A stretch of 64,000 nt of DNA from positions 186,001 through 250,000 of the forward strand of contig CBFDEM010000038.1 in NCBI GenBank assembly GCA_965603825.1, read 5' to 3'. Both the position numbers and the translations under genes were made by a program. This stretch comes from Blepharisma stoltei ATCC 30299. Its lineage: Eukaryota; Protista; Ciliophora. The notes beneath the pieces are model-generated. The model saw only the letters and a program-made list of their open reading frames with translations, made no database searches and had not been told where the DNA came from. Shown in pieces: positions 1 through 64,000 of the stretch (its first letter is position 1; every line of letters starts with the position of its first letter).

Positions 1-3000
1 TCGAGCTCTACAGTCTTGTTATATGTATTCAACTTATTAAGTAGCTGAACATGGGTCATCTTTGAGTAGTCTTCAATATCATATTTCCCTAATTTTATAA
101 TTTTAGCCAGCTTTTTGCCACTAAGATTGTATCTACTTTGTAAAAAAATCAATTTTTTGAAATTTTTTGGGACATGAACTGGATTTCGATAGATAGGTAT
201 AAAAGACCCATCTTCTAGTAAAATAAGATGGAAATGGTTAGAAGACTCTCATTTGATATTATTTTGATATTTTGTGATCAAGGAAGAGATTTCATTGGTT
301 TCATCAATTTGATTCCTAGAAATTTGTTCTGAAGATCTTTCTTGTATTTCTCTAACATTTGTTAGATATTTAGTGGTGAATTCCTTAGTTGAGTTTAAAA
401 GGCAATCAAGAATCATTGTTCGCATATTTGAGTACTCTTTGGCAACGTCTCCAAGTGAATTTTTTTCTAAATCTCTTTTAAATTTTTTAATCATTTCAGG
501 CGAAAATGGACTTCTTTTGAAGTTTATTAGTAGTCTATTTAATATTGACATAAAAATATGCAATTGCGTATAAGTTATCTGCTCTATGCCAACTTGAAGC
601 GTAATAAAGTGTTTTTGTATTAAATCTATCATATCTCCTTTTGTCAAATCATCGATTATTTCTACATCATCCTCATCATCGATTGTTTTATTCTCATAAA
701 CTTTTAAATATTTCCCCACAATTTGCATCGACTCATCGACGATTAGATGGTTTATATTAAATCTATCAAGATGCCGAGGAGTAACAAAGCTTAAATATTC
801 TACAGATCTAAAAAGACTATTTCCATATGTATTTGCTATTTCAATCCAAATGGGATATTCTCTGTCTAAAACAAAAATATTTTCAGATGCACTTAAAGTC
901 CTTAAAAGGCAAATATTGATTAAAATTTCGTTTAATAATGATGGGTTGCTTGTATAGCTGATATTTAAATGCAAAATAGTTCTTTCATAAGTGATATTGA
1001 GTTTCGAAAGCATTTTGCAAACTTCTGCATAATTAATATCCCCGCCGATTGGGAAGGTAATTAAATTAATGAGATCATTGGAAGCTTGATATTTTAGATT
1101 CTTTGTCTTCCCAAGCCCCGCACATGATGAAGTTATCACTCGAGTATTAGGGTCAATTGCAGTGATAAATTCATTTATTACCTCATCGTTTAAGAACTGA
1201 TTGGTGCTGAACCTGTTTACTTTTGGGACAGTTAAATCTTTAAAATACTGCAATAAATAGCATTTAGAGTTGGCTGTGATTATTGCGAGACCTGATTTTA
1301 TGTGTTCTAGGGTATATAATTCGTCAAAAAGAGCTTTGAATTTGGCTTGGTTGTCTTGGGAAAGATTTTCGCAGTTTATTAGTGAATAAATATTATAGCA
1401 AGGGTCTTTGAAGTATCTGTATAAGAAGGACTTTAACTCTCTTCAGTGTGTAGAGCTTTTGCAAAATAAAATTTGGGAAGCATTTGGAAAAGATCCCATA
1501 TAATATTTATAGATAGAAAAAATACCGTTGAGGTATTTAGTAGTGTCAAGAAGGATGATTTCACCTTGGTAAGTTGGAGATTTGGCGGATTGGTCAAGAA
1601 CAAACGACTGCTTATCAGAATTAGGAGTATTATCCAATACTTTGCCTAGATTTTCCAATCTTTCGCCTGGAGTTCCATCTGTAATAAGTTCTCTATAAGC
1701 AGAAATTGCAATACTTTTGCCCATAAATTTTAGGATATTCTGTGCTTCAATTCTTGAATCACAATTTGGGTTTAAAATATAATTTTCAATAGTCCAAAAT
1801 TGTTTTCCATTCAAAAATGTAAGACAAAAATGTTTAAGATACGAATGGCTTAAATCAATTTCCCACACTTTATATAAATCAGAAATTTCCTCTTCAAGTT
1901 GGCTCACATTTTCATAATTTCCATCATTGCAGCTAAATGAGACTCTAAGCTTGTCTTCGAGCACAGGGTAACCATTTTGATATAATTCATTCATGCAAGT
2001 GATTATATTATTTATAGAATTTGCATAATCCACAAAAATAGGAAAATACTTTAAGTGATCTTTTTGCTTGTCAAAAGATTGATGTGAGGTGTGTATCATC
2101 AATTGTGCTCTACATTTAAGCTCATTGATGTCTGCGATTGAAAAGTATGGTCTCATAATCTCAGGATAAGTTAATTCAATGCCATATTCATCATTTTCAA
2201 ATTTAATAGTAAAAGTTGAATTTTTTGTAATTTCTGAAATCTGCTTCTTTTTGGCTTCTTCTTTGCAATTTATATCAGTATGCAATTCTGTGATAGCACA
2301 AAGCTGTGGGGCACATATAAGAAGCTGTTGAGGGATTAGTCTGAACTGTTTTCCATCATCTCTGTCCGACTCAAAAAGTTTACATAAATCAAAGAAATTT
2401 GAGGAAGATTTTCTGATATCTTGAATACAATACCATAGATTTTCTAAATATAAAACAGTTTCAGTGCTCACAAACTCAATTTCATATTCATTTACATTTC
2501 CTTTCATATTTTGGACCATTTCTAAGCTTAAATCTCGCAAAAATAGAACTAGGTCTTTTGATTTTTCTATTGCTTGAAGTGTTTCTATCAGAGCTTTTTT
2601 TTGAGGGCCTGATAAATCTTTAAAAAGGCTGTTAATTCTTGCTGAGTTTCTTAAAAATTCTCCAATTGTGGAATGTTTAAGAATATAGGAAAATTCAATA
2701 TATTCTGAACATAATTCTAGAACATGAAGATCTCCTTCTCCTGTAATTTCTTTAAGATCAATCATTCCATTGCATGCATTTATTAAATTTTCATGCTGCT
2801 GATAGTTTTTCAAGCATTGAGTAAGAGTTGAAGTATTTTCTTCATTGGACTTTTCTATCGTAATAAGAATGCGAATCTCTTTGTCAATCTTTTTTATATT
2901 AGAAAACATTTTGATAATTTTTTTCATTGGATAATCAGCTGGATGGCTGAATAAATTGCTCAGGTTTTCCTTCATTTTCTTATATGAAATTCTGCAATTG

Positions 3001-5687
3001 GAATTTATAGTAGAAATATCCAATTTAGACAGTGACGAAGATAGCAATCGCTTGCATTTGGCAAGATAATAATTATTGAAAATATAAGAGTTGATTGCTG
3101 ACCCTAATTCTCTTGAAATCTCTATTATTGTTTCCATTTTCTCTGGGAATATGAAATTAGCCAATTTGATGCTCAGGTAATTCTTCTTAAATTCTTTGCA
3201 TATTTCTTCAATATCCTCATAATCTTGCATGATATCTTGAAAATGGTTGACAAATATCCCAAAAGCTTCGAAGCCTTTTTCTATTATATTTCTTTTAACA
3301 ATAATATTTTTAATGATGCGAGAATAATCTTTTTCTTCTTTTCTTAAAATTCTTTCTGAGCCTTGCAATAAATTGATCATAATTGATTTTTGATTATCAG
3401 ACTGCTTACCAATAATATCAATTTCGTATAAAGGAATATTTCCCTGGGCTAGCCTATCTCCTACCTCTGATAATGAATTAATAAGAGACTGTGCATACTC
3501 AAATTCTTTATAATTTTCATAGGAGGAAATTATTGAAATCCAAGCAATTTGCTTATCAGGCTTTGAAAATAAATTAAACCACTCTGAGTCCTCATATTTC
3601 ATAATAGAAAGTTGTTTTTCTACAAGTACTTCAATAATTTTATTGGTTGGTTTGAATTTAAAAAACAATTCAAGCACTCTGCATTTCTTTTGGCTATCTG
3701 ACATTTCTTCTCCAGCTAATTTTTCGTTTTCATCCCTTAATTCTACTTCAATATAAGCTGACCTCAATGAATCATTTCCAGACTCTTCAAAATATTGTGA
3801 GCAGTCCAAAAACTGAGTTTTTTGTTTTTTGCATAATAATAGCAGCTTTTCAGCAAAATTCCAGTACATTTTATCTAAATTCTTATTGTCCATTATTTGA
3901 CTCATTTCTTTATTAAAATAAGAGATAATGCTTTTGATGCTTCGATTTTTACTGATAATTTCATCTACCCATTTCTCAAAAAGCTTGAAAAAAGGATCTC
4001 TGAGGCTAAAAATGTTGCAAATTTGGTAGAATGGGATATTGAAATCCTTCATAAGCCTATCGGAAAGCCTAGCTGCATAAATATCATCAGAAAAGAAACT
4101 GTCATAATAAGTTGTAAAAATCAATTGGCAACATTTCAGCCTAAATTCCATTTTTTCAGTATCTTGATTTAAAATACTTCATATAATACTTTTTATTGAT
4201 TCGCTATACAGTAAGCACGTGAAGCGTTTATCAAGCTTATAAACTACTTCAAAAAATTCAATGACATCATTCATTTTTAAAATATAGCCTTGGAAATATT
4301 CATTAATTAGTGAACTAAAGCAATCCCCAAGCTCTTTAAGCTCATTTTGAGGCAAGCTATCATTTGCTTCTAACATCAAATTTTGCAAAATAAAAAGGAA
4401 CTCACTGCAATTTAAGTTATCGATGGCTAAATTTTTAAAAAGTATTATCCACTCTACCCATTTAAAAATGCTGATATTTTCAAGTATAAATCTCTTATCT
4501 TCTTGTCTTAATTTAATTTTTAACATCCTTAAATCCTTTAAAAAGTGATCTAAAATTCTGAACTTCAAATTGCTATTTAAATCACAATTAAGGATATTGC
4601 ATCAATTTTCCCTTTTTTCCATTAGGGTATATACCATTAAATGGACTAAGCCTTCTAATGAATAAGTACTGGATTCCAAATCTTGTAATTTGTCAGTGTT
4701 TTCTAATAAAATTAAAAATTGACTGAAATCGACTTTGGTGTATTGCATTAGAGAATGGGGAATGCATGAAATTAAAGATAGAAGAAGGCGAAAATGCTCA
4801 ATAGACAAGGAAGGGCTTCTAAACATGAATTCTTCAATTATTCTAAAGAAATCATTTGCATTTTTTGGAAACTCAGTAAAAGCGTTTTCATATTTGGCTA
4901 GAAATTGCTCAATAAGCATGGGAATGGCTTCCACTAAATCTTGATTGAGTAAAAAATCTGTATAAATTGACAGCTCTTGGAATGGATCAGTTACAGATTC
5001 CCCGTCTGGGGTTACAGTTGACAGCCTAAAGCTCTTAGATACTATTTCCAGACCAAATATAAAGCAATGATTGAACTTTGAATTGATTCATCTGGCTTGC
5101 TCATTAATTTCCCAATTTTCTTTGAAATTATCGCTATTTTTATCTTCAAATCTAAGCTTGATCTTAATGTACCCATTCCACCCATCAGTGGGAATGAAAG
5201 GTACGTGAAATATTTTGATATTTGGGTCAAAATATCGGCAATAATAATCAAATTTTAAAAATTTTTCGAATTTTATAGGCTTGTTATCTGTTCCAATTTT
5301 AGAAAGCTTTAAAGAATTGTAAATGCATTCTTCTGGATTGAGTTTATACAAAGAATATATATGATGGGAACCTTCTAAATGATTTTGGACATTATTTAAA
5401 ATTTCAATTGAAGTATAATCATATTCATCAATATCTTGGAATCCTTCTAGAGCTCGATGAGACAAGTCTTGCATTTCTTTTACATGCTGAGAAGGTATTT
5501 CTGGGTCTCGGCTTGGCAAAATAACATTTCGTGGTATAATTACTGGTTCCTTACTCTCTTCCTCCAGGGCTGGCAAGGCTAAAATGGGTTTCTCCTTAGG
5601 TGAAGAATCATCTGAACTGCATGGATTTTCTTTTATATCCTTTTTACTTTTAGATTTAGACAATTTCTTCAATGTTTTCCTTTTCAT
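1..5687 (-). CDS. Giant RNF213/mysterin-like AAA+ ATPase (5' part, about 1895 aa in window; continues past position 1)
   Basis: ORFs 5088-5687, 4602-4934, 4179-4568, 1443-4151 and 249-1253 share one frame and are separated only by TGA (5088, 4602, 4179, 1443, 249), with no TAA/TAG down to position 1. Motifs QILFCKSSTHWRELKSFLYR, YSLINCENLS, P-loop SSCAGLGKT, ILHLNIS, IWIEIAN and KWESSNHF occur in the order of the RNF213 stalk/AAA1 region. Confidence 0.8.
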
Positions 5688-6309
5688 TATGATTATAAAG
5701 CCAAAAATCTATAAAAATTTATCAATTCAAATGTAGATTTCTATAATTTTTACTATTAATTTTTTGAGATTAGAAGTTTAAATTATGAATTTTAGGAACA
5801 ACTATCAGTATTTTAACTTTGGATATTTAATATTTTTTTCCTAAAAAATCAAATGTTGCTTAAAGATAGCGTAATTATTTTATAATTTAATCAAAACAAA
5901 TGAAGCAATTCCTTTTACCTCTAGTTTAAACGAAGAATAGACCCTTAAAGCAATTTTAAATCTAGTTAAATCTTAATTTTCCCCTCTCTCTATATATAAG
6001 CTTCAATAATTAAATTTTTAATTCTAAAATTATCGAATTTTATAATAAATCTTTGGTTTCATACAGCCTTAAAACCTAAACGTTTATTAATTGACTTGAT
6101 AATCAATATGAGCCTAATTTAAAATTTTAGAATTTTCTAGCACACTAATAGCTTGAAAACTCCTTTCATTTTAACAAAATAAATGGCATACCACTACTGA
6201 CTTTTAATAATCTATCACATTAACTTTAAACTGAAAGTGAAAATCTTAATGATCAATTGTAACCTTCACATTTAAATTTATTTAACAGACTCCATAGATG
6301 ATAATAATA

Positions 6310-7371
6310 ATGGGAAATATTTGTAGTAGTGCTTCTATAGACATTGCAAAATCCTGTCATAATGAAATTCCTAGCCCACTCTTTTTATCGCCTCGCCCTA
6401 TCACTATTGGAAATTTCTTTATTAAGCGAGTTCTCGGCCATGGATCGTTTGGAAAAGTTCTATTAGTTGAGAAACTCGAAACTGGCAAGCTTTATGCAAT
6501 GAAAGTCATAAATAAAAACTCGCTTGATAGTAAAAAAAAGAAATCTCATGTATTGACTGAGCGTGAAATATTAGCCAATGTGCATAGCCCATTTATAGTG
6601 AGGATGCATTATGCTTTTCAAACTCCAGATAAATTATGTCTCGTATTTGACTATTTTGGAGGTAAAAATCTCAGCTATCATATAAGAGAAAACAAGCGAT
6701 TGACTGAGCCTACGGCTCAATTTTATATAGCTGAAGTGCTGTTGGCATTAAAAGATATCCATGATAAAAAAATAATTTATAGAGACTTAAAGCCTGAGAA
6801 TGTTCTGATGAGTGAAGATGGACATATTTGTTTATCTGATTTTAACCTTTCCAAAGAAAAAACAGAGAATAATGGCAATGACACAATTTGTGGGACTCCA
6901 GAATATATTGCCCCAGAAGTCTTGCTTGGAAATTCACAGGGTCCTGAAGTAGATTTTTGGGGTATGGGAATTTTATTATACGAAATGATAAATGGGAAAT
7001 CACCTTTTGCATCACAAACTTATGAAGAAACCTATAAAAATATAATTAGAGGGAAAATCAACTTTTCCTACTCCATTTCTTATCAAGCCAAAGATCTAAT
7101 TAAGAAACTTTTAAATCCAAATCCTAAAAGAAGGCTCGCAAACATCGAGGATATAAAAAATCATGCATTTTTTCAAGATTTGAACTGAAAAGACTTGAGA
7201 GAGAAGTATGTGAACCCTCCAATTATACCTAAAAATGACGAGTTTAGATTGTCATACAACTCATCCACAGGAGAGTCTGAAAGTGAAGATGAAGAATACC
7301 GAAGATGTGAAACAAATCCTGATAACGTTGGCAGTGAATATAAAAATTTCACTTATACGGAGTCTATGTAA
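6310..7371 (+). CDS. AGC-group Ser/Thr protein kinase, 353 aa
   Basis: GHGSFGKV, YAMK, YRDLKPEN, DFN, CGTPEYIAPE. TGA at 7186 is the conserved W of FFxxLxW; the readthrough tail ends in the AGC hydrophobic motif YKNFTY, then TAA. Start MGNIC is a probable myristoylation signal. Confidence 0.9.
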
Positions 7372-8128
7372 ATTTGTAAAATGGCTTAAAAGACACAATT
7401 TAATATAACTCTTAACAAAATCTTCTTGGGTATTTTATTGATTTTTATGTTTTGCTAATTATTTTTTAGTCATTATTTTTTATGCTAAAATGGATATGTA
7501 AACAGCTGAATAATTTCCTCAACAATTTATCTGAGCTTGATTTTAGTGTAATTTTGAATAATTTTTATAATTTTTTTAGAATTCTTTGAGCTAACTAAAC
7601 AATTTTATATAAACCTCGATATTTTTTATATATGGATAGAGAATTTTTAAATATATTAACGAGCTGCATGATAATAAATTTTACTGAATGCTTTTGAGCA
7701 TTGCATTGTTGAAATAAGCCTGAGCAAAAATTGATACTTTGAAAGCATTGGCTTAGATATAACCAAGAACAGCTATTTTTCTCTTATAATTATTGGCAAG
7801 CTGTCTAAATTTTTGTTAATAAACATCAACCTAATAATCAGGTCATTCCACCTAGAGCCAGCCAAGCATGCTAGCTTTAGCTTATAGAATATTCCCAAAA
7901 TCTTAAAACTCTAAATAACTTTGTATGTCAATATTTGTGCCAAATTCATATTAAATACAAAAAAACTGATCACACTTTATATAATAAAAAACCTATTAAT
8001 CTATTTGTAATCAATCGGCTTTTTAAATTAAGTTGATAAATAATTTCATTTAACTCTAATGCCTAAATTATGCAACATTTTAATGGTACCCACAAAATCT
8101 TAATAATTTTAATTTTATAATAAAAAGC

Positions 8129-9610
8129 ATGACCAGATCCCACAGCACGCTTGATAATTACATTGTTATAAAAACTCTTGGAAAAGGCGCTACCTCTAAG
8201 GTAAAGCTTGTACAAGATAAAAACACTCAAGAAATTTTTGCAGTAAAAATTTTTAAACCTCCAACAGAGTTGAATTTTGAAAGATACCGAGATTCCATAG
8301 CAAATGAGATCAGAAGCCTAAAGCTAGTATCACATCCTAACGTAATTAAATGTTTTGGGTTTAGTGAAAATGGAATTTACATTCAGAAAAGTTCGGGATC
8401 TCTCAAGAAGTGTACATATCTAGTTATGGAGGTATGTCCAAATGGCTCACTTTATGATATCATTTTTTACACGGGAATTTTAAATGAGAGAATAACGAGA
8501 TATCTATTCCATCAGCTGGTCGAGGCCTTAGAATGCTGCCATAATAGTGGGGTTACTCATCGGGATCTAAAACCCCAAAATATTTTATTCGACGAAAACT
8601 ACAACCTAAAATTGTCAGATTTTGGGCTGTCTATAAACCTATTTGGAAGAGACGGCTCTGGCTATCTGGGAAGTCCAGTAGGCACCGAAAATTATATGGC
8701 ACCAGAAATCCATATGAGAAATCCTTATGTCGGTACAAATATCGACGTATTTTCATTGGGTGTTATTTTATTTATAATTTATTCATATAACCCTCCTTTT
8801 AGGTTTGGGTATTTAACTGATCCATGCTACAATATGTTGGTGAACAACGAAAGTATGTTTTGGGGTTTGCATTCAAGAAATAAGTCAGAAGGATTTTATA
8901 CTCCAGAGTTTAAATCACTAATTAAAGGAATGCTAGCACTTGATCCAAAGAAAAGATACACTATCAGTGATATAAAAGCTGATAGCTGATATAATGGACC
9001 TGCTGCTACTTATGAGGAAGTTTACAGAGATTTGATGTCAAGATGTCAAGCAGTCAACAGAATGGTTGAACAAGTAAAAGAGCAGCAAACTATAAGCTCA
9101 ACCAGTACGAAATCAACTTCAGCTTCTTCAAGAATTTATAGAGGAGATTCATCTATGTCAGAATTCAGATCTCGATCATTATCAATTGTAATTGATGATC
9201 TCTCTGTCAAGCCTCTCCCAGAAAGCTATATCACAGTTAGAAAATTCTCACAATTCGTCACAGATCTAAAGCCAATTGATTTGATCAATATAATTATTCA
9301 AGAAATTTATAAAAATGATGGTGAAGTTCAAATTTCACTTGAATTTTATGAAATCAAATCAAAAATTTTCTTAGAAGAAAATGAAATAGAATTCAAGGCA
9401 ACTGTTTATCAAGTAGAAGCTGACATTTATTTACTTGATTTAATCTGCAAAAGCTCTGAGCAGCGTATTTTCATTGAATTCGTAAAGAAGCTTTTCGAGT
9501 CAATCAAAGAAGTTCAAAGTCCTTCAGAAGAATCCAATAATTTTTCAAGTTCTTTTCTATCTGTTTCCAATAATTTCTCAAGCTCTTATCTATCTGTTCC
9601 GACTAATTAA
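8129..9610 (+). CDS. CAMK-group Ser/Thr kinase with C-terminal KA1-like region, 493 aa
   Basis: GKGATSKV, HRDLKPQN, DFG, GTENYMAPE. TGA at 8987 sits at the HPW-equivalent Trp and joins ORF 9032-9610 in frame. Confidence 0.9.
9533..9598 (+). repeat. 33-bp imperfect tandem duplication encoding SNNFSSS(F/Y)LSV twice at the kinase C-terminus
   Basis: tccaataatttttcaagttcttttctatctgtt followed by tccaataatttctcaagctcttatctatctgtt. Confidence 0.85.
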
Positions 9611-9929
9611 CCTAGTTTAATTTTTTCTTATAATCTGATTAACAACTTTTATAAGAATAATTATTTATCTTATATATATATTTACCAATTTTCTACGCAA
9701 AGGGCGAGTAATAGAGTAATGTGAGTCATTTACGCCTTCAAAGAGCTCGATAGAGAAATTCTCTATTGACCAAAATATGAAGCAGATATTTAGATTAAAG
9801 TAATGTTATTATTTTTTGCCAGCTTTTACGAAGAAGTTGGATGGTAAAAATTGTAAAATAAGAATTAAAGCTTGAAAATAAACGAAAGGATAGGATTTTA
9901 ATCACATGAATTAAAAAAAATAGAATAAC

Positions 9930-12884
9930 TTATATCGGATTAATATCACCATGTGGCTTGACATATGGTGCTGGGTATGATGAAAAGCTTCGTTTCAAAG
10001 GTGATTTTCGGAAAACTTCTTTTAAGCTTGGAGTGGGACTGGTGTAAGAATTTGTAATTGTATCTTTTATTAATTTTTTCATCTCCTCATATGAAGATTG
10101 TGAAAAAGGCTTGCTAGAAAAAGATAATGACTCTTGCAGCTCCATATATTGGTCTGCCCATTTTCCTAACAATGTATTTAGCCTAACTACCTCTGATTGT
10201 TTTCTTAATAATTCTTTTTCACAATTTTCTTTAAGCTCTATAAAGAATTTTCGTCATCTTTCCCGCTCTTCTTTTTGTGCTTTAAACACATCTTTTTCGA
10301 AATTATTTAGCATTTTTTGATAAGTTTCTGATTGCTCTTTAAGAAATTCATTTGTTCGTTTTAGCTCATTATTATAAAGCCTTTGAAGCTCAAGACTAGT
10401 TTCTAGGTTGCTATATTTTAATTGGAAACTAAAAGTATCCATACTATAGCAGTCCAGATCATCTTTGGACTTAGAGTTTTCTCTTGTGGATTCACAGGAA
10501 TCAATTAATTTGGTTGTTGATAGTCTTCTTCGTTTAGCTACTGCAGATGGCGTGAATGATTTAAGCATTTGCGCTTTAGGTATTAATACTAGGTCTTTTT
10601 TAGATAAATTTGGTTTTTCAGGATTAACTTGTTCATAAAGCTTTAGCATGTGCATATGAGAATCGTGCAAAAAATCAATCATTTTTTCTAAAGAATCTAT
10701 TTGCTCTTTTTGATGGCTTACCAGCATTTTTTTAAGGCTATATTTATCAGCCAAAAGTCTGAATTTCCAGTCTAAAGCATGAATTCCTCTAACTAAGTTA
10801 GAATTTATCATGCTTGCATGAATAAGCTGATTTTTTAAATGGAAAATCGAAATATCTCTGTTGAGCTCATCATTATTTTCGACAGCTTTTTTTATTTCAT
10901 CGGTATAAGGGTCAGAAATTCTTGATAAATCACGAGGATTTATTGATAAAGAATTTGTGATGACTTCTAAATTTTCTGTTCTACAAGCTTCTAACTCACT
11001 TAGTTCTTGCTCCCCCATAACTGGAGTAGTTAATTGCAAAATACTAACTTCCGTTAAATCGTCAAATTCAACCTCAGTGATTTGATGAGAATTTATTAAC
11101 TTTTCATTGACATCTTTGTATTTTATATTAAGAGAGTCTAATGCTTTTGTAAATTTGCTCACCTGAAGCACCAATTTTTCATTTTCTTCTTGTATTAACT
11201 TTAGTGTATTGTTTTCTTTATTATTCCCTAAGACAACTTTATTGTATTTTTCGTAAAATTCATGAGCTTTTTGCTCATTTTGTAGTTGTTTGGTTTTAGT
11301 CGAAGTTACTTTTGCTTCTAATTCTGCGACTTTTTCTCGCAGATCTGTATTTTCTCGCTTTAAAAATTTGGTTTTCTTTTTATATTTTCGAATTTTTTTT
11401 TCAAAAGCTTCATTATTAAATTTAATAGCTTCTGGATCAGGAGATGATGGAAATGAGGAATCAAATGGCTTTAATTGAAAAGATGTGGTCAAATAATCAG
11501 GCTCAAAAGTGCTAAACGGAGATCTTTTTAAATCAAGCTGAGAGTCCTCATATGTAGAAACTCTTGAAGAATCAATATAATTTTTTGGGGATGCTAATTC
11601 AGCGAGAGTTATTGTATTAGAATGGAGAAGACCTGGCAAAGGCGGGTCTTTTAATATAGGGGATAATGAAGCTACACTTCGAGACTCCCCTGCAAAATCC
11701 CTTTCAGACCTCAATAAGTTTATTTCTCTTCTCGCTTCAGCCAGCTCTGCCTTCAATTTTTCAATCATTTTAATGTAGCTTTCAGGAGAATTTTTTATAT
11801 TAATTGTAGCTTTATTTTTGATTTTTTTAGCTCTGACTGCAAATTTTAAGGTATTTAAGGTTTCTTCTATAGCACGAGCAGAAGGAGAGCAAGCTACAAT
11901 TAGCGTGGTTTTATAATTTCCTCCAAGAGATTCTTGAAGGAGTCTAGTAAGCTTAGAATCACGATATGGAATATGATCAGAGTATGAAATTAAAGCATGA
12001 ATCACATTTCCAAGCGCTGAAAGAGAAAGATTTATTTTCTTGGTTTCTTCAAGGTTGTTTCCAGTCACGCCTGAATGGCTGACTTTTTCACTACCAGCCA
12101 AATCTACCAGATTTAGCTTCCCTTTTTTTTCGCTGTCGTTAGGCAGTTTTTGAATTACTTCCAAAGTAAATAATAAATGAGACCTTGATGATGCTTTATT
12201 TAGTTTTGTAGTCGCAACAGTTCTCATTTGTTGGCCGATTGTTAGTACTTCGATCATGTCGTTTTCATTTGTGACACAAACTTCGGTTAGCCCCTGGACA
12301 TGTATTCCTCTTCTTGGGCATTCTTTTATTTTTAATTTCACAGATTCTGCTACTAATAAATCTCTAAGCGTTTCTTTATAAATTTCAAGCATCGAGCACT
12401 TTAACGTGTACTCAATTTCTCCATAATCTGATTGTACAGCTTCAAAAATCTGTTGAGCAGCTCTTGGAATAATTCCTTTATATTCTTCTTCGAAAATATT
12501 TTTCCCCATCATTGTATGTGTTTTACCACTTCCTGTTTGCCCATAGGCAAAAATTGTCCCGTTGTAGCCGTTTAAGACATCTTCAATAACTGGTTTACCT
12601 ACTATTTCATATACTTCAGACTGTTTTGAGTCTGGATCAAAAACATGATCAAGTGTAAAAGTTTCAAATCCGGGCCCAGCTGCTATTGTATTTTCAGACA
12701 AAAAGTTCACCAAAGCATGATTGTCGGTGGGACTTTGATCTTCGTCTGTCATTTCGAAGTCAATTAAGGGGCGAAACCTTGAGATAACTTTAATATTGTT
12801 TTGACGTGACATCCCAGCCCTAACATGGGCTGCAAAATCTGGGTCAGCCATCATAGTTTTCGAGCGTATAGCATTTCGTCTCAT
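9930..12884 (-). CDS. Kinesin motor protein (kinesin-1-like N-terminal motor plus coiled coil), about 984 aa
   Basis: AYGQTGSGKT, SSRSH, LVDLAGSE, HIPYRDSKLTRLLQESLGGN. TGA at 10254 joins ORF 9930-10172 in frame. Confidence 0.92.
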
Positions 12885-13566
12885 GAGAGCTTAAAATTTA
12901 TATTTTTATTTTATGGCTATTAAATTAAATTTTTGCAGGGAAAAATATGCAATTTAATCAGTATTCTAGTTAAGCAAATATAATTTGAGTCAATTAGACC
13001 ATAAAATTGTAGATTAGACTAATTATGCATTGAAAAAATTAAATTCCTTTAAATTTGATAAATAAAAGCGTTTGCATCTGTGTATAATAGAAACATTTTC
13101 TATAAAATCATCTAAAGCTTTATATTTTCCACCATTTTCTTTAATTATTATTTAAAGTTGAAATAAATTTTATGTGCTAAAAAGAATCATTTTTAATTTT
13201 TCGTAATTAGAATTTTATATATAGGTTTATGCGATGCCTTATTTATATTTAGATTAATTATTTGATGCATCATGTCGAGCATATTTAGAATACATAATTA
13301 ACATTCAAATATGCTCAATATATAAAATCTTAATTATCTCAACTTTGGCTTCTAAAATTTTTCTCATATAGTGTATACTTTTAAAATGTTTTTTTAATCT
13401 TTTCTCTTTTCATATGCTGCAAATTGCAATGATTAATCATTTTTTAATTTCCTTTGTAGGTTATATATGATATTTGCTATATCCTAATATCTTATATTAA
13501 TTAAGATATTTTTAATAAACATCATTCTTAATTATTATGATATAATTTTTAATAAGAAGCTTATCG

Positions 13567-15196
13567 TTAATCATTCAATATATCTTGAAGCTGCTGATTT
13601 AATAGTTCCTCCAAAGTTTCTTTCATATCTGAATTTAAATGATATGCCATACAAAAATTGCTAGCAAGCTCTTTAGGATCATCATCTTCATGTATCGCAA
13701 TTCTCCCTGTCTTCCCTGGTCCAACATTGACATCAACATAAACCAGCACACTTCTTTCATTTTTTTGCCTTTGTAAGAACGAAAACGGCTTTATTTTTTC
13801 GTTTTTCAATTTTTCATAATTTTCTCCGGTAGGTCTTTTTTCAAGCATATCTTTAAGTTCTTGTCTATTTTTATTAGCTTGTCTTAACCTTTCAATTGAT
13901 TCTTTAAATCCTCTAGGTGTAATTTTTGCTTTAGGAATTTTTACATCAGAGCTCAATGAAGGCTGAAAGGTGCATTTTTCTAATTCTTTTTCTAATGAGG
14001 TTCTTGGATCTTGCACAATTTTTGGAGCGTTTCTTTGGCTATACAGCCTCTCTTCTACTTTTAAATTAAAATCTTGGCTTTGGGGTCTAACTGAGTTAAT
14101 TTCAGGAGTAAATGTACACTCTTCTAATTCCTGCTCTAAAACTGCTAATCGATTAACAATGATTTTTTCTTCTTTTTCTTTTTGTTTTTTAAATAAAAAT
14201 TCATATCGTTTGTGAGGTGAAATAGGCTCCTGAGACGACTGCAAAATTTTTGATTTTTCACAAATTTGAGGCTTAAATGTGAGGTCTTTGGTAACATGAC
14301 TTGTCAATTTTTCTAGCTTTTTTTCAGTCAAAACTCCTGTCTTTTTATACGCAACTTGATTGTCATTAAGTTTTTGGAAATTCTGCAAAATTTTTTCAGC
14401 GTTTCAGCATTCTTCTTTTCTTTTTCCGATTTTTTCATAAATAATCCCATCTAGTCTTCTCAAATCTTCAATTAGATTCTCCTCATCTGTATCTTTATCA
14501 AATAAAATTAATAAAAAATCACTGATAATTTCTCTCTGGATATGAGAGGCTTTTATTGGATTTAAAAATTTTCATGACTCTACGTAAAAAATTTCTTCTG
14601 ACTCAGCTCTGAGTTTATGAGTTTTGCTTATAATGTTTCTGATGTTTGTTTCACTGACTGGCTAATTTTATAATACCTGGAAAAATTCTGATTAGCTCAA
14701 GTTCTTTATAGATCATAAATAGGCTTTCTTGTGAGATGCAGCCAATTGGGTCTTCATATTTGCTGATAATTGTATCGATTTCTTTGGAGAGCTTTTGATA
14801 GGCTAATTTTTTTGATTTTACTAGCACTTTATCAACTGAGCTATTACGGATTACATCAAGGGCTGCCTATATAGGTTTTACATTTTCTTGGATTAACTGT
14901 TTTCGTGCCAGCCTCCCCATAGCGTCTTGATATAAGGATTCATATTTTTTGGTTTTCCCAGCTGACTGCTGAGCATCGGTATCTTGAGGATTCTTCCCAC
15001 ATTCAGAGCTAGTTCTAGATCTTGCTAATGTCCTGAGCTGATTTTAATTTACCTCTTCAAGTTTTTTAGCCCGGTTTAAATGCAAATCGCTCTGGGCTTT
15101 TTGTCCAATTGCGTTGTCAAATTCTTCCTTTGCGACTTTTGCATCCTCTTTAAGCCGTTGTAGCTCTTCATCCGTAGTTAAATTAGGGTCTTCCAT
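13567..15196 (-). CDS. Uncharacterised protein with CTFxP-type repeats and a C-terminal PFU-like domain; 3 micro-introns
   Basis: ATG 15196; introns 15038-15052, 14867-14881 and a frame-restoring event at about 14658-14677; two TGA=Trp; repeats DLTFKPQI, ECTFTPEI, KCTFQPSL. Confidence 0.65.
14867..14881 (-). other. 15-nt intron GTAAAACCTATATAG
   Basis: GT-AG, A at position 10, removes an in-frame TAG. Confidence 0.8.
15038..15052 (-). other. 15-nt intron GTAAATTAAAATCAG
   Basis: GT-AG, A at position 10, removes an in-frame TAA. Confidence 0.8.
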
Positions 15197-15312
15197 TTTA
15201 ACTAATTATTTAGGCGCTTAACCAATTTTTCTCGAAATAATTTTGATTAAAAGCTCACATACATAGAATCTTAACCTATTTTAAGGAAAATTTATTGAAA
15301 GTAAATGATAAT

Positions 15313-15762
15313 TTATGATTTTTTCTCAGTTTCTTCATTATTTTTCGTTTCATTAGTTTCGTTGAATCCTCCATCTAAGTAATATTCACTAAAAACTCCA
15401 GCCATATCATAAAGCTCAGTTAATCCAAAAATTCTTAGCAGCCCTTTATAATAGAAAGGAATAGCAAGAGATGTGTACACTGTCGCAAAAAATATTGAAA
15501 GCAATGCTAGCTGTGTTGGAGATTTATGCTGCAGTCTGAGAAGCCTAGCATGGAATCCACAGAATTTTTTAAAAGCCCATCCATTTGTAATTGTGAATAT
15601 TGGAATTGCAAAAAAGGTGACTGAGTAGCCTAATGCAAAACGCCACCTTTCTTTTTTCATTAACTCTTCGATTGGTGCTGGCTCTTTCACAGGGGTAAAT
15701 AAAGATTTTGCAACCTTTCAATAAGTTGAATAGCTGCTTTCCTCTTTTACTTCTTCAGACAT
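15313..15762 (-). CDS. Small membrane protein with 2 predicted hydrophobic segments, 149 aa
   Basis: ATG 15762 (MSEEVKEE); TGA=Trp at 15718 joins ORF 15313-15690. Confidence 0.7.
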
Positions 15763-15824
15763 TATTTTATATGTTATATTGATAGGATTATGCTAAAAGT
15801 TAAAAAATAATATTTTTCATTTAA

Positions 15825-16757
15825 TTATAGACCTCTCGCCCAAGCAGATAGCTTGGACGCGTCCATCCATCTGTCTCCATCAGTTTTTGACCCTAAAGTC
15901 GTAATATAAAGTGGCCTCTGTGAATCTTTAGTTCTCACACACAAGCAAGGTCCAGCTTTCGGTGTCGTCCCTGTTTTAACTCCATCAAATCCTCTTCCCA
16001 GCAGTTTATTTGTATTAAACCAATGGACAGTCCTCGTTCCCCAATATTCATTATCGATTTCACACGTATAAGTTTGCGTATTAACAATTTTCCTGAATTT
16101 TTTATTCTGCATAGCATATGCTGCCAAGACGCAGACATCTTTAGCTGACGAAATATTTGGCTTGCTAGAAAGCCCATGGGTATTTTGGTAATGTGTATTG
16201 TCAAGTTCTAGGTATTTTGCCATAATATTCATCATTCGAATAAACTCCAGAGTAGGAATATTAGGGTTGAATAAAGAGCCAATATAAGTTGATAATGCAA
16301 CCGCTGCATCATTGCCAGAAGGAAGCATAAGGCCATATAAAAGGTCTTTGATACGAACTCTGTCGCCTTCTTCTAGATTGGCGGTTGTCCCGACTATATT
16401 AGCTGCATTTGAGCCAATACTGACCAAGTCATTCAAAGAAATATCGTTTTCGTCACAGATTTCTAATACTAAAATGCAAGTCATGACTTTTGTAATACTT
16501 GCAATTTCTCGCTTTTGGGTGCTGCAACGGGTTGCTAAAAATTCTTTAGCAACTGGATCGTAGATGGCCCAGGACTGTGCGGTGATGTCAGATGGCATTT
16601 CACGAGTTAATGAGACTTGGTCTTTATTAGATGATTTTATTAAATTGTCTGGGAGCAAACTGAATGGATTTGAATGTGAGCGCTTTTGTTCGTTTTTAAT
16701 CCGTGATTCAGCTGCTTGGATAGCATAGCTATAATCGTCAACTTGTGCGTATGCCAT
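15825..16757 (-). CDS. Serine-type D-Ala-D-Ala carboxypeptidase (peptidase S11, DacA/PBP5-like)
   Basis: Intact SxxK (ASITK), SxN (PSGNDAA), HGL and KTG (GVKTGTT) motifs. The first in-frame ATG is 16757; the ORF-track start is TTG. Confidence 0.88.
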   Translation of the reverse strand: MAYAQVDDYSYAIQAAESRIKNEQKRSHSNPFSLLPDNLIKSSNKDQVSLTREMPSDITAQSWAIYDPVAKEFLATRCSTQKREIASITKVMTCILVLEICDENDISLNDLVSIGSNAANIVGTTANLEEGDRVRIKDLLYGLMLPSGNDAAVALSTYIGSLFNPNIPTLEFIRMMNIMAKYLELDNTHYQNTHGLSSKPNISSAKDVCVLAAYAMQNKKFRKIVNTQTYTCEIDNEYWGTRTVHWFNTNKLLGRGFDGVKTGTTPKAGPCLCVRTKDSQRPLYITTLGSKTDGDRWMDASKLSAWARGL

Positions 16758-17027
16758 TAAATTTGCATGAAATTTAAAGAGATCAAAAATTGGATGATTT
16801 TTAATCTTATTATGTGGCAGGATACTTTTTTCAGGTATTTTTGCTGATAAATTAGAGGTATTTTTAGACAATTATGCAATTAACGAGTTTTATTTAAAGA
16901 GTTTAACAATTTTATAAATGAACATGCGAAAAAGTAATTAAGATAAAAAACAGCTGCAATTAGCTGATTTTTATCTATAATTTTATTGTAAAATTAATGT
17001 TATTATTAGATTTAGTATATCAATAAA

Positions 17028-18959
17028 ATGGGAGGAAGGAAAAAGGTTAAGGAAGCTCCAGAAAATGATAATGAAAAAAAGGTTACACAAAAGTCAGAAC
17101 CTAGCATTTCGGGAAGGGCGACTCGATCTATGACCCGTGCTGCTGGAAATCAAGAAATTGTAATAGAAAAAACAACTGAGACTCGCAAATCATCTAAATC
17201 CCAAAAAGTCAAAGAAGAAGCCACAGAAAATACCCAGCCCATTAAAAAAGCTCGAAAAAACCAAAAAGCTGTAGAAATTGTTGATGATTCAATAGAAAAA
17301 ATTGAAGATTTGATCGATCAGTCAAAACCAAAGGGAAAATCAGAATCAAATCCAATTATCATAGAAGAAAAAATAGAAATTAAGACAGAAACCCCAAAGC
17401 TCAATAAACAGATTACAAAAGATGTAGAAGAACTTGCAGAAACCAAGCAAAATAATATACCTAAATCTTCAGCGAAGAAAGAAAAAGGCGTGGAAAAGAT
17501 AGAATACAAATTTAATGACGAAAAATCTCCAGATAAAGTGGAGAATCCTCCACCAAAAGCAGCAGAAAAATCAATTGAAAAATCCACAAAATCAAAAGAA
17601 GTTCTCCCTTTTCCAAATTCAAAAAAGCAAAAAGAAAATTCTGCTAGCTCTGATGAAGACTGCCAAATGCTTACCGCAAAAAATATTTTTTCCAAATCCG
17701 CAGGTTCAGCCAAAAAAATGCTGAAAACTTTATTTGAAAAGTCACATGAAATTCCAAGCTCAGGTAGCGAAAAAGAAGAGCCCAAAAAAAAGCAAATCAA
17801 AAAAGAGGAGGAAGAAGAAGAAAGTGTTTCTAGTGAAAGTGATCAAGAAATTAATAAGAAACCTCCAGTAAAAAAGCAGTTTAAAGAAGATTCTGAATCA
17901 GAAAAGAGCTCTCATGAAGAAAAGTATGAATTTTCGCCTGATTTAGTAAAAGAACTAAATATAGAATTGCCTGAAGCTTCATGCTCTAGCGAATCTGATG
18001 AAGAAATTGTCAAAAAAAGCAAAAAAGAGAAAGCTGAAGAAAATAAAGATAAAAAAGAAGAAAAGAAAGAAATCCCTGCAACCAAAAATCAAGAGAAAGC
18101 AGAAGTAAGGAATGACAAATCAGAGTTTTTAAAAGAAAAAGTTAAGAGAAAACGGCAAAAGCGGCAAAAATTAAAAGAAAAGCCAGCCCCAGAAATGCTG
18201 AGAGATGAACTACCTGGCAAAAAAAGAAAAAGAAGACATGGAAAAGATAAAGATGCCACCAAAAAACAAAAAACAGAAGAAAGCACTGAAAATTTGAATC
18301 TAAAACGTGTCCCAGATCAAAATCCAGCTACAAAACTCACCAAGCCTAACGAAAAGCCCACAATTCCTGAAGTTTTCATTACAGGCCTCAGCTACAAAAC
18401 CACAGATTCAGACATTCACGAATTATTCAAAAATTGTGGAGAAATTAGTTCCATGAAGCTTCTTCGCAATGAAAAAGGTTTCAAAGGCTCTGCCTTCATT
18501 ATGTTTAAATCAATAGAGTCAGCAGAAGAAGCCATAAAATTATCCAACACTGAATTTTCCGGTAGAGTTCTAAATATCCGATTTTCCCATGAAAAATCAC
18601 CAAAACCGCGGCCTTATAAAGGAGTCCATACAATTTTTATTGGAAATATTCCATGCAATGTAGACGAAGACTGCCTTTACAGTTTCTTTAAAAAGTGTGG
18701 AGAAATTAAAGAAGCAAGAATCGCTGTTGATTCTAATGGCAACAAGCGAGGATTCGCACATCTAGAATTTGAGTCTGTAGAAGCCGCAGACGCAGCTATA
18801 GAACTATCAGGCAAAATTTTGGATGGAAAAATATTAAAAATCGATTATTCTGAAGATAGAATAATAGAAAGCACACACAATAAAGAAAATCATTTTACAA
18901 GGCCGCCATTTGGGAAACTAATAGAGAAAGCCAAAAGTGGATATAAAAGACTATTTTAA
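17028..18959 (+). CDS. Nucleolin/Nsr1-like RNA-binding protein (charged N-terminus, 2 RRMs)
   Basis: RNP2/RNP1 pairs VFITGL...KGSAFIMF and IFIGNI...RGFAHLEF; long Lys/Glu/Ser-rich N-terminus. Confidence 0.8.
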   Translation: MGGRKKVKEAPENDNEKKVTQKSEPSISGRATRSMTRAAGNQEIVIEKTTETRKSSKSQKVKEEATENTQPIKKARKNQKAVEIVDDSIEKIEDLIDQSKPKGKSESNPIIIEEKIEIKTETPKLNKQITKDVEELAETKQNNIPKSSAKKEKGVEKIEYKFNDEKSPDKVENPPPKAAEKSIEKSTKSKEVLPFPNSKKQKENSASSDEDCQMLTAKNIFSKSAGSAKKMLKTLFEKSHEIPSSGSEKEEPKKKQIKKEEEEEESVSSESDQEINKKPPVKKQFKEDSESEKSSHEEKYEFSPDLVKELNIELPEASCSSESDEEIVKKSKKEKAEENKDKKEEKKEIPATKNQEKAEVRNDKSEFLKEKVKRKRQKRQKLKEKPAPEMLRDELPGKKRKRRHGKDKDATKKQKTEESTENLNLKRVPDQNPATKLTKPNEKPTIPEVFITGLSYKTTDSDIHELFKNCGEISSMKLLRNEKGFKGSAFIMFKSIESAEEAIKLSNTEFSGRVLNIRFSHEKSPKPRPYKGVHTIFIGNIPCNVDEDCLYSFFKKCGEIKEARIAVDSNGNKRGFAHLEFESVEAADAAIELSGKILDGKILKIDYSEDRIIESTHNKENHFTRPPFGKLIEKAKSGYKRLF

Positions 18960-18971
18960 TGCATAAATCAA

Positions 18972-21467
18972 TTATCCTAGCTCTGCTATTTCGCCTTTCA
19001 TAATTTTAACTCTATTGACAATGATCCCTAGTTTTTCTCTGTCTCCTGCATTTTTGAAATAGGCTGCTAATTGCATGTCATGTTGTATTTGGTTTTCTAG
19101 GACAGCTTTGTATTGTTCTGGGGTGATAATCCCGTTTTCTACTTGTGACTCAATGATCATTTTCTTTCTGGCTACTTCTCTTTGCAAATTAATCTCTGCA
19201 GCTGGATTTTTACCGTCCCCTCTTAACTGTATGATTAATTGTTGAAGTCTTTTAGACTCTTGCTCGAGGACTTCATAAGAATTCAGGTTGTCAAGAATAT
19301 TTGGATTTTTTATTTCAGCTGGAGATAGCTGGATAGGCTTCTCTGGGATGTTTTTTTCCTCTTCTATTGGAGTTTGTTTAGGGACTTTTTGTGCGGGTGC
19401 AGGCTGAGGAACAGTTTCCTGCACTTTTCCTTTTGCTCCTGGTTGCTGCACACTGTTTCCTTCTGGGGTCCTGAAAACTGGTAAAAATTGGTCCACGAAT
19501 TCTACTTTTTCTGTCACTTGCTTATATTCAGGTGTGCTTAATGATTTATTAATCCTGAGCGTCATTTCTAATGTCGGTCCTCTTCTAGCCAGTGGAACAG
19601 TCAACTGCAGTACTGATTTGCTTGCAAAATCATCAAGTTTTACTGTAGCAGTCCCCACATTTTTATTACTTCTAAGCACATGATATTCCATAACGTCAAA
19701 CGTTAAATGCCTTCTAAAAAGCGTTGAAAATGTTTTTGGATTTGGCTTAATGATTTCTTTCAGATTAAACCCATTTTGGCAGACTTTTTTGCCATATCCA
19801 GTTCTGTTTGCTAGATCACTGCCACCTGAGCCTGATAATGAATAATTAATAAAATGATCTCGGGAGTCGTCTAGTCCAGTTGCTTTACCAAAAACTACTT
19901 CTATAACCCCAGGTTCGACATCATCATTAACAACAGGGACAGTTTTTGTTAAGGATTTTACTCCGATTTCTGGAGGTATTACCCAAGGATTTGATAATGC
20001 GGACTCTAGCTGTTTAGCTTTGGTTTCGTTTTCGACCATTTCTCGCTTGAAAACTTTGGCAGCTTCTTGGTCTTTAGCCCGGAGAGCTGCTAAAGCGTTT
20101 TCTTTGGCCTCAGCACCTTTTTTTGCGCAAAAATCAATTAGATGTGAAATACGTTCTCTGCGCTCTTTTTCGGTCATGCCTGTGATATCTTGAGGAGTTA
20201 TTGGGGTAATTTTGAGGGATGGGTTTTGGCCTTGCTGAATTGCCTTAATTATTTTGTGGAGGGCTTCAGCTTTTTCTAGGAGAGGCTCACAGCGCTTAGC
20301 TGCACCTAATGATTTTAGATAAGAAAATGCTTCTTTTGTTTCTTCTAAGAGATCATATGCAGTTTTATAAGTGAAATTGTGCTCATATAGCTCTGAGTGA
20401 GAAATAACAGGGGCGCTTTCAGTTCTGCTTGCTCTGTTAGTTTGTTCTAAATTCTGTGACTCTTCATTTGGCTTTGGTGAGCTTTCACTTTGTTGATTTT
20501 GTTGAACTTGCGCTACTTCTTCTTCTTCCTCCTCTTCCTCTTCTTCCTCTTCTTCTCCAGCTTGATCTAATTCTTCTTGCATTAGCTTAATATGAGCTTG
20601 ATATATTTCAGCAGTTTTTCCTGATGCTTTTTTCAAATTTTCTTTATATTCATTAATTTTATTTGTTAATGATTCCATATAGCCTTCTTGACTTATCATT
20701 CCAGCTTGAATATTTGTTGCTAACAAACTTATTGCCATTTCAAGCTTTCCTACCATATCTTTATCCTTTTTCTTTGTCCAAAGATCTTTTTCATACTCAA
20801 GGACACTCATAGCAACAATTGAATCATAATCAAAATCCTCTTCAATTTCCATGGCCATGCTATTTTCCTCAATTTTCGGTGCAGCTTTAGCCTTAGACTT
20901 GTGCTCTTCATAAGAGCTTTCTGCCTTGGGCTTATGAGCAATATTATGTATATTCAATATCTTCTCAGCATTCGCTAATTCGACTTCTAAGCTTTTATAC
21001 TCCTTCATCCTTTCGACAGCTTTTTCTTTATTTCCTGCCTGTTTGTACTTTATAGCGCTGCGTTTAATTTTCTCAATTTTCTGTTTAAGCTGCTCAATCT
21101 GCTCTTGCTGCTGAGACACTAGTTGTGCGTTTGTTTCAGCACCTCCAAGCTCATTGAGTTCTCCTTGGAGCTCTGGGTCTTCTAAATCATCAACTTCCAA
21201 GTTTGCATTTTCGATGTCTTTTTCTGAATAATTTTTGTTTCCGTATTTTTTGTATTGTGCTTCTAAAGCCTTTTCTTCTGCCTCCATTTCTAATTCAAGT
21301 TTGTGAGCTTCGTCCTCTTCGGGATCAATTTCTTCACCGTCTTCCCAGCCCATTTGTTTTAGTTCTGCCATGAGTTTTGGGTCATTGAAGTCCATTTCCA
21401 TATCTTGTTTGCCACCTAGGCTTGCTAGGAAATCAAAATCTTGCTGTTGCTTATTTTTCTTGCTCAT
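18972..21467 (-). CDS. CC2D1/Lgd-like protein (DM14-like helices plus C2 domain), 831 aa
   Basis: DM14-like KRSAIKYKQAGNKEKAVERMK and AKENALAALRAKDQEAAK; C2-like LTFDVMEYHVLRSNKNVGTATVKL; C-terminal LNSYEVLEQE motif. First ATG is 21467. Confidence 0.7.
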   Translation of the reverse strand: MSKKNKQQQDFDFLASLGGKQDMEMDFNDPKLMAELKQMGWEDGEEIDPEEDEAHKLELEMEAEEKALEAQYKKYGNKNYSEKDIENANLEVDDLEDPELQGELNELGGAETNAQLVSQQQEQIEQLKQKIEKIKRSAIKYKQAGNKEKAVERMKEYKSLEVELANAEKILNIHNIAHKPKAESSYEEHKSKAKAAPKIEENSMAMEIEEDFDYDSIVAMSVLEYEKDLWTKKKDKDMVGKLEMAISLLATNIQAGMISQEGYMESLTNKINEYKENLKKASGKTAEIYQAHIKLMQEELDQAGEEEEEEEEEEEEEVAQVQQNQQSESSPKPNEESQNLEQTNRASRTESAPVISHSELYEHNFTYKTAYDLLEETKEAFSYLKSLGAAKRCEPLLEKAEALHKIIKAIQQGQNPSLKITPITPQDITGMTEKERRERISHLIDFCAKKGAEAKENALAALRAKDQEAAKVFKREMVENETKAKQLESALSNPWVIPPEIGVKSLTKTVPVVNDDVEPGVIEVVFGKATGLDDSRDHFINYSLSGSGGSDLANRTGYGKKVCQNGFNLKEIIKPNPKTFSTLFRRHLTFDVMEYHVLRSNKNVGTATVKLDDFASKSVLQLTVPLARRGPTLEMTLRINKSLSTPEYKQVTEKVEFVDQFLPVFRTPEGNSVQQPGAKGKVQETVPQPAPAQKVPKQTPIEEEKNIPEKPIQLSPAEIKNPNILDNLNSYEVLEQESKRLQQLIIQLRGDGKNPAAEINLQREVARKKMIIESQVENGIITPEQYKAVLENQIQHDMQLAAYFKNAGDREKLGIIVNRVKIMKGEIAELG

Positions 21468-21910
21468 ATTTTTATTAGGCAAATAATCTTTTGCTAGATA
21501 TGCTTATATAGATATTACATATTATGAAATTTAGATTGGCTTTTCATGTTGAAGAGGAAACAAATAAAAAAGATTATAAAAGTATTCAAAAATTTAATAA
21601 TTAAAATTATAAAGTAAAATATTATTTTTATTTCTCGACAGTGTTATTATTTAGAAGTCCTATACTCTATAATAAATCTGGAATGTTTTATATAGAAATA
21701 TAGAATTTGAAATAATTTTTATTGAAGGTAATATTAAAAATTTAAATTAATTATAGCATCTATTAATTTTTTAAAGTCCGAAAAAGGGCTAATATGTATT
21801 TTCATTTTAACATTCAATACAATAAATTTAAAAATACCATATGAAAAATGCCTTTACAGTATTAAATCAAGCAAACTATATTAATTATAGCGTTAATTTA
21901 TACTCCGATA

Positions 21911-22411
21911 TTAGTGAAAAAATACATCAAGCTCATGCAGCAGTTTTTTAGTCTTTTTTTCTTCATCGTTTTCAATCTCTTCAAATCAGTCTTGCAAACC
22001 CCATTTTCTCTTAGTAGTAGCCTTATTCGAAGGCGAGCTCGGAGCGCTAAATCTTGGCGAAATAATTTTATTTCTTATAAGTAGCGTTTTTTTTGATGCC
22101 GACTTGTTATTTTTGCCTAATAATTCAAATTCTGGGTAATCAGTTCTCAAATCAACCGTTTTAAACTGCTTAATCAGATTGAAATTTTTATGGTTAGAAA
22201 GGGCTGAACTAAAAGTCAGCCTTTCTAGAGCATTTAATTGGAGAGGCTTAGATTTTTTTATTCGTATAGAAGCCGGAGTTTTTTTCATGTTTAAGTCTAA
22301 ACTTGCGCCTGAATAAGAATTACGATGCAACGGAATTTTCCTGTTAATTGATTGGCTTTGTTGGGGCTTATGCGGTATTTCTTGAATTTTGATTTTCTTT
22401 TGCAGAGACAT
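21911..22411 (-). CDS. Hypothetical basic protein, 166 aa
   Basis: The ORF extends through TGA 21986 (W-FEEIENDEE...) to TAA 21911. Confidence 0.65.
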
Positions 22412-22481
22412 GAATTATGGTTAAAAAATTCAATAGTTTACTAATCAAAAATTTAATGTAAAATAATTATTTTTTTTAAAT

Positions 22482-22883
22482 TTACTCAACTATAGGCTCT
22501 TCTTCTCTCCAATCAAGAAGTTCTTTCCTAGTCAGCATCATATCTAAGAACTGCTGATAATCACAAGCCGCGAAAATATATTCGAAGCACGTCAAAGCAT
22601 TTGAATCCTTTTCATATACCACTTTGCAAAAGTCAAATATTTCTTCCTCAGTCAGATTCTCTGTTCTGGCAAAATCTTGAAGCTTTTTTTCTATGTCCTC
22701 ACCAAATTTTTGATAAATTTCATAACACTCATGTGTTTGTTCGCCACTTTCAAATTTTTCAAGATTATTATTGAGATAAATTTCGATTTCACATATAAAT
22801 TCTGGCTCTGTGAACAGTCGTTCTAACCCAAGTAAAACTGTAATTGCTTGTTCAATGTTTTTAGAGTCTTCTGCTTCAGACAT
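22482..22883 (-). CDS. BART-domain (ARL2BP/CFAP36-like) protein
   Basis: EQTHECYEIYQKF...IEKKL and FEYIFAACDYQQFLDMM match the BART domain pattern. Confidence 0.75.
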   Translation of the reverse strand: MSEAEDSKNIEQAITVLLGLERLFTEPEFICEIEIYLNNNLEKFESGEQTHECYEIYQKFGEDIEKKLQDFARTENLTEEEIFDFCKVVYEKDSNALTCFEYIFAACDYQQFLDMMLTRKELLDWREEEPIVE

Positions 22884-22982
22884 AGAGTTTTCTATGGAAG
22901 AATTATTTTAATTATGGAAAATTTCCTTTATTATTGCATATAAACCTCAAAAAGTATGCAAGCATTACTAAGTAGTATATGA

Positions 22983-23678
22983 TTATTCAACGATATCATT
23001 AACTTCATCAGTAGGGTCTTCTTCACCGTTCTCTTGAGGCTCGTCATCTCTCAATTTATTTTCGACTTCCTCCCATTTTTCCTCACACACGCGCTCAGCG
23101 CCTTCTTTTTTCTTGCAAAGATAAACCCAATGAGGGTTTGTGGTTTCTTCCCCAATAATCTGATTAGAAACGTCCCATAGTAAATGCTCCATCTCAAAAT
23201 GCTCAAGTCTAGACTCAGGCGCTCCATACGAAATTGCCATATAAAATCCATCAGTTTTCAAAACCCTTTGAATTTCTTTAGTCATTCTTGCGACATTTAA
23301 ATAAGCATCATCTCCACATAGTAAAGCGTCTATTGTAGATTTGTCAATGGCCAAATCAAATGTATTACTTGGGAATTTTATGTCTCTGACATCCTGGACA
23401 CTCCAAGTCATGGTAGGCTTGTCAATGTTTCTTTCTGCCATTTGCTTGATAACGACACTGGAGATGTCAATATTATCGATATTTTGGAAGCCGTCATGAT
23501 ACATATCTTCACCTAATTCTGCGTTGCCACACCCTAAAATCAAGATTTTTGCAGTCTTAGGAGCTATTTCATTGATTATAGGGGCAAGGCTGCGATAGTC
23601 TTCAAGCCAGTCAAATGTAGAGCCTTCTTGTTCAGCATAGCGCTTTTCCCAGTATTCCGGGTCACCGTAATTAGGCAT
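22983..23678 (-). CDS. SAM-dependent protein-lysine methyltransferase, EEF1AKMT4/METTL13-N-like
   Basis: YGDPEYWEKRY, FDWL, ILILGCGN, IDKSTIDALLCG, RVLKTDG. Confidence 0.85.
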   Translation of the reverse strand: MPNYGDPEYWEKRYAEQEGSTFDWLEDYRSLAPIINEIAPKTAKILILGCGNAELGEDMYHDGFQNIDNIDISSVVIKQMAERNIDKPTMTWSVQDVRDIKFPSNTFDLAIDKSTIDALLCGDDAYLNVARMTKEIQRVLKTDGFYMAISYGAPESRLEHFEMEHLLWDVSNQIIGEETTNPHWVYLCKKKEGAERVCEEKWEEVENKLRDDEPQENGEEDPTDEVNDIVE

Positions 23679-23703
23679 TTAATGGATTTTTAAGGATTAT
23701 ATT

Positions 23704-24219
23704 ATGGAGAGTGAAGAGGATAAGGAAATTATTAATATTGGGAGAATGGCACTTTCTGCGAGGGTTTATCCTGAGCATATAATTGAGGAAATAAAAGTGA
23801 TGAAAAGTACAAAAGGAATAATTTTATATGGAGACGGGATTAATTATAAAGTTGTAGGGGATAAGCTTGCAAAAAAATGACATGATATAACTGTTGTTAA
23901 AATTATTAATGGTTTAGATGTTTATAATGAAAATTTTGAGCAACAAATTTTGATGATTTTTCATGATGCGGAAAATGACCAAAGATTACAGGATTGAAGA
24001 AACCTTCATATCATTGTTATTGGCCATTTTGAAGCTATTTTTGGAGCTAATAATAGTGAATTAGAAGCTGAGAAAATTGCTAAAAATTTAATTATCTTGA
24101 AGCAAGAGGAACTAGATAATATTTTGATTGTTGGTATAGTAAATAATAAAAATGATATTGATGAAAACATTTTAACACAAGGTAAATTTGATGTGGAAAT
24201 AGAATTTGGAGCTTCATAA
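23704..24219 (+). CDS. Stand-alone degenerate NSF/Sec18 D1 AAA-like protein, 171 aa (absent from the ORF track)
   Basis: Open ATG-to-TAA frame with two TGA=Trp. It is colinear with NSF D1: ALSARVYPEHII, KGIILYG, KIINGLDVYN, IFHDAENDQR, LHIIVIGHFEAI, LDNILIVGIVN, IDENILTQGKFDVEIEFG. Confidence 0.8.
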
Positions 24220-24384
24220 AATTAATTTATCATAAAAGATTATAAAAAATAGCATTTTTTAATATAAAATTACATTTATTTTGTAAACCTATATACTGGA
24301 CAAATCTTTCAGTTAAAGATTTAATACCTTAGATAAAATCTTATCCATTTATTTATTGAATAATAATCTATAAAGCAGCTTTAT

Positions 24385-25029
24385 ATGAGCACAATTAAAA
24401 CTTCAAAGTCTGGCATAACATACACAAAAAGAAAAACGAGATCAAAAACTGTAAAATTTGAAAAAACTCCTAAAAAATCGGAAGGCAAGCGTACTGGATT
24501 TGAGCGTTCCAATACTTTAGAACAAGGATCAGACATAACGAACTCTTTTGATCTTTCTCACGATGCAATCAGCAAGGATGATTGGAAAACTCAGTCTATG
24601 ATGCATGAAGACGTGGAAAGATCTTTTGATTCCATCAATTTCGATATGGCAAAATCGTTTGAATTGGAAAATGGTCATACTTTTGAAGGGCACAAAGAAA
24701 GTGAAAGCGAAAATTCGCACAACGAAAAATACGAAGAAAATAAAATTTCTTTAGAAAATGTTATCCAAGAAAGCCAAGAAGACGAAAATCAGCTAAAAGA
24801 AGAGGTCAAGGAAAATCCAATAATCCCGTTAGAAAAAGAAAATAATTTTAAAATCGAAATTAAAGAAGAACCAAAACTTAAATCAAACAAAGAAAATAAT
24901 GAGGCTGTTAAAAATGCTTCTGAAACCAAGCCTAAAGAAGGAAAAAGCTCCAAAGTTATATATGGAGTCGCTATTGGTGCATTAGTATTACTAGGGATTG
25001 GGATTATTTATATTAGAAACAAGAAATAA
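24385..25029 (+). CDS. Probable tail-anchored membrane protein, 214 aa
   Basis: Charged body, single C-terminal hydrophobic helix VIYGVAIGALVLLGIGIIYI followed by RNKK. Confidence 0.75.
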   Translation: MSTIKTSKSGITYTKRKTRSKTVKFEKTPKKSEGKRTGFERSNTLEQGSDITNSFDLSHDAISKDDWKTQSMMHEDVERSFDSINFDMAKSFELENGHTFEGHKESESENSHNEKYEENKISLENVIQESQEDENQLKEEVKENPIIPLEKENNFKIEIKEEPKLKSNKENNEAVKNASETKPKEGKSSKVIYGVAIGALVLLGIGIIYIRNKK

Positions 25030-25046
25030 ATTATTTTTAAATTTTA

Positions 25047-26948
25047 TTATCTCAAGCTTAATTCATCATCTTTAAATTGTCCTATCGTATTGACATATTT
25101 TAGATCCCTCAAAAGCTCATCATTACTTTTATTCTTCATTTCTTGTAACAGTCATCTTCTCGAAGTAGTTTTAACAATAAACCTTATCATCTCCATCCCA
25201 GCTACCTTACAAACATAAATTAAATGGCTGCAAGCTATCCCATATCTCATTATTTTTTCACACGTGCAATAGCTATTTTCTCAGTCAACTTGATAATTTT
25301 TTATATTTTTTGTGGATTTTTGATCTTCTACAACTAAAATTTCTTTGTCGCCATCACTATCTATACTACAAAACTCAATATCTCTTATTGAGCTTAAGAT
25401 ATGTAAAATGCAATAAGATTCGTAAATGTATTGGATACCATTTATATTTTTCAGTAAACTGTTTATCATATTTGTAGAGCTCTTCATAGATAAATTTTTC
25501 ACACATAAATCTTCTTTATTTGATACTGAAACTTCTTCAAGATAAGAAAAAATTTGAAAAATTTGGTTTCTTTTGATTAGTTTTGTGAGCTTTCTTAGTA
25601 TTTTTTCGATGTTATTTAGCCTATTTTTGGAATCTAAGCCAGCTGTGAAATGTTTTTTTACTGAAAATTTAGTCCAGGATTCTAAGTCTAGCATTAACCT
25701 GGAAATTTCATGGTTTTTCTCTAATTCAGGATAATCATTTAATAGCGAGGAATATTTTTGTATCATTTCATTGTGATTTTCAGACTCATATATAGATAGA
25801 AATCGGTCCTTTATGATGCTTCACTCATGTATTAGCATTAATTTTAACCTTTTTTCAATATGATGAAAGCTGAGTATAATATTTGATTCTGGGAAATTCT
25901 CCAGCAAAGCTTCATGTTCTATTGGATTTGAGGTAGCCAAAATAGTTTTTGGGTTTCTAAATCCTTGCTCTCTAAAGCAATTAAATGATCACCCAAAATT
26001 TTCTTTGGCTTCTACTTTTATTAGAGCCATTGCTATCAAATTATTAATCCCATTAGAATCCACAGTAAAAAAAGTCAAACAGCAGCTATAGTATGGGTGT
26101 ATTTGAAATGAACTTTCTATAAGGATTATATCTCCCAGCCTGTTTCAGATTTCTACTTTTCTAGCAGTAGTGACAAATAATTTATTCCCGCCTGGATCTT
26201 TTATTGATATAGTGTCCTCCTCCATAAAATTATAATGTAAAATATCCTCAATTTCTGACGACGCATGCTGCGAATGTCCTTGGTATTTACTTTGCAAAAA
26301 ATATCTCAGCTTATTTTCATTTATAATGATATTTGGGTATTTTTGGGTTAAAATTTTATAGACTTGCCTAAATGTGAGACCAGTTGAAAACAGTTGAACA
26401 GCGTTATCTTTTATTGATCTTGGCAAATAAGTACATTGGGCCATGCTTTCTATATGTTCATTAGAAATTTTTGCATGATTATGATATGGGTAAATCTCTC
26501 CACAGCAATATTCTATACTATCAGGCACTGCATAGCTTACCAATCATTTCATTATAAACTTGCATGGAGTTTCTGGGGTAATTTTAGGAAATTTGTTCAT
26601 TTGACGAATTCGTGAAAAATAGCATGCCCATTCAATTCGTCTTTTATTAGAGCGCTGGCAACGAATAATAGTTTTGTCTTTTTGTAAGAATTCGTTGACA
26701 AGGTCAGATTTGAATTCTTCACGATTTTTCTTTTTAATTGTAGAGCCTTCAGAGTAAAGGTGAGAAATGTAGCCATCACTAAAATCTTCTTCAAATGCTG
26801 AAATTTCGTTTGTAAGGAAAGGCCGCTTTGTGAGGAGGTTAAAACTGTCAGATGGCTCATCGAAAGAAGATTTGAGATCATATTTCGAATTTACGGGGTA
26901 GTTATAAATGCGGAATCTTTGTGATGATGAATCTGCATTATCAAGCAT
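25047..26948 (-). CDS. Domesticated Mutator/MULE (FAR1/FHY3-like) transposase derivative: WRKY/GCM1-like Zn finger, degenerate MULE DDE domain, SWIM; 633 aa
   Basis: One frame through six TGA (26544, 26145, 25989, 25821, 25281, 25152) to TAA 25047. Motifs: WAC...PCKF...HNH; GDIILIESSF...FFTVDSNG...IAMALI..E..ENFGWSF...PKTILA...NFPESNIILSFHHI; FTAGLDSKNR; CTCEKIMRYGIACSH; RRW. Confidence 0.82.
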
Positions 26949-27304
26949 TATTAGATTATAAAGCCCCCTTTTAGTAAATGAGACTTTTAAAAGGAGTATC
27001 GTACCTTTTACAATTTTTTATGAATTTAAAACTTTGAGCTGAAAATAAATAAGAATAAAACATAATTTATGACTATTGGACTAATAGAAACATATTAAAG
27101 ATGCAGATAAAAAATAACTTGCTGTCTTATTATTCTTGAGCTTTTATGATGAGGCTTTAAAGTAACAAAAATATATTATTATTTTAATGATTTATTTGTA
27201 AGAATATTTAATTCTCCGAAATCATTTATTAATTCTAATATGTTTCATGCTTATGCAATTTTTCACAAATTCTTGTCATAAAAGCCAATATCTAATAAAG
27301 TAAA

Positions 27305-27655
27305 ATGGGAAACAAACATTCTGGAAGAGGTCACCTTTCAGAGCGCTGCAGGGCACTAGCAGAAGAAATATTCAAAGAAATTGACATAGATGGAAGTTTG
27401 ACTATAGATATGGAGGAAACAGCAAAGTGGTGGGATAGGAACTTTGCAATCGTCAATTCAAGAGCAATGTTTGAAAACGTTGACCGAGATCGTAACGGGA
27501 CAATTGAGTTCAATGAGTGAATAGACTTTTGGACAATGGTCAAGCACCAAGGCTACAGTGATGATGAGATATATGAAGAATTGACTAACTTGAAAAATAG
27601 AGGATCATGGGTGCAATTTATTGGAACTCAAGTTCATGCTAAAGCAAAGGATTAA
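27305..27655 (+). CDS. Small EF-hand Ca2+-binding protein, probably myristoylated, 116 aa
   Basis: EF loops DIDGSLTIDMEE and DRDRNGTIEFNE followed by TGA=Trp (27518); ends TAA 27653-27655; start MGNKHS. Confidence 0.85.
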
Positions 27656-28290
27656 AATATATTTAGACAAAAAGCTATAAAATAATAGTTTAAGAACTAT
27701 AAAGACAGGGAATAGTAAATTAGGCGAAATTCTATTGGGATTAGTTTTTTATAATGATTTTTGCTTTAAAAGCTATTTTGTTAATAAGCTTCACCAATAA
27801 TGATAATCTCATCATGACGTATGGATTTAATGATTTTAATTTGATCATTAATCAAGATAATTTTAGGAAATATGATACATATTAAATCCATAACTTTTTA
27901 GTTAAAATCTAGAAAAAGCTTATTTTAATGAAAAAGTTTAACTTAATTGTAGAGATAAACTGTAGATTAATTTCATAAGTTAGGCATTGAAATTATTTAG
28001 ACAGAGTAAAGCCTTATCCAGTAAATAATATTAGTTATGATGGGAGTTTAACTTTTTAATTATCCCTTTTAGTTAGAGAACAAGATTTTTGCTTACTTTG
28101 GAAGGGGTGCAATAAATTTGTTTATGTCTCGTATTTGTTTATATTTTGTCTGGAAATGAATGAGGATATTATTTTTATTATCAATATATTCAATTTTTTA
28201 TATTGACAATAAAGAGAAAATATGAAGAAATAAAAAGAAATAATCTCAATATTATCAAAATAGGAAACCATAATAAATTAATTACTTAAT

Positions 28291-29931
28291 TTACTCTAGG
28301 TTCTTCAAGCAGCTATATAGAAATTACTCTTCGCAAAGCTTTTCCCCATCGCAGCGTCCTTGACATTTTTTGTGGATATTATGCCCACAATTTCCAATAA
28401 TTATATTAATTTCATCAAGACTGCATAAAAATTACTCTGATTCGCACGTAACGCAAATCTCCCCTTTACTTTTCAACAAATCTTTATCTTTTCCCTTCCG
28501 GAAAAAAGCACTAGTCGCGTCTTCTCCAGTGCTCGGTCTATTTAAAATACCAGACATTCTTGCTGAAGTTTTTTCGGTTATAGAATCTTCATTGTCTTTA
28601 GTCACATTACAGTCATCCATTGCTGGAACTTCCAAAATCTTTTTGCTCAATTTCGACTTTTCCAGTTTATGCTGTCCTGGAAAAACTTTATGCTCAATTT
28701 TTCCAAACTTTTTTGAATATATTACACAATAAAAAACAGCTGCAAAAAATTCGCAAAATAAACTTACAATGCTCAAAATCGGCCCATCTTCAGGGCAAAA
28801 TGAAATATTGTCATCACTCGCTTTGACTCTACAATTTGCTCTATAAGATACCTCAGATAAATTAAACCAGCTAATTATTCCAATAAGATTAAATAGGACA
28901 CATAAGCTCGGCCAAACGTAATTCAGCTCAGAAGCCCCAAATTGTTTTTTTAAGACAAGATAGAGAAGATGTTCGAGCCATAGAACTAAAAATAGCAAAG
29001 AAAAGGTTATCATTCAGTAATAAATGTACCCTGCTTTAGAAAGTTTGTCAAATGCGGCACATTCACGTTGAGTTATTGCAAGATCTGATTCACTAGCACA
29101 GGATGGACCACTAATGCAATTATAGTCTAGGTTGTGGATTGAGATGCTGTTTTTTCGATAAGTGTCCATGCTTATAATGGTGCCTGTCATTTTTTTTGGG
29201 GACTGGAAACTTATCCAGTCCCAGTCAAGTGCTAGGCCTGTAAATAGAGCACCTAATAATATAACAGCAGCTACTTTACCGTTCATTAAGATATAGCCAT
29301 TTTCTAACCCTTTTAGTTCTTTTTCTTTATCTTCTGCTTTATTGCGAAGAATAATTGCTAAAATTACAAATCCGCACCCAATTCCACTTAAAATGAGTGA
29401 GGAAAGTAGGTAATTTGGCCCGTCACTATTACAGATATTTTTGTTATTATCACAATTCGAGCTAATTTTTGATTGGGTGATTTCAATATAGCTTAAAAAT
29501 CCTGCAAATTTTGATGAAGTAACTACTCCTATGAGCGCATAAAAAATCCACAATTTTCCATAGGCTTTTCGAAAAAGCATATAAAAAAGCCTTTCAAGCA
29601 GGAGGATAGTAAATAAACCTGCTATAACTTCACTTGATATAACACTTGAACGGGCTCTCATTAGTTTTCTGCCAATTGAGCATAGTTCAGATGACGAATC
29701 TTCCTTGCAAGAAATAGCAACTAAGCAATTCGGATTTGTATTTTTATACTCCGCAGGGCAATCATCACAATCAAGCATCCCATAGTTGAACGTCTCCTCA
29801 TTATAAGAGAAAGAATTTCACTTAGGAGTTAAAATGCTGGCAAAAGAAATAAACAGACTTGCTGTCAAAATAAACGATGATGAGACTAGTGCAGCAAAGA
29901 AACCAATAGAATGATTGAATATATGCTTCAT
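28291..29931 (-). CDS. Multi-pass membrane protein (two claudin/PMP22-like 4TM units) with C-terminal RING-H2, about 536 aa
   Basis: ATG 29931; TGA=Trp at 29818 and 29014; introns 28421-28435 and 28313-28327. The spliced C-terminus reads C-x2-C-x13-C-x-H-x2-H-x2-C-x9-C-x2-C. Confidence 0.78.
28313..28327 (-). other. 15-nt intron GTAATTTCTATATAG
   Basis: Removal restores the last CxxC of the RING; contains an in-frame TAA. Confidence 0.85.
28421..28435 (-). other. 15-nt intron GTAATTTTTATGCAG
   Basis: Removal joins the first CxxC to CGH of the RING; contains an in-frame TAA. Confidence 0.85.
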
Positions 29932-30314
29932 ATATTTATATTTGACTCTAAACTTCCATGATGGAGAATTTATTAAGAAAATAAAGATTTATTCATATTT
30001 TCATTCATATCATATTCTTTATTGTATACTAATGTGGTGCTTTACAGCATAAAAGGCTTTTATTAAAATAATATAATTTATTATGCTAAACAAACATTGT
30101 TTTTGTCAGGCTAGAAAAATCCTTAAATTAGCTAAATTTCACAGAACACAGCTAATATGAAAATTTCTATAATCCTCCAAATTTTATTTTTGCGAAAGCT
30201 TCACTCTTATTAGCACAATTTACCACTTATTTTAATTATTTTTTGGCAATTAGTAATCTATTCGTAGCATTGATAATTCCATATGTACAAAAATGCCAAT
30301 CTCTAATCATAATA

Positions 30315-31256
30315 ATGGATTCAGAACAAATAAGCCAGAAATTCAGAGAAAATCTTGAAGCTCCCAACACATCTCCAGCTCACGCCTCAATTAGAACTCT
30401 TACCCAAGTAATAGAAGCAAGCACAGAGCAGACAGTTCAAGGCCTTTCGAAAGAGCTTGAAAGAGCAGCATCCATCCTATATAATGAAGCTGAAAGCCGA
30501 AGTAAAATATTGGGAAGAACTCCTTTATCAGTTATAGCAGGCTGTGACATGTTTAGACATCATACTTCAAAAACTCTTGCAGCACTAGATTATGATGACT
30601 TCCCTAAGCTCAAAGCCAAGTTGGTAGAGCGTGGATATTACTTATCTGAGACTAGGCCAGCATTTTTACAGAAAATAGCTGATATGGCGATTTGCTGCTT
30701 TAAAGACAACCAAAGTGTGCTGGTCCATGGATACTCAAATGTAGTTAATCGTATTTTGGTGAAAGCTGCTGAGCAATTTCATATAACAGTGATAGTGACT
30801 GAGTGTAGGCCGTTTTGTGAAGGTTATATTATGTGTGAAGAATTAAAAAAACACAACATTCAATTTACGCTAATAATGGACAACGCTGTAGCCAGTGTTA
30901 TGGATGGAATTGACATGGTCATGGTAGGTGCTGAAGCTGTTGTTGAAAGTGGAGGAGTTATCAATAGAATTGGCACCTATGGCATCGGCTTAATTGCAAA
31001 GTTTTTCAAAAAGCCTTTATATGTATGTACAGAAAGTTTGAAATTCGTAAGGATGTTCCCACTAAGCCAGCGAGATCTACCGGAATGCACAAAATCTACA
31101 TGTCCGCCCATACAAGAATGCAAAGCTGTAGACAGTATCAGCATGACTGTATGTGACTTGACACCTCCTGAGCTAATATCACTCATGTTTACAGACTTAG
31201 GAATTTTAACGCCTTCAGCTATTTCTGACGAGTTAATAATGCTTTATAACCAATAA
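30315..31256 (+). CDS. EIF2B1: Translation initiation factor eIF-2B subunit alpha
   Basis: VLVHGYS, VTECRP, VMVGAEAVVESGGVINRIGTY, ESLKFVRMFPLSQRD, LMFTDLGILTPSAISDELI. First ATG is 30315. Confidence 0.9.
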   Translation: MDSEQISQKFRENLEAPNTSPAHASIRTLTQVIEASTEQTVQGLSKELERAASILYNEAESRSKILGRTPLSVIAGCDMFRHHTSKTLAALDYDDFPKLKAKLVERGYYLSETRPAFLQKIADMAICCFKDNQSVLVHGYSNVVNRILVKAAEQFHITVIVTECRPFCEGYIMCEELKKHNIQFTLIMDNAVASVMDGIDMVMVGAEAVVESGGVINRIGTYGIGLIAKFFKKPLYVCTESLKFVRMFPLSQRDLPECTKSTCPPIQECKAVDSISMTVCDLTPPELISLMFTDLGILTPSAISDELIMLYNQ

Positions 31257-31271
31257 ACTAGGCTTATTTTG

Positions 31272-32267
31272 TTAAACGCAAGAATTAATTACTTTATTCA
31301 GCTTGCTTCTTAGTATATGCATTTTTTGCAAAACCGGATTGATTTTTTTTGGAATCTTTGGCTGTAAAATAGTAAGAGCACTTAAAGAAAATAGTAGTTT
31401 TGATCTTTTCGCCAGAATTTTAAACCTCCTCCAGCATTGGTTGTCAGTCCTTAATTTAACTAATTTAGCGATCTTGCTTCAGCGTTTCCCTAAATAGCAG
31501 ACTCCTAATATCAGCCTAATGTCTTCGCTTTCACTCCAACTTGCAGAATTTACTTCAGGGCTTAATATATTGCAATATCTTTCTCGGCATTGAATATCAG
31601 TTCTATGTGGAACATATTCAGCTATTAAATTTCAGTTGCCTCCAAATACTTTTACAGCAAGTGCAAGCTTGATGTCTTCTTCTTTATCCCACTTTCCTCT
31701 ATGAATATTTGGGTGGATTGTCTTCATTCATCGATGATAGCACTGCGAATTTGTTTTCCCGTCTACACAATTCGAAATTTCCCGTCAATTATTTATTCCA
31801 TATTTTGCTACAGCATGATGAAGCTGGAAATCTTCATCTTTAGATCAGGATAAAGTCCGAATAAAAACAGGTGATTTTCTGTAATGCTTTTCGTGCATGC
31901 GGAAACAATCTATTTTTGTCTTGTTTAATAATACTGAGATCTCTATTCAGTTTGGACCTAGCTTATCGTAGGAAGTTTTTAATGTTGAAAGCTCTGATGC
32001 AGAAAACTCTTTTGCGGAAGGCAGTGATGGAGTTTTAAATTTCTTTAGAAATTGTTGAAGTTTGAAACAAGGGTGAATCGGGATTTTTGGCTTTGGTGGC
32101 TTTTTTGGCTTCTCTGGGGTATTTTTTTTGTTTTTTTGGCGTTTTATAATAGATATTGTTTTAAGCTTTTTATCCAGCTCAATTAAGTAGCTTCTTAAAT
32201 AATTCTGATAAGCCCTGGAAGCTCGTATAGACTGAAAGATATTTCTTAGGATTTCCAGTTCATTCAT
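31272..32267 (-). CDS. SNAPC4: SNAPC4/SNAP190-like four-repeat Myb protein, 331 aa
   Basis: One frame through six TGA (31947, 31845, 31785, 31728, 31632, 31479), all at Myb Trp positions; QCYHRW, RGKWDKEED, RTDIQCRERY, RTDNQCWRR. Confidence 0.78.
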
Positions 32268-32293
32268 AAAATTATTATTCTAATTATTTTTGA

Positions 32294-33607
32294 TTAAGAG
32301 AATGAAGGATTAAGAAGCATATTTTCTCTTTTTGGTCCTACCCCAACCCATGAAATTGGCACTCCTGTGACTTCAGTAATTTTATCCAGATATTTTTTGG
32401 CATTTGTAGGAAGACTATTCCAGTTTTCAATTTTAGTTGTATCGCATTTCCACCCTTTGAGAGTCTCATATTGGACTTGAACTCTGCTTAAGTCTTCTAA
32501 GTTGCTTGGCATTGTATATATTGGGCTTCCATCAAGCATATACCCAACTCCTATTCTGACTTCATCTAGTTCGTCAAGGATATCAAGTTTGGTGATGTTA
32601 ATGGAAGTATAATTATTGATCATATGTGTATATTTCACGACCATCAAATCAAGCCAACCACATCTTCTTTTTCTTCCTGTAGTAACTCCAATTTCTTGTC
32701 CTTTAGTCTGCAAGTGGTCTCCTACACCTCCAATAATTTCAGTTGGGAAAGGCCCAGCACCGACTCTCGTTGTATATGCTTTAACAACTCCAATAGTAGA
32801 TTCAATTTTAGATGGTGCAATGCCAAGGCCTGAGCTGATTCCAGCTACTCCAGTAGAGCTTGATGTAACATATGGCCACGATCCATAGTCTACATCTAGC
32901 ATTAATGCATTTGCTCCTTCACAAATCAGTCTTTTCCCATCATCAAGGCCTTTATTTACTAGATAGACAGTATCTACTATCATAGGCCTGATTTCACGAC
33001 TCAGGCTTTGAAATTCGTCAAGTTCTTTTGCACGGTCTATTTTAAGGCTGTAGGCATGCTCAAAGAAATCAACTACCCTGTTATATTTGTGAACAAAAGA
33101 ATCCCAGTGGAGTAAATCGCCGACTCTTAGCCCAATTCTCATCATTTTGGTGGTATATGTTGGGCCGATTCCACGCTTTGTAGTTCCTATTCCTTCAGAA
33201 CCACGTGATCTTTCTTGGGCACCATCTGCTTCTATATGAGCTTGAGTTACGATATGAGCCCTGTCAGAAACAAAAATTCTGTCGCGGCAAGTAATTCCTG
33301 CTGCTTCTACCTGCTTGATTTCTTCAAGCATTGTAGGAAAATGCATAACGACGCCATTTCCTAGTATATTGTGAGTGCGTGAGTAGAGAACTCCACATGG
33401 CAAGAGATGGAAACCAAATTTAACGCCATTTGCATGCACAGTATGGCCAGCATTGGCACCTCCATTAAAACGTCCAACCATATCATAGTCCCTAGCAAGA
33501 ATATCAACAAGTTTTCCTTTTCCTTCGTCACCCCATTGACTTCCAACAACTGTGCAAACTTTACTATGCCTTCCAGTTTTGCAGAATGAAAAAGCACGCC
33601 TAAGCAT
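32294..33607 (-). CDS. ADSS: Adenylosuccinate synthetase
   Basis: GSQWGDEGKGK, GGANAGHT, IGTTKRGIGP, KAYTTRVGAGPFPTE, GVTTGRKRRCGWLD. Confidence 0.97.
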   Translation of the reverse strand: MLRRAFSFCKTGRHSKVCTVVGSQWGDEGKGKLVDILARDYDMVGRFNGGANAGHTVHANGVKFGFHLLPCGVLYSRTHNILGNGVVMHFPTMLEEIKQVEAAGITCRDRIFVSDRAHIVTQAHIEADGAQERSRGSEGIGTTKRGIGPTYTTKMMRIGLRVGDLLHWDSFVHKYNRVVDFFEHAYSLKIDRAKELDEFQSLSREIRPMIVDTVYLVNKGLDDGKRLICEGANALMLDVDYGSWPYVTSSSTGVAGISSGLGIAPSKIESTIGVVKAYTTRVGAGPFPTEIIGGVGDHLQTKGQEIGVTTGRKRRCGWLDLMVVKYTHMINNYTSINITKLDILDELDEVRIGVGYMLDGSPIYTMPSNLEDLSRVQVQYETLKGWKCDTTKIENWNSLPTNAKKYLDKITEVTGVPISWVGVGPKRENMLLNPSFS

Positions 33608-33886
33608 TTTTATTTTCTTTATTGGTCAATTATTGAGATTTTCAATAGAGAATAACTAGATTTTTATTATTAATAAATTGATAACAGCAATAATTTTTAT
33701 TAATTATTTAAACCAATTTTTCTTAAATTGTTTAAAGCCTGATATTAGATTTGATAAAGCTATTCTCATGATTTAAAATCTCTATTTTATTATAGATTCA
33801 ATTAAATCCGCTTTAAGTCTCTCCTAAGCCTTAGCCTTATAAACAACTCTTATCATAAATCTTGAAAAAATGTGGACTGATAATAA

Positions 33887-35302
33887 ATGTTGAGAACCAT
33901 CTTCAGACGCATATCAGTTGATGCCCAAAAACTCAACACCCCCTTAAAGCTCTGGGACCCAGAAATTGACGCCATAATTTCAAGCGAAAAAGAACGCCAA
34001 AGAAATTGCGTAAATTTAATTGCTTCAGAAAATTTCACCTCAAGAGCTGTACTTGAAGCTTTAGGATCTATTATGACTAACAAGTATTCTGAAGGCTATC
34101 CAGGAGCTAGATATTATGGAGGCAACGAGTTTATTGACAAGGCTGAAAACTTGTGTAGATCCCGTGCTTTGCAAGTGTACAGACTTGATAGTGAGAAATG
34201 GGGAGTCAATGTGCAGCCACTTTCAGGGTCTCCATGCAATTTTTATGTGTATACTGCTATTTTAGGTCCACATGAAAGAATGATGGGGCTGGATCTTGCT
34301 CATGGAGGTCATTTGTCACATGGCTATAGAACTGAGACTAAAAAAGTATCAGCAACTTCTATTTATTTTGAAAATTTACCATATAGAGTCAATGAAACTA
34401 CAGGAATTATTGATTATGATAAACTGGAAGAAAATGCGAAACTTTACAGACCAAAATTAATTGTTGGAGGATACAGTGCTTATCCAAGAGATTATGATTT
34501 TGCTAGAATAAGAAAAATCTGTGACGAGACTGGGGCGCTATTTATGTATGATATGGCCCACACAAGTGGAATTGTTGCTGCAAATGTTGGGTTAAGGGAT
34601 CCATTTCAATATGCTGATATAGTAACAACAACCACTCATAAAAGCTTAAGAGGACCTAGAGGTGCAATGATTTTCTATAGAAAAGGATCATATAAAGACA
34701 AAAAAGGCAATGATGTCCCATACGATTTGCAACAAAAAATTGATTTTGCTGTATTCCCAGGCCATCAAGGTGGTCCACACAATCATACCATAACAGCCCT
34801 TGCTGTTGCATTAAAAGAAGCTCTTTCGCCAGAATTTAAAGAATATCAAGCCCAAGTCCTTAAAAATTCCCAAGTCCTAGCAGGAGAATTGCTGTCCTTA
34901 GGATTTAATTTAGTTTCAGGAGGAACTGACAATCATCTAATGCTCGTTGACTTGAGAAACCGAGGGATTGATGGAGCTAGATTTGAAAAAGTGTTAGACA
35001 AGGTCAGTATTGTTGCTAATAAAAATACAATTCCTACAGATAAAAACGCCTTAGTGCCAAGTGGAGTCAGACTGGGAACTCCAGCCATGACCAGCAGAGG
35101 GTTTATGGAAGATGAATATAAAAAAGTGGCAGGGTTTATTAATAGATGCGCAAAAATCACTAAAGATATCAATGAAAAAGCACCTGGGAAAAAAGTTGCT
35201 GATTTTAATGCATTTTTAAATAGTCAGCAGTGGCCTGCTATTGCTGAACTTAAAAGTGAAGTTGAAATTTTGGCTTCTTCTTTCCCAACCATTGGGTATT
35301 AA
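33887..35302 (+). CDS. SHMT: Serine hydroxymethyltransferase, probably mitochondrial
   Basis: [46 protein letters not shown]; Arg-rich presequence-like N-terminus. Confidence 0.97.
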
Positions 35303-35403
35303 CTTAATAAATTTGATTATGAAACTGGGTTAATTTTATTTAAGACTATAAATTGTAAAAATAATAAAAATCTTTATTCCTAGCAAAACTATATTATGTG
35401 TAT

Positions 35404-35847
35404 TTATTTTGTGAATCTATAATAATAAACCTTCTCGCCTTTCTTTATAAACCTATAAAAATCCAGCTTAATCTTGAACGCCATTTTTGCCATATCTTCA
35501 TCATATTTTCCATTACTTTCTCTATATCGTTCCAAAATGACCTTTTTTAATTCTTTTTTATCCACTCCTTTCGCTCCTTTTTCCTTCAAATAATATTTTA
35601 TTTCATTTCTTCAACCTTTCCATACCCTCGTTTTTTTCTTCTCTTCCTTTGGTTTATGAAATTTTCCAAAGTATTTTTCGCTTTCCGTAATGCAGCTTGT
35701 ATGTGTATCAAACTCAAACCCCTTGAAATCTTTTGCACAGTCTATACAGGTGAATGTCCAAGCATTTGGGCAAACAGTCTCGCAATGCTTATTTACTTGA
35801 TTTTTCTTGAGAGTAGCTTGGCACGCACCACATATAAAAGTGACCAT
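35404..35847 (-). CDS. LYAR: LYAR-type C2HC zinc-finger nucleolar protein, 147 aa
   Basis: MVTFICGACQATLKK..V..H...C, FTCIDC..DF.....HTSCITESEKY; TGA 35611 joins ORF 35404-35589. Confidence 0.85.
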
Positions 35848-35864
35848 TTTTATTACTAAATTAC

Positions 35865-37535
35865 TTAAACTTTTACGTTGTTTTCTTTGGCCCATTTATT
35901 GATGACTCTTACGATGTATTCTACCTGTGGATTGTTGGTATTCCTTAAAATTTCAACGGTTTCGACAAGTCTGTCTTTACTTTCCTTACCTGCCACTACC
36001 ATTTGAAAAACACCAACAGCTGCCCCTCTTTTACCTTCCCAGTACTCTGGGTCTGGGTCAAGTCTTTCTAATACATCAAAAGCTTTGAGCGAATAATAAA
36101 ATTGCCCCATTCTATAGCAGTCATTAGCAATAAGCTGTAATAATGAAAAGGATTCATTGGAATTTTCCATATTAAAATAAATACTCCAAGCCATGCTAGG
36201 TTTTCCATTCATTATATAAGCCCTGCATAGCCAAGTTATATATGCATAATCCATCTTAAGTCTTTCGTTTTGAATGAGCAGTAAAGATTCTTCTGCGTCT
36301 TTATATTCACCTGCAGCAGCTGATGCTATTCCGAAATTCCAGTTAAAATCGTCATCATTTGGAAAATAAGCCCTAACTGATTTAAGGTAAACAAGAACAT
36401 CTTCAAATTGCTGAAGCAAAAAGAAACAAGATGCCATGCATTGACGGCCTGGAATTGTATCGCATTCACTGGCTGATGCCCCGACAAGCTGAAAAAGAGT
36501 TTGAGCAAGCTTAAGGTGTTCGCGGTTTTCTGTTTCTTGGCCGAGCATAGCATAGACAACACCTTTTAATATATATTCCCTTGGAACAGTCGGTTCCACA
36601 TCTTTTATAAGTTTAAACGCTTCTTGGACTTCATCATTTCTTAAATGATAAATTACCAAATTTAGCCTCGCTTCAGATATAATATCAATTAATGGTGGCA
36701 AAACCTGCAAGGCGTTTTCTCCGTTTCTAAAAACCACTTGGTTATGTCTCAGCAAGTCACTATCATTAAACACATTTCCACTTTCTGCAGACGAATTAAT
36801 TCCTTTAAGCTCTTGCTCTGCTGCTTTCCCATTAAAAAGCTGGAATTGGTTGCACGCTTTTAAGTTAACTGCAATTACACTATCAGGATATTGATTTAAA
36901 TAGACTTGCAAGATTTCGTTACTGACCTCGAAATAGTCTAATTTGTAATAGCATAACGCTACATATACGTTGAGGGCATTAAAATCTCTATTATCAAGGA
37001 GTAGTTTCTTATAAATATCGTTGGCTTCATCAAAATGGCTTCTTAAGTAGTGTATTGCTGCCATGCAAAGCTGATCAGGAGTGCTTTGGCCGATTTTCTG
37101 ATGGTAAACTAATACAACATTTTCATCACCTCGCTTGTGAGCTATATGAAACATAAGGCGGATCAGCAAAGGAGTTTCGGGGGCTTTGGTGCATTCACCA
37201 TATGCTTCGTCGTATTGGCAGAGTGCATAATAACAGCATGCTTTATAAATATGAAGTTCAGGAGAGTAGCTTGGATTTTTCATAAGCTCATCATAAGCTT
37301 CTATAGCTTTTTTATACTCGCCTGCATGAAAGGCTGAATATGCGAGCCATAGTAGCAGTTTCTCATCACGAGCGGCAGATTTTTGAATTTCGAGGAATGT
37401 TAAAGCACCTAAAAAGTCTCTGTCATCAATAAATGTTTGCAGCTTAGGCATTTGCTGTTCTTTTCTTGGTGCATTTGGAACGGCAGCTTGTTGGCTTGCT
37501 TTATGCTTTGATAGTGACGATAAAGGTCTGATCAT
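35865..37535 (-). CDS. IFT56: Intraflagellar transport protein 56 (TTC26/DYF-13)
   Basis: TPR protein with [54 protein letters not shown]. Confidence 0.95.
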
Positions 37536-37724
37536 TTTATAACTTTAAATTGCTAAAAATGAGGCACTTTAAGATTATTATGAAAATTATAATTATTTAT
37601 CAAGCAACGCATAATGTCTGATTAAAACAAATAATCAATTTTATTGAATTTCCAATCAATAATAAAATGCTTAAGATCTTGAATTAATGCTCAAAATTAA
37701 ATTTATCAACCTTTTATAATTATT

Positions 37725-38877
37725 ATGGGTGTGTGCATAAATAAAGCCATTAATCCTCAAATAACAAAGGAAGAGTTGAAGTCGAAAATATATAACGCTA
37801 TAGACCTTGATAAGGTCGGAACTTTAAATAATTTATGAAAGACTTATATTAAGCCTAGACCAAACATCGTGCCGTTTTTTGAAATCAATGAGCCACTATT
37901 GCAGATTCAAGGAGTAATTATTATATTAGGTTGATATTAATACTTTGGCTTTCGCAATTAGGATCGGGAAAACAAATATTGTGAAATTTTTAATTGAAAA
38001 TTGCAAAGCAAAAATTGAAGCTATGAATCAAATATATAGCTCAATTGGGAAAACTCCAATGGATGTCATATGCGAATATGGGCATCTTGACCTTTTGAAG
38101 TACTATTTACCAATATACCTCGAATCCAAAGAAATAAGGTCTACGGACTTTTCATTTCATGAAGACAGTTTAGAAGATCTTTCTATATTTAATTCAAAAA
38201 CCATGAAAAAATCTTTAAATAGAGGCCCAACTGCAATTCAAAGGGCTTGCGAAAGAGGCAAAATTGAAATTGTTGATTACCTCACAGACTATTTTAAAGA
38301 AAAATCAGTCCCAGATGAGTTTAATGTGCATTTTGAGGATGAAAGAACTGGAGAAAATTGTGCTTTGATAAGCTGTCGAAATGGAAATTTAGTTCTTGCC
38401 ATGCTTCTTTATAAGAAGTGCAATGCGAATTTTCATAAATTAAACAAGAGGTCAGAAAACGCTGTACAGCTAGCAGCGATTGGAGCCAATAAATATCCTT
38501 ATAGGAAATACTTCGATTTGATAAAGTTTTTAGTAGAAGACTTAGAAGTAGACATAGCTTATCAATATGAAGAAACTCTTATGCTCTCAGAAAATAAATT
38601 AATAACTTCTTATCTGGAATCAAAATTACTACAGAGAGGATTAGACAAAGCGAAAAAGAAATTCATAGAGAAAGAAAATGCTATTAAGCAGGAAACACAT
38701 GATGAGCTGACTGGGTTGTCACCAGAAATTATTGACAGATTGGCTAGTGCAGGAAGAAATTTTGAATTTACTGAAATATTCAAAGAAGAGTTAAATGAAA
38801 AATCACATTCATCTTTTGTTAGCTCTATAAGTCCGTATTCTGAGCCTTCAGAGATTTCTTGCCCGAAATTTTGGTAA
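37725..38877 (+). CDS. Ankyrin-repeat protein, about 378 aa
   Basis: ATG 37725 (MGVCINK), one TGA=Trp, 16-nt intron 37914-37929; TPMDVICEYGHLDLLKY, TAIQRACERGKIEIVDYL. The 3' end is slightly uncertain. Confidence 0.8.
37914..37929 (+). other. 16-nt intron GTAATTATTATATTAG
   Basis: Removal shifts the 37725 frame into the ankyrin ORF frame. Confidence 0.8.
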
Positions 38878-39010
38878 GAGAGGAGGCTCAGGTAAGTTGG
38901 CTAAGGATTTAAGAATAATATAAATAAAATACATCTAAATAGCTTTTATTGGTTAAATCTTATAGAAAATTAGAGTATAAATAAAGAATTCTAAGTAAAG
39001 CACTCATTAA

Positions 39011-39091
39011 GACAGTATGGCCGAGTGGTTAAGGCGACAGACTTGAAATCTGTTGGGATCTCCCGCGCAGGTTCGAATCCTGCTACTGTCG
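39011..39091 (+). tRNA. tRNA-Ser (anticodon TGA), long variable arm
   Basis: Acceptor stem GACAGTA/TACTGTC plus discriminator G, D-loop CCGAGTGGTTAAGG, anticodon arm ACAGA-CTTGAAA-TCTGT, T-loop GGTTCGAATCC. Confidence 0.97.
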
Positions 39092-39096
39092 TTTTT
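39092..39096 (+). terminator. Pol III oligo-T terminator
   Basis: TTTTT immediately follows the tRNA discriminator base. Confidence 0.7.
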
Positions 39097-39126
39097 GCCA
39101 CTTTTCAATAATTTCTAATTATTTAA

Positions 39127-41019
39127 TTATTTTTTCATCAAGTCGCTTATCCTTACCTTCTTTTTCACCGCATTTGTCAGCCCATCATGGTAAATAAACG
39201 CCAAACTTTGCCCTCCAAGACTTTCCCTTTTTCTCTTTCTATTTTCGAAATCCTGATAAGTCATTTCTTTCACCTGCGATATTACAGTTTTCGTCACCTG
39301 TGCCGTTCTATTAAAATTATTCACCAGTGTTCTACTAATATAAAAATCTTTTGGGATCCTTACAATTCTCTGTACAGAAGGCTCTACGTTTCCATTAATA
39401 ACTTCAAACCCAAATTCCCTAAAAAGGTCTTGCAAAAGTTTTAGAATTTCATAGTCAAAATCATCATTACCACTAGAGCTTTGGAATATTTTGGTGATAA
39501 AAGAATAAATGTCTTCACATGCAACTGAACTTGGTAGCTTTTCTGGTTTTCGAGGCTGATTGTTTTCTAGATATCTAATTGCGTCTGTTGTTTCTGTTAT
39601 AGCTTTGTTTATTTGTTTAAAATATAGAGGAAAATGAATTTCTGGGGACATAGATGTGCAGATTTTATTTGCAGTAAGACTTGGCATCTGTATAGACCTT
39701 ACACATTGAAATGGCATAAGCTCAAATTCTTGTTTTTGAGAGATTCTTTGAGAAATTACATCTGCTAATACTAAAGAGTCCTATATGTATTATACCATTA
39801 ATTCTGCAGATTTGTCCATACTATAATCTGTATACTTTGAGCCTGTATAGTTTTCAAAAATCCCACTATTAATTAATTCAAAATCCCCAAAACTGTTCAC
39901 AATTTTCCTTAATCCATTAGTATTTTTCTGAGTGAAAATGATTTTTCATATATCAAAAATAGACCTATTGACAAACTTTGACCTGAAGCTATCTGAGTCA
40001 CTAGAATACACGTTAAATTGGCTTCCTTCTCTCTGAGACCCTAGCAATTGTAAAGTATTTAAACAGGTCCTGATATCAGCATTATTATCTTGTATTAAAG
40101 TATTTAAGTACTGGCTTTCTAAATGAACTCTCTATATATAAAATACTTCTTCTCTGCAGATTTCTTTAAGTCTTTCAAATACTTCTTTATGGAATAAAGA
40201 TTTACAGTTCACAATTTTACATGTGGGCCTTAATAGCTTTAAAGAAGGCGCATAAATGTCATTGGTGATAGCTATGATAGGTCTTTTGGTATTTACTGAA
40301 ATGATTGCGTTTAATTCTTGGACTGTTTGCTTGTCCAAGGTTTCTACTTGGTCGAGGATTAGGAGTAAAGGCTTCTCAGTGACTGTTTTTATGTTGAGAA
40401 CGTTTCTTACCCTTTGAACGAGATCTTTTCCGACACCTATTAAAGCACAGTTCACTTCGTAGGGCTGATAATTGCATTGACGTGTAATAACTCTTGCTAA
40501 GGTACTTTTCCCACATCCAGGAGGTCCCCCAATTAATAGCATTGGTTTTGTTTTTTCATTGCTTTCAATTTTTGGTTTCATGAAAGGCCCTCTTTTCACT
40601 GGGGTTCTTTTTTCTTTAAATACAGCTTTATCTCAAGATTTTAGCCATGATAATGAGTCTCTATTGATATATTCTTCTGTTATTAGTTCTAAAAATGAAT
40701 GAGCTTCGTATTTATCCATCCATAAACTACGGTCTTCTTTGTCTAGAAGTGCTAAAAAATTCAAGCCTGATTCGTTTTTTGATGCAGCCATTGCAGATTT
40801 CAGTTGAATATTTTCGCTAATGATTTCTTTTAAGCGTGATATTGGGACTTCTAGGAAACTTTTTCCGCTTAATTCAAACATTAAATCAGTGTTAAAAGGA
40901 TTTGTGGAAGCTTTCTTTAGAAAATATTGGCGATTTATTGTAAAATCATCAGAAACATTTTCATACATGACAATTGGGACGGAGTTCTCAGTTGGCGCCT
41001 CACTAAAATGCTGCTCCAT
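39127..41019 (-). CDS. CTF18: CTF18 (RFC-like clamp loader large subunit), about 620 aa
   Basis: LWMDKY, NRDSLSWLKSW (TGA 40633), GPPGCGKSTLA, RPIIAITNDIYAPSL, DIRTCLNTLQ; introns 40132-40146 and 39781-39795. Confidence 0.88.
39781..39795 (-). other. 15-nt intron GTATAATACATATAG
   Basis: Removes in-frame TAA/TAG inside CTF18. Confidence 0.85.
40132..40146 (-). other. 15-nt intron GTATTTTATATATAG
   Basis: Removes an in-frame TAG between the AAA core and sensor-2 of CTF18. Confidence 0.88.
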
Positions 41020-41051
41020 TTTATATCTAACTATGATATTAATTAATTTCC

Positions 41052-43037
41052 TTATGGATAACTCAACCCAAGCTGCTTTGCAAGCTTTTTCTCCGCTTTT
41101 TCATGCTTTTTAGTCAGAATCACAATTCGTTCACTTGCAGCTGCCCTTTCTATCCCAAAAACTTTTTCCAGTTTAGTTCTTTCTTCTTCACTTAGATTAG
41201 CCGCCCTTCTTTCTCTCTCATTTTCTTCTTTTTCTTCTTTATCAAGTAGATTTTGAAGTTCTTGGTGATTTTTATTTTTTAAATCATCAAACATTTTTTG
41301 AGCATAAGCTGTAATATTATCAGGCTGTCCTTGGACTTTCATTTTTGGCTGGGAATTTCGCTTTGTTTTTATTTTTTCTGTTCTTTTTGTTTCTGGTTTT
41401 TCTTCTCTTTGTGTATCTTTCTCTTTGTCTTTTCCTAACAAATTTGAAAATTTGCTTGTGTATTCTTTAAGCCCGCTTTTCTTTTTTTTGGCCTCTTCAA
41501 ACATTTGAACGATTCGCTGCTTTTCTGCTTCAGCTTTTTCTTTTCTTTTTCTCCTTTCTTCCATTAGCTCTTCTTTAGCTTTTCTTAGCATTTCTACTCT
41601 AAGTGTGTCTTCTTGGATTCTTTCTAAGACTTTTTCTCTGTGGTAATTTTGTTGTTTTGAGATCCTGATAACATTATCAGTTCTATCAGCTCTTTTCATA
41701 TCTTCTGCTTCCTTTTTAATTCTATTTTCTTTTTCCCTTTGCTTTTTTAGTTTTCTTACTTTTTCTTCCTCTTCTTCTCGCTTTGTCAATATTTTTTTGA
41801 CTCTTTCAGTTTCTTGCTGCTCCATTCTTTGCCTTACCATAAGAGTTTGCTCTTGGCGCTGTTTTTCTTCTTCTTTCTTTTTCTCTAATTCTTCTTCTTT
41901 TCTTTTTAACTGTTCTTCAAATCTGTTATCAGCTTCTGTTTGTGCTTTAATTAAGTCATTTTTTCTTTTTTCTTCTAAAAACATGTTTAATTCTTGGACT
42001 TTTTTAAGCTCCTGCACTTTAATTTCAGCTCGTTTTTGGGACTCAATACGTGCTAGCTCACGATCTTCTTCAATTCTTTTGCGTTTTTCTTCGTTTTCCT
42101 TTTGCCGCTGTTCGAATTCGTTTCGGCGCTGGCCGAGGATTTTGGTTAAATTTTCTTTTGCAGTTTCCAGCTTGGCATCTTTTTCAGCACGGATTTTTAG
42201 GCTTTCTTCAATTTTCTTTTGAGTTGCAATTGCTATCATTTCTTTTCGCTTTTGGTCCCTTTCATCAAGCTGCTTTTTCCTCTCTTCAGCTCACTTGACT
42301 TTTTGCTCGACCATTTGTTCAGTTCTAAGTTTAAATTCTTCTTGTTTTCGTTGAGTTTCCATTTCTCTTCTTCTTGCTTCTTCTTTCCGTTGCTTTTCTT
42401 TTTCTTTGTCCTCTTTTGCTTTTCTTTGGACTCTTTCAAATTCTTCTTGGGCTCGTTTTCTATTTTCCTCTTCTTCTTGAAGCTGGGCCTGCATTTTTCT
42501 TTCCTCATCCCTTTTCCTTTTTGCCTCTTGCTCTTTTCGCCGTTGCTTAATTTCTTTTTGTCTTGCAATTTCTTTTTGCCTTGCCTTCTCAGCCTTTTCT
42601 TCATTTTTCTGCCTAAGAGCTTCCATGGTGAGCTCATAGTCAACCATCTGCTGCAATTCCATTTGTTGCCTTCTTTCTAGTTTTTCAATTTCCCGTTTTT
42701 CTCTTTCCACTACGCCAGAGCTTAAAAGATTCAAATCAATGCTGGTATTATTGCTAAAATGAGACTTGGTGTTTAATATATCAGCATCAGTGATTTTTTC
42801 CCTTTCTTCTTTTAGTCATTTCAGTTTTTCTAGGCGTTTTTGTTCGACAAAATCAAAGCGAATTTGAGCAGTTTCTTTGTCCATTCCTTTAGTCATATAG
42901 CTTTCAAAAGGGCGATACACAAGCTCATAGGGCTCAATCCCTAAACGCTTGCATGCTTCTTTGGACCTTGGGGTGAAGCTTGGAGCCTTTGCAATGTTTG
43001 TATCAATTGTTTCTAAAGATTGCAACTGATTGTCCAT
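41052..43037 (-). CDS. Long E/K/R-rich coiled-coil protein, 661 aa
   Basis: Three in-frame ORFs joined by TGA 42816 and 42291; N-terminal motif TPRSKEACKRLGIEPYEL. Confidence 0.8.
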
Positions 43038-43424
43038 TTATATAAATTTGGAAAATATTTGAATAATTATTTTATAGATTAAGTAAATTCTTAGTTTATT
43101 TGAAAATTTTCAATTTTGGGTCAATATTTGGTTTATAAAACAGCTTATTTATTATTTAAGCAAGCTTTGAGGGTAATTATTTGTCTTACCGGTTCACACT
43201 TTATATATATTAAAAAAATACAAAAGTTATTATAATCTTAAATTTAAAACATTTAATGCAAAGATGAAACCGAATAGCCTTTTATTGTAAATGCTTTAAT
43301 TAAATAAATAACTTTAAATTAGCTTATTTTACAATTAATCTTAATAATAATTTATATATTTATTAGTTAAATATATCCCTAATAATTTTTAGACATATTA
43401 GCTTGTAATGAAAATGCTTCTTAC

Positions 43425-43856
43425 TTATAAATCGCCCTTTTTCTCTTTTCCAGGACCTTTCTTTCCATTTCCCACTTCCAATCTATACCTAATATCTCTT
43501 CTCTTCTTAAAATACATAAAATCCACCTCAATATCTTTCGAAGTCTCCAATCCATTATTTAAAATCGGCACTAAGTGCTCAAATTTACTCTGCTTTGAAG
43601 GGCTTGTATTAATAACTTCTCTCGCTTCTTCTTCTGTAATAAATCTCATGCAATTATTAAATGCCCTTTCCATGATTTTTGTCCTAATATTTGATGCATC
43701 TAAATGCGGCTTTGCTTCAATGACTTTTTCTAAATCATTGTGCTTTTGTCTCTGAAGTCACATTGTCAATGAATAGCAAGAATTTTCTTTGAGCTCTTCT
43801 AAAGAGGTGCCTGCATATGCCAAGCTAATTATAGTGAAAAATAAAATTTTCCACAT
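43425..43856 (-). CDS. Small secretory-pathway protein (signal peptide, C-terminal KGDL), 143 aa
   Basis: MWKILFFTIISLAYAG; one TGA=Trp; in frame with ORF 43425-43673. Confidence 0.75.
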
Positions 43857-43876
43857 TATAAAACACGTGTAATAAT

Positions 43877-44287
43877 ATGGATAGAAGAAGGATTGATAGG
43901 AAAAAGACTTGTCCTTTGCTGCTTAGAGTATTTTGAAAAGAAGAGCAGGAAATTAGCCCTGAAAGCTTAAAAAATAGAGGCAACGAATTAGAGCAAGATG
44001 AAGTAAGATTATATACGTGAAAAGATGCAACTTTTAGAGAAATTGCGGATATGTTAAAGGAACATATTCCAGGAACAAGAAGAAAAAATGCGGAGCTGAA
44101 TTTTTATTTTATTAGACCTAATTTAGAAGGAGGGTTAGAGCGCAAAGATATAGGAACAGTAAATACAATTAAAAGGGGAGAGGTAGATTTTATGACTTTA
44201 AACCAGCTGAGGTTTGTAACTGGAGACTATTTGGGATTGACGATAAAATATACCTGAAATAATTTGAAAGATTTGTATTCTGTTTAG
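43877..44287 (+). CDS. SAP18: SAP18 (Sin3-associated protein / ASAP complex subunit)
   Basis: IDRKKTCPLLLRVF, LYTW(TGA)KDAT, TLNQLRFVTGDYL. Ends at TAG 44285-44287 if TGA 44255 is Trp. Confidence 0.88.
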
Positions 44288-44813
44288 ATATAAATATAAA
44301 TGGAAATGTAGTGTAATGTAATGTAAACAACTCTTAAGGAATTTATTCAAGAGACACTGGCGCATATTAAAAAAGCAATTAGATTTTAAAAATACATTAT
44401 TGCACTATCAAAATTCTTGTACTTAGCTATTCAATGCTATATCTAAAATTTGAATACAGTCTTAATAAAGCAGAAACGACCTTACAGGCAATCAAATTAT
44501 AGTGAACTTTAGCAATTATAAGGAATGATGCCTTAATAATAGAGAAATAAAGATTTATGTAGAAAATTCTCATTAATGATGAGTAAAACTAATAAGAGTA
44601 TTATTCTAGTTAAGCAAATTATTTCAAAAAGATAAATATAAAATAAAATAAATCAATTTAATTATAAAATAAATTTGTAGACTTGCAATTAATAGTCAAG
44701 ATTTAAATTAATTATTAGAATATTAATAAGATTATTTAGTTTTAAATTTATTTTTAATTTAAAATAACACAAGTTTTTAAGAAATAGTTAATTAGGAGAA
44801 AACCTTTACTCTC

Positions 44814-45686
44814 TTAAGCTTCTATGGATTCATTACCGTTTTCTCCTTCTTCCAAAGGGTCTAAGATTTTAAGGACAAAACTCCAAGTGTCCAGCTCTGA
44901 GCATTCTGGCAAGATTCTGATTCCACGGAGAATTCTTGTTAAGTCAAATTTAAAGTTGTAAATTCAGTTAGTAGTGGGTGCACTGCTGGTGATTTTGATT
45001 TCGATATTAAATTCTGGGTTGCTGTTGCAATTTTCAGTAAAAGAATGTAGTTCTAAGATTTTTTGAATCATATAGTTAGCACGATTAGTGCTTAAACAAT
45101 CTGCATCTATATCAAGTGTATGCGTAATTTCATTTTCAGGAGTTAGAAACTCCTTGTAAATTTTATTGTTTGCTTTACTTTTTATGTTGAGTTCATCTTT
45201 GATTATATAGCTTGAATTTCTTAGGATATTTATTATTCTGGCGTCGTCCAAATCTTGTGGACTTAGGACAACTAAGTCTGCATTTTTCACAATTTGTTCA
45301 AGTTGGTAGTTATTGATATGTATTTCTCCGAAGTAGTTGTCTAAATTTATTCTTGAAGTGTTTGAAGTTGATAAATTCCAAATCCCCATTTTCGGGAACT
45401 GGGTAGCGTAACCTCTACCTGAAAAAGCAGAGGTTTCAAGTATAGCTACCCTTGAACTGATCAAAACAGGGCATCCTTTTGGGCTATAAGAGGTTTGATA
45501 AGAACTGCGCAATCCAAAAGAATGGTGGAAGCTGGAGCCAACACTGCTCCGATACAAATTTATCAATAAATCTGCATATGCTATAAAAGAGTCAGGATCT
45601 TTTTCGTGAATGCTTCACTCATCCTGAAATCCATGTCTCCTTAGTGTCAAGGACGAGAACGACACATCGTTCATAGGCTCTCTCAT
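44814..45686 (-). CDS. Hypothetical protein, 290 aa; C-terminus weakly Smr-like
   Basis: ATG 45686, two TGA=Trp, TAA 44814. Confidence 0.7.
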
Positions 45687-46125
45687 TTTTTATTAGTGAC
45701 CATTGGTATACAAAGTGATTAGAATGAGATTGCAGACCCAAGTTTGCAACTCGAAAGAATAATAAAAAGATCGATTAATTTGAGTTTTGCTTTTTTTGGG
45801 GCTATATTGAATTACTCTCCACTTGGTGGAGCTTTACATCAGCTCTTAAAAATAATTGCCATGATGTTGGAAGCACGTGCGAGCTATGTCATTTTATTTA
45901 TAAAATTAAAATATAAAATCTTTTGAGTATTTTCTACTAAAATTAAGTATTTAAGAAGAAGACTGATGCAATGCATCAAATGCGAGTATCTGCATATTCA
46001 TTGGTATCCACATTCATAATTAGAGAAAAAATATTATAATTTACAATAATAAAATTAATTTAATTACTAATCTCCTTAATTTTAGTTTAATTTTTATCAA
46101 AAAAGTTAAAAACGATTATCGATAA

Positions 46126-46422
46126 ATGGGAAAATTATTTGCACTTTTTTTGGTTATTGCTTTAATAGGGACTCAAGGCAAGCTATTTCAATCTTTTCTT
46201 CAACTAAAAATATCTTCAGACGAAATCGAAACAATTCCAACAAATGAAGCTGACTCATCTATGATAGGAGATTTAACATATAATTCTAAATCTGACTATG
46301 TAAAAATGACAAGAATCGAGCCCACTGAGGGATATGAAGGAGTTACATGGCAAGATATTGAAGGCGATGATTATGATGAGGCTATTCAAGTTTCAGATAA
46401 TCCTGACGTCTACTCAGCTTAA
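46126..46422 (+). CDS. Small acidic secreted protein, 98 aa
   Basis: Signal peptide MGKLFALFLVIALIG, SFLQ motif, acidic mature region. Confidence 0.7.
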   Translation: MGKLFALFLVIALIGTQGKLFQSFLQLKISSDEIETIPTNEADSSMIGDLTYNSKSDYVKMTRIEPTEGYEGVTWQDIEGDDYDEAIQVSDNPDVYSA

Positions 46423-46469
46423 ATTTTCATACCTCAAATATAAAATTGGATTAAAATTAAAACAAAAAA

Positions 46470-47174
46470 TTAATGAGATTTAATATTATTAAAGTAATTT
46501 TGAAATCTCACATACAAATTCCATAGCTCTTCATTCGCGCTTCCAAAACTTTTCGGAATATTCAAAACCTTCGGAGTTTTTAATTTTCCATTCTCATTTA
46601 TCATCATCGTTCTCTGTATCTGGCTCATTATTCTATTTTTATCATCCTGTGAAATATTTCCTTTCTCTACAACCTGTAAAAAATCTTTAGAAATAGCTTC
46701 ATAATTCGCTATTTTGGCTTGGGTGTGGGATTTTTCTTCTGCGAGCCTTACGATTTTTCTTTTTAAATTTTCGATTTTTTGTTCTCTCCTTTCTTTGATT
46801 TTCGATAAAGTTAATAAATCTTTGTATTCAAGCTGCAGTTCGCCATAGATTGACATTAATTCTTGTCTTTCCTCATCAAGCTTGCTTAGATTTTTAGTCC
46901 TTTCATTAAAGATTTTTATTGTTTCACTACTAGGAGTGCGCTGTTTATGTTTCGTTGTAATGTTTCTTGCACTGATAGAGCCGTGGTTTCTATCTTTTGG
47001 AGTTATAGCGGATAATAATTTTGTTGTTAAGTCATCATCTCCTAATTGTATTGAAAGCTTTTGCCTTCTTGTTGCTGGTAAAGACGTAGACTCATCTTTG
47101 CCACTAGATAGAGGACGCGTTGATCTTAATATGATTTTCTTTGAGTAAGGACTTTCCTAACTAGAAGTTACCAT
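46470..47174 (-). CDS. Hypothetical coiled-coil protein, 229 aa; intron directly after the ATG
   Basis: ATG 47174, then GTAACTTCTAGTTAG, then an open frame into ORF 46470-46856. Confidence 0.72.
47157..47171 (-). other. 15-nt intron GTAACTTCTAGTTAG
   Basis: Follows the start codon; A at position 10; removes TAG. Confidence 0.75.
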
Positions 47175-47224
47175 TTTCTCAAACTTTATAATGCAACTTT
47201 TAAATTTTTTTATAATAAATATCT

Positions 47225-48025
47225 TTAATTAGATTCGTCATATTTCACTTTCCCAGAATGAGTCCTTTTAAGTGAAGAACTCACTAATTTTTCATTTGGA
47301 TTAGCAGGCCCTCTTATCATCTGCAGCTTTTCAGCAAAAATTTGTTTATTTTCGAGCATAACTCTTTTCTTTTCAAACATTTCTACATTCATTTTTGAGT
47401 TCATATTAGCTAGCATTTGATTTTTCATTTTTAGCTCCTCTTCCATTTTTGCTATTTGTTTGCGAGCTTTTTTTAAATCATCATCTAATTTAAGCTCATA
47501 TTTCATCAAATTTTCTTTAGTTTTTGAAGATTTATTTGAGGCAGGAGGAGATAAGAACTTATCTGTGAGGCTGCCTTCTAATTCTTCTTCAAAATTCAAC
47601 TGTGACCCAATTTCAGATGCAAGTTTATTTTTTGAGTATTTTATTTTGAAAATAATTCCATCAAGCTCTATTTAAATTTTGCCTTTTTCTTTGTTTAAAA
47701 TTTGACCTTGAAGGTTAAAAATTTTGTTTTCTGCAGTTTGTTCAAGCTAATTAGGCTTTACTTGTTCTTGTCTTAAATAGTTTATTTTAACTTTAAAATA
47801 TTCATGTTCTGCTTTAGCTTTAGCTTCTTCTAATGATTTGAATTTATCTCTTAAAATATCTCTTTCATCTCTGAGCTTTGTTAAAATAAGCTGCAAGCTT
47901 CTCTCTGCTTCTAATAGTTTGGCTTTTGCTTCTTCAGAAATATTGGATTGAGAGGGATCAAAATATTTGATTGCAGCATCAAGAACTCCTAGTAGTCCAG
48001 GCCGAACGGTTTCTTGCTGATCCAT
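47225..48025 (-). CDS. Hypothetical coiled-coil protein, 256 aa; 2 micro-introns (one GC-AG)
   Basis: ORFs 47747-48025 and 47225-47599 are in frame; each intervening stop lies within a 15-nt intron. Confidence 0.7.
47668..47682 (-). other. Putative 15-nt GC-AG intron GCAAAATTTAAATAG
   Basis: A at position 10; removes in-frame TAA 47672-47674; no GT-AG alternative of 15-16 nt is present. Confidence 0.65.
47747..47761 (-). other. 15-nt intron GTAAAGCCTAATTAG
   Basis: Removes an in-frame TAG. Confidence 0.8.
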
Positions 48026-48139
48026 AATAGTTTCTTATTATATTTACTAAAATAAAATTTCGTTTTTTTTTAAATTAATTTTATTCTTCTTATAAATAAA
48101 ACACAATTCCTTAAATTTAATATTTGCAAGCAAGCTACT

Positions 48140-49510
48140 TTAATTTGAAATAATTTTCCTCAGTAAATATACCTCAGCAGGATCAAGGATATCTTCTGTA
48201 ATATTAAGCATTTTCTTCCCTTCAAAGAAATGAGAGTATTTCTGCTTCGATTTTTGTAAAGCAATGACATGCCTAATTCCTATCAGCGTTAAATGCTCTT
48301 TGGAAATTTGATAGATCTTTTTTAATTTTTTAAGCGAATGTATGATTTTTAATTGATATTTATCGAAATAATCAATTTCATCCGCAGTTTCTTCAATTTT
48401 ATAATCAATTCCCATTATCATTTCTTCAATATAATTCGAATCAAAAATAGGTTCTGCTACACTTTCCTCTATTCATAATAAGGCAAGTTGAGCTAAAACT
48501 CTTGGATCAAGCTCTTTTTGCAGCCTCCAGATCCCAGAATTAAGCTCTTCTTTTCTTGCGAACACTTTTGAATCGACGCTACAGTCTGTTTTTTCGTCAA
48601 TTAGTTCTTTATATTCTTTTGATTGAAAAATTGCATTATCAGGGTCACAAAAAGCTAGACATATTTGTTCTGACGTAAACTTTTGCGTTTCAACCAATTC
48701 GAAAATATGACTATACAACTGAATCAATATTTTTGGGACTCCTTTCAGCTTAACTCCTTCCTTTCCATACGTTAAAGCCAATTGATTCGCGAAAAAGTCA
48801 TGAATAGATATAGGATTAATAGGATATAGCACTCTAATCCTAGTAATATACTCATAAAACTTTTTCAAGAAATTGCATTGCGACCTTCTTTGTATACTTT
48901 TTTTTCTTTTTGATCTCACAAACTCAATAGTGTCTATATCATTCATATTTGTGCTGTAAATCAAATGAGCAGCAATAGCAGTCCCAGTCCTTCCATATCC
49001 TGCATGGCAATGGATTATCAGTTTTTCTTTTTTTGAAATAATCACGCTTATCAGCTGCACAATAGTGATCATCTGAGAAGTCGTAGGAATGTCCATATCA
49101 AGCCATCCAAGATTGTGGACTTTTATCCCAGGCAGATCAGCTTGAGAATAAGAAAAATCTTCTCCAGGCTTAAGTCCGTCCCCACAAAATGGATGCTCGC
49201 CTGGAAGCTGAAGATTTATAACATTTGTTATGTTATACTTTTGGAACTCTTCGAGAAGATTGAAATCTTTTATAATCCTTGTGGTCAGGCGCTGTGAAGC
49301 AATGATATTTTCAGTTACCCAGCTTGAATTTAAACCTTTGAGGGCTGGGTTGGGGTGGATGAGTCAGTTTTCGTTTCTGCAAGATGAGCCACCACAAACC
49401 AGACAGAAAAACTTGTTTCTCATATCAAAGTTTCGTGTTGTTGTCCGGTTCTCTAAGGCCGGGGTAACTTGCTTTGAAGAGCCTTTATTACGGTTCATAC
49501 AACATAACAT
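48140..49510 (-). CDS. PTPDC1: PTPDC1-like protein tyrosine / dual-specificity phosphatase, about 456 aa
   Basis: CGGSSCRNENW, GLNSSWVTENIIASQR, INLQLPGEHPFCG, GWLDM, HCHAGYGRTG; TGA 49364 and 48473. The start may be 49549. Confidence 0.85.
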
Positions 49511-49809
49511 TTTTTTGATTACATGTGTAATTATCAGAGAAATATGCATAATAATTGTGTTCTAGAAAAGAAAGATGGTTAGACTTGATTAGAAGGTTAT
49601 ATTTGATTACTTAATAAAGATAAATAAGATCTGTAATCCAAGATAGAGCCTTGCTTACATGCATATAAATAGAAAAATTCTCCAAATAATTTATATATGA
49701 TCTTCTAGTATGTCTCAAAAATTATCACCATATTAAAAAAATGCATAGTTAAATATTAATCTATATAGCAAGTACATTGATAGCATTTGAAATTAAATAT
49801 CTCAGCTTT

Positions 49810-50760
49810 TTATTTAGAACATTGAAAGGCTTTTTGGTTTGATTTTAAATTAGTAGCATCGCTACCCGCTATATATTCTTTGCAGTGCATCTCTTTATAT
49901 TCCTTCGTCCCCGAATCATATCTCAAGAAATTTTTCATTATTGGGCTATTCCATTTTCTGCACATTTGCTCTGAAAATAAAATTTCATCATGAAAACTTG
50001 GCGTTTGGTCATAATCCTCATTTTTCTCCTCAAATTCATACATTTCTTGCCTATCACCAGAAAATCCATGGAAAAAAATTGCTTTCAAAATTTCTTGTTT
50101 CACAATTTTCCTTTGCTCTTCTTTCTCCATATCAAAATTCTCAATTTCAGTCTGTATCTTTTGCATTTGGTTGGTAATTTCATCGAAAATGCTATTTTCA
50201 TCATTGGACTGGTCAGATTTTATTTCTCTTTTGATGCAAGAGACTTCAGTATCTTCACTGACTTTTGATGACTCTATTTTAAGTTCTACTATAGAGTCAT
50301 TTCTGGAGGACTCTTGCTTATATTCAATTATTGTATTAGGGGTGCTTGCTCTGCTTTCTTTTGAGTCTTCTAAGCTTTTTTGGCTGGTATTAGGATTTGG
50401 ATAAATATCTGGGACAACAGTGTCTGGGGATTCTTCATCAGAAGGAGATTCATATCTGTCTATAAGTTTTTGAGAGAACTGAGAAGAAATATTTCCAAAT
50501 GTTAGAGTTTCTTGCAACACTGGCTTTGGGATTGGCTCTGGCTTAGGCTTTGGCTTAGGCTTTACTGATTTTATCCCTTTATCAGCTTTTCATTTCTCTA
50601 TTTGTTTCTTTTGTTTTTCAATTTCAACCTGCCTGGCTTTCAGCCTTTCTTCCTCTTTTTTCTAAATAAAAATTACTTTTTCAATTCTTTCGTCTAATGC
50701 CCGCTTTTTATCTTCTATTAATTTTCGTGCGCGAGCTAATTTTTCTGAGTTAGTATTCAT
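49810..50760 (-). CDS. Hypothetical protein, 311 aa
   Basis: ATG 50760, intron 50662-50676, one TGA=Trp, KPKPKPKPEP linker, joins ORF 49810-50520. Confidence 0.72.
50662..50676 (-). other. 15-nt intron GTAATTTTTATTTAG
   Basis: Consensus heterotrich micro-intron; removes TAG. Confidence 0.85.
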
Positions 50761-50781
50761 TTTAATGAATTTTTTAAATTT

Positions 50782-52170
50782 TTAGTTAGAAAATGTATCA
50801 AATTGAAATGGCTCTACAATGTTGCCATTATCCCACACTCCTTTTGTAATCTTCCCGTTAGCTTCATAAAGCAGACCACTTCCATGTGGTTTGTCTTGAT
50901 TGAATTTTCCTTCATATCTGCTTCCATCTTTATAAGTCATGATACCGAGCCCTGCTTTTATACCATTTATGTACATGCCTAAATATTCTTTTCCGTCTCG
51001 GTATTTCATTCTTCCAATTCCATGAAATTGGAAGTTTTTCCATTCACCAAGATATGTGTTACCGCCTGCTCACTTATACTCGCCGATACCATGAATGTCA
51101 TCTTCATGGTAGTTTCCTATATAAATATCCCCTGATGCCCACGTACTTAGCCCAATCCCATGCCTTTTATCAAGCTTAAACTCTCCATCATGTGTATCTC
51201 CATTACTTAGCACAAGCTTTCCTCTTCCATCTCTTTTTTCATCGCGCCATTCTCCTATATAAACAGACCCATCCTTATAATGTTCCTCATAATAGGTTCT
51301 TTGGCCTTTTATTAGCTGCATTGATGGCTTTGACAGTTCCTTTATCATTCTTTTATACTTCTTAATTTCTTCTTCAATTTTATTAAATTTTTCTTTAATT
51401 GTAAGCAGCTCTTCTGTAAAATCGGCTTGTGCTGTGTTGCTTCTAAACCTTATAGGTATTTTCTTGACGTTTTTATTGCTTGAAACACTTAAGCGGCTTT
51501 CTTTTGGAGCTTCTGTTTTAAAGATTTCTTGTTTCAGCCAAAGTCATAAGTATCCATCACTAGCTAAATCTTTTCATTTAGCTAAATTTGAGCCGGTCCG
51601 AAAAATATCTTTTGGGGATAAATAAGACCTTTTTCATTCTCCTTCGTAAACTTCTCCGTCAATATGTACAAATTTTCCATATCCATGAGGCTTACTATAT
51701 GAAAAATTTCCTTCGTATTTAGCTCCATCAGGCCATTCCATTCTCCCGTAGCCATCTTTAAAGCCTCCACACCATTCCCCTATATATGCAGCTCCTGATT
51801 TATGTCTAAATAGTCTTCGCTTTTCTCTAATGGCAGATGCATTGCGTGTCTTGCTTAAAGTTTCCAAAATTTCTTCTTTAGAAAAATATGAATAATTCGG
51901 TTTTGTTTGTTTTTTCAAATGCTTTACGTATTTTCTCGAGACATATCCCTGTCATACAGCTACGATTTTTGGTGCCAGAGGTTTTATTTTTTCAACTGCG
52001 TCATCAAATGAGATTTGAAGGGTCTTGCTAGCCTTTCCTTGAGATGTTAATGTTGATGTTAATTTATACTCAGTCGTCAGTTCTTGGGATATGTCTTTAT
52101 TTCCTATACTAAACTCATGCTGCCTCAGCATGCTTGTACAATCGCATCCTTTACAGTTAAAGTTTCCCAT
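50782..52170 (-). CDS. MORN-repeat protein with IQ-like motif and probable N-acylation, 462 aa
   Basis: Four in-frame ORFs joined by five TGA; YxGeW...dGxG repeats; IVAVW-QGYVSRK; MGNFNCKGCDC. Confidence 0.85.
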
Positions 52171-52192
52171 AAATTAATTATTTATAGGCAAT

Positions 52193-54419
52193 TTATTTTA
52201 ATTTATTAAAATTACTATCTGTAGTTGGGATATATGATACAAGATTCTGATATGTAGACAAAAGATCGCTTGTGGTTTCGTCTTTGATTTTCAGATTTCT
52301 TAAGTTTTGGATTCGAGTTAAAAACCGATTTTTAGTAATATTTGATTTAAAAGTGCTAGCTTTAGGAGTTTTAGGGCTTTTTGATGCATCTTTGCCATCT
52401 AGCTTCATATATTTATTTATCACAAAATTTGCATCAAAAATCTTTTTATTTGGTTGGCTGACTCTTGGACTTTCTCCTACAAGCAATTTTTTTCGGCCAG
52501 GGGAGTTTGAGTATGATTTAGCTGTCATTGTATCATACCTATTTGTAGCTTCTGGGGTTTTAGCAAGTCTGATAATTCTATGTGTTCATTCATTGTTATC
52601 ATATACACTTTTATGTCATGGCGACCTTATTGTATCTTTTTTAGGAGAATTATCACTTTCTTCATATAAGCTGAAAGATTCTTCATTAGTCTCATAACGG
52701 TCATTATATTGTGTTGATGTAAGTTTATTTATGAATTCCTGACCTTCTGTTGTTTGAAGGTTTACACGCCTTTTTGATTCATTAGGAGTTTTGGGAATTT
52801 TAAATTTCGAGTTTGTTGTTTTATTTTTATATTGATTTTGGTAAAAACTTCTAATTAATTGTATCATATTTTCTTGAATTTCTTCATTGGTTAGTCTATA
52901 TGGTTTTTACTTATGCTCTCCTTCTTCGCTATTTTTGTATTTTTCTATAGCTTGCAATGCATTTGTGCCTTCTTTCACTGAAATTTCTGAGTTCGGGCAT
53001 TTTATTCCAGACATGATTAAAGACCGCTGATATGATGTCAATTTAAATAAAGGCGACATTTCCTTACAAGCAAAATTCCCATCAATCAACCTCTGTGCTA
53101 ATTTTATAAAAGACCCTTTGAGCATAGATTTTGCAAAAATTCTTTGAAATTGTTCAAAGGAAACTGTTGTGTCAGCTCCTGAATTTTTTCGAATTAATTT
53201 GATCCCAACATTAACATCTTCAGCAATATTCAGAACGATTAGCTTTTTAGCAACATTTTGAATATTGATTTTATTTGTTTTTTTAGGATCAATTTCAGCC
53301 CACCATTTTTCAAGGAGTCTTTGATGCTCATTTATCGTAATATTTAAGTCAAGCTTTTGCTTGATTTTAATATCAGTACCTTTAGAAATTTTATTTAGAA
53401 ATGATAAAACAAAAGTTTTACTTCGAAAAAATGAAAATTCATCACAATTTTCGCCCAAATCTAATTTGTCGTTATCCTTGACTTTGTTTCTTTCAGATAA
53501 AGCTAAGCTGTTTAATATTTCAAGAATCCTGTCTGTATATATATTAGACCGAAATAAGCTTTTAAAATCATCTAAAGCTACATATGTGTCTTTTAATGTA
53601 TCTTTTTTCAAAATCATACATAGGGTTTTCCTTAGAACTTCAGGATCACTTGCAATACCAAGCATTAACAGTGCTTTTATTAATTCTTCTCCTTCAATTT
53701 GCCCTCTTTGTTTAGTATCTAGCTGCTCATAAAGTGCTGATGAAAAATTTTGGTAGAGATTTTCATCTAATCGACTAATTCCTCGCTTTTTAAGCCAAGA
53801 GCCCATATCACTTTCATGAACTCTTTGAAATGCATTTTCTAAGCTAGTATTTGTAAAAGTTGGTCTGTAATTGGGTTTTGTTGCTCCATCAGGACTTTGT
53901 GCTCTTTTATGCAAATTGTCCATGCTTTTAGCCAAATTATTAAAAAATTTTTCAGTTGTCGTTTGCGAAGGAGCTTTTTCGTCTTTTGAGTATTCATTTT
54001 TTATAGCCCTTAATAAAGGATGCTTCCTATTTGTACTGATTTCTATTTTTGCCTTTCCTTCAATTGTTTCTATTGTACTTAAAAGCTGTGAATTGTCCTG
54101 CTTTTCTATAGATATTTTGTCAGTTGTACGAAAAGTTTGCTTAACAGAGCGAGATCTTTTTGAGATGTGAGATTTAGGGCGAGAAATTTCTTTCATGATA
54201 CCTTGCATTTTGGTCGCTGGGTGATCGAAAACATAGCCTTCTTTTGAGGTATCTTGAATAAAAATTACCATAGGATTTGCTATTGAGGTTTATAAGAGCT
54301 TTAGCTGAAGATCTTTTAGTAGCAGAATCTAAAATTTTTGAGGATGTGGGATTGGCAGGTGATTGCTGGGATTCATCATCTTTAGGTTCTGATTTAAGTA
54401 GGGAAAAAAGATAATTCAT
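52193..54419 (-). CDS. Protein with degenerate EF-hand pairs, about 731 aa
   Basis: Introns 54253-54268 and 52896-52910 plus two TGA join four ORFs; LDTKQRGQIEGEEL, IDPKKTNKINI, VSFEQFQRIF. Confidence 0.72.
52896..52910 (-). other. 15-nt intron GTAAAAACCATATAG
   Basis: Removes an in-frame TAA. Confidence 0.8.
54253..54268 (-). other. 16-nt intron GTAATTTTTATTCAAG
   Basis: Joins ORF 54174-54419 to ORF 52907-54271, giving SKSY-DTSKEG. Confidence 0.75.
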
Positions 54420-54994
54420 TATATTTAGATTAAAATGGATTGAAAATTAATAGTAGCTGTAAAATCAAAACATAACGATATTATGTTTATATTAGTCCCT
54501 ATCACTATAATGGTTATAAATCAATGTATTTTCAGGAATTACCTTGCTGTTATTAAAATCATTGATATTAATTTACTGCTAATCTAAAAATAATTTAATT
54601 TAATTATAACGCTTTGGATATTATAAATTATTTTTTTCTGAGTTGCTCATTTGCTATCTAGATCCTCTTGTCAGACTTCCATAAATGATAGGAAATGTGA
54701 ATTTAAATTTAATCCCCATTATAAAATCATTTATTATTTTATTTTAACTGATTCTGAATTATTTATCATAATTTATTAAAACATTATTGTCCGAGTTATC
54801 AAACACCCTCTATAATCTGAATCATCAACCACAAGTTTATTAATAATTGTAAAAAACTTCTTTGCTAGTCAGGAAGCATTAACAAAACTTGAGCTTAACA
54901 AATTATCAGGCTATATAGTAAATTATTGCCTGTTTATTATAAACATACCTATACTCTGCAAATTATTTTCGCTTAGGGGCTATTAATATATAAA

Positions 54995-56842
54995 ATGGAA
55001 TCACAACTAGGAAACAATCTTTGCGAAATTTTAAACTCTTATCTTCTTTACAAAGCAAGTGAACGATATTATCTTTTTGAAATGAGCAAAGAATTCCAAT
55101 TAACTCAAGTAAACAAAACAGTTAAAGTAAAAGAACCTGTATTAATAAAAGACGCAATCAAAATCTCTTCTTCTGAAGCTTGTTTGAGACCAAAATCCAA
55201 GCATTATTTGCCTACTGAAATCAATTTTATGGCAATTGACAAAGACGAGCTCACGTATCTTCCCTTTGACGAGCATGTAAACAAAGTCTACATCCCGCCT
55301 GGACTAGATGGTCATTACAAATCGACCCCCTTCAACGCTTGTGACCGAGAAGACAAAATCATTGAAAACGACCAATTTCTCGAATTTCTAACTCTTTCGC
55401 TCTACAAAGACTACCATAGCTCTTCAAATTGACTGAAACTAACTACAGAATTAGCAGGCTTACTTAATAAAGATCGCAGAGATATGGTTACAAAAATGAG
55501 CAAGATTATAGCAAAGCATTCTAAAACTAATATTAGATGCCTGAAACCTTCCAGCTATAAAGAAAATTTTTGTAGGATCTGCAAAACATACTCATGTCTT
55601 GCTCATTTTTCTGATAGAGCAATCACTTATGAGCAAGATCAGTCTAAACATAAACATATAAAGGATGAGCACGACTACAAAGAAAAATTATTCAAGCAGC
55701 TCGACCCAGAAAATTGAAAATTAAAATGATGAATCAGAGAAAAATCGCTAAAAAAGAGCGGAAAATGGCTAATGAGTTATAAATGTCCAAATCTCAGAAG
55801 GTGTGGAAAAGAAAGGGCTAAGGAGTTTGAAGCTACTAAAATTGATAAATTCATTATCAAAAAATTTCTCAGTCATGGATGTGATAATCCTTGTGCTTTA
55901 GCGTTTTTTTTAGAAAGAACATGCCAAGAAGCAAAATTCTTAATCAATAATTATCAAAATTATTTTGAGGAAATTCCTGAAATACCAAAGCTTCCTAAAA
56001 AAACCTACTTCACAGATAAGGAAGAATACAATTATCTCATGATAAATGTTGTTGGCTTACATTGTGACTGTGAAAATGGGTGCACAGTAGAAAACCAATG
56101 CCCTTGCTTAATTGGCGAAATTAATGAAAATGATCAAGTAATTAATAGAAAATGCTGCGAAAAATTCTGTTCCTGCGCAACTTCTTGTGCATATCGTTTT
56201 TTAGGCTGCAACTGTCAGAATGGAAAATGCAACACAAAATCATGCGTTTGCTTTGCAAATTTTAGGGAATGCGACCCAGATCTATGCAGAAGTTGCTGCT
56301 CAGCTCAATCTATAAAGGACAGAACTTTTATTTCCCTTCAAGCAAAAAATAAAAGTGCAGTTTTATGTAGCAATGTAAAAGTTCAGTTAAAATTCCAAAA
56401 AAGAACTGCATTAGCTCCTTCAGCTTTGGAAGGCGCTGGAACCGGCCTAATTGTGCTTGAAAACGTAAATGCCGATGAATTTATAATTGAATATACAGGA
56501 GAATTAATTACAGAAGCCGAAACTAATAGAAGAGCTGCAGTTTATGACTACAAGCAACATAGCTATATTTTTAGTATGTCGCCTGATCCAGCGTGATCTA
56601 TTGATGCAACTTTTCTTGGGAACAAAATGAGATTTGTTAACCATAAAAGCCATGACGAAGATAACTGTTATACAAGAGTCTGGAGAATTAATGGAAATTC
56701 AAGGATTTTGCTGTTTGCTCGAGAAAAAATAAGTGCAGGATCAGAGCTGTTCTTTAATTATGGATACGATACAAGCACAATAAAATATGGATGGTACCAG
56801 CAATATGAAGGAAAATTTAAAAAGAAAAAAATTAAAAATTAA
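54995..56842 (+). CDS. EZL: Enhancer-of-zeste-like (EZL/E(z)) histone methyltransferase, 615 aa
   Basis: One frame through five TGA. MCSS-like FCRICKTYSCLAH; CXC domain (CEKFCSC...RFLGCNC...CNTKSCVCFANFRECDPDLC); SET motifs FIIEYTGELI, IDATFLGNKMRFVNH, ELFFNYGY. Confidence 0.92.
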
Positions 56843-56902
56843 TTGATAATAATTTTGACAATAAATTGGCTACGAATATATAATGCATGATTATTTATCC
56901 TT

Positions 56903-58031
56903 CTAAAGTGTGTCTTTTGGCGTAAAATGTGGAAGTAAAAACCCTGTGATATCAAAAGGCGGTTGATTATCATTTAAGGAGTCTTGCCTTAAAACATTCG
57001 AACAGGAATCACTTCTTAGATAGCTCTGAGATGAGTCACATCTAAGATAGCTTTGAACAGAATCGGACCTATTATACGTTTGCGGTTGATCTTGATTAGG
57101 AATCTATATAGAAGTATACCAAATTGTCAGCAGATATCGGGTTGAATAGTTGTTCCCAGTTGATAATAAGTGGGCTTTCTTCTTGAAATTTCGATGCTGT
57201 TGATTTTGGCGCTAATAAAAAATTATTTGCGAATAAAGAATTTTCAAAAATGTTAGCAGTTTCTGGATTCTGTAACGCAGGTGTAGACTCAGCAACTGAG
57301 ATAGCAGGCTTAATCTTAGATTTTAGCTTACCAGGGCTCAGTTCTTCTCTTGGAGTTTCATAAAGTGAATAAAGTATTGATGACCCTTCCTCGTCAGTTG
57401 ACTTTGACTCCTTAGACTCTTTTGTCTCTGTGATATGATTTTCTTCTTTAATTTCTTTCACTTCAGGTTTGGTTTCTTTAATCGCTTGCAGTCTTGAAGA
57501 TTTTCTTCTACATATATTTTACAAGCTCTGCTCAAAGTCAGGTTTTGCTTTCTTTTTATCAGATGGCACCATCAATAAACTTACAATTTCTGGCTTTTGT
57601 ATTATTTCAGAAATCGACTCAGCAATTCGTTGGTCTTCTGGCACTCTCCTATTATATCGTCTCAAATTTCTCCGAATTGTGCTATAGAAATAATTCTTTA
57701 TTGCGTTTTCTGTACGTCCAGGCAGAAAAGTTGCAATTTTTGACCAACAGTTCCCGTGCTCCCTTTGAGTTTCTATAAGAATTTGCTCTTCTTCTACAGT
57801 TCACCAGCCAATTTTTATGTCAGGATCTAAGTGGTTAAACCATCTTTCTCTGCATTGTTTGCCAGTTCTAGCTAAAACTTACTTTCCTCTGATTCCAAAT
57901 CGATCTTTTAGAGCTTTCGCTATTTGAGTCCAGTGTTTTAAGCCGAATTCTTTGACTAGGGAAGAGATAGCATCGTCTGCCTGAATGGAAAATACCTCTT
58001 GGGACCATGATTCTCTATCATACTTAGGCAT
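56903..58031 (-). CDS. R2R3-type Myb transcription factor, about 355 aa, 4 micro-introns
   Basis: Spliced WSQEADDAISSLVKEFGLKHW...KTGKQCRERWFNHLDP...WTVEEE...GNCWSKIA..LPGRTENAIKN; introns 57981-57995, 57868-57882, 57508-57522, 57104-57119. Confidence 0.85.
57104..57119 (-). other. 16-nt intron GTATACTTCTATATAG
   Basis: Removal opens a further ~66 codons with RxDS repeats, ending at TAG 56903. Confidence 0.7.
57508..57522 (-). other. 15-nt intron GTAAAATATATGTAG
   Basis: Removes an in-frame TAA. Confidence 0.82.
57868..57882 (-). other. 15-nt intron GTAAGTTTTAGCTAG
   Basis: Removal restores GKTGKQCRERW. Confidence 0.9.
57981..57995 (-). other. 15-nt stop-less intron GTATTTTCCATTCAG
   Basis: Removal restores canonical Myb helix-1 spacing. 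Confidence 0.8.
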
Positions 58032-58147
58032 TTCTTAGAATAAAATTATTATTCTGCTAAAATGGTTGTTAAAGGACAATTTTATGTTAAAGCAATGCTT
58101 TTTGGTTGATTTATTTATATTTAAACTTTTAAGACTCATGTATAAAT

Positions 58148-59854
58148 ATGGACGATAGAAAAACCCCAAGCTTTTTAATTTCTGGAGATGTCTCAGCAAT
58201 TGACCCAGATATTTCAGACGATTTTTTTCGGCCAATTGGAAATGATAGAGGAGATGAAATTTTGGTGGTCTCAATCGATATTGGAGATGGCAGGCATGAT
58301 CAGTTAATTGTTTGTGAAAACGATAATCCTGAAGATATTGTATTTGAGTTTTGTGAAAGAAATAATCTGAACGAATCAATTCATTTTGCTTTACTGCAGC
58401 AAATTTTAAGCATAATCCCTGAAGAAGCTTCTACAACTGTTACTCCTAAAAAAATTAGAAGCTCTATGATGCACAATGGATTCACAAGTGCTACATCTGA
58501 ATACACATATCGTCCTAAGATTAACAATAACTCCAAAAAAATTGTTAGTGAAAAGACAAAACAAAATGTCTATGAAAGACTTTATAAAGTAAAAGCCAAT
58601 AAAAACTCCAAGCTTGAAGAGACCTCAACTAAGCCAAAGCCTGCTACTTTTAATGCAAAAAATGAAAGTGCAGGAAAGCAGCTGTATTATAGAGGATTAA
58701 CGTTGCAACAAAAAACGAAAAGATATGTAGAACGTTTAAAAAAAGAAAAATTGGAACAAGAAATGAGGGAGGTTACTTTTAAACCTAGAACAAACTCCAG
58801 TGGTGGGATTAGAAATAAAACTCCAGAGATACAATTATTGAAAAAACATCAAGAAAGCAATGAAAAAATTAAAAAATTAAAACTTGAAAAAAGAAGATCA
58901 GAATTAGAAGGCTGCACCTTTACCCCAAAAACCAATACAAAGCGAAGTGCTCGAAAACTAAATCAATCCGCTGATAAATGTATAGAATTGTATAAAAGAT
59001 CAACATCTATCCAGACACAAAGAGAAAAGCGAGCTTATGAAATGTAAAGAATATTTAGGCTAAAGTTGACATGTCCATTTACACCTAAAATAATTCCATG
59101 TCCAAGCAGTTCTAAAAATACTAAAAGAGATTTGGATTTCACTTGTGGCAAAACACTAGATGAGTATATAGAAGAGAAAAAACAATATCAAAAAACAGAT
59201 CTAAAAACAAATCAGCCATGGTTTACACCAAAAACAGGAAGACCTCCATCACATAGAGATATCAGTCCAGGCAACATTTGGGATTATTTATATTCTAAAA
59301 CTTCACGATCAAATAGTCTTGAACCTGAAATAAAGCCTATTTTAACTGATGAAAATTCAGAAAAAATTATTTCAACTATTAAAAGGGTCAGGTTTTTTGA
59401 TATTTTCAGCCAGCTTGGGCCAGATGAATCAGGAAGAATCAGCTCAGAAACCATTAAAAAATCAACTTTACAGTCTACCATCAGAGCTATTATCGATCCA
59501 TTAATTACAGAACTAGCCCAACTAAATGAAAATCTTGACTTCGAAGAATTTTATGATTCTATGAACGCTCTTTTTAGGAGGCTAACTCCTGGAGAAAGGA
59601 GCATTATTTTAAAAATTCGTAAATCGAAAGAGATTGATGAAAGCAATAAGCTTGCTAATAAATCGAGTCTTTCAAGATCTTTTAGTGCTTCAGGAATGTA
59701 TGAAAGGGAAAAGATGAGAGTAAAAATGCTGACTGAAAAATTTGATGAAATCAGAGCAGAAAAGCAAGCTGAAGAAATAAAAAAATGTACATTCAAGCCA
59801 AATATTCATAAATGAACACCAACAAATTCAAGCAGAAGAGTTCTACAGTCTTAG
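58148..59854 (+). CDS. Uncharacterised protein with an N-terminal PFU-like domain and CTFxP repeats, about 563 aa
   Basis: Intron 59044-59058, TGA 59813, TAG 59852; repeats YTYRPKI, VTFKPRT, CTFTPKT, CPFTPKI, CTFKPNI. Confidence 0.78.
59044..59058 (+). other. 15-nt intron GTAAAGAATATTTAG
   Basis: Removes an in-frame TAA joining two in-frame ORFs. Confidence 0.85.
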
Positions 59855-60001
59855 ACTTTAAATTAAATTGTAACTATTCAGCAGATCATATAAGTTTTAA
59901 TTTAATCAAATATAAGGCTTAAATATCTGCATGTATATTTTTATAATTATAAACACATCATTAAAGGTTTATATTTAGACAAATAATATACATTATAAAA
60001 A

Positions 60002-61768
60002 ATGAGATTTCAACCCAGCATGATATTAGAGCAATCCGAAAGGCTAAGCAGGATTTCAGAAGGTGCAAGTCTCCCATCTCATCTTATTTCTCAAGCTCCA
60101 TCAAGCTTTAAATCAAAAGTAGTAGATTTACTATCAAGGCTATGGAATTTTTTGCTACCGAAATCTGAAATTAACTCAATTACTAGATCTAGTTCATTAT
60201 TTGAGTCACTTAAAGGTGTAAAATCAATAGACTCTTTCAATGAAACGATAACATCTGAAGATGAATTAGTCATAAATGATGTCCAATTAGAAGACAATCG
60301 ATATAAAGAAATTTATGATCAAAAATGATCAGACAAGAATGAACCTTGCAAAAGAAAGAAAAAAATATTCAATGATTTACCTGCAAAGAAAAGAAAAATC
60401 GCTGAGGATAAATCAATAAAAAATTCAATTAAGAAAGACGAGAGCATAGAAGTTAATTTTGATGTCAACACTCCTTCATGGGAAAAATTCAAAATCCCCA
60501 AAGAAGTGTTGCCTTCTTATAAAAGAGCAATTTTAGCTGCTTATACAAAGCAAAATCCTTGCATAAATGCAATTTTTTCTAAAAATTTTGAGCTTGGCTT
60601 TCCAGGAAAAGTATTTAAGACAATTGACATGAGCAATGAGTCATTAGATATCTCACAAAATACTGATTTAACAGAAAATAAAATAAACTTCAATATTTCT
60701 GACGATCAATCTGTAGCCTTAAGCGATGATTCACTAATAGCTACTCCATCTGATTCCCCTAAACCATCCCCAAGGATTTCTCCTAGGATATCTCCAGCAC
60801 AATCTCCAAAAAATTCCCCTTTGCTGCTACCTCAGTCTAATTCTAATAAAAATGTTACTCCAGAAAAGGCAAAAAATCCTAATCTTGAGCTTGAAAGCCC
60901 TATAGCAATCAGAGCAGAAGCACCCAAAATGTGAGGCCGGGGAAATTCTAAAATTATTGAAACAGCACAAAGCCCACAATTTGGAATATTTTTAAAAGAA
61001 ACCGAAGAGCCCAGAAACAAAACTTCAGATTTCCTTTCTGGGATCTCAGAAACAATTGCTGAAGAAGATGAAAAACAAGAAAACAAAACTGAAAGTATGG
61101 AAATTTCAAATGTAAAACATGATGAAACTAGAGAAATTAAAGAATTATCATTACCACCAAGTATAGCGATTCAAGGAAATAAACCTATTTCACTATTACA
61201 AATTTCTTCTGAAGAGGCAAAAAAAGAAAACCCTGCTTTTGTAAATCCAGAAATAAATCCTTCTCAAAATCCATTTTTGAACCCAAATGTGGTAGTAGGA
61301 GCAAAGTCTCACTTTGTTTTTGGATCAAGCTCAGCAGCCCCTCCTAGTTATAAGAATCCGTTTCAAGCTCCTCAGCTCTCAGTTGCAGCTACAACAAATC
61401 ATGCTCCTGCTGAAGATATTGATATGAAAGACTCACCAAAACTTCAGCCCCTTTCAAGCCCTAAGCTTCAGCAGGCTCCATTTCCTATGTTTTCATCTCC
61501 AACCTATACTTCGCCAGCACTATTTTCATCTCCTCCATTTCCTGTTCCAAATCAAATACAGTCTCCTCCTTTTCCAGTTACTCCTACATTCAGCCAATCT
61601 CCACAATTTCCGACCTCCCCAGCTTCTTCTACTATAAATTTGCCTTTTAACCCTCCTTTTGTGGGCACAAATTCTTTCATGCCAAGTATTGGATCAAGCA
61701 CCGGCTCAACTGGAGGCTTTAGTCTTGGAATTTTGCCAGAAGGTAAAAGGTCTTCAAGAAGAAAATAA
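60002..61768 (+). CDS. Disordered S/P/F-rich protein, candidate Nup1/Nup153-like nucleoporin, 588 aa
   Basis: Three in-frame ORFs joined by TGA 60326 and 60932; bipartite NLS-like KRKKK-x7-KKRK; ends GGFSLG...KRSSRRK. Confidence 0.65.
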
Positions 61769-61925
61769 TTAATGCACTAATTAACTTGAAACTAAAACTT
61801 TTTATTTTTTTTAATTTGTAGTCTTTCACATTTTATGCTATGGATTTATCTTTAATTTATATTTATGTAAGAACTCTGAATAAAGATTTAATAAACCACG
61901 CATAAATTGTTCAGTAATAAAAAAT

Positions 61926-62762
61926 ATGGGATCTTGTAAATCAAAGCAAAGATATAGCATAAGCTTTTCCAGAAGCAGCACCAGAAAACTCACACAAACC
62001 ACCCTTATATATGAGAGGCAAAACACAGTGAACACCACAATTGTACCACTAGCAACAACAAATAAGCCTAACCGAAGGCTTCTGTTAGACTATTACGCTA
62101 ATGAAAGCACGAAAATGCCGGATGAGATTAAAAAATATTATGAAGCGATTTTTGCCCAAGAAGAACTTGAAGTTCCTGACATTGACCTTGAACATGTTTC
62201 GTTTGACTTGAAATCAATTTACAACTTTAAGCTGATTTTGAATTTTTTTCAAAATATCCGTATTTTAAATCTTGGCTACACAAATATTACATCTTCAGAT
62301 TTAAAGAGGATATATAAGCCTATCGAAAGTTTAGGTTTATTAGAAACTTTATCGTTGAAAAATAACAAAATTGATCCTTCCGGTGGGGAATATTTGTACA
62401 AAATTATTAAACACCTATTTAATTTGAAAAACCTTTATTTGCACAATAATCAGCTTGGATGCGAAGGGCTTATTAAATTTTGTGGAGGATTACAAAATCT
62501 GAGTAAGCTTGAAAAGCTCACTCTAGATAATAATAACATTCAAAATGAGGGAGGATTTAAGTTGCTTGAATCAATAAGCAATTTGAAAGAACTAGCTTGT
62601 ATTGGTCTCAGTGAAAATGAGCTAACGTCAGAAATCGGAAAAACACTTGTAGAAGCTGTAAAAAACTTCCCAAAGCTCACAGTCCTCCGACTTGAGAGCA
62701 CAAAGCTGCACCCCAAGTATCTAATGATTATTGAAAATCAATTAAAACACACAGTTAATTAA
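61926..62762 (+). CDS. RNI-like leucine-rich repeat protein
   Basis: 28-aa LxxLxLxxNxI repeats; start MGSCKS. Confidence 0.85.
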   Translation: MGSCKSKQRYSISFSRSSTRKLTQTTLIYERQNTVNTTIVPLATTNKPNRRLLLDYYANESTKMPDEIKKYYEAIFAQEELEVPDIDLEHVSFDLKSIYNFKLILNFFQNIRILNLGYTNITSSDLKRIYKPIESLGLLETLSLKNNKIDPSGGEYLYKIIKHLFNLKNLYLHNNQLGCEGLIKFCGGLQNLSKLEKLTLDNNNIQNEGGFKLLESISNLKELACIGLSENELTSEIGKTLVEAVKNFPKLTVLRLESTKLHPKYLMIIENQLKHTVN

Positions 62763-62805
62763 TAAAAACATTTTCCCATAAATTTTTCAATTAAAATTAA
62801 TTAAA

Positions 62806-63273
62806 ATGCAAAGAACTGCTTATCATGATGTTATGCCGAAAACCCTTTATTATAGAACTAACGGCACAGGCCGCGACACTTATATTGCATATGATAACGG
62901 AGGCGTTTTTCAATCTACTTCAAAGTATCCTAACAGCCAAACAGGAAAATATTGAATAAGGCCAAAATCGTCATATTCACGACCTTCTGCAAAGTCGTTA
63001 AGATATTCTTCAGATGGGTCTGGAAGGGATAGCTATGTAAAGTATGGGGATGGAGGGCTTCATGCTGCAAGCACGCCCAGAGACTCTTTGTCTACTTTTA
63101 GAGAAAGCTTAAGGAGCAACGATTGCATCACGATGAGAAAAACGATTTCTGACCCTTTTTCGTGGGCACAGCTGACTTGGAGCGATAATAGAACAAGAAG
63201 CATTAGCAGAGAGAAGAAAAGAAGGGTTCAAGATTGCGTTGAGAGACTTTACTATACTAAAAGAAGTCGCTAA
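62806..63273 (+). CDS. Small protein with two Yxx(N/D)G(T/S)GRD(T/S)Y...GG repeats, 155 aa
   Basis: ATG 62806, one TGA=Trp, in frame with ORF 63088-63273; YRTNGTGRDTYIAYDNGG and YSSDGSGRDSYVKYGDGG. Confidence 0.8.
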
Positions 63274-63483
63274 CTTATAAAATTTTCAAGATGGATGCGT
63301 TTTCTCGAATATAAATTTTTTGATGTGATAATTATTTTGTATAATATGCATATTTTTACTGTTATAATATAAGCACAAACAATAATTATCATAGAGAATT
63401 TATCAAGTAGATTCTTTATATATCTATATTATTTTGCATCAAAAAAATTACTGCAGTTTTACGCTGTTAAAAATAAAAAAGAC

Positions 63484-64000
63484 ATGTCTGAGAAACCATT
63501 TAAAGGATTTACTTATGGGAAAGTCAAAGAAAAAAGTAACCAACCTAAAGTACAGCTTGAGTTTATGAATTTGCTACTTGAAATAGTTAGTAAACTGCCG
63601 CAAAAGATTTCACTGAACATCCCAGAAACTATTATTTATGGCTGCGGAAACCAAGACCCACATATGATTTTTACAAATGACTTAGGCCATTTGATATCTA
63701 TCAAAGCATCCAAAACCAGCTTGTAATCTTTATTCAGAATCCATCGATTTTTTAAAAGGTGCTACTATATGAAAAGAAATCCTTTTCCAGCTATAATATA
63801 TAAATATGATAAAGGGAGTTTGATGGATTCTTGTAAAGCAATGATGAGTGCTAAAGAAGGCCTTAAACTGTGAAAAACAAAAATAACAGCACAAGAGCCA
63901 ATTTTAATTCAAAGATATATACCGCCTTGCGCGATGTATACATCCAAAGTTCGAGTATTTTATGCTCCTGCAAAAGGAGTTGTGCAATGCAAATTAATGA
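63484..64000 (+). CDS. Hypothetical protein (5' part; possibly ATP-grasp-like), continues past the window end
   Basis: Intron 63723-63737 and one TGA keep the frame open to 64000; IPETII...ILIQRYIPP...KVRVF. Confidence 0.7.
63723..63737 (+). other. 15-nt intron GTAATCTTTATTCAG
   Basis: Removes an in-frame TAA. Confidence 0.85.

Follow-up and report, generated by a model that had tools for sequence, protein, structure and literature searches.

The window analyzed here, a stretch of 64,000 nucleotides, comprises positions 186001-250000 of contig 38 in the Blepharisma stoltei genome (41.46 Mb, 64 contigs). It contains an intronless open reading frame of 171 codons, two of which are TGA, that encodes the large subdomain of the D1 domain of NSF and nothing else (Table 1). 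In B. stoltei, UGA specifies tryptophan and introns are mostly 15-16 nt long (10.1101/2021.12.14.471607), and in-frame TGA codons are present in further genes of the window. With UGA read as tryptophan, the translated frame is identical to a 171-aa protein (P0002) in NCBI, UniRef and nr, for which a gene call exists on the B. stoltei assembly GCA_914767885.1. The preliminary description of this DNA had proposed that the frame is real despite its two UGA codons, which is borne out by the code and by the identical database protein, but it also called the gene unannotated, whereas the gene is absent only from the program-made ORF track. That the ORF does not encode a protein, either because the TGA codons are stops or because the frame arose by chance, is hardly credible: neither TGA falls at a conserved tryptophan column, but UGA is read as tryptophan across the whole genome, the paralog on contig 32 has sense codons at both sites, and homology is colinear over all three pieces delimited by the TGA codons. 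A hidden tiny intron that would lengthen the frame was considered and rejected.

In the MAC+IES assembly, which represents the same B. stoltei genome as the window and is not independent of it, a 132-bp IES, bounded by TA and containing in-frame stops, splits the gene; in the somatic sequence it is excised precisely. It is one of six IESs in about 6.6 kb of that assembly. The part of the expression table covered here comprises genes whose induction at 26 h of conjugation exceeds about 6.3-fold. No Contig_38.g139x gene, the estimated number of the window gene, occurs among them, which hints, as far as the estimated number holds, that the window gene is not strongly induced at that time.

Table 1. 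Features of the dead NSF-D1 locus in the window and of its paralog on contig 32
Feature	Position	Strand	Remark
NSF D1 large (alpha/beta) subdomain-only ORF	23704..24219	+	ATG at 23704, TAA at 24217-24219; equals database protein P0002; Pfam AAA match; fold models
NSF-type helix alpha0, KG loop, strand 1	23713..23832	+	best-kept surface segment, profile ratio 0.38
Remodelled P-loop, residues 43-50	23830..23853	+	G-x-G-[IL]-N-Y, common to the contig-32 copy
TGA codon 59	23878..23880	+	read as Trp
TA junction of 132-bp germline IES	23888..23889	.	interrupts the window gene in the MAC+IES assembly
Pore loop 1 region	23923..23937	+	YVG deleted
TGA codon 98	23995..23997	+	read as Trp
Strand 3, kept	24010..24027	+	Walker B DE changed to GH
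Sensor-1 Asn, N147	24142..24144	+	kept
Second region of homology (SRH)	24157..24186	+	Arg fingers replaced by Thr158 and Lys161; both Arg present in the contig-32 copy
Methyltransferase gene	22983..23678	-	head to head with the window ORF; missing from the contig-32 block
Downstream gene with C-terminal hydrophobic tail	24385..25029	+	synteny marker; a paralog also follows the contig-32 copy
MULE-domain gene	25047-26948	-	633 aa, six TGA codons; missing from the contig-32 block
Dead NSF-D1 paralog	contig 32, ~352838-353376 (L004:4839-5377)		174-codon open frame, no TGA, no gene call

The derivation from NSF rests on several kinds of search. The window protein scores 30.3 bits against the Pfam AAA model (cut-off 21.2), the last piece of the ORF taken alone has Sec18 as its best sequence match among solved structures (PDB), and in a search of its own genome only the paralog and NSF match strongly (E 8e-23), the next AAA protein following at 4e-3. 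The homology to NSF/Sec18 D1 noticed in the preliminary description thus lies well beyond chance, at an identity to the host NSF D1 of 33%. In phylogenetic trees the window protein falls within the NSF side of a branch with a support of 100 that separates it from the other AAA domains of the host, although its own branch is very long. A profile and structure search, which had been proposed as a check, returned NSF/Sec18 and classical AAA domains (p97) as best matches. The protein's own model in the Atlas (pTM 0.78) superimposes over its whole length on NSF clusters with TM values of 0.74-0.76. AlphaFold2 guided by an NSF alignment, which biases the model, yielded a pLDDT of 84 and NSF/Sec18 as the top Foldseek match; AlphaFold2 from the single sequence gave no usable fold (pLDDT 34). 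In a broad structural search several classical AAA domains were tied, with p97 at Z 17.5 and Sec18 at Z 16.3, the latter with the highest identity (29%). Sequence, Foldseek and trees therefore agree in placing the protein with the D1 domain of the NSF clade.

D1 without a canonical D2 also characterizes "type 2" NSF-like proteins, which giant viruses and Chlamydiae encode (PMC9546365), and the fragment could in principle be a domesticated gene of that kind instead of a piece of host NSF. The host NSF ranks just 56th among the NSF representatives by pair-HMM score, in a set biased by having been picked by similarity to the paralog. However, the two fragment copies group apart from the chlamydial-type sequences, the AU test does not reject a clade that joins them to host NSF (p 0.87, in a tree limited by long branches), no relative was found among the viral contigs searched, and the type 2 proteins carry an N-terminal extension, missing here, and seemingly intact active sites. 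Such an origin is therefore quite improbable. When matches to the paralog were ranked by summed score, and only then, the first was a 1504-aa Waddliaceae protein (P0001) that contains two NSF-like domains, of which the second is partly degenerate.

With NSF/Sec18 D1 (PF00004) the window protein shares the NSF-specific helix alpha0 and the helix-2 extension, but at 171 residues compared to 726 it lacks the N domain, the lid and D2, and it has lost the Walker A and B motifs, the pore loops, the ISS and the Arg fingers. The frame ends at the boundary between the large and the small subdomain, and neither the somatic nor the germline-inclusive flanking sequence contains remnants of an N domain, a lid or D2, so that the earlier statement on the missing N and D2 domains and on the end of the ORF holds for both the flanks and the alignment. 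Walker A reads GDGINYKV; its Gly and Thr residues are gone and a lysine (K49) is kept at the position of the Walker A Lys. With a P-loop remodelled in this way, normal binding of phosphate and Mg would, we infer, not be possible. The preliminary description had listed Walker A, Walker B, the YVG pore loop and both Arg fingers as lost. This is correct for the Walker A Gly/Thr, the Walker B DE, YVG and both Arg fingers, which correspond to R385 and R388 of mammalian NSF (PMC6160233), but K49 and the sensor-1 Asn remain.

The parental fold is thus predicted to be retained (Atlas pTM 0.78, alignment-guided AlphaFold2 pLDDT 84) while the catalytic residues are lost, a combination typical of a pseudo-ATPase whose inactivity is predicted from sequence. 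An AAA+ large subdomain that lacks the lid, the P-loop and the pore loop is incapable of normal ATP binding, ring closure and translocation, and without the helical lid and D2 neither a ring nor translocation of a substrate is possible. The architecture accordingly makes it very unlikely that the window protein acts as a hexamer that disassembles SNAREs with SNAP.

The genome contains a second copy of the fragment on contig 32, which went unnoticed in the preliminary description, and no third copy at a detectable level in the B. stoltei genome search. The two copies are 34-35% identical, end at the same C-terminal column and have 28 residues in common that are absent from host NSF, among them the P-loop G-x-G-[IL]-N-Y. 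The contig-32 copy has kept both Arg fingers and the DG of the ISS. The frame of this copy breaks near codon 7, within an A-run, which puts its ATG out of frame; the cause may be a frameshift of recent date, an indel in the A-run due to assembly or a rare 17-nt intron. A 379-bp IES lies in this copy at 353000, and its ends resemble terminal inverted repeats.

The contig-32 copy is embedded in a collinear block of paralogs, in which a kinase, a kinesin, the upstream gene, the tail-anchored-like gene, an EF-hand gene and others follow one another in the same order as in the window, at identities of 40-96%. The flanking pairs have a dS of approximately 2-9, mostly 2-4. The block extends over positions 5687-44000 of the window and 337000-378000 of contig 32. 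Proteasome ATPases, alpha-SNAP and many other genes are likewise paired in the genome, and together with the block this suggests that the whole genome, or a large segment of it, was duplicated long ago in Blepharisma. Because the truncation, the P-loop and the end column are shared by the two fragments, truncation and catalytic loss predate the duplication of the block.

Three genes of the window, encoding a BART protein, the methyltransferase and the MULE-domain protein, left no tblastn trace in the contig-32 block. The start codons of the methyltransferase gene and the window gene are only 25 bp apart (23679-23703), as compared to roughly 270-720 bp between the other head-to-head pairs of the window. 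The contig-32 paralog of the downstream gene (L004:5574-6806) encodes an acidic protein of 410 aa that ends in a hydrophobic tail and contains an array of 7-residue repeats, an array that the window gene lacks.

The existence of two old copies permits a distinction between selection and decay. The pair has a dN of about 0.7 and a saturated dS. A codon-model likelihood ratio test gave p ~1e-11, a value inflated by the protein-guided alignment. Since neutral simulations likewise place codon position 2 above position 3, reliance was placed on the stop counts, the conservation of the core and an internal control, namely the three neighbors missing from the contig-32 block. No stop occurs in the 343 codons of the two copies, as against 18-24 in neutral simulations at this depth, and a single neutral copy would be free of stops with a probability of no more than 0.0005 once 0.5 substitutions per site have accumulated. 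When the NSF columns are compared, hydrophobic core positions have stayed hydrophobic in 49/58 and 48/58 cases in the two copies, in line with the earlier remark that structural residues are kept, whereas only 8/25 and 9/25 of the invariant polar residues persist. The paralog comparison, with zero stops, a preserved core and lost catalytic residues, supports the earlier view of a selected pseudo-ATPase rather than a decaying pseudogene: purifying selection has acted on the fragment as a protein since the duplication, and over most of that time, to judge from these sequence patterns, it would have been for a folded product. The fragment nevertheless evolves fast, with 35% identity between its copies and 34-96% in the flanking pairs.

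An alternative is a once-functional gene that is now relaxing. According to this scenario selection held for most of the time since the duplication and lapsed recently, the contig-32 copy is broken and the window copy is intact because little time has passed. The displaced ATG and the missing gene call on contig 32 would fit, as would the low GC3 of the two copies (0.19 and 0.16, against 0.31 for NSF) and the loss from the window copy of Arg fingers that its paralog retains. Against it, the break on contig 32 could be nothing but the A-run indel or the rare intron, and a neutral copy stays free of stops with a probability of 0.26 at 0.05 substitutions per site and of 0.08 at 0.1; any lapse must therefore be very recent. 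Selection may have lapsed during the most recent 0.05-0.1 substitutions per site, but as an account of the locus this is unlikely, at about one chance in five.

Relatives of the fragment outside B. stoltei did not emerge. Word-seeded protein searches with both copies found no orthologue, in a method so insensitive that the two copies, at 35% identity, missed each other. HMMER with the paralog against 1.84 billion representatives returned, among the best 150 matches, the window protein as the sole short and dead one. No orthologue was found in metagenome and viral contigs or in the Atlas, and a synteny search with the BART neighbor in other contigs gave neither a conserved gene order nor a match. 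A transcriptome of B. japonicum contains the neighbors and not the window protein, an absence that carries no information if the standard code was used for its translation, in which case the pieces are each shorter than 100 aa. So far the fragment is known from the B. stoltei genome only. In the literature searched, which covered few subscription papers, no dead mini-protein or pseudo-ATPase derived from NSF has been described. The earlier assertion that no equivalent is described stands in this respect for NSF, but not for the architecture, since a lid-less AAA alpha/beta domain that binds no nucleotide is known from LAP1/LULL1 (PMC5425593).

What might such a protein do? Both copies were scored segment by segment against an NSF profile, with segments assigned to faces according to the AAA+ fold and not from measured contacts. 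Strands 1, 3 and 4 are kept in both (ratios 0.63-1.06) and helix alpha0 is partly kept (0.38 in the window copy, 0.33 in the contig-32 copy). The SRH is weak (0.12 and 0.17), and helix 3 with the ISS is negative in both copies (-0.43), as are Walker A, Walker B, the sensor-1 loop and pore loop 2. Within the data set, the sequence closest to the host NSF D1 is 86% identical to it. A partner conserved to the degree of NSF D1 would be expected to fix the surface that binds it, yet helix 3/ISS has drifted, which favors a new partner. Moreover, NSF is single-copy in the host genome whereas the dead D1 fragment has been kept twice, which favors a module that has left the NSF ring.

In the model that we prefer, a selected, lineage-restricted dead NSF fragment, present in two old copies, would serve as a monomeric binding module with a new partner; from the sequence comparisons we give this a probability of about 0.45. 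The sequence comparisons support a course in which a partial duplicate of NSF retained only the large subdomain of D1, with loss of ATP binding and of the grip on substrate, and was then duplicated again along with its chromosomal block, both copies remaining under purifying selection for the fold. The window protein would most likely be monomeric and non-catalytic, and its new partner would probably be bound through surfaces that are common to both copies and absent from NSF. Candidate surfaces are the remodelled P-loop, the aromatic residues that follow Walker B and the end of helix 2 with its N-D-x-R, although the residues common to both copies may serve only to stabilize the fold. If the protein binds a partner other than NSF, it would show, in a clean and datable example, how an enzyme fragment becomes a binding module.

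The preliminary description suggested that the protein might belong to the NSF hexamer as a subunit that caps or inhibits it. This is possible, yet the conservation pattern, with a negative helix 3/ISS and a weak SRH, does not speak for it. In its most concrete form the protein would be a one-sided regulator of NSF that docks with alpha0 and the SRH on the nucleotide face exposed at the D1 seam, ends the ring because it has neither lid nor nucleotide site, and thereby caps, opens or tunes the motor that disassembles SNAREs, in the manner of LAP1. LAP1 and LULL1, which have neither ATP motifs nor a four-helix bundle, contribute an Arg finger to Torsin and destabilize Torsin rings (PMC5425593, PMC5638581). 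The same subtraction is seen in the window protein, the D1 ring of NSF is split (PMC6160233), alpha0 is the best-kept surface in both copies, and the contig-32 copy has its two Arg fingers as well as the DG of the ISS. The window copy, however, has neither an Arg finger nor the ISS, helix 3/ISS is negative in both copies, and the fragment was kept in two copies, NSF in one. NSF, moreover, supplies its own Arg fingers, and its ring is held together mainly by D2, which the window protein lacks. We therefore favor the new-partner module, with a LAP1-like cap next in rank, level with recent relaxation, and like it rather improbable. A dedicated dead NSF-D1 subunit that sits at the seam of the D1 ring and controls SNARE recycling in LAP1 style, possibly as a set with an N-domain-only NSF copy, would be marginally less probable still.

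LAP1/LULL1 acting on Torsin would nevertheless be the closest working analogue. The likeness is a degenerate AAA+ alpha/beta scaffold devoid of ATP motifs and four-helix bundle (PMC5425593); the differences are that the proteins are not homologous at the family level, that the window protein is soluble and has no membrane anchor, and that the conserved catalytic Arg, which these cofactors donate in trans, is absent from the window copy (Thr/Lys), both Arg being present only in the contig-32 copy. Binding to an ATPase is hypothetical in the present case, and LAP1 was not among the best 50 structural matches of the window protein. The clamp-loader subunit delta prime, an inactive AAA+ subunit of a hetero-oligomer (PMC5425593), resembles the window protein in being a dead AAA+ module that is retained for its contacts with other proteins but differs from it in the lid, which the window protein lacks. 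Because only one genome is involved, the fragment evolves fast and the function is predicted only, the value of the case is limited. Inactive AAA+ subunits such as delta prime keep the lid and are stoichiometric members of their rings. NSF is the universal recycler of SNAREs, and if it were bound, the fragment would be a natural ring-capping reagent, in parallel to Torsin and LAP1.

The N-domain-only NSF copy is an intact ORF of 188 aa, called as a gene, on the minus strand of contig 17 at about 152488-153054 (L005:6489-7055). It is a tandem duplicate that lies upstream of the only full-length NSF gene, at a distance of about 870 bp; to that gene it is 57% identical with a dS of approximately 0.8-1.0 and an omega of about 0.4, which makes it much younger than the D1 fragments; it could be a SNAP-binding decoy. 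In addition, a divergent tandem duplicate of alpha-SNAP (L054/L057) adjoins a canonical copy on the minus strand of contig 60 at about 382322-383177, and the breaks in its frame resemble tiny introns.
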